From NCBI GenBank assembly GCA_973895155.1, contig OZ316896.1:18526754-18590753 (forward strand): a stretch of DNA of 64,000 nucleotides, written 5' to 3'. Below are positions 1 to 64,000 of the stretch, one piece after another. Every line of letters begins with the position of its first letter. Within the stretch, counting starts at the first letter, position 1. The notes beneath the pieces were generated by a model. It was not told the origin of the DNA. It saw nothing but the letters and a program-made list of their open reading frames with translations, and ran no database searches. A program made the translations under genes and the position numbers. The DNA is from Marsupella aquatica (Eukaryota > Plantae > Marchantiophyta).

Positions 1-1150
1 CGTGCTAGCTAGAAGAATTTTGCAGTAGGAAGCACACAAGAAATATATTAAAGACAAAATATCCAAAGTGGTATAAGTAAAAGAGAGTAAATACACAAGC
101 ATTTATGCCTAACTCTGCCAATCCTGGCCAAGCATTGCACTAAATCATTAGTTAGGGTATGTCAAGTTTTTACTTTAGCTTGAGACTTCCATGTGAAATT
201 CTTTTGATGGCAGAGAAGGTACAAGAGGGGCGCATCAGGCCTAAAACAACTGCCCCTGCAATAGGTGTCTCTGGAGACAAATGCCCATCCCGTCCTATCT
301 GACCGTTGCCTTTGAAATGTTGTAGATTTCAAAATTTTAAGTCAAAGTGATTTGTGATGCCCTACTGATTTCACACACAAAAAAATCTTCTTTCCAAGAA
401 ATTTGTGGTTTATTCTGTTGGCCCAGCACTTAATTATAGTGAATTGTGAAAATAATCACCCCTTCATGATCTGAATTAGATACATTGGGACACAAGGAAA
501 AGCCTTTGACATTATCACCATTGGGAACCTAGTGACTTTTGGTTTAGGATTAGGACAACTAACTTCTGAGAATCTTATTACTTTCCAATTGAGACCCGGC
601 CTTGTCAAAACTTTTTATATTTGGTGAGGAGATTTAACACGTCACAAAAGACAACTTGTGTAACCTAGCAAAGATGCTAATGGCACCTTGTTGTTGGGTG
701 TGATGGGGAGTATAGCCTTGCTTTTGCATTTTCTCTCTTAAATTGCATGTTGATTGATAATTTTGACACATTCTTATAGTATATTTAATACTTTTATAAC
801 CAACACACTGGACTGATCTTTGCATTTAGATGCTTCAGTACAAAGTTTTTGTTTGTCCTCCATAAAGAATGGAATTGATTCAATTCTGTAACATGGCAAC
901 AAAAACAGCCATTGAAGGTGGACATTGTAAGCATTGGCATTTTACTACAACCTTTGCCAGTGGACTAGCAAAGAGTAGAAAAACTGAAAAGAAAATGTTT
1001 GCCCACAGTCCTACCCTTAGTTAGGACTCAACAGCCAAGATCTCAACTCTGATCTTCACATTTTAAAGAAAATTTGTAGGTCATGTACGTAGCTGACACA
1101 CACCACCAGTCATGTAGCTGACTGGAATTATTTATAACCATGATATAGTA

Positions 1151-2256
1151 GAGATATATGCTTGATGGGCCCCCTGGTGAACCTTTCTTACCCGATGGGC
1201 CCCTAGGTAACTTTTTTTACCAAGTAGGACCCCTCTTAATGACCAGTACACGTGTTCTTGTGTGGCGCCTACACCTGTCCTTGTGTGGTGCCTACTATGT
1301 ATAGTGACTCCAGGAAAACTGCACGGTTGGACCATTCGGCCGACCTTACATGGTTGATCAAGAAACCACAGAGATTATCCGAGAGAAACCGCGAAAAGCG
1401 ACTGCCGCTATCAAAACTGTGATTTGAAGACAATATGCATTATGTCTTTGGTTTCAAAATTTGACATATCGCGTGGTAGTCGTACCAAGTGGGCAAATTC
1501 TGAACATTGAACTTGAATATTCTTTGTGGACATTTGGAGGTACCCCGCACTGACGCTGACAGTCGCGCATGAAAAAATTGTGAAAAACCTATGTGCACCG
1601 CATGAAAAACATATCTAATGACTACCCCGCGATACGGTAAAAATTTGAACCCAAAGACATAATCCATATTGTATTCAAGTTATGGTTTGGGCAGCGGCGG
1701 TAGCTTTTTGCAGTTCTCCCACATCATCTCCGCCGTTTCACCTGTTTCTCCCACATGTTTCTTCGACCATGCAGGGGTGGCCTCCCGCATGGTCCAATAG
1801 TCACAAAAATCCCATACAAGCAAACCTAATGACTACCACGCAATAGGTCAAATTTTGAATCCAAAGACATAATGCATATTGTCTTCAAATCACACTTTCG
1901 ACAGTGGCAGTCGCTTTTCACGGTTTCTCCCGGATAATCTCCGTGGTTTCTCGGTGGACCATGCAGGGTTGGCCGCACGGTCCAACCGTGCAGTTTTCCT
2001 GGAGTCACTGTACATAGTAGGCCCGATAGTAGGCACCACACAAGGACAGGTGTAGGCACCACACAAGAACACGTGTACTGGTCATTAAGAGGGGTCCTAC
2101 TTGGTAAAAAAAAGTTACCTAGGGGCCCATAAGGTAAGTTTGACGAATTCGTCGTATCGGTGCACGAGCTCTTATACCCGGAGTCCGAGGTTGAGCGGAA
2201 AGAAACGGCTCCAGGCCCCGAAAGGTTCAACGCGGGGCCCATCAAGTATATATCTC
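1151..2256. mobile_element. Non-autonomous Mutator-like (MULE/foldback) DNA transposon with long TIRs and a 10-bp TSD
   Basis: The termini GAGATATAT...ATATATCTC are inverted. The left arm (~1151-1485) is the reverse complement of the right arm (~1826-2256), which has an extra ~80 bp at ~2139-2219. An identical 10-bp direct repeat TGATATAGTA flanks both ends (1141-1150 and 2257-2266). No transposase is encoded. Confidence 0.88.
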
Positions 2257-3201
2257 TGATATAGTAGCTAGAGTCTCCTTGCTCCTGCACTATGGTAACA
2301 ACCATAGTGGCTTGCTGGGCACTTACTCTTAGGTCTGGAGTTATTATGAGACCGCAATTGATCTACCATACTTAGATGCTTGGTTAAGGGTAGATGTGGT
2401 ACTACAGTATTCACTAACATGATCTAGTTAGTGAGTGGAGCTTAGACCTCGACTTAGATTCATTGTTACAGAGTTCAGTAAAACTCTATGTTGTGGTCCC
2501 ATGGACATCGTCTCTGGTGAAGTGAACCGTGTATCTCATGTGTCAACTACTTGTGTGTAATTGGATGTTGCACATGTGCATGTTGTCCTATGAGTAGCAG
2601 TCATTTACTCAACATGGCTAATTCCAAAATTCCTTAGCACAAACACTGACTATGAGGTAATAATTGGCCATCAAATAGCTCCCTAAAATTCATATTGAGA
2701 TGTTCTTGGATATTTATAGGAGAGATGGAGAATGAATGGAAAACACTTCGCCAATCCTCCTTGCATCAGGCAAGACAAAATTTAACATGAAGGGATGAGT
2801 GAGATAACTACTAATCACAAAGGGCACTATATAATGTGTAGCATGTGTTTGAGGGATAGAATCTTTGATGTGCAAAGCAAGGGTAGCCAAGACCCTTTGC
2901 AATGTAATCCCAACCCCCATTGACTAATAGAACGATGACTGTGTTTCTGCATAAGTATGCAAGAACAACCATGATAGGAGCCCAAATACGCTCATCATGG
3001 CCATCCAAAGAACTCTCTTAATACTTTAACCATCATGAAACAAACAACAAAGTACTTTAATGGTCATGCACTTGCCCATTAGCCCGGCCCATTAGAGATA
3101 GTCATGTGCACATGAACCTCTTAGTGGGAACCGGGTTTCTGCCATGATTTCTGGCCCTCAAAAGCCTTATATATTTCTTTTTTGAGTGGCAAAAACCAGA
3201 A

Positions 3202-3273
3202 GTTCTCCACCGAGATTTGAACCCAAACCCACCTGGTTGCAAGGCAGAACTTTGAACCATTGGAATACACCTA
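3202..3273 (-). pseudogene. Degenerate tRNA-like sequence (tRNA pseudogene or SINE head)
   Basis: The minus strand reads ...TATTCCAATGGTTC...CCTTGCAACCAGG...GGGTTCAAATCTC, with A-box-like and B-box-like motifs at tRNA spacing followed by a T5 run. The acceptor stem does not pair. Confidence 0.3.
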
Positions 3274-6200
3274 ATAATATACCTTTATAACAGTGCAAAC
3301 AAAAGTTGCACGCATGCGACTGTAAGGAACAAAGTTGTTGCGCGCACAAAGGCAATGACTATTTACGGGGAGAAACCTAGATTACAATTTAAGCACATTG
3401 TACAAACAATGTAAACACAACTATGAGAGCTTGGAGCAAGGTGGACAGACGGAGCTCAATTGCTGACAAACAATGGCATAGTGTTTGATGACAAAGTGCT
3501 TGGTGACAGAGTGCTTGGTGACAGAGCCCGTGACAAGAAGACAGGACAACATAGCAACAAAAATGTCAAGGCTGCGATTTACTTCATAAAAACGTCGAGG
3601 CAGTTTACTCATAAAAAATGGCGAGCCTAATCACAAAGCACCGCTGCACAGTAGTAGCATAGTAAAATGACTGGCACAATGTGTGCCATCGGAGCTCAAA
3701 ATGTGCCAAAAATGCCGTTTTGGATCAAATAAGGTGTCACCCTCACCCTTTTTGTACCTCCCCCTTTAATTGTCATGGCCGGCTTCGGATTCCAATGGGT
3801 GAGGGATTCCAATGGGTGGATTCCAATCAGATCTCTTTGAACCACCATTATCCCCAAGCTGTGGGAGGGAAAAAGCTTCCACTTTTTTGACTTTATTAAG
3901 AACATTTTTTACGACGTAGGGCAACCTGGATCTACCAGGTTTAGATGCGGGGACAATGGCCATTTAAGGATCACATGTATTGTACATCTAAATGTGTTTG
4001 AATCATATAATATAGGGAAAATATGCCCATAGTTATTCTCTGTGAATGATTTGTTTGTCAAAGAATACCCATTAGATTCTATTTATCTAGTCAGTCAATA
4101 TATCAGATTGCAGCAAGGACAACTTTGTTATTGTCATCAAGGTACTTTATTTATTTCCATCTTGGCTGTCAATATTTGTCTCTCAAAATATCAGACTGCA
4201 CTCAGGACAACTCTGTCAAAGATTGTCTCAATTCTTGTATACTTATGTAAAGGTTGCGGCTTCCCCAAACACAACCATTTGATTTCTTGATCATTCTGTG
4301 AATCTTAGGATGACATTAACAATTGCAATGCACTCATGGCTCCAAAATTGCAAGCCTTTCATTTCCCTTGCCTGTTTGGCCATAGGTGTTCAAAAAGCTT
4401 CCAACCAACGCCTGTGAAAACACATCCCCTAGAACCTTGAGTTCCCCTATTTTGACTATAGCAAAATTGCTCTTGGGTGCAAGAAAATAGTTGGCCAAAA
4501 CCTGGGTAGAAGCCATAGTTGGTTTCACAAACATAAAACATATCTTTAGGTTGTGTAGCTCACTTGTTGCCTCACTTGTAGACCTTGTGACTTGCACAGA
4601 ATGTTTCAAAACCAGACTGACAGATTTCTCAGTAGTGTATCAAATCATGCCATGAGTGATGTTTTGGGGCCTGGTGCCTCATTTGCAGTTTAACTTTGTG
4701 ATTTGTGGTTCCGTTGGGCATATGTGGGAGTGGAAGTCTGACTCTCCCACTCCCCTCGTTTGGGGTTCTTGCCAATGGGTTAATTTGGGTAGTGTGGGTT
4801 GGTGTAAGTCAAAAATTTGGGACTGCTTTGGGATGAACTATGGTCAAACACCATGGGCCGGTGATTGATGAATTCATTGCAAGTCCTCAGGCAAAATGAG
4901 CTCCCTAATGAGAGTGTGAACAATGTATCTAGACAGTCAACCTCTTGTCATGTAACTCAATTGCCCCCCCGGATTTCCCCACCTAATAAAAAATGCTTAT
5001 TCCACTTACATTAAAGCTCATAATTGCAAGTGGTGGACCTAGCCATCCAACACCCTCACCAAACTCAGCACCTTGTCCTAGGCATTTTGAGTCTCCCAAC
5101 GCCAACACAAAACTCCGCAAGCAAGCATCCTGGTGTCCCCTGGAGCGTTAACAGCGTCGCCCATACAAAGTTGCACCTGCCCCTTAATACAACCGTCGCT
5201 CAACAGCCCCTAACATCTGCCCAAGCAAACAAACCAACCAGTAAGTAACCTATTGCACTCTCAAAACCCAAGACCTTTGTCTTGTATCACTTGAGCCCAA
5301 TGCTCGTTAGTAGGTAGGTCAACAAATAGAGTCTCCCAGGCCCACCCAACCTTACCATAAGCTGAAGCTAAGGTCAACATCTATTGTTCATCCAGGACAT
5401 CCCACGTATCGGGTGCCGCCCAAGCTTCCCCACTTTCTATCGGTCATTGACTGACCATTGTGTCTCCAAGACATGACCATGGCCCAATATCTAGCTTGTT
5501 CCAAGCATCGGGACCAGCCCAATTCTGACTCTTGTAACTGTCTTTATGGGTCCAACTCACCTGGGTCGACCTTGAGAGCATGCCAAACTTAGACCTCAAC
5601 ACCTAGGCTTACTTTGCAACTTACGTCTGGTCCACTGAGAGACACCACTCCCCTCATATATGTTTTTGGTGACTTGTCATCCCCAGACTAGCTTTGGTGC
5701 CCTATTTTTGGCCACCCACCACGACTTCAACCAACTTGACCGGGCACCAAGCAAACTTGCTGGGACCATAACTTCATTGTTATTCTTCTGTAGAGAAAGT
5801 GCGATGCCCATTGTGATCGGGCTAACGAGGAGCTCATGCTTGGACCCTTAGGACTCAATATTGTCCATTGGGGTCCCTGAGTAGCCCCACCCATGCCCTG
5901 CTGATAGCTCATGGGATAAGCATTTGTTACCCATGAACCAAACTCTATTGTGCTTAGGCCCAATAGGAGCTCCCACTTGAGCCCTCACAACTCAATGTCC
6001 GTATGCGGGTCCTGAGCGGTCCATCTTGAGTCCAGCCATGCTCATGGCCCAAATAGCTCTCATTGCTACGGCGGTAGAGCTAAGTGGTAGAGTAGTCAAG
6101 TTTTGCAACTTTATATTTTCTTCTCCCATCCAACTTAATCCAAAAAATCTCTTAGTCTTTTCACCTTAAACCCCCTAATTGTATTCCCCTTCCCTCTCCC

Positions 6201-6882
6201 TTGCCTCATTCTCCCATAAGGAGCCAGGAGCAACTCTAGGTTACTCCAATAGAGTTATTCTGTGAAATGGGCAACACTTTGAATGTCCCCACCTCCATTT
6301 ATGTTCAAAGAATGTGCAAATATAGTAGTCACAATATAAAATCTATAATTTTAAATTTTTTTTAAAGCGAGTTCAGTGCACCCGCCCCCCACCTGCTTGA
6401 CAGCTGGAGGAGCAGAGGTGAGAGGCTCGGCAGGAGGGCCCAAACCACTCTGAGGTTCGGGGGGAGCTTCGAGGGACAGCCTTTTCCCTCCCCTATCCTT
6501 TCGGTCTGAAACAAAGGCCACCAAACGAGTCACACGGAAGGGCTGAGACGGTGAAGCTAGATGAGTGAGGGGCAGTGAGTTGTGTTCGTGTGGGCCACAC
6601 GCTGATATCTTCTACAACTTGGTGTTCACTGATCACTGATGATGCACTCTCGTCTGAGTAGCAGTAGTCCAAGATTCTGGGTCGCAGAGACTCCAGATGC
6701 TCGAGAATTGGTGAATTACACAGCTCATTTGCTTTGTTGAGTGAGAGGAGGCTGTCTCAGTTTAACTCTCAAGAGATAGATAGATCATAGGAACAGATTG
6801 AGCCTGTGTTGTGGGTTTTGGCAATTGGTGGGTGATAGGCTGATTTGATAGACAGGACGGGGAGGTGGAAGGGTTCGGACTC

Positions 6883-9727
6883 ATGGCATCAGCAGCAGCA
6901 GGAGCAGTGCACATTCAGGCAATAACAAAGGGGCTGCCAGCTTTGGAAGGCAGAGGCAGCAGCAGAGGCAATTCGAAGCGAGGAGGAGCCGTCAAGGGAG
7001 CTTGTAGTGCGGGATTGAGGCTCAACAATGACAGATTAGCTCTGAAGAGTGCATTTTACAATGGAGGATCGGCCATTGCTGTCCCGGAGACCGAGGGCGC
7101 TGCTGGTGGAGGCAGAATTAACATGAGAGTAGCCTCCAAGGGCGCTTATATTTGCAAAGACTGCGGGTAATCTCCCGGTTCTCTCCCTGCCGCGCTTTCG
7201 CTGTCTCTGCATGTCTGATCCGGTCTCCTCTTCTGCACCGTGCATATCTTTGCTCTCTTTCTATACATTAAGAATCAGGACAAATTCGTCCATGGTTGGA
7301 ATAGTACTCTCATAGACAATACTGATGACACTCTACAAAAGTTCCAGGATACGAGATGTGGCTGACGAGGTCATCTGTGTACTTTCTCCACATATATCTC
7401 ACCTGATCCTTCCCAACGCAGTAGTGATTCCTTTTGTGGGTAATTCAGCTCTTTGAGGATAGAGATTGATGTTCATCCGTCGTTCTACTTCTATCTATCT
7501 ACCTCACATTGTCGATGGGATCCGTGGATGTTGAATACACTTCGGCTTGTAACGAAATTGGAAGTGTTTTCGCCTGTTCCTGTACTGTTATTTCTCCACA
7601 AATGTCACCCTGTGGCGATTCAACACTGGAGACTGGATATCACGGGATTTGCCCACCTCCGAAAAAATGTACTTGCTTACAATAGTTTTACTATGCACCT
7701 GGGAAATGCCTGCATTGCAGCTGGTTCGGACATCACTCTGCCAACAATGCATGCACTAGCATCGAATCTCGCTGAATGAATCTATATACTTCCGATTGTC
7801 CGTTGGAAGGTCACTGTGCCTTTATGGATGATTGGAAACCTGTTTACAACTAACTTCTGTTGTGGTCGCTGTATTTGCATCTCGTGAGGAGTTGATGACA
7901 TTTCTACATTAGGAAACGATTGAAGATTCTTTGTAATAGACAAGATTTTGTTCGTGTTGAATTGTTCACTAGCTGAGAATGTTCTTTTCCTGTGTCTTCC
8001 TCGGCCAGGTCGACCTGTCTTCTTAAAGGAACTCTGTGAAATGTGGATTTTGGCAATTCCCGAACCAACTATTGATTGACTTTTGATCTTCTCTGCTGAA
8101 TTTACTTTGTGCCGGATCAACTTTCAGTTTTAGTCAGGATTTTTTGGTGACAAAGTGAAGGCTTTACACCAGTGTAGAGGTTTCAAACTCATTCACTTGA
8201 AATTATCGATCCATGATTCCATGCGAATTAATCTAACAAGGCTAAACACGGACAACAGTACTATATTCTTCCCACAAATATCCAGTGCCTTTTATTTTGT
8301 CATATTCTGGGCTACGCATGACAGTCATTGAACAGGGAGCTTATTGTTGACCTTCATAATGTTCGAAATTCACTTGTGTGTCGAATATACAAACGAAGTC
8401 AATGGAGGAACATGATACCATGCAATTCATTTTGGGAACAGAACGGTTGAATGTTAATTCAGGCTCACCACTGTGTTTGGATGCCTTTTTTGTTGTGTAG
8501 GTACATCTATAATGACCGCAAACCCTTTGAGAAACTTTCCGATGATTATTCTTGCCCAGGTTATGGTCTCAACTTACCATTGTTTTGTATTGCCCACCGA
8601 GCATGGTCCTGTTTATTATTGAGCAAGAGTGTTTATTTGTATCAACGGATTTGGATAGGCCCTCACGGCGCTCTTAAGTAGATCATTCACTTGCATAGTA
8701 TAACCAAAAAAGTAATAAGGTTTCCTCTATCAATGTCCAAAGCGTGTTAGGTCTGTAAAGTCTGGCTTTGAATTGTAGCTAATGTGTCCGTATTCGAAAC
8801 TACAGTCTCCAGACAACAACCACCACTGCTCTTGCTCAATGGTCCAGTATAATCCTACTTAAAGACATTACGTAAGGGCGTTGACTTATTTGTGGTTTAT
8901 TATGACGGATGCATCCCTACCTAAGAGGACAAATCTTGTCGACCTCCACCCATTTGGATGCAATGGAGTCCATTGATCTGACTGGAATCCACTGGAAGAT
9001 TAATCAAAGTTACAAAACCATTTTGCATAGAGGATATTAGCAGTCTTCAATCCTTCTGATGTCCTTGCACTGTCGAGCAGTGTGTGCTGCTCCAAAGAGG
9101 CGATTCAAGCCTTACGATGCCCCAGTTTCGAGAAATGCCAATGATCAATCTGTTCGAAAGGCCCGCAAGGAAGAACTGAAACAAGCTAATACGGCAGCCG
9201 GGTAAACTTTTTCACCTTTATCCATAGAAGTACTGTGTGTGTTTTCTAAGTTTCACCTGTGATCTCCTGTACGTCCCTTCAATCATACCACGAAGTTATT
9301 CTTCATTTTCTAATTTCATGCAATCATATCATGCTGCCCGAAATTCATTTTACACAAGTTTGTACACAAGTTTGATAAGTGAGGCACAAAAGCTTTACTT
9401 GGTTTTCTCAGCTTTTGAAAAATTACTTCAATAGCGGATTTCCGTGCATGGCGACTATTTGTGCTGCATTGGTATCAGTGAGAGAAAAAAGTCTCTGATG
9501 TATGTTATGTTTGGCCACGAATATGCAACTTTAGTGGTGAGAAATTTCAAATAATGTTTACTGGAAAGTTGTCTTTTGATGGGACTGCCAGACGTAACCT
9601 TATGTCATTAACTGTAGAACTCACAGCTGTACTATATTTGTCGCTTGGCAGTGCCGCTCTGCCTATTGGAATCGCACTTGGAGTAGCTGCTCTCATTGGC
9701 GTTTACGTATATGTTAACAGCATTTAG
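6883..9727 (+). CDS. Plastid-targeted rubredoxin-like protein with C-terminal transmembrane anchor (4 coding exons)
   Basis: Exons 6883-7166, 8501-8559, 9081-9201 and 9652-9727, all GT-AG and phase-consistent. The spliced protein has an Ala/Ser/Gly/Arg-rich transit peptide, then [36 protein letters not shown] (two rubredoxin CxxC knuckles), then RKARKEEL and a hydrophobic tail ALPIGIALGVAALIGVYVYVNSI*. Confidence 0.92.
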
Positions 9728-11987
9728 GTCCCTAAGTTTCTTCTCTGCCAATAAAGAATTATTCTGGCAATTAAGGGCGTCTCATAAGTTTTGATTGAAT
9801 TTATTCTCTGTATCTGATTGTTACTATCGAGGATAATGAAGTTACGTCACTGAGAATTCCTGTCAATATGAGGATAGCTGGAAAGTGTGGGAACATAGGG
9901 CCAGAAGCTTTTCTGCTGAATCATGAGTTTGGTCTTGTGCTTTCACAAAAACAAAGGGGAACTTCAATTCTTTAAACAGGTGGTTTTCACCCAACATCCA
10001 AGTAGTTTATGAGACAATATGGAGGTTTTCGAGAAGGTGAAGCCTGGAGTTTAAAGGTCGAATCCTTTACGAAGATATCAAATCGTCAATAGTAAGGTCT
10101 GACTGTACGAAAACTGAACTGAAATACCCGCCACCCACTAAGGAAATCAATCTCAGGGAACCCTTCCCAAGGTCAGTAAGAATTGCTATGATTTAGTTGT
10201 CTGTTAAGATTTTGTACTTTGAATTGGTGTTCCTAAAGTGGAGACAGAGCTGGATACTTGTCGTGATTTTACAAGCTTTATAGGATGAAATGGCACAACA
10301 GTTGCAAATAAAGCATATGGCAGAGTCGCCAGAACACTGCATGTTAAAGTTAAAACTAACATTATAGTGTTGCATTTCAAACCTGAGCTATAGACTCCAG
10401 CCTGGTAAATCATTGTTAGTCTCAAGAGGTACATTTGCCGCCATAGATGCTTTGTTCCCATCAATCTTTCGGACTAGATCTGACTGATGTAGATGAGGGT
10501 GCAGTTTGCTGCTACAGCTATAGTATTTCATCAATATTTTTTGAACGGTCCGACTCAGTTTCTACGTCTCCAATCAACGAGCTGCAGAAATAGCACTCTT
10601 GTGATAGCTCACCCGGGTTCATATTAGTTAGTTGTAGCTTGCTAGCAAACAGATCAAAAAATCCTCACAGTACCATACTTTTCCTCATAGGAGGAAAACC
10701 CTAATTGTACTTTATGGGCAAACTGAGTCTGTAGCTAGCTAAAACTTGGTTTCATATATAGTAACTTTGGTAAATCCATTTGGGGACTCTTTTTGGGGGA
10801 CTAGCAAACTCCCTAGCCATATGGAGGATTGGATGCCAAAGAACCAAACTAAATGGCAATATGAACCGCTCTTGTGACTCACTAGCAACTCCCCTCATTG
10901 CAAAAAATCTTGTCTGTTCGTATCGTACAATATCTCATACTGCACACACAAGTTCCCAGTTACCTACAATTTCCCTTGCAGATAGACAGATGAACTAACC
11001 TTTTTTCTTTCAGGATTCCGTTTGTCCTTCTCCACTCTTTCTTCTCCTTTTTTGTGTACTCGTCCTTGCCCTTTGTTTCCGCATGGGCTGGTTCCGCACG
11101 ACCACCACTGCCCTTTTCACGACACACTTCCATCAGCAGATTTCAATGAGGTTATAGCTTACTCAAGCCTGAGCAATCCATCAGATCAGGAGCAATGAGT
11201 ACTTGTGCTTCTCAGCAAGGGCTTGCTCCTCCCGTGGTAGAGGATATCCATTTCCTTGAAGACTTAGTTACAACACTAGATGACAAGATCCTCCCACTGA
11301 TAGATCTTTATTTCTTATTTTTTTCTTTCTTTTGAGGTTTTTGGGGTTTGCATTTGGCATCTTCTTTTGAATTTTGCGTTTATATCTCTTCGCCTCTTTT
11401 CTACTCATATAATCCATATAACTTGGATGAGTGAAATGTGGCAAGAAAAAGAGACACTCATCATTGAAAATTTTGTAGTTGTCTCAATCCTTAGTGAAAT
11501 GTGATTATGGTAGGTTTATTGGCAAGATCTTTCCTAGACTCTTCTTATGAACCCCAAGAAATGAGATTCTCTTGGATATCAAGGGAGATATTGAAGGTCA
11601 AACCTTGGTCTTGAGTACTTTTTGGAAAGGAGAAGGGTCAGCAGTTTTTTAGTGAGGATACTTTCTAATGGCAAAAAAGAAAAACCTCAAAGATTACCCG
11701 GTGTCAATGAGTGAAGGCCCACTGGGTTGCATAGTTCACGGCTGTCAATGGGCCAGAATCGCAAAATGATGCTCAAATCTAAGGAAATCTAATCTACAGA
11801 AATTAATGTATCAAAATAGATTAAAGTAATATTCTCTTCTAGTATCTACAGAATCTCACAATGACCCAAATCTAGGGAAATCTCACGGTCAGAAATTAAT
11901 CTATTAAAATAGATCCAAAAAACATTCTGACTGTAGTATCTACTCCTAGGCAGAACCTGGGCAAGAGTAAACCCCTGGAGAATTAAC

Positions 11988-12336
11988 GGTGTCAATGAGT
12001 GAAAAGTGTAAAACGTGTCAGGAGAAAAACCCCGGTGTCAATGAGCAAAAGTGTAAAACGTGTCAGGAGAATTACCCTGGTGTGAATGAGTGAAAGTGTA
12101 AAACGTGTCACAAGAATTACCCCTGGTGTCAATGAGTGAAAGTGTAAAACATGTCAGGAGAATTAACCTGGTGTCAATGACTGAAGGTGTAAACAGTGTC
12201 AGGAGAATTACCCTGGTGTCAATGAGTGAAAGTGTAAAACGCGTCAGGAGAATTACCCTGGTGTCAATGAGTGAAGGTGTAAAACGTGTCAGGAGACATA
12301 CCCTGGTGTCCACGAGTGAAAGTGTAACACGTGTTA
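11988..12336. repeat. Minisatellite, ~45-bp unit, about 8 copies
   Basis: The unit GGTGTCAATGAGTGAAAGTGTAAAACGTGTCAGGAGAATTACCCT repeats head-to-tail with no spacers. A partial unit plus the same downstream flank also occurs at ~11692-11755. Confidence 0.92.
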
Positions 12337-13002
12337 GGGTCCATTGGGGTTGCATCGTTCACGGGCTGTCCATGGGATGGGAGGATCATGTTCCCGTATT
12401 GAGACATCATGTTCCCTCCCGTATGGACGGCACTCTGCTCGAGAGGACAGACTGACCGCACGATTAGTTATCACCAAACTGCAGCAAGGGTCCACAGAGT
12501 CAGGGAAGATATTGTGCAATGGGTATGGATAGTGGCTGGCCAGGAAAATCGGGACCAACCCGAGGGCAGGAAAAGATCTTTCCTCTGTACGTGGCAGCCC
12601 CATGAGCTTGTGAAAGACAGAATGATGGTACTGAGACTTCGAAATAAAGAATTCGCTCCTCTCTTCGCAATGATTGACAGGGAGCATAGTAGGGTTTTCC
12701 TTTTCACAATGTGCAGAATGTCACCTAGTATGAAAAGGAATGTTTTATATCTAATTTGACTAAGTGATTTATGAGTGTCAGATCTAGCTATACTTAAGGA
12801 TTATCATTAGATTCTGGCTAGTGGGATCTGTGCCGCATAGGTGGGAAACTGACTCATGGAACACAAAAACTACTACTTAATTTTTGCCAATAGTGGGAAA
12901 AACTTTTCATAGATGTCTAATGTAGCAAAGTTTTGTCACTAAGAAAAAGCTATTGCAAGGAACTTCAAATTACCGGGAAGGTCTTGGGTTCACCTTCCCT
13001 TA

Positions 13003-13748
13003 GAGCATCTCCAAAGGTGCCTCCAAAGAGCACCGTAAACAGCAAACCAACTACTAGCGGCCAGTATTTGGAGTTTTTCATCTCCAACGGTGTCGGCTTC
13101 CGTAAATTTATGGAGGAAGCCGCTACTTTTCCTCCCTCCACGCCACTACTTCCTGGCAGGAAGGTGGTTGCCATTTGAAACCCGGCTGCTTGCCTGCAAA
13201 TCGATCAACGGCAAGAAAATGTCCACGCGGCACTCGCGATGTGAAGCAGTGCTTGCGCCAGAATTCTCTAAATTTCCCGCTTGGACTGCCATGAACAGTG
13301 CTTGTCGTGGCCCACAGGGTGCTGTCGTGCAAAGCTGACATTTTGAGACTCACGAGAATTGCAGTGAAATTCCGCGTACGAAGGTGTGCAAACATGGCAG
13401 CAAGTCGTGGGAAAAATTACGGTCCATAAGAGCTCAAACAATTATGCTACAGTGTACTCCATGTGTCCCAAGATCCTTGCGTTGGTGCAGGACAAAGAGC
13501 TGAGAGATTTGGGACCGGGTGACTAAGCATTACGAGAAGCACAAACTGAAGGGAACTGAATCGAGGGGTCGAAAGTCACTAGAAGGGAAGTGGTCTGATG
13601 TGAAACACGATGTATCAAAGTTCATTGGATGTTTTCAACAAGTAGATAACCTCCAAATTTCAGGGACCAACTTTGATGACAGTGTGGTGAAGGCAAAGGA
13701 ATTGTTCAAGCAAAACCATCCCAAAGGGAAATCTTTCTCTTTCGAATC
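13003..13748 (+). mobile_element. Truncated PIF/Harbinger-like transposon: left TIR plus pseudogenised Myb/SANT-like ORF
   Basis: TTA is followed by GAGCATCTCCAA (Harbinger/Tourist-type terminus) at 13003. The ORF from ATG 13394 reads MAASRGKNYGP*ELKQLCYSVLHVSQDPCVGAGQR../FWDRVTKHY...SLEGKWSDVKHDVSKFIGCFQQV...KSFSFE, typical of Harbinger-associated Myb-like proteins. It has an in-frame TAA and a frameshift near 13510. No transposase or right TIR was found. Confidence 0.72.
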
Positions 13749-13973
13749 CACGAGAATACACAAGAGTTTTACTAAATTTTGGTCTCCTTGTATAAACTCT
13801 CCTCATAGCACCTAGTTACCTCTTTCAACAATGAGCATGAGTCTCCAAGATGAGTTTTCCCTAACCCCTCTATATGCTAGATGCAAGAGTTGTGGCTAAT
13901 CACCATTACTACCCTAATGGTGGGTTAGCCTAAATAACAAAAAATTAACCCAAGACTAGAGTTAATCCTAACA
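13749..13973. mobile_element. LTR-like dispersed repeat fragment
   Basis: Shares the blocks CACGAGAA.., ATGAGCATGAGT, TATGCTAG and AACCCAA.ACTA.GAGTT...CCTAACA with 34926-35244. It ends in ...TAACA like an LTR terminus and begins where the Harbinger ORF breaks off. Confidence 0.4.
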
Positions 13974-14269
13974 AGGGACCCCTACCAGTGATTATTGTCA
14001 GACTGAGTCCCTTGTGCATGAACTCAACTTAGTGCATTGCCTTTGCTAGTGTAACGCTCCCTTGTTCTCAAGGCTCCTCATACTTAATTCCTTCCAGATG
14101 ATCATCCCAATACTTGGACCATAGAGGAGCTTGGCGCCAGAGTAAGGGGCACCAAAGCTAAGTGGCAGAGTAGTCTAGTTCTGAGACTGAATCCAAGGGT
14201 GTGAAAAACAAACATTTCACCCCTCCCTCTTAACTACAGCTCATAGTTTTGTTTCCGAAGTTTATTGTT

Positions 14270-15520
14270 CACTTCTTTTAGTTCCTCTTTCTTGGTTTTT
14301 AGGGTTTCCTTTTGCTCACTTCTTTTGCGTTTGGTTTTGTCCACTTGGGACCTCTCTTGTTTATTCTTTTGTACTCTATTTGGCCTTTTTCTGTAAAAAG
14401 TATGTGTATATTTACTTTTTATTGTTGAGAGTGACTTATGTGTTCCTAACCTAAGTCATTATGAGAAACACATGAGACATAGACCATTTTTTTGTATTCA
14501 CAATAGTCTAGAAGTTCAATAGTTGTCTACTAGAATATGGCATGTGGGATAGAAGTGGGGCCAGCACTCTGAAAAGGAATAATCATTGAGGCACAAGTAC
14601 CAAGTCACCCAAAAGTAATTAATTCTGCTATGAAAGATTACTATAAATCTCATCCAAACTCTAAAAAGGAATGATTAATGTTTTTTCCCATCATGTGAAT
14701 CCTTTTGAGCAGGAACACTACAAGACAAACTATATTTACTTTCTTTTGGGGGATCTCACACTTATACTGTAGGTGTTTGTCTTGAACGGAAATGGGGAGG
14801 AACCAAAAGAAAGTAAAAATAGTTTGTGTTCAAGACAAACAAAAAAAATTTGCTTAAAGTTGGAGCAAACTAAGTAGTATGGTAAATCTTGCCCTGTTTA
14901 GCATCATTAATGATAGTTTCGAGACTCAAAAGGGGCACACGTAAAGTTGTAAGCTTTCTTCTTTCTCCACTGTCACCTTGTGTGCAAGAGAAAATGTTAA
15001 GAAAATTCCTTATCTAATTTTGGAAGATTAACATCTGGCCATCAGATTCTGGCTATTGAGTTGGGAAACTAGCTTTTGGAAGACAGAAAGAAGGACACAA
15101 CTTCCACCAAAATCTTAAATCAGAGAGAAAACAAAGTACAATGCAAGTAAATAAGAAGAGGTCCAAAGAGGACAACACCAAACAAGGAAAACGAGAAGAA
15201 GAAGGGGCGAATACGTTTGAGTGAGTTGGAATGGGGAAACTTTCGCCACTAAATAACATAAAATGGCCCCACCCAATGCCAAGGTTGTGCGTCCTACTGG
15301 AGTAGGATTGGAGCGGTGTTCGAATTCCTAGGAGAATTCGTTTCAATGAAAATTTTCTCGTTGGTTTCATTTTGCTCACTTCTTTTAGTTCCTCTTTCTT
15401 GGTTTTTAGGGTTTCCTTTTGCTCATTTCTTTTGCGTTTGGTTTTGTTCACTTGGGACCTCTCTTGTTTATTCTTTTGTACTCTATTTGGCCTTTTTCTG
15501 TAAAAAGTATGTGTATATTT
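14270..15520. repeat. Near-identical ~145-bp direct repeat, two copies ~1.1 kb apart
   Basis: CACTTCTTTTAGTTCCTCTTTCTTGG...AAAAAGTATGTGTATATTT occurs at ~14270-14413 and ~15377-15520 with only a couple of mismatches. Confidence 0.85.
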
Positions 15521-18023
15521 TTTCTCGTTGGGACAACTTTATCCGTTCTGTCATTCCAGCAACATTCCCACCAAAGAAGGGTTGTAGTAGCTTGTAGGCC
15601 AGTAGCAGCAAAAGTAGTATTTTCCTCCTTTTTCCTAGTTTAGGCTCCTTTTTCGGTTGTTACCTTTATTTGGTTGCCTCTCAGCGACACTGTTTGGAGT
15701 TGCAGTTTCGTTTGTTGGACTTTTGGGAAAACAAATTTGATTTTTTCTGGTGTAGAGGGGAAACCCAAATGAGCGAGTTTTTCGAAACGAAGTTTGATCT
15801 TTTATTTTTTGGGGTCTAAGCTCAGATTTGCAGTTTCCTTTGTTTGACTTTTAGCTACCATAATAAGTGTTAGGATTTGTAGGTACCGTTGAGTTTCAGC
15901 GGCAGTGAGTTTTGGATTTGCAGATTTGTTTTAAAATCCTCTAGCCCTTTTTCCACTCCTCCCCTCAACCGTGCCAGTCCACTCCACTTGGAAAGAATTC
16001 TTTTAGTGGCGGACTCGACGATTTTTGGAAAGAATTATTTTTAGTGAAGAATCTTGATATCTTACTTATAAAGAGTTAACGGAAAACTAGAATCAGGGTC
16101 TGGACTTCTAGTGTGAAACTTATAGATCATGACTCTAGGACACCAAAATAAATGTGTATTTAACAAAAATGATGATATATTATGTATGACATGAATAAAT
16201 TTCATTATAAATTTATTAATATTTCAAAAATTTTAAAAATAAAATAATTTATTATCTTTTATTGTCTTTTTTCTACTCAAGATCAAAGGATGGGTAGTCA
16301 AGGCTAGTCTTCATAAATCCAGGTTTTATAATGGCTCCCCATTACTATGCCAGTCCGCTCCACGATTTCTGGAAACAAATATTTTTAGTGGAGAATCTTG
16401 ATATCTTGATAAATACAGGTTTTGTAATGGCCAGTGGTGATTCAATTGAGAGTTACCTACAAAAAGAAGTTCAAGACAGCTGAAACTATGGGAATGGGAC
16501 ATCCTTGGCCAGCTGGAGCAAGGTTGTGGGGGTGGGGCTCATATGGGGAAGGGAAGGAACTTCTTTAGATTCTAGGGAGTGGGTGAGGGGAGGGGAGCAT
16601 ATGGGGAAGGGGAAAACGGATTAAAGTGGGGGCAGAGCCTGACTGATTGATGGGAAGAGAGCCCGGAATTTTAATGGCAATTTTAAAGTTAAAATCCAGT
16701 TGGGATTTTTGGACAACTAGAATTGGGCCTGGCGACTTCAAAAAATTATGAGATTTGCTAACAAATTTAGTCACAATTCTTACCTTGCTCAAAGAGCTTT
16801 GGCCCTAGATTCGTGCCCTCCTCACACCATGGATCTCTGATGGCATGGTCTAGATGGGATGTCTCAAAGGCATCGCTAGAACTGTACTGGGAGGGTGAGA
16901 GGGCATATTATCATTACCTTCCCCCTTTAGAAACACTCCAAAATAGCCAAGTACTAGGTGGGGGAAAAGATTCTGGACGAACAGAACGGTCCAGTATAAA
17001 ATTTTCAGTACTTCTTTGGTAAAACACTCACAAGACATTCAAGTTTTCTTACCACCACTAGAGTGGAGCTTGGTGGTTAGCTAAAGTCGTTAGGGGCAGC
17101 TTGTGACCAACAGATCTCAAGTCAATTCCCAACCAGACACTTCTGCTTTTGAATGTAATATGGGTTCTGTTCCAAGTCATATTTCAAGCGGATCTAATGT
17201 GCTATGTGCCAAATGGGCTTGTAATAGTGTAGAACTTATATAAACAATACATAAATATAATCTAGGGGGTTTCTTTGCGTAAAAAATATTTACAATGCTT
17301 GCTCAATGATGGATTCCCGCTAAAACAAGACCACTGGAGGGAAGGGATTTCAGTGTTTAGCCTGCCCAAGGTGCTTTTTTGGGGGCATGCTTGCATTAAA
17401 GAACTTTAGGGTGCTTGGAGACTGAATTGGATTTTTGAATGTTTGGTGGCTGAAATCCTGCCTAGGCCTTTCACACATGTGCTTGGAATATTAATTGGAT
17501 TTTTCTTATTTGGGGGATGTTTGGTAGCTTAAAACCTCACACTTGTGCTTAACACATTATCTGACTTTTTTCTTACGTTTGGGATTTTGGGCGCTGTAAA
17601 CCTGCCCAAGACATTTACACATCTACGTGCAACATTACGCCAGATAGGCACTCCAAGTATACTGGAAAAATCAGGATAAGGCTTTGTCCACAGAATTCCG
17701 TCCTTTCTGTTGTTTCTACTGGTGCCTGGGAAAGAGGAAGAAATAGGGAAGGGTTGGGGGTTTTGTTTAATTTTACTGCTGAATTTCTGTCCTTATCTGT
17801 TGTTGCTCCGCTGCATGGGAAGAGGGTTCGCTTTCTACACAGCTTTCTCACACTAAGGCAATTGTCGGCGCCAGTCACGAATTAATTTTACCAGAATGAA
17901 TAAAAACCTTCACTTTTTAAACAATTGTTTTTTACCCAATGGAACAAAGGTGGCTGCTCTAGGTTCCGCATGCAAATATTTGGCCCTATGGTAGCATAAT
18001 TGAAATAATGTAGAAAAGCCATA

Positions 18024-18202
18024 TTCCCTTCTTATTTTTGTTTTTTTGCATGAACCCAACGGAGATTCTCCTCTTATTGTGTTTTTTTGCGTGAACCCCA
18101 CGGAGATTCCCCTGTTACTGTGTTTTTTTGGGTGAACCCTACAGAGATTCCCCTGTTATTGTGTTTTTTTGTGTGAACTCCACAGAGATTCCCTTCTTAT
18201 TG
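18024..18202. repeat. Minisatellite, ~42-bp unit, about 4 copies
   Basis: The unit TGAACCC(A/C)ACGGAGATTCCCCTGTTATTGTGTTTTTTTGCG repeats in tandem. Confidence 0.8.
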
Positions 18203-18789
18203 TCAGTAACACTATTTGCCCACTCACACTGACTAGAAAAGTCCCACCAATCCTAAATTGGGCCCTGATGGGAGTGAGTGTAGTGGGACCAGACCACTGG
18301 CCCAAATGAGGGTGAGACCATTCCCTGGCATACACAGTCCAACATTGCAGCTTGGCATATTACCCTCCCAAGGCCAATAGTCCTGCACTTGACAACCTAC
18401 AGTAGTGGACATAGCCCCCACCAAAACTGAGCACTGACTTGCATTAGCTTTATCAACGTGATTGAACATCTCTGTAGTGGAGAGTGCACAAGCCCCATTT
18501 GGTGTCCCTATTTCGTCATTTTGTGTCTTGTTTCTTCTTGTTTAGCCCTTGCCCTTGGTTCTCCATTTTGTATACCATAAACCCTGCCTGACCAGGAAGT
18601 TTTCTTGCAAAATTCTCAGTCAATATTTTACTTCTGTGAAGTTGAGGGCCAGACTACTAACCCCTGCACACATGCAAGTTGGCTATAAACTCCAAAATGG
18701 CAGGACTGTTTGGCGCACACCATGAGACTGGTGTTATTAGGGCCTCTCACACTCTGTGAGAAATTTTTTCTTTAATTTACACAAGCCTC

Positions 18790-19720
18790 TAGAGTGGCAT
18801 ATGACCCATATTTATGACAAAAAGGTATGGACTATGAATTTGGTAGTCCATAACTTTTTCTGCCCGTAACCTTCATTACTAAGTTAAGGTCCATCAAATT
18901 TGAAGTTTTGAGACACCATATTAGATGCTAACACTAATGGCCGCGAGGGTGGCTTCTTCCCTGGTACATGCCTCTCCAGTCTTAGGGTCGCCTTGCATGT
19001 GGTGGTCTTGAGAAAAACGGTCCTTTAAGTGTTCAGGTGGTATCTTTGCACTGCCCATGTCCTTCCTGCCTGACCCCCCCCCCCCCCCCTCGTCAGCCAG
19101 TCCTCATGGGAACAGTTGAGGACTTTCAAGGGCAACTGCTGCAATGCTTCTGGCCCTTCCCATCCTGACCTTTGAATCTCACATAAAACAAAACAATCTT
19201 TACAATGTTATCCTGCCTGTGCTGATGTGTGCAGAGTTGAGGCAGCCATTTCCCTGACACTTGTGGGTCATAAGGGCCCTTTTTTTTAGGACTTTGCACA
19301 TGCAACACAGCCCTTAAGACTGTCTTGCATGTAGAAGTTCCTGAAAGGAACGGCCCTTTCCATAACTGGTGACGGCCCCTAAGTGAGTGAGACATGCCCC
19401 TGAGGGAGGCAATCTTGACTACACTCATCTAGAATTTTGATTGCAAGGCATGGAAAGATTTTGGCCCATCATTGTCCCAATCTTTGATATATGAATATGA
19501 TAACATATTGCCCTGTAGAATGAAGGAAAGGAAGCAACAAAGAAGGACACACGGGTGAGTGGGCAGGGCACATATCTTGACATAGCAGATTATGTGAGGA
19601 TTTGAGATGCTTTTTCAGGAGTTGTAAGGGCCACATTTTTGAAGACAATGGCACATGCAAGACAGCCTTTAGGGCCAACTTGCATGTGAGAACCCTCAAG
19701 CATGTGGCCCTTTGTGTTCC
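18790..19720. repeat. Degenerate dispersed repeat family (transposon relic)
   Basis: Motifs such as TTGCATGT.AGA.CCCTCAAG.ATG.GGCCCTTT and ACATGCAAGAC.GCC.TTAG recur here and at ~44640-45012. A block near 18795-18860 matches ~45550-45612 in the opposite orientation. Confidence 0.45.
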
Positions 19721-20417
19721 CTCTACCCTCCCGAAAATGTAGCACTTCTATGATAATACAATCTGACACAAATATTGACTTATACTTCCCATCTACAACA
19801 GAGTTTGCAACAAGTGTACATTTTTTTTTGATTTTTTCACAAGACAAAGTTTGAGACCTGCAAAGGCAAGAAACTTTCCAGTCCTTGCCTGTGAGACCCC
19901 ACACTCTATGCTGTCAGGCCTGGCGCATGAGGGGGTACAGTCAGAAAAGTCTTGCTCATTCACATCCTCACACAACCAAAGTTGAGGGCCGTTTTTTTTA
20001 ACGACCCTTCACATGCGAGTTAGCACTTACCCCTTAAACCTTCAGTCCTTCACATGCGAGTTAGCCCTTTGCCTTTAAACCACCACTGTCCACCAGGTTT
20101 GGGGAGGACAAAATAGAGCACTGTTTTACTATTTTGATCCCATTTTTGGTTTATTTTTAGCAACACAGATTCACCACGTTTTCCTTCCAAGACAGTGGCG
20201 CTTTAAAACTTAGGTCCCTTGGGCCGGTGTGCTCTCTTTTGGGCCCACCCTTCTGTATGCTCCCTATTTGAATGGATTTCATTTGGTTTTTTCCAGGCCA
20301 AAAAGAAAGCTTTGAGGGTGTGTTGTTACTGGCAGGAGTGAGAGTTGCTAAAATAATGCCAACCCAGTAACCCACCCCCTTCATCTTTTGCCGTCCCAGG
20401 CCGGGCCTGGCTCGTAG

Positions 20418-21125
20418 TCGCAGTCGCAGTCGCAGTCGTCGTCGTCGTCGTCGTCGTCATCTCCGTCTAATTGGTATCCATGTCTGGCTGCTGTCTCCTG
20501 TAGCGTTTGTTCGAGTAGTAGAGTACAACAGAGGAGCCTCCGGTGAATCGGGGCATGACAGAGATCTGGAGAGTGCGGACGGACAAGACGGACGAGAGAG
20601 CGATGCCGCGACGTCTCATCTCTGCAGAAGCTTGGAAGTGCGCAAAAAGTGAGCGATCAGCGATGAGGGAGTTTAGAGTCAGTGGCAGTGCGGTGGCGTA
20701 AATCTCTGTGCGCGTCCTGCCGTGCATCGCCTTGCTGGCCCGAGTGGAGGGAGGGCGGGCCTGAAGAGTGAGTGGCATTGTGGATTTTAGTTGTGTCGTA
20801 ACTTTTCTGCTTCTCGAGCCGGAGCGAGCGACGTCCATTTCGTGTGGTGGTGGTGGTTGTGGTGGGAGTTGAGTCATTCTCATTACCACTACTGTAGATT
20901 TCGGTGGTCGGCTTGAGCAGACGAAGCAAGGGGAGGGGATCGATTTTGGCCAACTTGATGGTGGAATGCTGAGTACGTCGACGCGGAGGGAGGAGGCACC
21001 TTCACAGGGAGGGAGAGGGAAGAAGGGAAGAGGAGGCAGTGGAGGAAAGAGGAGGGGTCGTGAAGGAGATCGTGCGTGAGTCGGTTTGGTTCGGTTCGGT
21101 TCGGTTCGGTTTGGTTCGGTTGGTT
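20418..21125. repeat. Microsatellites upstream of SMO2: (GTCGCA)n/(GTC)n at ~20418-20459 and (GGTTC)n at ~21082-21122
   Basis: Directly visible simple repeats. They also explain the low-complexity EPNRT repeats in the antisense ORF. Confidence 0.8.
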
Positions 21126-21318
21126 GATTGATTGCTCGTTCGGGCGTTCGTGCGGGAGATCGAATCGGCCGTCGTTCCGGCATTTTGCTGGGCTTGCGGC
21201 TCAGTGAGTCGAGTGCTCGTCTTGTTGTGGGGAAGGAAAAGGAGTCTTAAGAAGAAAGTCGGGCGCGCTGGCCAACACAACCGCACCTTCCGACTGGGCC
21301 TTCGGCCCGTCCGGAGGG

Positions 21319-24316
21319 ATGGCATCATTATTGGAGAACGGTTGGAAGGTAGGACGACATTCGAAAGCGCTCATCTTACATTCTTCCATGCGTTCATTGA
21401 TTCATTGATTCGTTCTGTTTCTTTTCCATCTTCTCTGCATCTTGACCGACTAGCCAACGCCGTTATGGTACTAGTTTGTTATCCTCCTTCCACACTTCTC
21501 GGCCCCTATCCGCTCGCCTGCCTGCCGTTGTAGACCTCGCATTGTGGGAAATGACGCCTCGCTGATGCACAAGTGGCTGCGTTCGAACGGTCGAACCGCT
21601 ATTATTGGGTCTCATAGGGAGTTTTAGTTCGTGCATGCTCCCCAGCAAGCACAATGGTTAGAGGGAGGAAGGAAGAGGGCATCATTGGGACATCAATGGA
21701 ACCACTTCAGCGTGTCGAAATAATGCGTGCTTCCTGGAGTGGTCTTACTGCTTTTGCATGGTATCTCTACGTCCGAGTCAATCACGGATGCTCATGATGA
21801 CGGAAGCTGGAGGAGCTTTTTAGGAGACGGAGCGGTGGCACGCTATGGAACCCAAATGCAACAATGCTTGGGATTCTGATGGAAGGAGTCGGGTACTTAT
21901 CATTTGTGCTGCCAAGGCGGTCCGGATGTCCTGCCTGAGGGATGTTCTCCGTCTAGTATGGTGCCCTCAAATTCGGCCGTGAAATCCATTTCGGGTGCAG
22001 TGATTGTCAAAAAGGGAGGGGATGGTGAAGGCGAAGATGGCCCTTTGACCTAGGAGTTGCGCTGTTTTACTCATTTTGAATGTCAGAAACGGAGCAATTG
22101 TGATCTGGTCCATGCGAGAGACCTGCAGCGAGGATCGTCCCACTGTGCATTTTGGCGATAAATTGTCGCCCCATGGAGCCGACTTGTTGCCTCAAATCTA
22201 CTTTTCGGCTTACAAGGGATTGGTGATGTAAGGGGAAATCTGACCGATTTTTGTTTCTGTGATTGGTGAATACAGTTCTTGATCGACAACTTCACCGAGT
22301 TTCAACTCGCGTCAGCTGGGACTTTCATCGTTCATGAGAGTGTCTTTTTCCTCTCAGGTTTGCCATATATGCTGATGGAGACCTGGGGATTACGAAAGTA
22401 CAAAATACAGGTAGGCACAGTGCCGGGTGATGCCTTTGTACTCCATGATTAGCTTTAGGTTTGTTCTCTTTTGGTCTCTCTCTCGCCTTATAACCTATCG
22501 TTCCGGATTATTGAAGTTGAGAACATTGGCAGTAAATTTTGCGTAGTATGTGACCCGACCTACTGCTGAACCTGGAATTTTGGTGTCGTTACGTGCAGAG
22601 AAAAGTAAACACCCCCGCCGCCCAGGAGAAATGCTTGGTGCGGCTCGTCCTCTATCACATTTGTGTCAACTTGCCACTCATGATTCTCTCATATCCGGTC
22701 TTCAAGTATATGGGCTTCACGAGTTCATTGCCGTTACCCTCATGGTATGCCGTAACTGTCAGTCATGTATCCCATGAAGCAACTATGGATTAGTGTTTGT
22801 ATGAAGTATCGTGGAAACGATTGAATTTCAGTAGCGACTGGCTTAAAGTAACCGTCTCTTTTGTAAAGTAAAATTTCCTTCATATCCTTTATTTCTGCAT
22901 GATCATGCTCATTTAACTGCGTAGCCTGTTCCAATATGGTGCAGGAAGGTGGTGAGCCTTCAAATCTTTTCGTACTTCATTTTGGAAGATTTCATCTTTT
23001 ACTGGGGCCACAGAGTTCTGCACACCAAATGGCTATATAAACATATTCATAGTGTGCATCACGAGTAAGTCATACGCTTTCTTTCTGAAGTTACTCAGTA
23101 TTGAAGGCAAATATTTATTTTCTCTTGATTGTTGTCAGCTTCGTAGTGCTCGACCTGTGATTGTCTCAATTTTATCACTTCAGAGGTTGCAGACTTGCAG
23201 TTGGAATATACCATTTGACATACGAAGATCATGAGTTCAACTGACCTGCAGATAATTAGGCAGAGCACCCCTACTTGTTGTAATTATTTTCGACGTTATT
23301 TTTAATCCTAGCTTATTCACAGGACCAACTAATGTTTGTTGACAGGTATGCCACACCTTTCGGTTTGACATCAGAGTATGCCCATCCAGCTGAAATCCTC
23401 TTTCTGGGTTTTGCGACCATATTTGGACCCGCCATCACAGGTCCACATCTGCTTACTCTATGGCTGTGGGTCAGTGTGCGCGTGCTGGAGACAGTCGAAG
23501 CTCATTGTGGCTACGACTTTCCCTGGAGTCTCCCAAGGTTTTTCCCTATTTATGGCGGGTAAGTAAGGCTACTGTAGCGAAATCAATTGCTGTTACTACT
23601 TGGTCGGACATTCATATTGACCAGGTACTCGATGTTTTTAACGTATGTCGGCAGGGTATGGGTGGGAGGTCCTGGGTTATGTCATCTCAAATAAGTATTA
23701 TTAGGTTACTCAGTTTCCCACACACGTTACTACCACTCATATGACATTTACTGTCTTGCAGGGCTGATTTCCATGACTATCACCATCGACTCCTGTACAC
23801 CAAGTCAGGAAACTACTCATCCACCTTTACTTATATGGACCGGTGATTATTCCCGCCCCTCTTCTCTAGATGTTGGTCATTGTGATATAACACGGCCTTT
23901 ATTTTTGTTGAGGAGTATTTTTTTGAGATAAGATGTAGCTGGAAATATCGGCCCTCCGAGTTCTGTCAGGAGGGTCGAGGACTCTTAAATGATGAAGGAT
24001 TTCCCGTCCCTACAATTGTTCCTGTTCCTCTATTGTGGAATGTTTCATTCAGGCACCTTCCAACTTGCAGTCGGGGACGCAAACTAGAAGCAGGGTTGCT
24101 AGATACGTGCTATTCCACTCACCAATTTAGAGCCGCGGGACGAACTTGTGGTTTTTCTTGCAGAAAACCTGAAAGTTCTAATACCCACTTGGACTTTGAT
24201 GTGCGATGTTGGTGCGCAGGATTTTTGGCACAGACAAAGGTTACCGAAAGTTGAAAGCGATGAAAGCCCAGGAAACCCAAGTGGAAAGAGCTCAAGCACA
24301 GAAGAAAGTGGAATGA
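21319..24316 (+). CDS. SMO2: Sterol 4-alpha-methyl oxidase, SMO2 type (methylsterol monooxygenase), 7 coding exons
   Basis: Exons 21319-21348, 22276-22410, 22599-22744, 22945-23064, 23346-23558, 23762-23842 and 24220-24316, all GT-AG and in phase. The protein starts MASLLENGWK/FLIDNFTEFQLASAGTFIVHESVFFLSGLP and has the His boxes YWGHRVLH, HSVHHEYATPFGLTSEYAHP and FHDYHH. It ends ...SGNYSSTFTYMDRIFGTDKGYRKLK...KKVE*. Confidence 0.96.
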
Positions 24317-27300
24317 ATTTGGCAATTGCGGAGTGGCGAGACCGATTCTTTTGCCATCCCCGCCTGCCAGATCAGATTGGTCCTCCTTTCGTTGTCAGGA
24401 ATGCAGGCGCGCACAAGTCTTGTTATGCTATTTGACGTCGACTATGCCCCTCGTTTCCCGGATTGTATATTTCCCTGTTTTACTCGTCAGCTTTGTTGAA
24501 TCAAATCGATGAATGCAAAAGAAATCCTCATGTTCTGGGGGCTTGATTTGAGAAAACTATTCAAGATGGTGATGTTGCTGTCCTCTTGAGTGGTGGGGAA
24601 CCAGTCCAGGAGATTTGGTCGGGTTGTAAAATCATTTTGGTTTTTTCAATAAGATATCAAACGGAAGCTATCTCCGCCATTGTTTTGTACTGGCAACCTT
24701 TCTGTAAAGTACATCCACAGACGTGGTCTCTGGCCACAGTGCTTTTGTGTGTGTTCTTTGTGTAGATTGGTTTGGCGTTTGTTTGCAATAATGGCGGTGC
24801 CGGAGTTACTGGTTGTGATCCTTGTGCGTGATTGTGCTTGACCAATTTCTTGAAAGGCCTCAATTTTGGCCGACTTCCCACCGTCGGATGAAGTGATAAA
24901 GGCACATGGGAAATGAGTGCCCTAAATCCGCTGAAGATGCTCTAGAGACTTCAATGCGGAGGTGAGACTGCTTAGCTTAGCTGGTGATGTGTCAAGGGCA
25001 GTAAGATCGTAGTTCAATTTGTGAAGGACTCGGACAGGTCCTTGCAACTGCCAAGTGGAACACTTCTAGCTGAAAGTTGTGTAGTCTCTTAGGCCTGGCC
25101 TTAGAAGGGGAGTGGGCGACTGGACGGCAGAAATTTAGATAATCTTCCACAATTCTGGCAAAAGACCGAAAGGTCGAACCCGTATCTAATGGAAGGGTCA
25201 AATCACAAGAATTCAGTGGGATGTCTGCAGATGATGAGTCGTGGATTTTAACTCTTGTTGATGTAGCAAGAAGTCATAGACATGTGGTTTTTGAACAATA
25301 CCTGATTAAACTGAGCCAGTCAGGAGGGTCTAGGACTCTAGCCTAGACTACGAACCTTGTCCTGAATTAACTGATGACATGAACAAAATTAAAGGAACGC
25401 TGTCTTGTTGCAGTGCCTCCAGAATCTAAACTGATGAGCTAAACAAAATGATTAAATGCGTGTCATGTTGCAGTGCTTGCTCAATGATAATATTCACTTG
25501 TCCTCAACCAAAGTAAGGGGTCCTGGAGTTTGTCAGGCAGAGGAAGATGTAATTGTGAGCTTTTTTGTTCCTTTTTTCTCACAGTTTCCACATCCTTTAG
25601 CTCTGACGCAATCACTTACAAATGAGTGATGTTCGACTTACAAATGCAAACTGCCTTGAAATCCGCAGAAGATAGTATTATACAGGGAACCTTCCTATTT
25701 GCATTTCTTTATGCAATTCCTTAAGCCAGCGAGGGATAGTCCAAAGCAGGACACACGAGCAGGTTCTTAGGGTGTTTACCTTGGTTAGAAGGAAATTCAC
25801 GTATGCACTGTCTGAAAGTTTGGAACAACAAGCAAACACTCATGAGAGATGAGTCGAGAGGCTAGCTTCTTGATGAGGAAAACCTTTAGACTTTGCATGA
25901 AACGGCTAGCTTCTTGATGAGAGAAACCTTTAGTCTTGTATGAAATGTTGTCTATCATAGTAGGGAGAAGATGGCAATGTTCATCTGCTATAGGCACTTT
26001 TCTGCCAGGCATCAAAAGCTGTGTTTGAATTCCTTACAAAATTAATTGTCTTGGACACCAAAACTTGCCCTATACATCTTCATTTGGAGCCATCATCACA
26101 TGATAGGGTGAGGGGACAAGATTGCACCAAAGTCTAATGAGGGCAATTCAGAACCTATTATGCCACACGTGGGATTCTTGCACTTACCATATGAAACTAT
26201 TGGGTGAACTAACCTTGTTATTTTCATTTTGTGCCATAGATCACACCTTAGATGAAATGGACAAGATTGCAACAAAGTCTAATCAGAGGGCCATCCAGCA
26301 CCTGTCATGCTGCAAACGGGATTGTTGCAATTGTCAGCTGAAAGTTCCAGGTCAGCCTGGATACTTTTGTGGGGGAGAAGTGTCCAAACTTCCTTCTTTC
26401 CCCACATTCCAGACACTCCCCTCCTCTACTATGCCAGTCTCCCCCACAATTTCTGGACAAATCTACAACACTAAAATATCCAATCCCACCCACTCTGGCC
26501 AATCATCTGTTTGCAAATTGCCATTGGGCGTGAAGAAAATTCTGGCCAATTGCAAGAGCTATGTTTTTGTTGTCGTTTGATTGGCTGCAAACACCTTCCC
26601 AAAGCACCCTCTGCCTTGCCTTCTAGAGCAGGCAGCACGCACGGGAAATTGGAATGGGCAGCGTACGGCCCCGTAGAAAACTACCCTAGAGAACTGGGGG
26701 GCATTAAGTTGACATAATTTAAAGTACAATATCGTGTTACATGTCTTGGAATGTGCTATCCGATTGAAGTCGCCAGGCAAAGTAGGACAGTGCAAAACAA
26801 GAGTTTTCCTAAACTCCTAAAGTCTTCTCCCAAAATGAAAATTCCCCAAAAATGAAGGTGAGATGCATGTTGTGCTCACCACAGTCCTTAACCAAGCTTC
26901 CCAGTGAGAAGCTTATTTGTGCACTAGCCTGGACCTCCCATGCAAGTTGAGTCCCTCATAAAACTAACGGTGACATGCCCTCATAATAGACCTCGCTAGC
27001 AGCAGAAACAAGTTCACCTTCAGTCTTTTTTGTGATTTTCAAGTACGAATAGTTACTTTTATGCTTTCTTATCAAAAGGTTTTCTATTTTGCTTATATCT
27101 AGCCAAAACATGTGTTCATGTCCAGTTTCAATGGATAAGACAGTTGCAATTTCATTCAATTGTAACTTGCAATAGCCTTTGCAGGGTGTCCAACTTCGGG
27201 CTAGGTACAGGTAGGTCGCTTTGCTGTCACAATTTAATTAACTAGCACAACCCCTTCCGGAGTCCAACTTGGGGTTAGGTTGGTCTCTCCTGTCACAAAT

Positions 27301-27990
27301 TAAAGATGACAATCAGACAGGTTGGGACAGGATGACTGCAAGAGACACATCCCCAAGGTGGAGGGCTAGTGGGATGGACCAACCAGGGTCTTTCAACCTT
27401 CCGATTCAGAGAAATGCAAGATGACCATCATCAGATCATCCTAAGCTAATCTGACGTGATTTGGTTGTGCGTCAATACAGTAGAAGTCATGGAAAAAATA
27501 CAGAATTAAAAACCAAAGAAAACAATGCATAAGAGAACAAAGCAAGAGAACAAAGCACAAAGGCATCCTATTAAACTCTCCAGTAGAGCTCGAGGCACCA
27601 TTGCTGGTAGCAGATCACAAAGAATTTGAGATAGTGTTTAGTGAGAATTTTAATGATGTATCCCAATTTGCCTGAAGTTAACGAGTGGGAACACATGTTC
27701 CGAACCTCTCTAACTAAGGGTGGGCTCCCACCAAAAGTTATGTTTTAATGCTTTCCTGTTAAACTCCAAAAACCGCAGGGTCCCGAAGTACTGTTACCGT
27801 CCATAGTTAAAACCGAAATAATCATCTTCTTAACCACAGGTAGTTAGGGTCGTCGTTTTGTGAAGTACTTAACTAGAAAGTTAAGTGCTGAAAAACATGG
27901 CACTTAACTTTTGTCAATAGTTTCAAAGTTAAAACTGACATTTACTCATGACGGGACGTGGTTTGTGACAAATTCGAAGACCTGATGGGG

Positions 27991-28050
27991 ATGTTCCACT
28001 GTGACATCAAGTCTTCCAACATTGTTCTCGGAGAGGACTTGCACTCACAT
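27991..28050 (+). pseudogene. Receptor-like kinase catalytic-loop fragment
   Basis: The peptide FHCDIKSSNIVL matches the RLK/Pelle subdomain VIb motif H(R/C)DIKSSNILL. No other kinase subdomains are recognisable nearby. Confidence 0.4.
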
Positions 28051-29389
28051 GACCGTGTGGTGAAATCACTTGACCCGAACTGTAGGAACTCCCAGCCATT
28101 CTCCAATCCAACATTTCTTCTCCGTAGATCGATACGTCCTGGAAATTACCTCCATTGCTCCCACGTCTGTCCTATACACCAAGCTAAGTTTTGCAAACTG
28201 CAACACATGTAGCGAGAGCTCTATCGCGTGATCAAGCTGCTGGTGTATTTCAATTTTGTACAGGCAGACAGACCACATATTTCAGTCTGCTGTAGGAACC
28301 TCTTCCTTTTCCATACATGTTGTTCCCACAATTTCCGATTGATCCCAAGTTAAGTACAATTGAGGCTAAGTTACCGGTGGCTCTAGCTCACGGTATATGG
28401 TTGTGAATGTTTTTGGTCTGTACCGAATGTTGATTTGCTAAACCTAATCGATCAAGCTTTAGCTTTCTGACTTCACCTGCACTGTCTTTCTCCCGGATTA
28501 GATACATGCTAGGCATGGAGTACAAGGAAGGAAATCGAGAAGTCATGTATGCTTGCGCTTGGTGTCTGTGTGCCTGTTAACACTAAACACGTCCAGCTAG
28601 ACAGTCAAGGTCAGGAGAATGATTGTGATGTATCACCTTCATCTCCCCATCCTGGTTAAAGACCTGCTCAATTCTTGAATGACGTCTCCTGCTGCCTGCA
28701 ATTATGTGCATTTGCCTTGTTTCTCCGGACATGCCAAACTTTAAAGGAGACCTCTGTTTAGGACCATCATTTAATGCCCATCACAATCTACATCTGTGGA
28801 TGGAAGTGCACCTAGTCGTAGGGCTCAAGACACTTACCTGTCTGCTATGTACTTCTGAACATTTATTGTAGAAAGGTCATTGGGAAACATTGTACTCAGG
28901 AAATGAGTACAAATTCAGTGCACCTCATGAAATCTCCTGGATTTTATCCCGGTAACAGATCTGATCGTGGATTGTGATGTTGACAGAGGAAGCCTATCAC
29001 TCATAAGATGACAAGGAAAGCACTTTGGGTGGATATAACACTCCAGCATGGTTAAAGCCAGGGGCGAAGTTGATTACTCACTGCAGACTTCAAATGTCAT
29101 GTTTGTAAATTTTTGCCGACGTGTATTTAGAAGACGTAGTGACAAGCTCCTAATTGCATCGAGGAGTTTAACAACGACATATACCCTGTCCTCAGTGAAA
29201 CTACCCGAGACAAAATACAGATCATTCAGAATTCCGATCCTCAAGAGGAAGCGAAGACCTCCAGATTTACAGACAAACAAAAACTATCACACCAATCCAA
29301 TAAATCGTCGATATCACAAAATCATCTCCGATCCTCGATTCTAGAATTCACACCACTGAAGTCAGTGTAGAAGGGAGTACGCACATGCA

Positions 29390-29630
29390 TGATGATGATG
29401 CCACAAACGAATTGCTATTTTGAAAGATCATCTACAACGAGGCATTACTATAGACGTACACATATGTAAAGTTCAGCAAGTGGGCTTGCAACAAAACGAC
29501 CTTTCCGCAGCCAAGCAAATTCATGATTTCATCATCGAGGATGGAATTGATAAGAATACATGTGACAATCATGCTCATGAATGTATATATCAAATACAGA
29601 CAAGTGTTGGATGCACGAAGAATTTTTTAT
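29390..29630 (+). pseudogene. PLS-class pentatricopeptide-repeat gene fragment
   Basis: Reads LQRGITID...QQNDLSAAKQIHDFIIEDGIDKN, then after a frameshift LMNVYIKYRQVLDARRIF. This resembles L and S motifs near the N-terminus of bryophyte PLS-PPR proteins. The fragment is broken and isolated. Confidence 0.55.
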
Positions 29631-29921
29631 CCATCTGTTTAGCAACATCACGGCACAGCGCGAGCTGCAATATGGTGGACGGGTACCAAAGGAGGTAGTA
29701 GGCGGAAAATAGGGCAGTAATCACAGCATTGGCCGTAAATTTTCCAAGATTTTTCACCCTCGGTCAAAACAGCCAAGAAGTTTGCTCTTGGATTATGAAG
29801 CCAATTGGGCGCAAAAACGCTTTGTAACTAGTTAACTTTTGCTAACTTATATATATACGGTGGTTCGTGAGTCTAGTTACCCATAACTTTTGGTGGGACT
29901 GCACCCTAAGTCTTCTAACCA

Positions 29922-32473
29922 TCAATCAACAATGTGCTCATCCTGCTCCTTCATCATCATTCCACGGCGCTTCTTGAGGAGTTGCTCCCGGAGATTGCAA
30001 GCTTGCTTCTCAGCAGCTCTCAATGCTTTCTCCTTAGACCTTCCTGTCAATGGGGTTTTGTGTAGCTCCTGTCTCCTCGACCACTCGTTCTCCTTCCCGA
30101 ACAATGAGAGCCCATTGCCGTTCTCCTTCCCTTCGACTTCACTTAAGATGTCGAGGATCCCCAAAGATTTGGTTGGAGTGGTCGGATTCGGAGAACTGTC
30201 AACCACCTGCTCTGTCGCCAACCGATTACTGTCCAAGGGACTCAAGGGGGTGGGTTTGTCTGCCGTGATCTGCTCCCTAACCTCTGTAAAATCGGTCTCC
30301 AATTCAACTCTGGGTGCTGGTCCTCTCGCTGCGCATTGCACCTTCATCCCTGTAAAATCTATGTCTAGGAAACTCACTGCCACACTGGGTTGCTCTGCAG
30401 CCTTCTCCTCAGATTTCGACAAGTCCTCGATGGCCCTTGGACTCTGCGTGGACACATATTCCGTAGTGTCCGGAGTCCCTACGAGGTCCAATTCCGTGCC
30501 AGTTTCAGCTATCCCAATCTCGATGTCGACGGATTTGATCTGGTCTTTCTGTCCGAGATCCGTCCCCGCTGACTCGGAAGCCTCAAGCTGACAATCAGTG
30601 TGCGCAGCTTCAGTATCCATGAATTCACGGGAGAGCATCCTTCCATCCGTTTCAACATTCGCTGGTTCTGATTCTGCTCTGTTTGATAGGGTATTGTCTG
30701 CAGTTGGCTGGTAACACCACATTTCACGCGATTCCAGAAAATCAGAGAATATTAGAGAAGTGAATTGTAATGCTGAGCACGATTTCCCGAAGCAGCTAAT
30801 GAGAAGCAACCCAAACGATAACGGACTAGGTCACACACTAACAAACCCAAGGACAAATTGGCAGATGAGATAACCACACTGGGCAACCTTTGTACACCAT
30901 TAGTCCCATGGCCCATTTCGAGTGTCCGACTCGGTAAGTTCATTGATACATTCATTGATTTGAACCAACAGCGTGAAACACAAATCAAAGACAAATTGAA
31001 GTGGATTCACAACAATAGATTTCAAGTTCCCATACCGAGTTACAAAGAATAAGCCTCTGATGACCTCTAAGACCGTTGAATCGTTCTGTAATCTCAGTTC
31101 AGCAATCTACAAAAAGAAGTACCGAGGAATGATGCTCTCTGTTCCTCTGTCAACGTCAGAGCTCACCTCTTCGTTATTCTGCGCGAGACCGGTGTCCGCT
31201 GACTTCGAAGCCTCATGCAGGCAGTCATCAGTGTGTGCCGTGTCAGTATCCATAAATTCATGGGAGATCCTCCTCTCTTCCGTTTGAACTTTCGGTGGTT
31301 GTGATTCTGATGGGGTCAATAGGGTATTGTCTGCAGTTGGCTGGTAACACCACATTTCACGTGATTCAGGAAAATCAGACTTTTAGGGAAGCACTCGTAA
31401 TGCTGACCAAAATTTTCCAAACAGCTAACGAACACCGACCCACACAAACAAACCTAAGGAAAAATGAGATATCCTCGCTGGGCACGTTTTCACACCATTT
31501 GGTCCGATGGCCCATTTCGAATCTCCCACTCCATTCAGTGCTTTATTCATTCGAACCAACCGTGAAAGAAAATCCAATAGGAATTGAGGTGGATTAAAAG
31601 AAATAAGTAAAATAGTGAGAGTTACTAGGACTGAGCCTCTGATGAGTTCTCAGACCGTTGAATCAAGTTTAGCTATATACAAAAATAAGTAGGTGCGAGA
31701 AAACTCTGTTAAGCTGTCAGCTGCGAGTTTACCTCTTCAATTGTCCCTCCGAGACCTCCTGTATCTGCTGACTTGGAAGCCTCAAGTGGACAATCACTCT
31801 GCGCAGCGTCAGTATCCATAAATTCATGGGAGAGCCTCCTTCCATCCGTTCCAAAATTCTCTGGTTGTGATTCTGATATGGTCGATAGGATATTGTCTGT
31901 AGTTGGCTGGTAACACCACATTCACGTGATTCAGACTGTTAGGGAAGTGAATCGTAATCCTGACCACATTTTTTCGAAATGCTAACGGACACTATCCTAC
32001 ACGATAACGGACTAGGTCACAAGCAAACACAAGACAACCTCTGTTCAGCTGCAGCGAGCTTACCTCTTCCTCGCGACATTGAAATCTTGTCTTCACAGCT
32101 GGACTTGGCTGAGACATGTCTCTGTAGAGGTATTCATCGGACTGCATTGTCAAATGACGAAGTGTTACTCACGAATCTTGGAAGAACACTGAAATCATAT
32201 TTCAATAGGGTGTATTGCGGACTGATAACAATCCATGACGCTGTAATACTTCCCTGTGAACATTCGCGGAGACTAAACCAGAGATGCTCACGAGCATAGT
32301 GAACAAAGGTTGCCGACTTAGTCACTCACATTGAGGTGAGAGGTGAGAAATTCAGCCATTAATAGATTCGTTCTGTTGGCCGGATAACCGTATTTTTTGC
32401 ACATGGACTGTAGTTGTTTGCGAGGAAGCTCAAAGTAGTTCACAGGACCCTCGCGCTTCTTCCGCCCGGCCAT
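29922..32473 (-). CDS. Uncharacterised protein with N-terminal SAP/HeH-like motif, three tandem-duplicated acidic repeats and two KEN boxes (5 exons, ~451 aa)
   Basis: Minus-strand exons 32473-32330, 32141-32064, 31906-31733, 31340-31167 and 30707-29922, all GT-AG and phase 0. Exon 1 encodes MAGRKKREGPVNYFELPRKQLQSMCKKYGYPANRTNLLMAEFL, resembling the plant 'L.R.ELQ.LCKK..IPAN.TN..MA..L' motif. The C-terminal part has EGKENGN and GKENEW followed by a basic helix. Confidence 0.72.
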
Positions 32474-33857
32474 TGTCGCTACTGTTTCCAGATATCCTCA
32501 GCGCGGCTGCTGAGCAGGAGTCTTGGTCTTGGAATAAGGTTTGCAAGAGGAGGTCGCCCTCTTTCAGGAATGCCACATATGATCACCACCTGAATACGAT
32601 TCAATACTCACCGACGAACCGTTGTGTGCTTGTGTGTCCTGTCCCTGAAAACAACGAAGATCGAATCATTCAGTATCTGTCAACATTGGGAGTTCAACTC
32701 GTTTGTTTTCACTTCTCAAGTACGGATCGGCGGCAGAAGATGAAGCAGGGTGGAAGCTCAAAGCACAAATCGGAACGCAAACCTAAATATGCAAAACTAG
32801 AAGTCAGTGAGCCTCTTGGGATCTATCCTTCTCTAGGAGTATCTATACGATTCATCGCTCAAAAATTCTATGTATCCACTGCTGGAAAATGACCAGTTCG
32901 TACAGCATTTCTACGACAGGAGCATGCAAGCAATCACTTATTTCCTCCCCGAATCGCCCATCCACATCGAAAAGTTCTCCAAATGAGACAGCACTCATTT
33001 GGAAAATAGGAAACAAAATTTGGACGGGCGAGGCAGGAATGAAGGTTTACTACTTCGTATCTTCTTACCAAAATTGTTGTCCGTCCAAAGGAACTTGTGC
33101 GCTTCGAGAAATCGCAAGGAGATTCTTAATATTTTGCCGTCTCTCGTTAGACCATGATAATCACTGCCGCAGAGACCTGCAGGAGACATCAACATTGCAG
33201 AAACTTTTAAAAGGAGTAGCAATCTAGACGTCAAATTCAAATATCGCTGAATGCTCGAAAAGCCCGTGCATCACCACAGCCACTTTGTAAAGCTAAGATT
33301 TCCATGCTTTGACAAAATACTTTAACCAAAACTGTAGTTCCGAACCGAAACGAGGCAGAGCATCAACAGAAAGCTGAGATTTCCTGCGGAGGCTCGAGAA
33401 AACGCTTAAGCAAAAGTGTAGTTACGAACCGTAAATGAGACAGAAAGAGCTGAAATCTCTCCCGGGAGCTTGAGAAAATGCTTCGACCAAGTTGCGAACG
33501 ACTTGAACGAGACAAAGTGGTATTAGTAAACAGCGCCGAGATTGCTACGCGGAGCTTCAACAAAGTGCTTCATCCAAGTGTAGTTGCCAATCAACTCAAA
33601 CCCAGGTCTCGACTCGGAAGAAAGCTTGAGAAAATGCTCAAGCAAAAGTGTAATTGCGAACGACTTGAACGAGACAGAGTGTTTTAAACCAGAGCTGACA
33701 TTGCCGTGCGTACCTTTGACGAAATGCTTCAACCACCCACTGTAATCGCCATAGAAAGAATTGACGACCCACCAAACGATCGCGCAGAAAGACTGAGTGA
33801 GAAGAGAGGAGAGAGCACATCGAGAGGTAACGTTCTTCCTGAGGGAACGCTACTGCA

Positions 33858-33934
33858 CCAACGGCTACTACTGTATTGTATTGTATGTATTGTATTGTAC
33901 TGTAATAGACTGTACTGCACTGAGCCAACGGCTA
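33858..33934. promoter_or_regulatory. Paired MSA-like (mitosis-specific activator, MYB3R-binding) elements
   Basis: CCAACGGCTA occurs at 33858-33867 and 33925-33934 and contains the MSA core AACGG. The pair lies just upstream of a pyrimidine-rich putative leader of the minus-strand gene. Confidence 0.45.
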
Positions 33935-34925
33935 CTGCCACGAGCGGCTACGCCCTTCACCTGATCGACTAGGACTGGCGGTTCCATTCACCCCACCCCC
34001 TACACGCCACCCCGTTTTGAAAACCACCCCCACCAGGGAAATTTTCTTTGTTAGACACTTCACGCAGCACAAAAACAGTTTTGCTACAGTAGATTGCCAA
34101 CTTTAGAAGGTGGGTTTGTTGCGCTTTTGATGAGCTCGGGGGAATTCACTGTTCTTTGTAGTAGTGAAATAGTTGGCTTTAGGGTCTCTAGTAGGATTCA
34201 CTTGCTTGAATTTCCTATGCACTTCACACCAGAACTCTAATAGGCTCGTTAGTTTGCCAATTGGTAGGGTTTAAGTTTTTGGTCCCTTGTTGTTTTTGTG
34301 CTGGGCTTCTACTCGGGTCCTTGGGGCTTTTGGCCCTTTTGCTTGTCTCTTCATGATTTGGGTGTTTTGCTTGTGGGATTATGTCTCCTGGTTAGGCGCC
34401 TTATAATTTCAGGTAGTTTTGAATATACTTGTGATCTTTTTCAGTTCAATCATTCTTATGTCACCTTTTTGTATCACTGCTTGAGCATTTAAGGCAAACA
34501 ACTGGGTGACACATAGGCTGTCAAGTCACACAATCTCAGGCCAAAGCTGACCAACCCCCTCACTCCTCACCCAGGCCTTCCCTCATGGCCTTCCAGCCCT
34601 TGACATTGATTCTAACCTGGGTCAAAGTTGTAAGGGGAGGGCAGGGACTCAAAATCAAGGGGGAATGAGGCTGTGAGTGTGGAGCATGTAGATGCAGGAG
34701 ATGACGGCCATGAGGTCACAGGAAAAACACCAAAGCTGAGTGGAAGCCTGCCCCTAGGGTGATTGGGATGGTTAGCTAAGATCCAAGAGAATTTGTAGCT
34801 GTTGGGTTGTATGACATGGCAGCCTCTACAGTGTCCAATCATCTTACCACCCGGGCCTAGTTAGATTACTTAACATGGAAAATAGTGGCATCTTAGTTAT
34901 TGAACTCTTGATTGAACTAAGAAAG

Positions 34926-35244
34926 TGTTGAGAATTCCAACAACATTGTACACGAGAAACCAACAAGAACACATCATGTCTACGCCATAGATATGTGTTT
35001 CACGTTTGGCAAAGCTATGCTCATGGAAATACAAGAACTTTATTGAGCTTTTGTCACCGTAGTCACACCAAGACTCCAAATACAAGCTCCAAGATTGCTA
35101 GCCTAGCTCCTAGCTTGCTCCCTCACAAATGAGCATGAGTTTCACCAAGGAGCTCTTTCCATGCTCCAGTGTATGCTAGGCACATTTAGTCATGTCTGAT
35201 TAGACTAAGCAAGGTTAACCCAAAACTAAGAGTTGACCCTAACA
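34926..35244. mobile_element. Possible solo LTR
   Basis: TGTT...AACA termini and similarity to 13749-13973. The flanking 5-mers (GAAAG / AGAAG) are not a perfect TSD. Confidence 0.35.
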
Positions 35245-37106
35245 AGAAGGTGGCTAGTTGTGATCGTAGAGAAAGGTGGCAATCTGGTAAAACTCTGATT
35301 TCAAAAAATTGTTGAACAGATCGCCTAATTAGCAAATATTTGCCAAAATTGAACAATTCTGAAATCCTTGAACTGATTGATCTGAATTGTTGGATTTATA
35401 CAAATATCTTCCAGTTTTCTAGGGTTTTATCTTTGTCTATCCTTGTTTCTCCCCTTCATTGGTCTTCTACGACTGGGATCCTGTCTCCTGGTTTGATGTT
35501 TTTTATATTTAATTTGTAATCCGATGATATTTATAAAATGGCTGAAAATTCTTCTTGTCATCGTGGAGGCATTCTCCATGTTGTCCCCTGCCAGCAAGGG
35601 CCCCATGAAGCACTACCCGTGAGGATCTCAATATATTGAGCCCCTATCACCTATGACTTTTTGAGGTCTCATACGTAAAACTTAAGAAAATTATGTTATT
35701 CATTTTCACCTTTGATTACTTTGGAGTATTCAAAATTTTGATTAAAAACCCATATATTTTATTGCAAGTTTCAAAATTGAATTTAAAAGATTCTGTAGTC
35801 GATCTGGTTGGGTAGGAACACCCACATGTACCAGGCCGGTGGCCATTGGGTTTTCGACTTGGGTCTGGTGCTCTTTGAGACTGCTGATAACCTCTATGCT
35901 GCCAGCCGGCGGCTCCCCCCTGGTCGGAAGGGTACCAGCCTCTTTAGGGCCAAAACCTGGATAGATGAGCAGCGTAGGAACTGGATTAGACAAGGCTGCG
36001 GCCGTATCACCTCTGACACATGATCCGATTGGATCTGTTGGATTTAGACTTGGGGGCTTGCTGCCTCTTGTGTTATCTCCTGCCCCTTTCTCATTGGCTC
36101 CGGCATCCTTGCATGGTCCTGTGCTTGTGTGGGGCTGTTTAGGGTCCCAGGATATAACCTCTGCGGCCGCTGGGTTGTGCCTGTCCCCAGTAGGCGGTGC
36201 GCTCTGTTTAGTTGGGTCCTGGCTCTGTGTGCCTATTTGGCTGTTTGTTTGCCCTAGCCATGGGGTTTTCGCGGCTGGAGAACTGTTTTATAAAATCAAA
36301 ATCATTCCAAGGACAATTGAATTTAAAATACCCTAATATTTTCCCCATTTTTAAAAGTTTTGTCTTAGAACCAATAAGATGACTTTATCCATCATCACAC
36401 ATTCAAGTGAGACCCCAAAAGCACTACCTAAATAAGTAGGAGGGAAGGGAAGTGAGGTTTACACAGGAGATCTACGAGGCTTTTAATTTTGTTCTACCTA
36501 AATAAGTACAACATAAGTGAGGTTTATACAGGAGCTCTACCAGGTCTTTCAGTTTGGTGCTCAATTGTACTTCAGTTCTACTAGCTCTATTATACAAATA
36601 AAATGGCTTGCAAAAGAATCAATGTTGTTTCCCTTTCAAGTTTACCCCCATCGCATCGTTGTTTTTGGTATGCATCTCACTTTCAGTTTTGTCCTTATTA
36701 GTTTTGTCTTTATGTAGTGTTAGTGTCTAGATGCTTCACTCTAGAAATCTTGACCCCAACTTTAGCTTCTGTCCATCACAGAACTAGGGCTTTTGGCTCT
36801 TTGTATTCTCTTGTGTTCTTCCCTTTGTTGGGTCTCCTCTCTTTGTGATCTTTATTGGGTCTCCTGCATTTGGGATCTTGTCGCCATTTGGTCCAGGTTT
36901 TGATCTTTGGTTCCAGATCTTTTGCACTCTGATAAGTTTTTGCCAATTGCAAACAGAAGCTACAATTGGGGTCTAGGCTTCTAGAGTGAAGCCATAAGTT
37001 TAGGGCCCCATCAAATATATGTGGATGGAGAGGATGGGATGTATTGTATGTCAAGATGATGACGCATGCTTGTTTTTGTTTGTCATTAAAAGAATGGGAA
37101 TTCAGC

Positions 37107-37278
37107 CACTTCCTTCCACAAAAGCTAAAATGCCTAAACCAAACTGTGTCAGGTCTGGAAGTAGTCAATGCAATTCCCTGTAAAGAAGCGGCGGTTTGCT
37201 CCAGTTTTTTAGACCAGAGATGGTCTAAGCATTTGACAAAAAAGCTTGCACACAGAAGGACCCACAAGGGACCCACTA
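37107..37278. repeat. Dispersed repeat with an inverted copy at ~45227-45407
   Basis: CAAAAG.TAAAATGCCT...AGTCAATGCAATTCCCTG...TTTGCTCCAGTTTTTTAGACC...GGACCCACAAG matches the reverse complement of ~45227-45407. Confidence 0.65.
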
Positions 37279-37661
37279 ACAGATGCCTAGGTTTGGTAAT
37301 AGTTTTGCTTGATTGTGCCCCAAGTTTCGTAATGGTTTTGCTTGATTGTGTCTCAAATTCATGTAAAGTACAAGGGGCCCACTAATAGATGACTAGGTTT
37401 GGTAATGGTTTTGCCTGATTGTGTCCCAAGTTCATGTAAAGGTTTGGTAATAGTTTTGCTTGATTGGGTAAAGTGAAGTGTGGCCTAGCTAAGATTGCAT
37501 ATCACACTTTGGAAAAAAAGAATTGAAGTGCTGCCCCCAAGTTCTTGTAAAGCACCAAAATTACGCTCAATTGGGTTGTAGGAGGCACGGGGTGAGGGTT
37601 TTGAAAGATCTCGATCTCCCGAAATCCCGAAAGCAATTGAGGTCAGGAAACAGTGCACACA

Positions 37662-38531
37662 ATGCGGATCCATTGGGATTGCAAGAAATGGCGCGGATGG
37701 ACCATGAAAGGCTTGTGGGTCGTTCTCCATGCACTCTGCGTCGGATTCCTACTTGCGTTGGATTCGGACCTTCGTCGACAAACTCTCCATTTCTCTTGGG
37801 TTGCTGCCTGCTACTACTTGCTGCTGACATTGACCGTAGCCCAGTTTTTTTGGACATCGGGGTCATCCCCAGGCTATGTGATTGAGGCTTTGAAAGATGA
37901 TCCGAGCTTCGAAGCACGTGCCCAATTAGCCTTGCCCAGTACTCTGAGCTCGCGTGCACCGTCAAGTGGTCGTGCTGCTGCAGTGGATGCTAGTAAGTGG
38001 CCGAGTTTACAGGTTCCACTCGCAGCGTCATCATCGGGTAGTCAAGCCCAGGATACATGCAAACACTGTCATTTGATACAGCCATTTCGAACTAAGCACT
38101 GTCGCATCTGTGATAAGTGCGTTTTGCGATTTGATCATCATTGTGGTTTCTTGGGAGCATGTATAGGGCAGAGAAACCACCTCAAATTTTGGTGGTTCCT
38201 AGTCTTTGAGACACTACTCACGTTGTGGACTGCCATCAGATTTTTTTCTGTCATGAATTCAACAGACACGAAGCAAAATTTGATTCTAGTACTAGCTATT
38301 CTTGGACTTCTAGGTTTCCTGGCCTTCTACATTATTGCGCTCCTCATTCACCATACCTACTTAGTAGTGACCAACCAGACCACATATGAGCGCATTAAAC
38401 CTGGAGATATTGCTTATCTCAAGAATTTTTCAAACGGGATGCGCCCGTTCAGCCGAGGCTGTGCAAGCAATGTTCAATCTTTCTGCTGTACTCCAAGTGA
38501 GCCATATCCCATATGTAATCTTCCTGTCTAG
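37662..38531 (+). CDS. PAT10: Intronless DHHC protein S-acyltransferase, PAT10-like
   Basis: One uninterrupted ORF (first ATG at 37662) containing TSGSSPGYV, the Cys-rich domain CKHCHLIQPFRTKHCRICDKCVLRFDHHCGFLGACIGQRNH, four hydrophobic segments, TNQTTYE and the PF..G..SN motif. The PAT10 subfamily call rests on recalled motif similarity. Confidence 0.88.
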   Translation: MRIHWDCKKWRGWTMKGLWVVLHALCVGFLLALDSDLRRQTLHFSWVAACYYLLLTLTVAQFFWTSGSSPGYVIEALKDDPSFEARAQLALPSTLSSRAPSSGRAAAVDASKWPSLQVPLAASSSGSQAQDTCKHCHLIQPFRTKHCRICDKCVLRFDHHCGFLGACIGQRNHLKFWWFLVFETLLTLWTAIRFFSVMNSTDTKQNLILVLAILGLLGFLAFYIIALLIHHTYLVVTNQTTYERIKPGDIAYLKNFSNGMRPFSRGCASNVQSFCCTPSEPYPICNLPV

Positions 38532-41500
38532 GAAGGGATTGAAGCTGCCTGAGCTAGAAGATGTTGTGGATAACTGGCGTTAGAAACAAATTCGGAGTGT
38601 CAACGTTACCTGTTTGGGTATCTTCGTCATCAACAAGCAGCAGAAGAAGGTAAACCTTGTTGTTTATATGGAGTTTGTCCGTTGTTACTTGGCTCTAACT
38701 CAAGTCCAGTACTGTAGTTGGGGCTTGGACACCTACTTGCCACCCAGGAAAGTGCTAGTTTGTTCAAGATGGACGTAAAATTGGAGGTATTAAAACATGC
38801 ACCTCCATTTGAGCCAATTTGGCATGCTTTCAGATTTAGAGCAGGCTTTCTGAGCAGCCATCCTCTCATTGGCCAGTTTACCTGCACTACGAGATCATGT
38901 GAGTATCTACGGAGGGCTTCCTATACTGGGAGATTCTCGGGTCATCGGTCAAACGTGACGGACTTTATGAATCCTTTAACAAGGAAACTCCATTCAAGGT
39001 TCTTTGGCAGTGAGCAGAAAGAAAGTAATTTTTGATAAGGATTTGGCCGCCTGATAGTAAAGACTGGGGATGAAATGGTGAACAAACCATCAGCCTTGAT
39101 ATTCCTTCTCAGGCTCGAGGCACTGGTAAAATTTCCCAGATATCGCTAGTATACACGCTAGTATATCGCGAAATCTAGTCGTTGATTTTGACCGATGCAC
39201 AGTTCTCAGTCTACGACAACAGGCCAGTCGTATGAGGTGAGTGTGAAATCCGATCACCCTGGAAAGTTCTTATATGATAAGTATGCCCTCTCAATAGCTC
39301 CGCTCTTCTTCAAAGCCCAAATGCGTTGCCTTCGTTACACTGTTCTACTTAGGATGGCCAAGCTCTTGAGTTGTGAATGACTTGGTTTTTCCTGTTCACT
39401 GCTCTCTAATCTCTAATCTCTAATCAGTAATTCGCTGGTGATGGATACAGAAAGATTGTCATTGGCACGTATATAGACGAATGAGCTAATCCAGAGTACT
39501 GATAGATATGGTCATCATTTGTGTTTGGTATGTGACCTAGTCAAATTTCAAATTAACCAATGATAACTAACATTTCTGCCAACCAGTTGGAAATGTGCAA
39601 TTCCCTTAGCTTCCCACATTCCCACTTAAAATGCGCTTCCCAGCAACACAAATTGATCTACATAAAACTTGGCAATACATTACCTTCAATCTGGCTTCAG
39701 TGGCTCATTCTACCCGATAGTAGAGTCAGACAGTCATAGGTTCTCACGTCCGACTGTAGGCAATGTATATGTGCAATGCAGGCAGTGGGAGATGGTAAAA
39801 TTCGATTTAAAACCTCTCTACTTCTACTTTACAGTCACTGTCAAGCAAGAGAATTTGATGTTACTCAATTTGTGTCGCGTTACTTCAGCTGAGGTTTGGA
39901 ATCTCATCCTTAGAGCCAGTACCGCTACAAGAACGATCAGTGGAGTAAACAGCCACCTTTCTGTTAGTTACTTTTGAGACGTGCCAAAAGTGGAGCAAGG
40001 TTATGAAGAGTTAAGCAAGAATTATTTGATGCACTTCAAGGAGTGTGTGAGACTCAATGCCACACCTTTCAAATTATTCAACCGTAAAATGCAGTTTGTT
40101 ACTTAGTATCACATGGAAAGGAGGCACAACAGTTGGAATATATTGAGCAACTCCATCTACTACTTAGTGCATGAATGTTTTCATTCTTTTTAAGCAAGAG
40201 CTTCGATGCCTTCCTACAGTAGTCGTCCAGAACCATTATCACGCATAGCTTCGATGCCTTCCTTCAGTAGTCGTCCAGAACCATTATCAAGCATCCCGCG
40301 TAGCTCGATGCAGGATATAATAATATGGTTTCAGATGGCTTTCTCAGTTCAGAGCAATATCCAGTGGTGTATCCAAATTTGTGAGGGTAGCGGGGAGATC
40401 AATTCATCTAGAGTATTTACAATAAATTCGATAATCTGATTCCAAACAATTAGCTTTATCTTGTGTAGGCTTAAGAAGCCCTAGGCCACTCCAACGGGCC
40501 TATCAATCTAAGATGCCCTTCAATTTCTTTCTAGCTGTACTCCGCTTTTTCAAGTTCAACAATCCAACAAGAGAGTTCCTCAAAATCTAGTTTCAGAAAA
40601 TCCGGAAATCTACAATTCGAACGCCGACTGAGAACAGTTGGTTACAAAGAAATCGCAATCTTCTCGGAGTACAGAATGAACAAGTTCCAGGAACTGTGCT
40701 CGGATTGTGATTCCCCCAGTCGACCACTCCGGATGGGACAGCACAACAGTGTTGGAACCCATGCTGTAAGATCTCCTTTCCACCAGTCTTAATTTCCAGA
40801 CCTCTTTACTCTTATCTATCCGAATTGCTCCGTTGCCTATGGTACCTTTTCGAGCATTCGTCTCTTGCTCCTGAGAATTGACAAGCACTCCTTTCCAGCA
40901 GCTCCGTCTTCTATTTACACACTGTGAATTACACTAGGAACGAAAGAGAGGACTGCTGTAGCGACTGTTCCTGCAGACTGAATGCGCGTTAGTCACTGGA
41001 TGCACAGCATGGACTACCCCATGCTTTCAAACCGGAACAATCTGATTGAATTCTTCCACCCACGCACTTTATTGCTGACTACCTTAGGTGAACGAAAGCA
41101 TGGATTCTTGAAAGTTTCTAGGATTGATTGAGTTGATTGTAAAAGTAGTCATCACTGCTTTCAATTATTTGGGAAACCTTTTTCCCTTGAAAAGGCTGCC
41201 AGTGACAAACTGGTGCATTAATGTACTAATCCAATCTTATCCAAACTACGGTAATAAAAGATATCCTTACAAACTGACATTTGAGCCAGAACAATAATGA
41301 TGGATCTCGAGCTTTTCTCACCCATGGTCTCCTCACAAACTGACATTTTGGCGAGAACAAACCCAGGCTGTTAAATTCCCTTACTCATTTTCCCTGATGA
41401 TGAGATTTGGCAAAATGACGTCTCTTGGCCCCTCTAGCCTGTGCAGTCACCGTCCCCCATAAAGAAATCTCCCCATATGCTTCTTCCCCCTTCTGTTTTA

Positions 41501-41570
41501 ACACTTTTTTGTTTCGACAATACTTTCCGCAACAACAACACGGCTACAATGACAAAAACAATCCCAACAG

Positions 41571-41678
41571 CGACTATGCAACGCAAGCACGTTGGGCTGT
41601 AGTAACTGAGACATTGCTGCACCTCGATTATGCAACGCAAGCACGTTGGGATATAGTGGTTGAGGCATTGCTGCACCT
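41571..41678. repeat. 54-bp tandem duplication
   Basis: CGA(C/T)TATGCAACGCAAGCACGTTGGG...CATTGCTGCACCT appears twice head-to-tail. Confidence 0.8.
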
Positions 41679-42544
41679 CTTTATCTCAATGACTTAATTT
41701 AGTCTTGGAAATTTCTCGGTTTTCCCGTGTGTAACAATTTCTTCTTTGTGGGTTCAATGTATGCTCCAGGAATTGGCCGATCACTGGAAAGTATGGACGG
41801 GGACGGGGACTGTGCGAGCGGGAGGAAGAAACCTCCATTCCAACGCGCATTTTTACTAGTTCTTTTGCACATGTTTTTGAGTGTGCATCGACTCGTACGC
41901 AACAGAGAGGCTACGGAACAAGAGTCTGTCAACTTGGCTAGGTTGCCTGCAAGGTGAGTGCATCGTCGCTGCGCTGCAAGGTCGCATTGCAGGTCGAATG
42001 TCCATTGCCTGCCTCCGCCTGTACGGACGCTAATCGAAAGGGGCGAGGGCGGGGGGAACTGCCGTTTTCCTAAACGTGCCCATCAAGTCTTGGAGCAGCT
42101 TTATTGAAAGTTATAGGATAGCATGCAAGTATGTGTAAGCAGGGAACCTACCGAGTTACGCCCAATTATAGGTTTCTCGTAGCTATCCTGCCCAGGGCGA
42201 GATATGGCCAGGTGGAGGCCAATGCTGTGGGCTGCGACGAATGGACATTTGGACGGGTGAGTGAGGCTAAAAGGAGTAGAGTACTTTGTGAGAATCTAGA
42301 GTTTGACCACTCCCTCCAGAATCGCAAAATTGGGGAATTGAGTCAGTTGTGGAAATCATTGACCGCAGTCAATGCCTACATGTGTCACATCTGGCGAGTT
42401 GTAGTTGTATTTTTCACCAAAAATCTGAAGAAATTTGCATGGGAGTTGTTTGACCAGTTCCAATGTGAGTTGGACAAATTTCCAAGCTTCGTCGCAACGT
42501 TAACACAGTTGGATGCCATATGTCAACTAAGCAACTCTCTGAGT

Positions 42545-42960
42545 GAACTCATATTTTGCTTCTGGGTTGAGAGGGATTTTGTAAGATTTCCCGAAGATTT
42601 ACCCCATGAATACAGGCAAAATTAGTATTCAGGAATACCAAGCTCATATTCTGCTTCTTCTTATTGCGGGGTTGAGAGGAAAATTTGTTCTTATTGCGGG
42701 GTTGAGAGGGAATTTGTAAAATTTTCCTGAAGATTTCCCCCACGAATACAGGCAAAAGTAGTATTCAGGCATACCGAATTCGTATTTTGCTTCTTCGTAT
42801 TGCAGTGAGGGATTTGGCAAGATTTTCCCCATGAATACAGGCAAGTAGTACTCAGGAGCACCCTCTGAACTCATATCTGGCTTCTTCGTATTGCAGGGCG
42901 TTGAGGAAGATTTTGCAAGGTTTTCCCCGTGGATACAGGCAAAGTAGCGTTCGGGAATAA
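42545..42960. repeat. Degenerate tandem repeat, ~90-140-bp units, about 4 copies
   Basis: Recurrent blocks CTCATATT.TGCTTC, GTTGAGAGG and CCCCATGAATACAGGCAA..TAGTATTCAGGA. Confidence 0.7.
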
Positions 42961-43838
42961 GCTCCTCTCGGGAACTCTTCAGGAATACCCTCCTTTTTCC
43001 TATTGAATAATTGGGAACCGCCGACATTTCATGATGCAAGGCTATGCATGCGGGGGTTCTACGAGGATTCTGTGTGATCTATATAGCAAGGGCTCAGCTC
43101 CTTTCCAATCTGGGCTGACTCGTTCAGTCCCGAGACGACAGTCTGGATAATTGCAGGTTTTGAAATTAATAAGGAAATATTCCTTGAAAAAGCTTTCTTC
43201 TCGAAAGTTTTCTGTATGAGTCAACGACCACAAAATCGGTGCCCCACCAAAAGGCAGGGCTTTGCTAAATGTCGTTGACCGAGGTCCTCCTCCCTCAAAG
43301 GATGTGCAGCTGGACGTGAGTGGAAGACTTCGTCACCTTGACCTTTCATGCATGTCAGCATAACAAAGCTGAATTCACCCTACCTAGCCCGACTTGCCAG
43401 CAAAATTGTGTGGAAGGAGAACAGATACGCCTCTCGTAACAGGACGATGGCTATTTCCATCCGAATCAACTTTCTGTGCCGACCAAATTGCTCACCAGAA
43501 CGCGACGAGACTGTTCCAGCACTGTGATTGAATTCTTTGCAAATCTAAAGGGATGCCAGGCAAGACAAGTTCTGGAGTCCTCGCCTGACTGGACTGCTTG
43601 CTCTTGCTAACTTATCTAAAGGGATGACAGGGGAGAGGGAGACAAGTTCACGGGTACTCTTCTTAGTGGTCTGCTCGCTTCCCCAGAATAACTAAACCTA
43701 GAGCTACTTAGATTCCAACACAAAATTCGACAGAACAAGCTGCTTGAAGTGAGACCAAAGTTAAAGTCGACCGACTTTGAAGTCCGAATCTGTGATTCAC
43801 TGAATCACTGTGAACCGTTTTCTGTAGCTAAAGTAGCA

Positions 43839-44070
43839 CTTCGCCAACAACCTTCCCACACCCGATTCGCGGGGCCCGACCAAGAACGAGTCACTGCTTA
43901 CAGTACATGATCCTATACAAGCAGCGGAACAGTCATGAAACTTACGAGCATTTCTGTAAAACTAATTCTTCGCCAACAACCCCTCACATCCAATTTGCGG
44001 GGCCCTGTCGAGACCGAGTCTACTGCTTACAGTACAGAATTCTATTCAAGCAGCGGAACAGTCATGAAAC
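43839..44070. repeat. ~130-bp diverged tandem duplication
   Basis: CTTCGCCAACAACC...GCGGGGCCC...CTGCTTACAGTACA...CAAGCAGCGGAACAGTCATGAAAC occurs at ~43839-43941 and ~43968-44070. Confidence 0.75.
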
Positions 44071-45138
44071 GCATGATGCGTGGTCCCCAAAGGCAGATTT
44101 TTCTCCACAGAAAAGGTGGTGATTTTTTTGTCAGTGTAGACACTCATAGCACAAGGGCGGGTGAGTGCATCTTCCAAAAGATACGAGAGATAAAGATGAC
44201 TGACAGCTCGTCCATGAATCTTCTCTGTCCTTATGCAGCTGACAACAGTGAAGTTCACCTATCTGCTGCTTTTTTGGGGTTCCCCTGTCAAATGTCTGTG
44301 TGGTCTTACCTAAGGGACAAACCTTTTCTAAAGTTCCACGGTCCCACCAATGTGGAAAAGTATGCGTACAAGTACCGTACTACAGTACAATCATGGTCAG
44401 ATGGTACAGTTGAAGTGTCAACTGCGAATTGTAGTTCGGGCAAAAAGCAAAAACTGACCCTTAGTTCGTGTAAAAGAACCTTCACTCACAGAGAGGTACC
44501 AGTAAGGGTGGCTTTACAAGAACTTGGGGGCAGCTGTTCCTGTTTTCCAAAGTGTGAGATGCAATCCCATTCATATGTGGGAATAGGTCACACTTTACAT
44601 GAACTTGGGGGCACAGTCAAACAAAACCATTAGGGAGCTTAGGGCCGTTTTGCATGTACATCGGCCCTCAAGAATGCGGCCTTTCACAAAGCGAAACTTA
44701 CACAGAATCAGGGATTTGGTTTAACAACTCGATCCTCCCGTGTGCTGAGGGGCTCGTGTCCACCTCTGTTGTTATGTGCCGCTTAGTTTACCGGGAGCAA
44801 TAGAGGGGATTGAGGCTGCCATTGTCGTATGTGCAGATCAAAGGTCAGGACTGTGAAGGGCTGCAAGGTTTGCGTGCCTTGCCCTTCCAAGTCCTAGTTT
44901 AGTGCCGTCAAGACGGCCTCGTTCAGGGGGCAGTTTTGTTCACTCAGGGGCTGCCACCGTTTGTCTCAAAGGCCGTTTTTTGAAGGACCGTCTACATGCA
45001 AGACGGCCCTTAGTCTTTTGGTTTTTGTGGGATACTCCTTGACTTGTTGGATCTCTTTGGTCTTCTTGGGATCTATCCCTTCCTGACTTTATTGGGTTCT
45101 TTTGTCTTAGGGACCATGTCTCCTGGTTTGGTATTCCT

Positions 45139-45222
45139 GTCTTTTTGGTAGTGTGATATATATTAGGGAACCTAGTCATCGTCTTTTTGGTAGTGTGATA
45201 TATATTAGGGAACCTAGTCATC
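45139..45222. repeat. Perfect 42-bp tandem duplication
   Basis: GTCTTTTTGGTAGTGTGATATATATTAGGGAACCTAGTCATC appears twice. Confidence 0.85.
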
Positions 45223-47695
45223 TTACAGTGGGCCTCTTGTGGGTCCCTTTTTTTCCTGATGTGTGCATGCTTTTTTGTCCAAAAGTTAGACCTCCTCTTG
45301 AGGTGGGTCTAAAAAACTGGAGCAAACAGCTGCATGTTTTCAGGGAATTGCATTGATTACTTCCACATTGTGGCTGAGGCATTTTAACTTTTGTGCAAGG
45401 AAATGGTCATCAGCTTTGCTTTGGATGGGGAGACATTGAAGGGCCCCCACTTCTTGTAAATCCCCCCTAAGTAGAAACCACCAGGGGGTCTGAAACGTCA
45501 CAATTTTATGGACTTTAATCTAGCAATCTTAACTTTTCTGACAGAAAAAGCTATGAACTACTCAATTCACAACCCATAACTTTTTGCCATAAAGATTGGT
45601 CATATGCCATGACAACAAATGGCTGTAAATTTAGTATCTAAAAGTTCAGAGGCTAGTGAAAAATAATAATTTAGAGAACCCTCTGAAAAAGCTATGTTTA
45701 TGGCTTTTGTCATCTGGAACTTTGAAGCTTTGAGAAGCCCTATTGTATCATTGCAGAGTACATAGACCTTGTCCCTTGGTTTCTATCATCACGGTCTTCT
45801 TTAGATAGTAGTACATTGTGTCGAGCCAAGAACTTATCCCTTGGTTTCTATCATCAGTCTTCTTTAGATAGCAAGTGTTTATAGTATAATTAGAGAGAGC
45901 TCAGGCATTTGCTATACTTTGTAAGGGTGAACCGGTTGATTTCAGAGACTCTAGAGTCAGATTCATGAAGGGTTCAGGCATTCACTGTTTTTAGTGAGGG
46001 TAAGCTGGTTCCTAGAGTTTCTAGTCCAAGTTCCTGTGTAGAACTTATGCACTGAAGGGTTGAGGCATTCACTATTCTTAGTGAGGGTGAGTTGAGGCAT
46101 CCACTATTTCTCGTGAGGGTGAGCTGGTTGGTCTTAGTGTCTAGTGAAGTTCATGTGCATGGACCTATTGTTCAGTTTGTAATCATTGGTTTTTTTGTTT
46201 CTTCTTGTTGTGATGGGGGACTTTAGTTCTGTGGTGTGCCTGGCTTTTCCCTTGTTGTCCCCGTTCATTGGGTCTCTTGCCCCCTATACTGTGTTCTCGT
46301 GCCTGTGGGATCGCTTTCGGAGCGTGTCTGTCAGTGTGAGATGTATTATATTCAAGATCAGAAATCCAACTTGACAAAATTTTCCCATCAAATCCCAGTG
46401 ATAAATTGCTGTTAGCATATCTTCTTTCAGCAGGCTGCAAGATTCTGTCGCAAACGACGGACCTACTAATTCTGTCCCGCTGGTGCTGGACTTGTATAAA
46501 ATGGTACTCACCGTCTTGGATCCTATGCAGTAACGACATTGCAACTGAGTGTAGGACGCTGCTGCGTATTGAGTACCGACAGGAGACATGACTAAACAAG
46601 ATTGAATGATGGATATGGTAGAGTATGTCAATTTCGAATGTGATTCTCTTCGTTCATCTTTCAGCTAGAAGAACACGACAACATAGAGAAACAAAGTGAT
46701 TCTGTTGACGAAATTCGCACATTTCCACCCGACGGTCAGGCACAAGCAAACATAACTATGTGAAGCCTAGGACTTCCTGGTTTACTGATGGGGAAGGCAT
46801 CTAATCTTAAAAGAAACACCTGTAGTATCACATCATGAGACTCCCTCGGTGTCCACGACCCCCAACCCTTAAAGAAGGGCTAGATATGTATCTCAGGAAC
46901 AGACAACAGACATTGTGCGCATGAAATGAATTTCATTTTTACCGCTAGACCAACTTGACCTACCAGCTCTTCGATTGTTCCGGAGATGGAAAGACCGCCG
47001 AATTGACTACAGAGGTAGCTTAGCCGAACACGCGAAGATCTTGTTGCCTGCTCAGTAAAGACCTCCCAAACTAGTATCTGGGAGAACATTGATTACAAAT
47101 GTGTACATGGCCCAATTGGTGGGGTCAGATCTTTGATATATAGTAGCTAATAACATAGCTACGATGTCTTAATCAAACTATCATTCCCGAGAAACAATTA
47201 AATCCACCTACAATAGTGCATTACCACCTTCACATGGATATTCACGGCGAAGAATTGAATGTATCGGCGCGCGAAGAAAAAATTCGCGCGACGGACTGAA
47301 CTGCCACATTCGTTGTGGGCCATGTCGCCGATTAATCCTGGGTAAAACTTATACCGAGATATCGAGTAGTTCCTGGACTGTCCCTCAAGACTTCTAAATT
47401 CATCTCCAGGAAAACTAGGCTGAATTGAAAGAGCAAATCTTCTCACCCTTTAGCTTAAGCCAGCAGGGACGAGGAATCGGACGACCTTTGTCATCATGCG
47501 TGCTCTCCACCAATCCGGGAACTGGGATTGACCTCGATTTGTAGCCACGAGCAAAAGGCGTCGCAACGCAATAGGCTCTATGATGTGCTGCTTCGATAAC
47601 TGCACAATGAATCCCAGCAATCCACACGGCGAAAACCCTGCAAGCCTGGTCTGTTGGATGATCTGAGACAAATTCTTTGCCTTCTCCCGTCAAGT

Positions 47696-48181
47696 TCACG
47701 AATATGCCCTTAATTCGCCCAAATGATTGTCATCTACAATCCGCTCCATCTCTTCCCAGTCCTCATCAACACTCGTACGTTCCACTCGAGCGTACATCAA
47801 CGTGCAGCTATTGAGGTAAACAGATCCCCGCAAATTTTTCGGACACCGTTCCCCGAGCTGCACTCGGGCTGAGACAATGCAGGCATAACATTCCTCTATG
47901 TTCTTCATGTCTTTGGAAGGAATACACCCAGCAGATCCAACTACATCTTGGCCCCCGTCTCCCGTCGTTTGACACATCAGGTCCCAGCTCGCGTGCGTCA
48001 TAATGTCAACCTCCATACCATTCAGCACCTCCTGCACCTTCTCTTGATACAGCACCGAGACCTCCGTCGTGTCCGCGCTGCAAGACCAAGCCTCGAGAGA
48101 CTCATCGCCTCTCACTGGCAACAAAGCACGAATGTAGCACAGGGTGCCAAGCAAGACCGCGATCCGTTGCACCATCCTCAT
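47696..48181 (-). CDS. Secreted single-domain DUF26/Gnk2-like (ginkbilobin-2-like) cysteine-rich protein
   Basis: Intronless ORF with a signal-peptide-like start MRMVQRIAVLLGTLCYIRALLPVRG, then WSCS, YQEKVQEVLNGM and VGSAGCIPSKDMKNIEECYACIVSARVQLGERCPKNLRGSVYLNSCTLMY. This matches the Gnk2 Cys pattern (C-Xn-C-X2-C...C...C..Y). An acidic tail follows. Confidence 0.78.
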   Translation of the reverse strand: MRMVQRIAVLLGTLCYIRALLPVRGDESLEAWSCSADTTEVSVLYQEKVQEVLNGMEVDIMTHASWDLMCQTTGDGGQDVVGSAGCIPSKDMKNIEECYACIVSARVQLGERCPKNLRGSVYLNSCTLMYARVERTSVDEDWEEMERIVDDNHLGELRAYS

Positions 48182-50454
48182 ATCTTCTGTGAGGTACACC
48201 TCAGTCACTCAGGTTTCTAATCTAATGGCACAAATTCCACCCTGCCAGGCAAATTAGCCTAGTCACGAAGTCTTCGGCGGTATCTTAGAACTGCTGATTG
48301 ATAAGAACGTGACTGTCCTTCACCGATAGTAACACATAACCCACGTAAACCTCTCAGAACTGAGACTAATGCTCACAATCGTGACAAATAACTTCAGTGG
48401 TGATGATCAGAGGAGAGCGGGAGACAAACGATTTCATAACTGCGATTGCACGATGCGAGATGCTTCAAGGAGCATATCTCTCTGCGTCCTCTGCCCCGCC
48501 ATTCACTCCTCTCGTCCTTTGCGAACTAGATCCAGTTGTAGCGAGGAAACACCGAGAACAGTCACCACACTACTGTGTCATATAATCAAGATGAATTGAA
48601 AGTGGGCAGCGCGTGCTGGCAAAGAAACGAAGGGCGATTGTGCGGGTTGATACCAAACGAATGCGAACACCGCATCCTTTGGGCCCTGCTTTATTCGGTG
48701 CACCTCTCCTCTACCGTTATTGAGGCAAGAACTGTAGATTGACAGACCACTCACGGTGCGGAAGATCCGGAACTAGCGTAGGCCCCGTAATCCCCGTAAT
48801 CCCCGTCCCGAATTCTACCTGCTTCGGACATGAACAATGCCGCAGCTCCGAAGTCCGAACGTGCAGTGAAGAACGCCAGAGTGCCGACGATGAAATCATG
48901 TCAACCGCCAACAAACGAGGCCGCCGAAAGCGGGAGAGTTCCGACGATGTAAATATAGAACGTTCATATCCGCAAGAAATTCCGCAGCGCCGCAAGACTC
49001 GGAGCAATCGGGCGCTGACAGAGAGAAAACAAACGAGAACGAATGATTGCAAACAAACGTCGAGTCGAAGACAAGAGGGCAGAGGCGAAGAAACGATCCA
49101 ATTATCTTCGTGGTCGTTGAGAAAACTCGCTCGACCACAGGCGACGGGGGACTGTGGTCGACAGAACGGTAGGAAGCGCAGTAGGTACTGTCGTAGGTAG
49201 GATACCGTTTGCCACTGCATGACTGCAGTTAGTGATTTCGTGCACCCGAGTAATTAATTCGGCGAATATTCAGAACACACTGAGTACGAGGTAAGCGGTC
49301 ACAATGACTCACTAATTAATGTCTCTCGTGTCTAATTGGATGTGTTTTAATAGGCTGTTTCAAAGCTTCATATCCTTGTCTAATTGGGTGTGTTTTAAAA
49401 GGGTATCTCGCTGTGTCAAGGTTCGGGATGGTGTGTGTTTTAATAGGGTATCTCACATTGTCAAGGTTCTGGATGATGTGGGTTAGGGTTTTGGCCATAG
49501 CTTTTCAGAGGGTTATGCAAAAGTTTTCTTTTTCACTAGCCTCTACACAACGATGATTTATGGTCCATGAGATTTTGAGGTTTGAGACCCCCTACGAATT
49601 ATAACATTTTCTTTTGCTAAATACCACTACTTGCTACCATTTTTAATGATTATCACAATGTCACTATTTCTCTCACAATATATCTTATGGTCTTGACATT
49701 GGTGCTTCACATAAGTCCATAATTCAATGGTTTTCATTGCACTTGGGTTAAATTCACACACCTCCACTACTGATCCTGGTGCACATTTCACCCTTGCCTC
49801 CCTATTTCTCAAATAATCTAGTAACACCAATGGTGCAATCTACTCTGAGGGTGATGGGAAATGTCAGATTCTCGAATGTGGCAATCTGAAGGTCATAGGA
49901 TATTTTGTGGTTAACCGAGGTTAAAACTCAGCCCATGGAAAACGTGTGGTTGTGTAATTCATCTTTAAAAGGTGGTAAGTCCTTATTTTGGCCTAAAGGC
50001 TGTGGCAATCTAGTAAAAGTTTAAATTATATTATAGGGACTGGCAAGGGGACTGAAAACTACTTTTCACCATCATGGTCTATAGTGAAGCTCCTCTTTAT
50101 TTATGTGAACAACTGATGTCAATATTGTCAGCCTAGTTCAAAACTCTTTGCTAGCTGATAGCAATCTCACCTAAAATTCAGTCTAGAGGGGTCTTGGGTA
50201 CTAAGATGCAATTGTCTTTTGTTTAACAAAGAAGAGGAACCCTGCCCTTGGGGAAGTGCCGTGCAACTAGCACAAACCCTCCTGAGGGGAAAAACCCTCA
50301 ATTTTACCAATAATGGGAGAAATATACAAAAGCCTGACACATATCATGGGTCTTGTATACATGGAAGTTATGTAGCATAGCCTAATGAAGGGAGCTTTGA
50401 CGTACATGTATCTTTCAATGTATGCATGCATTAGTCAAATAATAGCCAAGAGAG

Positions 50455-51731
50455 ATGGAAATAACAAGGCAATCAACAATGATTGCACCTGTCATATTAG
50501 ATGACAATTCATGCCTTCGTGTCTTGCATCCTGAACAATATGCAAAGTCAAAATTTGTCGAAACAACTTGCAACGAGTTTCGAACCAAACTCTTTCATTT
50601 CAACAATGTAATTATCATGTGTTCAATCCCTTTTCAATACAAGGCTCTCCACTTGTCTGGCTAGCATGTTGCATACACAACACCCTATACTTCACATGAC
50701 TTCCACTAGATGTGCATTTGAGTACAATGAAATTTGCTTAGTGTTGCATTTGTTTTAGAAACATTGAGGAGAATTGTTGATATGAATTACTATATTCACT
50801 ATGGAGACTATTCTTTGTGTAGTAAATGTTGTTGATGAATTCCGATGAAAGCCATAGAAAGTCAACAAAGTAGCTTATTGTCAATAAAGAATAAATGATG
50901 TTTTCAGTTATTTTTGCACTCCACTCGTATCTAGTTTCTTATGTTTAAAAACAAGTGTAGAAGTCGTCCATCATTGGAACACTGAGGACAGTTATGAAGT
51001 GTGGAAGATAACAATAATTCTGGAGAATTCATATTAAATTGATTGCTTTTTTACTATAATTGAGTGCACTGTCTGCACATGCACAGTTAGTGAAGCAGCT
51101 GTTGGGTCAAGTGAAAGAACAAGCAGAAAAAATAGATATGGTGAAGGTTCAAGCAATCGGTACACGTAATATGGTCTCTATTGAAGTGGAAACTAGGACG
51201 AAAAAGTTGCACGACCAAAATGATATGATTGTTGATAAACAAGAGCAACTTGAGGTACATCATTTATCTTCATGAAAATCTCTGAGATGTTCAATTGCTT
51301 TGTACCCTTGCAGATTTTCATTTTATTTTGTGGTTATAATTCAAACAAACAGAAAAGTGAAGAAAAATGGTAGGCGGTCTGATGCCAAGCATGATTTTTA
51401 GTATGGAACAGAAGCTTATACATATAATTGATTATAACTAGATGGCATCACCGTTTATGAAAATCAATAATTTGGATCCATTGATGAGTTCCTTTTGAAT
51501 ACACAGATAGTTTATGAGAGATCAATTAAATAAAGTATTTGTTTAGTTTTGGTCAATAATCGTCACTACTAGTCATTGCCAAGGATATTTGTGTACAATT
51601 CTCACTTCAACAAGTGGTGTTTCATTTTTGAGTGACAGAGGCTAAAGATTGAATTGAAGTCATTGGCCATGGTTAAGCAAGAACAAGAAGTTCTGATTGC
51701 CCGATTGTCAGAGTCAAGTGTCCCAGCATAG
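50455..51731 (+). CDS. IFT20: Intraflagellar transport protein 20 (3 exons, 137 aa)
   Basis: Phase-0 GT-AG exons 50455-50607, 51087-51254 and 51639-51731. The spliced protein has ILDDNSCLRVLHPE...CNEF, QAEKIDMVKVQAIGTRN and KQEQLE/RLKIELKSLAMVKQEQEVLIARL, matching the IFT20 coiled-coil signature. Confidence 0.9.
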
Positions 51732-54700
51732 AATCCTACTCAATTGTTGAATCCGCTGTGAGCTGTTCAGCTTTCCAATGCCCACATATAGAGAACCATT
51801 ATGGTAGTAGCATCAAAAAAGGGTTTGAGCCTCAAGCAGGTCTTGCAAATTAAAGCAATTCATGTGGCTAGCTAAACATAGTTTCTAAATATTAAATGCT
51901 CCTCACTGGTATTCCAATAATTCCTCCTTTTGCGTTGTGTTAGTAATGCTGCTTTTGGTGAACATTACATCTAAAATTTGAGACTTGTTTTTATGAATTT
52001 TTGTGGATTGCAAGTGTGCTCTCTATTGTAGACAATAGTGTAGGTTTCCTGCACAACATGGGGTCTAATTTGGTTGCCTAGTCTTAAGCCTCATCCCTGA
52101 AAAGCTCACATGGAAAAGGATTGGAATATAGAGTCAAGTTTGTACAAAGAACATTTGGTGCCTTTGAGCCCATTCAACGTACATTGTGTCTTCCATCAAA
52201 TGTAAAAGATAAAGTTTAGAATATTTTTTCATTTATATCTGGGGATGAGGGGTAACTTTGATGAGTTCCAGAAGTTTCGGGGGGTATCACTGGAATATGT
52301 TATTGAAATAAAGAAGCTTATGATTGCACAATGCTTTGGTACATGTTGACAGGATCTGTGTAAAGAAACATCCACATGAGAAACACAGTTATGTTTCCTT
52401 TTCATTTAGAAATGTTACCACACCGTATAGTCCTTGAGTTTTGTATTTCTTTGAAAAATTGGATTTGAGTGCATACAAATACGTCGTCGAGGAGCCCAGG
52501 TTGGAGACCATGAAGTAATATTCTAGCTCGATTGCATCATGTCTTGTAATTTTTGCATATCAATCATTTGACCCCGATGATTGTTTGGTATTTGGCTCAC
52601 CACTCTGCACAAAAGTATACTTGTTTGTATGCAGTACAAGAGGAAAAGCTGTACATATGGAACGTTCTGTGAGGGCTCATTACAAAGTTCTATTTTAATG
52701 ATTCAGTTGGCTAAAAGTTTTGCTCATATTTTCGGAGAAATATTGTGGTTTGGTATTCATCCATCTTAGTCAGATGTCTGACCAGCTGATGAACTTGTCA
52801 CATCAAATGATTATCATGTGTACTGACACGTGAGTTAATATCTTAGAATGTGGGAATGTCAGAATGTGTGTATGGGAAAGAATCTATTTCTCCTTTTATG
52901 AAGCTGTGTTAACTGCTTAAATGTCATTTCATTGTACTGTTTTTGAGACAATTTCCAGCTTGCACAGTTGATTTTCTAGCATGGGAACATGACCAGGAGA
53001 TAAAAAAAATTAGGGTAAGAAAACTTTATGTTTGGATGGGTTCCATGACATGAGATTTTAATTTGCAAACGAAGTTAACTCAATCTATAGGACTCCATTA
53101 GCTCATAGTTGATATCCTATAAAACTATGTAGAATTCTTTCTGTCTTCTTGTGACCAAAGAGCTATATGGTCACGGACCTGGTTTGGTTATATTGAAGTC
53201 CACAGGCATTGAGGTGGGTTGGGATGACCCTTACTAATCACTCACTGAGGATCTCAGCATACCCAAAGGACCTAGGTTTTGTACTACTGTATGATAGTCA
53301 CCGTCCCAAAGGGATTTCTAGCGTATGACAACACTACTGTAGCCGCAAGTTCTCATCCCCAGGCCCCAAGGTTTCTCTCATCCATGATACCCAAATAGTA
53401 TATCAGGTCCATGACCAAAAAGCTATTTGGTCGCAAGAAGACTGAGTGGATGTCTCCTCTGTATTTTCGAATGCTTGGCTATGTCTTTTCCTGCACCAGT
53501 AAGGGCTCTAAGTTCCTAATTTTTTATTTTTTTTATTTTTTTTTCAAGGCTAATTAATATAACATGTCATATGATAAGGCATAATGTTTGGATTTGAGGT
53601 TCACAAATATGTGATAGGCTTAATGTTTGGATGTCAAGGTTATCCATAGGATTTGTGACAAATAGTAACATCAATATTATTAGAAGTGGGTCCCATTTCA
53701 CCCAGTCTTGCTGGGTCAATATCTGATTATGTGCACGATATTTGCTACCAATTGTTTCCTTACTAGTCGACTAACCTTGGGATAGAGAAGTGAGTTTTCA
53801 GGTCTATAAACCCTCCTTGTGAATCTTCTTTTGATTCTCATTGAAGGTCATGAGCCATAACCCCTAGTTTGCCAGCAATGGAATTCCCTGAGCGATTGAA
53901 TCTGTGTTATTGACACTGATCAGGGCTACAACTCCTTCCCCGGACTGAACTAGGTGAACCCAGTGTTACTGAGATCTCAAACTGGAACCTATAGTCCAGG
54001 GTAGGGTAATCCAGAATACTAGGACCAGATTCTTGAGAATGTACTGCAAAAATACCATAGGGCAATATGATATCACTTAATACATTAAAAAAGACTTGGC
54101 ATTGAGTGAAAGGCAAGAAAATTGAAATTATGGTTTTTTCCTTGGAAGAAATTATGGTTTTTTAATCTCCACTCATGGGTATAAGCTAACAAACCAATCC
54201 TCTTATTGGGGCCAATGGCTTCTAGCCGTGAGGGGGGATAAGCTACCCTACAGACCAGTAAAGTACACTAATTTTTGTAGGAAACAAAGGTTACTGGTGG
54301 GTGAACATTTTTAATCCATGCTTTTATTTTCATAATCTTGTGTTAAATTCACAGCTGGATAATTTTTTCCGTACAATTGAACCCTTAGACTACTAAGTCA
54401 GCTCGCTATTGTACGAGATGAGAACCACCGTAAAGAGGAAGGCCAGAAGATGAGCGAGGCATCCTTTTTTTTATCATTGCCCCCAGATTCAGCAGTAGTA
54501 CTGCTGTCACCAATACTGATGTCATTAGTACTACGTTTACCAGTGCTGTCATCATCAGGTTTTTCATGGGGATCTCATCGTCTCCCTCGGTAGCTCCCAT
54601 TGAAGTGCGATATACTTGGTGCAACTAATAACCTTTGGGAAAGGTATATTAATTATTATTGGTCCAAAAAAGGGAGAATTGCGTAAGGCCCGGAGGGCTG

Positions 54701-55074
54701 GTGGTAGCTTTGGATTTCACCACTGAAGCAAGCCAATAGAAGTGAGAAAGCTTGCTAGGACGCTACGCGCCTCACAAGCATTAAAATTTTGATTGATCTG
54801 GATTCACATTTGCCAAGAATGGGCGTTATAGCAAAATAGAAGAAAAAACCCACTGAAGCAAAAAACTTATGCACAAAAACTGATGTTTGGCAGGGTTCTA
54901 CCCTGCAAATGAAGTGTTTGAAAAATCTTTCCGACTTCCACTGGTCATCTTGTTCTCACATCTCAGAGCCAGGGCTGTAGCGGAGTAAACCCCCACCCAC
55001 ACCTCAGTTACCCTATACATATAGAGGGAATGGGTTACCCAACAAAACACTAACACACTGTAGTCAACTAGGGT

Positions 55075-55425
55075 GTCTCAAACCTGCTGTTCCCCTTTTA
55101 GGTTAATTGCTACAACACCTTTGGGGCAAGCTTCACCCAAGGGGGTTTTGGTTTGAGACAAATCACAATACTTGCCCGCAAGTCAACTCAACATCATCAA
55201 ATTTGATTATTTGATCATTTTCTGAAGGACGCCAACACATTTCAGGATGTCTCAAACCTGTGGTTCCCTTTTTCGGTTAATTGGTACGAGAAATTTTCTG
55301 TCCGCATTCCAACTCTAATTGAAACACAATTTTGGGGCAACCTTCACCCGGGGGGTTTTGGTTGGAGACAAATCACAACATGCACTTGCCCGCAAGTTAA
55401 CTCAACATCATCAAATTTGATTATT
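55075..55425. repeat. ~140-175-bp tandem duplication hosting a MITE in its second copy
   Basis: GTCTCAAACCTG...CTTGCCCGCAAGT.AACTCAACATCATCAAATTTGATTATTT occurs at ~55075-55212 and ~55249-55425. Further TTCTGAAGGA.GCCAACACATT copies lie at ~55760 and ~55848. Confidence 0.75.
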
Positions 55426-55428
55426 TTT

Positions 55429-55753
55429 CTCGGGGGGGTCACTTCCACGGAAGTGACACATCACGTGCGACGAAGTATAGGCCCATTTAAATGGGTGTGA
55501 CGGAATACTTCCAAAGTTTGGTGGAAGAACACATAGAACATGTTTTATTGACTGGTTGACTTTAAAGAACACATAGGCCTATTTAATTGTAAATATACTT
55601 TCTTTAAAGTTTATAGGGGTTTTTTAATAAAAATGACAAAATTTAAAGAAAGAAAGGGTTTTGCAAAAAAATAATTTTCACTTATAAGTTAGGGGGTTCA
55701 AATCCTAAAACGTCGCACGCGATGTATGGCTCTCCATATAGTGACCCCCCGAG
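55429..55753. mobile_element. MITE, 325 bp, with imperfect ~45-bp TIRs and an 8-bp TSD
   Basis: The termini are CTCGGGGGGGTCACT...ACATCACGTGCGACG and CGTCGCACGCGATGT...AGTGACCCCCCGAG. TTATTTTT flanks both sides (55421-55428 and 55754-55761), and the interior is AT-rich. Confidence 0.85.
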
Positions 55754-56163
55754 TTATTTTTCTGAAGGATGCCAACACATTACAGAGGTATAATTATGCT
55801 TCTTAGACGCCAAAATAAAACTGTTACTTAATGGGATTTAATTATATTTCTGAAGGACGCCAACACATTCCAGAGGTATAATTATGCTTATTGGACCCCA
55901 AAATAAATAAATTTGTGACTTAACGGGACTTATGAGTGATCCAGCCAGTTGATAGACCTTAAATCAATGCAACCTCATTGTGCTGATTGGGGAGAAAGTT
56001 GGGTTTGGGGGTCCATCAAGCAAATAGCTTCACATTTTGCGCCCAGTTTTAGGTGGTGCAGACTCCTCTCCACTCACGGCCTAAGTTTTAGTGGCGGCAT
56101 CAGTTTTTGCAAAGCACATATTTTCAACCCTAGAGCATTCAGGTGACCTAAAATCTCAACAAG

Positions 56164-57880
56164 ACATGTAGTTTGGGAAGGCCTACTTTGACTTTAATTA
56201 TCAGCTATTACACTAAACTATGCATCTCGGTTAATTATAAAATCACATGTACAATAGTTTGTGAAGGCCTACTATTACTTTACTTATATGCGATTTACAC
56301 TAAACCATGCATCACCGGTTAATTATAAAACCTTCACAGAACATGTAGTTTGTGAAGGCCTACAATTACTTTAATTATCAGTGATTACACTAAACCATGC
56401 ATCATCGGTTGATTATAAAATCTTCACAGAACATGTAGTTTGTGAAGGCCTACTACTACTTTAATTATCAGTGATTACACTAAACCATGCATCATCGGTT
56501 AATTATAAAATCACATGTAGTTTGTGAAGGCCTACTATTACTTTAATTATCAGCGATTACACTAAACCATGCATCATCGGTTAATTATAAAATCTTCACA
56601 GAACATGTAGTTTGTGAAGGCCTACTACTACTTTAATTATCAGCGATTACACTAAACCATGCATCATCGGTTAATTATAAAATCTTCACAGAGCATGTAG
56701 TTTGTGTAGGCCTACTACTACTTAATTATCAGGGATTACACTAAACCATGCATCATTGGTTAATTGTGAAATCACATGTACTTTGTGAAGGCCTACTATT
56801 ACTTTAATTATAAGTAATTACACTAAGCCTTGCATCATTGGTTAATTATAGAATCTTCATAGAACATGTAGTTTGTGAAGGCCTACTATTACTTTAATTA
56901 TCAGCGATTACACTAAACCATGCATCATCGGTTAATTATAAAATCACATGTACTTTGTGAAGGCCTACTATTACTTTAATTATAAGTAATTACACTAAAC
57001 CTTGCATCATGGGTTAATTATAGAATCTTCAAACATGTAGTTTGTGAAGGCCTATTGCTACTTTAATTATCAGGGATACACTAAACCATGCATCATCGGT
57101 TAATTGTGAAATCACATGTACTTTGTGAAGACCTACTATTACTTTAATTATAAGTAATTACACTAAGCCTTGCATCATTGGTTAATTACAGAATCTTCAT
57201 AGAACATGTAGTTTGTGAAGGCCTACTACTACTTTAATTATTAGCGATTACACTAAACCATGCATCATCGGTTAATTGTGAAATCGTATGTACTTTGTGA
57301 AGGCCTACTATTACTTTAATTATCAGCAATTACACTAAACCATGCATCATCGGTTAATTATAAAATCACATGTAGTTTGTGAAGGCCTACTATTACTTTA
57401 ATTATCAACAATTACACTAAACCATGTATCATCGGTTAATTATAAAATCACATGTAGTTTGTGAAGGCCTACTATTACTTTAATTATCAATGATTACACT
57501 AAACCATGTATCATCGGTTAATTATAAAATTTTCACAAAACATGTAGTTTGTGAAAGCCTACTACTACTTTAATTATCAGGGATTACACTAAACCATGCA
57601 TCATCGGTTAATTGTGAAATCACATGTACTTTGTGAAGGCCTACTATTACTTTAATTATAAGTAATTACACTAAACCATGTTATAGAATCTTCACAGAAC
57701 ATGTAATTTGTGAATGCCTACTACTACTTTGATTATCAGGGATTACACTAAACCATGCATCATCAGTTAATTATAAAATATTCACAGAACATGTACTAGA
57801 ACATGTACTTTGTGAAGGACTACTACTGTTACTTTAATTATCAGCAATTACACTAAAGCATGCCTTTCATCGGTTAATTA
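56164..57880. repeat. Tandem satellite array of about 20 units of 82 or 90 bp, with partial ~172-bp higher-order structure
   Basis: The unit is ACATGTAGTTTGTGAAGGCCTACTATTACTTTAATTATCAGCGATTACACTAAACCATGCATCATCGGTTAATTATAAAATC, with or without TTCACAGA. Unit starts include 56341, 56431, 56513, 56603, 56693, 56774, 56864, 56946, 57033, 57114, 57204, 57286, 57368, 57450, 57540 and 57622. Confidence 0.96.
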
Positions 57881-57937
57881 GGCCTCTCTCTCATAGAAAT
57901 CAGATTGTCAAGAAAGTGGAGCACAATTGAGGTCGCC

Positions 57938-58477
57938 ATGTTCAAACGAACTCAGTTCTCGAGGATAACTCCGCTCCACTCCGCCATCACTCGCGAATCT
58001 GTCATGGCAATTCTCCACAATCATGAGCAAATGATCGACCTCAACCCTATCGTCGTTGAACGCCACCCCATCGCACCACCCCACAACGCCAGCGCCGACG
58101 AATTGCGCTTTCAATGGTACCGAATTCAGGATGGAATGCAGGCAGGATATGCGAAATACGACGCCGGTTTCCTGAATCGCGACGATGGACTCCAGACGCG
58201 GGTTTATGCTCCATTAGGGTTGAAAATCGACGGCAAATGGACGCTGTGTGCGGGATTGCCCGGCGACTTGGAAGGCGAGGCGGTGGAGAAAATGGTCGAT
58301 GGTGAAACAAAGCCGGAGAAAGGGTTGTGGCTGCGCGAGGATGTGGATATGGAGTGCAATTTATTCCTGACGTGGTTTGCGAAAAGAGCGATGAAGAAAT
58401 CTCATGCTGAGTTGGTGCAGAGACTGACCGCAAGAGCGGAGAAGTTATCTGAGGCAAAGCAAAACTTAGGCGTCTAG
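57938..58477 (+). CDS. Intronless protein resembling a filamentous-fungal uncharacterised family (DUF7053-like); candidate horizontal transfer
   Basis: Clean 179-codon ORF from ATG 57938 (context GCCATG), GC-richer than its flanks. The motifs KRT.F..ITPL...ITRE.V...LHNH..MIDLNP.V.ERHPI.PP, GLQT..YAP.GL.I.GKWT, GLWLREDVDM.CN and K..MKK.H..LV.RL are colinear with a family I recall from ascomycete proteomes. Confidence 0.8.
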   Translation: MFKRTQFSRITPLHSAITRESVMAILHNHEQMIDLNPIVVERHPIAPPHNASADELRFQWYRIQDGMQAGYAKYDAGFLNRDDGLQTRVYAPLGLKIDGKWTLCAGLPGDLEGEAVEKMVDGETKPEKGLWLREDVDMECNLFLTWFAKRAMKKSHAELVQRLTARAEKLSEAKQNLGV

Positions 58478-58903
58478 CTCTGGGGCAGATTCTGGACCGA
58501 TCCAGGTTTAGGGGGTCTTCTTGCGACTCAATTCCGGACGGACTAGTTGAGCAGTACGAGCTTGCCTGGCCTGGCCTGTCTAGGGCAACGAAGATGTCTT
58601 GAACGTCTCAACTTCGCATTCTTGCGCAAGGTTCTTGAACTGTTCGAGTGAAATATATGCATTTGCAAAAAGTAAGAATCCGCAACGTCCAGTCTGGATT
58701 CGTCGTTTCTGCAAATGTATAGTGTTTCACTGAAGCACATGGACTGGAAGATGAGATAGGTCACGGGATCAAGGTTTGATGGACACTCGGCTGGACGATG
58801 AATTCATGCGCTTCTTATTGCTTGGTGCTGAATGTTTTCAGTGATGCGCACATGTGCTACCTCCCCAACTGTCAGACAGTAGCGGAATTAAAGTTGGAAC
58901 CTG

Positions 58904-59294
58904 CAGATCGACCTTCATTTGTTAGCAGGGAAACGAGTTCTCCAAGACGTCGCACATTATCCCTTCTCTTTCGCGGGGAAGTTTCAAGCCGCAAATTGAG
59001 TAAATACGGCAAAGGCCTTGCGTGACAATCACGAAGGATGCCAATACAGATCACGATCTAGTTATCAACTTCCAATCCCGCAGGGGAACCAGTCTTCCTA
59101 GACCTCGCAGATTATCCCTTCCCCTTACCCGGGGATTTTCAAGATGTAAATTGAGTAACAATGGCAAAGACCCTTGCCTGGCAATCATGGAGGATGTTAT
59201 GTACAGATCATGACGTACTCTACCAGCTCCCATTCGGCCATTCTCCACTCTCGTTACTGCTCCCATTCGGCCATTCTCCACTCTCGTTACTGCT
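58904..59294. repeat. Diverged ~145-bp tandem duplication followed by a 33-bp perfect duplication
   Basis: GCAGGG.AAC.AGT...TCGCA.ATTATCCCTTC...TTTCAAG...AAATTGAGTAA...GGCAAAG occurs at ~58904-59042 and ~59048-59198. GCTCCCATTCGGCCATTCTCCACTCTCGTTACT appears twice at ~59226-59291. Confidence 0.7.
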
Positions 59295-61847
59295 CGTTGT
59301 TTAGGTAGCCTTGTCTATATTGAACAATGCAAAGAAATGTTCTTACGAATTCCGTACTAAGGGATCCAAGCCTGAAATCCCAGTTGACGTCACATCCGTG
59401 TGTTGAAGTTCCTTAATTTGTTACATGAATGTCCTAATTGAAAAGAATGATCAACTTTCAAATCCAGATTAAACATCAGAGCCCTGCATGGAGCCGTGTG
59501 CGAATTAAGGAGATCCCAGTACTAAATCCACGCTGACGAAGTGCAGCAAAGTATTATCAAGATATTTCCAAGCGATCTCAATTTCACATCCACATTGCTA
59601 TCAGCCTGCACATTGACCCGTGGAGCAAAACAATTTCTATGAAACTTCTGAGGGAATCTCTGTTTCAATTTATCCCCAAAATCCTCAACAGCAATCGAAT
59701 GTGTTACCTTCCTTGATAAACTCCGTGGTACTCTCTGTTAGCTTACTGCGAAATTTGTAGTGTAAGCACTTGATTTTCATTTCATCGGGAATTTCAGTGG
59801 ATCAGCAATCCGTGTGAACAGTACATACAGCTTCCATTACCGCCTGTGCGCGCTAGGGTTCTCAAAAACAGAGGAGCTGCAGATGATCTTTAAGGAGCCA
59901 TGAAAGACCTCCATGCCACGTCGGGGGATTTCCTGAGACAGATGATGGCACCTCTGAACGTATCATCGCTGGAAAGCACCGACGACCTGTGAACTTTTTG
60001 TTTGGGGATCGTACGAAAAGTTGGCACAACGGGGTACGGTGCCACGTTTTGGAAGAAGTCCTCGGCATTTCTAGAAATCATTTTCCTTCTGATTTTTGGA
60101 AAATGATCCTCAGCTTTGGTAGCAAAGGAATGGCCACGTTCCGCTTGAATGATTATGAATGACCCCAAATTAGACACTGGAGTAGTTTAGCAGCTTCCCG
60201 TTCCACTCTAACGACCATTCGAGTGAAAGCTCGTCAAGCAAGGATGCACTGCTGCAGTGACAGGAAACAATACCTGATTCGTGTGCTCAATTGTCCGGAA
60301 TTGAACTGACAGATGATGCTGTTTCTTTTGGTGTACTGACGTACAGAAGGGGCTTCAAATTGGCCTTTCCCGAACGCAAAATAACCGTCTGGGATCAAAG
60401 TTGTGTACATTAATAAACATGTACGTGATGTTCTCAGTGACGTGTTCTAGTTTGAATGTGCATTGCTCCTGCAACTTTGCCTCGCCTCAAATAGCTTGGA
60501 TCGTGCTCCCAATTCATGCATGTGCTCGCCAGACATTTAGCAGCATTTCGCAACTGTTCTAGATTTGAATTACCTTCGATTCACAGGATGTCCTTCGGTG
60601 GTTTGGTTTAGTAACGAGCTTGAAATTATCTCTTCCTGAACGCAAATGAACTTAGCGGCCAGAAGAGAAAACCATGTGACAAAGGTTTGCACATTTAGTG
60701 GCCTGTTTGCAAGATCCTGTTCTGATTTGAATTTGTACTGAATTTCTGCAACGTTTGGAATTGTACCAGCTTTGACTGAAAAAGCTTCCATGTTCCGTAG
60801 AACGGGGGACAGCAGGCCAATCCGGAGCTCCGTCTGGCGACTTAGCGCCAGTTCCAATCTTTCATCCGAACCAGTGCGCCAAATCTCCTCTCATCTCTTC
60901 GCTCAGTAGACCTTCGACTGCTCTGTTCGTTCAATTGGATCCATGTTTCGCATGAATATGTCGAATTCTGTCCAGCGCTGGCATTCCGATCGTATTCGCT
61001 CCATCGGGCTATTTATCTCGCTACTCTTGCAGCGACTATTTGTCGATGAACCACTCCATCTTCCTAGTAGTTTCGGAGACTCTCTGTGTCTTTCGCAGAG
61101 GGAATTTTGCAGACTGGTCGTCTGAAGAGCGTCTGGGAGCCCGAAAATCGTCCTCGAGGTACTTTGCATCTCAGCGGCTGCTCTCTCGCTGCATTCAGAC
61201 ATAATATTTGTGGTGAAGGATCTCGAAGCATGGATTAGTCAGCCAGGTGCCTTTAGAGGAGGTCATCTTGAAAATTGAGCCAATTAGCTTGAAACTAGAT
61301 CATCTCTTCGCGTCTGGACATAGCTGTTTATAAAAACCTTGCCGAGGAAAAGGAAGTCTGCGTGATTGTTCTTGGATCAAGGGAGGCACGTGACGAAGAC
61401 AATTCCTTCTGCACTCGAATGGGGGAACAGGATCTTACTTGGTGGTTTGCAGCTGATTATGAGGTGAATAATATCTCGTAGCCCTTCTATCTTGCTCTCC
61501 ATCCTTTCTTCCAAATTCTGCATTTGTTTAAAAACGAGCTCATCCTTTTGCCCTAATTCAAAATAGATCATGACTTCCATTCACTTGCACTCAACTTAGA
61601 TGAGAACGGTGTGATTCTCATCGGTACACGAAATTCACTTAGTGACTTTCAGATGTTTTGCCAATTAAAGGTATAAGCACAAGGACTCTGCTCGAAATGA
61701 GCAGAATACAGGAGACAGAACATAAGAAGCATGCAAGACAGTTCTAAGAAACGAGAGCATTGATTGACGAACACATTCTGGCAAATCATGAACTGGAAAG
61801 CAAACGCATGAATATAGGAATTCATCTGAGAGCAGATAAATTTCGAA

Positions 61848-64000
61848 ATGGACCTCCTCACAATGTTCTTCATGGCGGCTTTGCCTGTCCTGAAAATCTT
61901 CATTACATGCGGGTTTGGCGCGTACCTTGGTCACCCAAGTGTAAATATTTTGACAGAAGATGGCCGAAAATTGATGAACAAGGTATATATCTTCATTTTG
62001 CCGATCCCTGAAGAGTTATGCCTCTGTGTACCTGAATTTAGGAAAGAGTGATTTTAGCATCTTCTCCAGGGGCATGCATTTCTCTGCTGGTGGTTTGTGT
62101 AGCAAACGAACTCTGTCACGGTACACCTACATGTCCAAGCGTTGTTTAAAGTGCCTGCCTGGGAAACATTTCTACAACAGGAGCTTTGAAAAATAAATGA
62201 ATAGGCATTCTTCAATGTACAATGGTGGCGTAAAAACGCAGTATGAAATTGTAACGATATATTCATAACATTGCAGGCTAAGTAAATGTGTGGTCGATAC
62301 TGCCATCACAGCTATTGACATTTACGTTGAATTGTGAGACTCCGTAGAGGATTTCAATTTCAAATTTCACATGATTCCTGTCAAAATCACATTGATTGTG
62401 ATTATCCTAAGTTCTTGCAGCTCGTAGTAGTTGCATTCACACCAGCATTTGTCTTCACCAAGTTGGCAAGGGCCGTGTCCTATGAGAATATCTTGGCGTG
62501 GTAAGCATCTCATCTCTCTAAAGCCTGATTATCCATCAAGGTTTATCTACCGTTGAAACTAAAACTGATGTCCGCGAAAGGATTCACGAGAATAAGCCCA
62601 GGATGATGAACACCCTTGCTTCCCTTCCTCAATACCAAGTTATAAGATGAACTGTAATCATGATGGCCATTGCAAGACAGAATGCTTAAGTACCTTGAGC
62701 GTTGATGTGCAGGTGGTACATGCCTATCAACGTTTGTCTTTGCTTTTTTTGCGGGCTTGCCTTGGGCTTTGTGGTCCTGAAGAACACTACTGTTCCACCA
62801 CACCTGAGGAATCTTGTCTTGGCGTGTTGTGCTGCAGGTGCGTAGTCCACTTTACGTTCCTCGTTTCGCATTTGTCTTGACTAAATCAGCAATTTCACTG
62901 ATTGTATGTTTGGTAGTCATTGAGGAAGAAAATGTCAGCGATGCATTTGTAAGAGCACAGAGCTGATATTAGGAGAGGGCCTTTCGTCAAATGTACCTTG
63001 GTCTTCCTCAGGGATTTAGGAACCACAAAACTGGTCATGCTTCTCCACATCATTGGATTGAACATTCTCCATGATTCTGTAATTTTTCTCACTGCACGAT
63101 TTTATGGCTTGGATTTCAAGAGTATTTTTCTTGCAACCAGTGTCAAGTTATTGTTGCTGGCCATCAATTGCAAACATGTTTGTGCCATAGACTTACACCG
63201 TGTTTTGTCTGAGCCTGACTAAAGAATGTCCGATCTATTTCATAGTCTTGGTTGTATAACGCTGTCCAGTCCCCTACGGTCTTCCTGACTCCATTTTCCT
63301 CCCCAAAAGTGACTGCTATTGTCGCTTATAATACAGAGAATTCTCGTGTTCTTCCAGGCAATACCGGTAACGTGCCATTAGTTCTGATTCCGGCAATTTG
63401 TGAGGAGGACGGGAATCCATTTGGGAGGTCAGAAGCCTGCATTCGAGATTCGACGGCATATGTGTCTTATGGGATGTGGGTAAGCTTGTCCATTAATTCC
63501 TAATCATCAATATGCTCGGGAAGCTGTTGAGGAAAGATCTCGTCCCTCCTTTGAAACGCGCAAGTTGGATAGTCCTTGGAATGCTTGTAAGATCACCGTA
63601 TTCAGTGTGATTTATTTAACAGAAACTATTTAGCCAGAAGCCCTGGGAAGGCATAATCTTTAGACAAACCCACTCTGATTTTGATTGCGTACGTCAACAA
63701 AACATCATAAGCTGCCTCTGCCCAACTCTTTGTCTCCAGTACTGTTCGATGGCAAATCTGAGTCCGTAACTTGCTCATGGGTCTCATGGGTCAGGTGGGA
63801 ATCGCCCTTACATGGACAGTCGTCTACAGGCTCCTCCAGCCTCCGGACTTTCAGAAGGAAGGACCAGCACCTCCAGTAGGAAGTAATGGTGGGTCTCCGC
63901 GACCTCCAATAGGAAGTTATGGTGGGTCTCCACGTTTCAGTGACTTCGGAGACTTTCAAGCAGGGAAATATGAAATAGAAGAGTTTAATCCCCGCATGGA
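61848..64000 (+). CDS. PILS: PIN-LIKES (PILS) auxin carrier family protein, 5' part, truncated by the window end
   Basis: Exons 61848-61982, 62421-62500, 62713-62837, 63358-63479 and 63795->64000, all GT-AG and in phase. The protein reads AALPVLKIFITCGFGAYL...NILTEDGRKLMNK/LVVVAFTPAFVFTKLA...W/WYMPINV...ACCAA/GNTGNVPLVLIPAICEEDGNPFG...YVSYGMW/VGIALTWTVVYRLL. Confidence 0.93.

What the first reader, a model, noticed from the sequence alone, without database searches (positions are those of the whole stretch)
57938..58477. Intact fungal-type gene embedded in a plant chromosome: candidate fungus-to-bryophyte horizontal transfer
Seen: an intronless, stop-free 179-aa ORF, GC-richer than its flanks, lying between clearly plant genes (IFT20 and PILS). 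Knowledge from recall: its motif order (KRT.F..ITPL, LHNH..MIDLNP, GLQT..YAP.GL.I.GKWTL, GLWLREDV.M.CN) follows a family of uncharacterised ascomycete proteins (DUF7053-like, possibly a START/SRPBCC-type ligand-binding fold) that I do not know from seed plants. Inference: an acquired and retained gene of unknown function, perhaps binding lipids or small molecules in plant-microbe interaction.
Basis: partly seen in the sequence, partly recalled or inferred. Interest (0 to 1): 0.85.

Follow-up and report, generated by a model that had tools for sequence, protein, structure and literature searches.

The report
Fungal pocket-protein gene in leafy liverworts
A liverwort chromosome carries an intact gene whose only other named relatives are in ascomycete fungi and one more leafy liverwort, so it was most likely taken from a fungus long ago, and its protein is predicted to be a small-molecule-binding pocket whose cargo is untested.

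Summary
The ORF at 57938-58477 (+) is real: 179 aa, DUF7053 (PF23155, E 5e-52). The host looks like a leafy liverwort (the neighbouring IFT20 exon is 75% identical to Calypogeia fissa). Contamination is very unlikely. The gene's contigs have the depth of the flanking plant genes in two studies, a 3.7%-diverged version occurs in two further studies, and C. fissa has two copies on multi-megabase contigs. The window protein, the C. fissa copies and two unnamed proteins form one clade (100/99) and share a 7-residue hairpin deletion that none of 283 other relatives has. All other named relatives are Pezizomycotina fungi, apart from one probable contaminant labelled Quercus suber. This points to one old fungus-to-liverwort transfer. 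The donor class is unresolved, and nesting inside the fungal subfamily is not significant (AU p 0.245). The predicted fold is helix-grip (START/SRPBCC/Bet v 1; Z 14.5), most likely a carrier of a small hydrophobic molecule. Constraint is modest (dN/dS about 0.4, p 0.05), and truncated copies exist. Expression is untested. Fungal transfers into bryophytes are well known, so this is a new member of a known kind.

The parts
57938..58477 (+). DUF7053 gene, single coding exon, 179 aa (P0001); predicted helix-grip fold: strands 2-12, 39-45, 59-65, 72-81, 84-91, 95-106, 129-141, helices 19-26, 29-34, long C-terminal helix 145-178
58115..58159 (+). Codons W60-Y74: beta-hairpin shortened by 7 residues; the fungal [YF]xP turn is missing
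   Evidence: 15 residues in the 5 liverwort-type rows only, 22 in 214 of 288 rows; motif in 265 of the 283 other rows; models
57874..57937 (+). Short unique leader: branch-point-like TTAAT, pyrimidine tract and TAG (possible acceptor of a leader intron), then a GCCATG start context
   Evidence: sequence as read; splicing is inferred and untested
56164..57883 (.). AT-rich tandem array of 82-90 bp units directly upstream of the gene; the same repeat abuts the diverged gene version in three other runs
   Evidence: 17 copies of period 82, 56340-57779; loose ends at 57884 in X3, X4, X5
51087..51731 (+). Last two exons of host IFT20 (upstream plant neighbour)
61848..64000 (+). Start of a multi-exon host Mem_trans (PILS-type) gene (downstream plant neighbour)

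Best explanation
The window holds an intact DUF7053 gene between plant genes, which an ancestor of leafy liverworts likely took once from a Pezizomycotina fungus, and whose protein is predicted to fold as a helix-grip pocket that likely binds and carries a small hydrophobic molecule. Shown: ORF, family, host-level depth, copies in other samples and in Calypogeia fissa, one liverwort-type clade with a shared deletion. Predicted: a seven-stranded sheet gripping a long C-terminal helix, the START/SRPBCC/Bet v 1 cavity fold. Inferred: after transfer the protein lost the tip of one beta-hairpin, kept only the domain without the long tail of most fungal members, and replaced a conserved His (fungal 95%) by Arg or Gln. 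It would therefore act as a stand-alone soluble binder whose pocket access and ligand may differ from the fungal ones. No signal peptide or membrane segment is evident by eye; this was not tested with a predictor. My odds: resident in the plant genome 0.97; fungal origin by transfer 0.9; still functional here 0.75; binder or carrier rather than enzyme 0.65.
For: Residence: run X1 contig 57735-59255 is identical to the window at depth 15.8, against 15, 13.5, 15.1 and 14 for its neighbours, which include the 8.9-kb contig holding the PILS exons (X1 may be the source sample). In X3 (another study), window-identical gene pieces have depth 27.9 and 24.1 against 27.5-29.1 for identical pieces near IFT20, and the diverged version has 44.7-53.5 against 38-59 for diverged flanks. 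X5 (third study) holds the diverged version. C. fissa has CAM6100009.1 (174 aa, 70% identical, 15.3-Mb contig) and CAM6115015.1 (86 aa, 8.8-Mb contig). Origin: all 38 rows with an organism name among the 120 listed of 547 hits are Pezizomycotina (class placement recalled). Atlas DUF7053 clusters are 100% eukaryote, commonest Ascomycota. The liverwort-type clade has 100/99 support and is separated from fungal subfamily B by a 100/99 branch. Its identity to Leotiomycetes-like and Lecanoromycetes-like groups (0.51) equals that between the two fungal subfamilies (0.51). Fold: pLDDT 79, pTM 0.75; Z 14.5, rmsd 2.7, 134 aligned to 2pcs, with aromatase/cyclases and PYL9 within 1 Z; a fungal member gives the same fold at pLDDT 91. 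Function kept: 8 synonymous and 12 non-synonymous differences to the diverged version, dN/dS about 0.40, no indel or stop.
Against: The AU test does not reject a tree in which subfamily-A fungi exclude the liverwort clade (p 0.245), and no outgroup beyond the family was available, so direction rests on distribution. Of 10 subfamily-diagnostic columns the window protein has the A state at 4, the B state at 3 and neither at 3, and profile scores do not separate the subfamilies. dN/dS differs from neutral only at p 0.05 on 20 changes, one of which hits a 97%-conserved Pro. One of two C. fissa copies is annotated at 86 aa, and X3 and X4 hold a version cut at codon 155. The one C. fissa IFT20 retrieved lies on a 4.1-Mb contig, not on either DUF7053 contig, so synteny was not found. 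No listed contig spans the satellite or the 33-bp duplication at 59226-59295. The sources of P0002 and P0019 are unnamed. A shared fold shows no function.
Confidence: 0.62

Rival explanations
1. The gene came from a fungus, but its product is a small cofactor-free enzyme (a cyclase, lyase or synthase acting in the pocket) and not a carrier.
For: Aromatase/cyclases (3tfz, 3tl1, 4xrt, 4xrw) tie with the top match, and norcoclaurine synthase, hydroxynitrile lyase and lachrymatory factor synthase follow at Z 12-13. Polar residues are nearly invariant across the family: H29, E55, D65, Q86, E134, H156.
Against: Identity to these enzymes is 7-12%. Carriers and receptors (CoxG, PYL9, PR-10) score as well. 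No biosynthetic gene family was found in the 18 frames scanned between the gene and PILS. Which residues face the cavity was not determined.
Confidence: 0.2
2. The gene came from a fungus but is now dispensable and decaying under relaxed selection.
For: Long branches in the clade (0.96 stem). Truncated copies in C. fissa and in runs X3 and X4. The X4-specific changes are 5 non-synonymous to 1 synonymous and include E55K at an invariant site. dN/dS is only about 0.4.
Against: Four full-length proteins at 50-81% identity keep the frame and most conserved columns. The window-versus-diverged comparison has no indel or stop. The ORF has no CpG depletion (observed/expected 1.2).
Confidence: 0.12
3. 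An ancient eukaryotic family inherited vertically and lost everywhere except ascomycetes and leafy liverworts ('last one out', PMC13047068).
For: The tree cannot be rooted outside the family, and the AU test is not significant. Only 150 of 560 and 120 of 547 hits were listed, so rare members elsewhere could be unseen.
Against: Plant-fungus identity (0.51) is as high as between fungal subfamilies. No named hit from another plant, alga or protist appeared, except a Quercus suber entry that sits in fungal subfamily B without the deletion and is probably contamination (contamination of that assembly is recalled).
Confidence: 0.04
4. Fungal contaminant DNA joined into the plant assembly.
For: The gene is bounded by repeats at which short-read contigs break, and no listed record spans the whole stretch.
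Against: Depth equals host single-copy depth in X1 and tracks both host haplotypes in X3. The contig ends fall exactly on the two ends of a local tandem duplication. C. fissa has the gene on multi-megabase contigs. The best fungal identity is only 56%.
Confidence: 0.02

Closest known systems
Pezizomycotina DUF7053 proteins (PF23155), e.g. Hyaloscypha hepaticicola, Botrytis, Toensbergia, Circinaria members
   Same: Same domain at 45-56% identity, same motifs, same predicted fold.
   Different: Sits in a liverwort genome. Lacks the 7-residue hairpin tip with the [YF]xP turn. Has no long C-terminal tail (265 of 283 other rows exceed 250 aa). H88 is replaced by R.
Helix-grip (START/SRPBCC/Bet v 1) proteins: CoxG-like 2pcs and 8uds, aromatase/cyclases 3tfz and 3tl1, PYR/PYL receptors, PR-10
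   Same: Predicted fold, Z 12-14.5, rmsd about 3 over 130-147 residues; 212 Foldseek matches at E <= 0.001.
   Different: 6-17% identity and no sequence-level match in the PDB. It is not a member of the plant PYL or PR-10 families; ligand and activity are unknown.
Reported fungus-to-bryophyte transfers: RDS1, YANB, EUPF, FB lectin (PMC12513842), NAS (PMC12454661)
   Same: Short, intron-poor, fungal-type gene among plant genes, restricted to part of the bryophytes.
   Different: A different, uncharacterised family. DUF7053 was not found in the text searches made. Whether it is among the 1,809 families in the supplementary tables of PMC12513842 could not be checked.

Membership tests
DUF7053 (PF23155) | Score above the Pfam gathering cut-off over the whole profile | tested here: met
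   176.5 bits against 27; profile 2-170 of 171
Helix-grip START/SRPBCC/Bet v 1 superfamily | Seven-stranded antiparallel sheet around a long C-terminal helix with two short helices | tested here: met
   On predicted models only:
Helix-grip START/SRPBCC/Bet v 1 superfamily | Binds a hydrophobic ligand in the cavity | not testable with these tools
   Needs binding assays or a ligand-bound structure
PYR/PYL/RCAR ABA receptors | Gate (SGLPA) and latch (HRL) motifs and sequence kinship (motifs recalled) | tested here: not met
   Neither motif is in P0001; 6-10% identity in structure matches; no sequence match in the PDB
Polyketide aromatase/cyclases | Conserved catalytic pocket residues and a polyketide pathway context | not tested
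   No residue-level structural alignment was available; fold match only
Fungus-to-bryophyte horizontal transfers | Best hits outside the recipient group are fungal | tested here: met
   38 of 38 organism-named rows among 120 listed of 547; named clusters
Fungus-to-bryophyte horizontal transfers | Flanking genes are plant genes and the gene is not contamination | tested here: met
   by depth and independent genomes, not by a spanning read
Fungus-to-bryophyte horizontal transfers | Recipient clade nested with support inside the donor group | tested here: inconclusive
   Best tree nests it in subfamily A; AU p 0.245; donor class unresolved
Fungus-to-bryophyte horizontal transfers | Expressed and under purifying selection | tested here: inconclusive
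   dN/dS about 0.40, p 0.05; expression not tested

The most novel reading that the evidence does not exclude
Leafy liverworts took a fungal helix-grip protein and remodelled its pocket entrance into a plant sensor or carrier, for a signal of their ascomycete rhizoid partners or for their own oil-body terpenoids or bibenzyls. It would be a second, independently acquired PYL/PR-10-like ligand-binding system in land plants, and the first handle on what DUF7053 does.
Probability: 0.12. Interest if true: 0.8.

Novelty: new member of a known kind. Interest (0 to 1): 0.42.

Why it matters
It adds an uncharacterised ligand-pocket family to the fungal genes that liverworts have kept, and it ties the transfer to leafy liverworts, some of which host ascomycetes in their rhizoids (Cephaloziella; PMC6976342). 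The small, tail-less plant protein is an easy target for finding the ligand of DUF7053, a family widespread in Pezizomycotina with no hit in the paper library searched. Intact and truncated versions in related plants offer a natural comparison. It does not change the general picture, since such transfers are known in the hundreds.

Tried and rejected
No whole genome is held for this window, so copy number and distant paralogues could not be searched. Sequencing runs: no RNA holder listed; this says nothing about expression. No sequence match in the PDB. A viral carrier: no relative in viral contigs, and only distant START/PITP folds in the viral structure library. Metagenome contigs gave 2 short loci at 40-47% identity, not examined further. 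Other fungal remnants beside the gene: 18 frames between 58546 and 61580 gave no credible Pfam hit (one at E 0.049). GC content as transfer evidence: rejected (the IFT20 and third PILS rows of that call were out of frame and were not used). Donor class: profile scores did not discriminate and tree support was low (43/38 for the Leotiomycetes grouping); the bootstrap had not settled. Synteny with C. fissa through IFT20: not found for the one copy retrieved; a second copy could have been missed. The sequence that replaces the 3' end in the truncated version is not in the window. Depths of X2 and X4 were not used for copy number: their pieces break at GATC and GANTC sites, which suggests proximity-ligation libraries (inferred). 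Literature: 'DUF7053' 0 papers; searches listed none on this gene; no hit in 1 readable supplement of PMC12513842 or 10 of PMC13069868. Earlier findings by sequence and near place: none.

Full report
Observation. The window has a stop-free 179-codon ORF at 57938-58477 on the + strand. It matches Pfam DUF7053 at E 5e-52 over nearly the whole profile. Upstream lies an AT-rich tandem array (56164-57779 by Tandem Repeats Finder) and, 6.2 kb before the gene, the last IFT20 exons. A multi-exon Mem_trans (PILS-type) gene starts 3.4 kb after it. The ORF's GC (0.52; GC3 0.62) matches a host DUF26 exon (0.53; 0.61), so the GC contrast is not evidence of foreign origin.

Host. The IFT20 exon found 2 proteins among 21 candidates: Calypogeia fissa at 75% and Riccia fluitans at 64%. 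C. fissa is a leafy liverwort of the Jungermanniales. The host is therefore probably a leafy liverwort; with two comparators this is an inference.

Is it in the plant genome? Five runs from three studies hold the stretch. In X1, which may be the source sample, an identical contig covers 57735-59255 at depth 15.8; neighbouring identical contigs have 15, 13.5, 15.1 and 14, the last holding the PILS exons. The gap between gene contig and PILS contig is a 33-bp tandem duplication. The two contigs end exactly on its first and last 30 bases, each of which occurs twice in the window. This is adjacency in an assembly graph, not a spanning read. X3, from another study, holds three versions: window-identical pieces (depth 24-28, like identical pieces near IFT20 at 27.5-29), a full-length version with 20 coding differences (depth 45-54, diverged flanks 38-59), and one that leaves the gene at codon 155. 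X5, a third study at low depth, holds the diverged version past that point. In X3, X4 and X5 the same satellite abuts the gene. Whether X3 is a mixed sample or a polyploid cannot be told. C. fissa carries two annotated copies on contigs of 15.3 and 8.8 Mb. Genome duplication is reported in the genus (PMC7257191, passages seen), which could explain the pair. Contamination is thus very unlikely.

Relatives and origin. The single-protein search gave 17 hits of 62 candidates, the representative search 560 hits with 150 listed, and the profile search 547 with 120 listed. All 38 organism-named rows are Pezizomycotina. Cluster look-ups of 30 proteins added more Pezizomycotina, the C. fissa pair, the two IFT20 entries and one entry labelled Quercus suber that falls among fungi. 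Five rows (window, P0002 at 81%, two C. fissa, P0019 at 51-53%) have 15 residues between W60 and Y74, where 214 of 288 rows have 22 and no other row has 15. They form one clade in a FastTree of all 288 rows and in an IQ-TREE mixture-model tree of 57 rows that I chose for named taxa and spread, leaving out the 86-aa fragment (100/99). The fungal rows split into two groups, A and B (100/99). B holds Eurotiomycetes and Dothideomycetes members and A also holds Dothideomycetes, so they are probably paralogous subfamilies (class placement recalled). The liverwort clade lies on the A side. Holding all A fungi together without it costs 15.7 log-likelihood units, which is not significant (p 0.245). Diagnostic columns are split (4 A, 3 B, 3 neither for the window protein) and profile scores do not separate A from B. 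The tree is therefore compatible with transfer but does not prove nesting or name a donor. The direction rests on distribution: a diverse family in Pezizomycotina against one small clade in leafy liverworts, at identities (0.51) no lower than between A and B. Differential loss is the standard alternative (PMC13047068, passages seen) but would need loss in all other sampled eukaryotes. P0002 and P0019 have no named source. P0019 has a low-complexity tail and could be a distant liverwort or an unsampled fungus close to the donor; in the second case the deletion predates the transfer. The single C. fissa IFT20 retrieved is on a different contig from both DUF7053 copies, so conserved position was not found.

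Selection. Window against the full-length diverged version: 8 synonymous and 12 non-synonymous changes, dN/dS about 0.40, one-sided p 0.05, no indels. Six changes seen only in X4, which I assign by inference to the truncated version, are 5 non-synonymous to 1 synonymous and include E55K at an invariant site. Four of the 6 are CpG transitions against 3 of 20 (Fisher p 0.03). The difference in synonymous share is not significant (p 0.38). This fits a working gene under moderate constraint with a silenced, decaying side copy, on small numbers.

How it likely works. The model (pLDDT 79; residues 108-120 unsure) matches helix-grip proteins: CoxG-like 2pcs (Z 14.5, rmsd 2.7, 134 aligned), aromatase/cyclases, PYL9 and norcoclaurine synthase, with 212 Foldseek matches at E <= 0.001 led by PYL receptors. 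The Hyaloscypha hepaticicola member folds alike at pLDDT 91 and shows a longer hairpin (strands 59-68 and 76-88), so the liverwort deletion trims that hairpin's tip. In this superfamily the cavity binds hydrophobic ligands, loops and the last helix gate entry, and some members are cyclases (PMC13525633, passages seen). I commit to a soluble binder or carrier of a small hydrophobic metabolite, with a remodelled entrance; an enzyme is the main rival. It lacks the PYL gate and latch motifs (recalled) and is no ABA receptor by family. [quoted passage not shown]

Known background and novelty. PMC12513842 (passages seen) reports 1,809 transferred families in 49 streptophytes and about 229 such genes per bryophyte, with fungal RDS1, YANB, EUPF and FB lectin among them. 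PMC12454661 (abstract and outline seen) reports repeated NAS transfers. 'DUF7053' occurs in 0 papers of the library. It is absent from the one readable supplement of PMC12513842 and from 10 supplements of PMC13069868 (main text not read). The main supplementary PDF and workbook of PMC12513842 were too large to read, so the family may already be listed there without a name. Verdict: a real, probably old fungus-to-leafy-liverwort transfer of an uncharacterised pocket protein; new member of a known kind; interest 0.42.

Noticed in passing
window 55433-55750: 318-bp element with 40-nt terminal inverted repeats (73% complementary) and very high summed depth in all four runs laid; MITE-like, name inferred.
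   Followed up: partly
window 54377-54861: Second repeated element (depth about 550 against 15 in X1) with many loose ends.
   Followed up: no
window 47699-48178 (-): Single-exon protein with a hydrophobic N-terminus and a DUF26/Stress-antifungal domain (PF01657, E 3e-7).
   Followed up: partly
window 37641-38531 (+): DHHC palmitoyltransferase (PF01529, E 6.5e-32) in one long open frame, apparently without introns.
   Followed up: partly
window 23284-23562 (+): Exon of a fatty-acid/sterol hydroxylase family gene (PF04116, E 3.6e-6).
   Followed up: no
window 29922-31382 (-): Acidic low-complexity frames with a duplicated segment (ESREMWCYQPTADNTL occurs twice); no Pfam hit for 29925-30830.
   Followed up: no
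window 58400, runs X3 and X4: A version of the gene leaves the window sequence at codon 155 and would lose most of the last helix; its new 3' sequence is not in the window.
   Followed up: partly
window 58925-59213: A 134-bp direct duplication (77% identical) in the 3' flank, followed by a perfect 33-bp tandem duplication at 59226-59295.
   Followed up: no
protein P0113 (POF01271.1): A DUF7053 protein labelled Quercus suber sits inside fungal subfamily B and lacks the liverwort deletion; probably fungal contamination of that assembly.
   Followed up: partly
window 52000-64000, run X3: The run holds both window-identical and 2-7% diverged sequence along the region: a mixed sample, hybrid or polyploid.
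   Followed up: no
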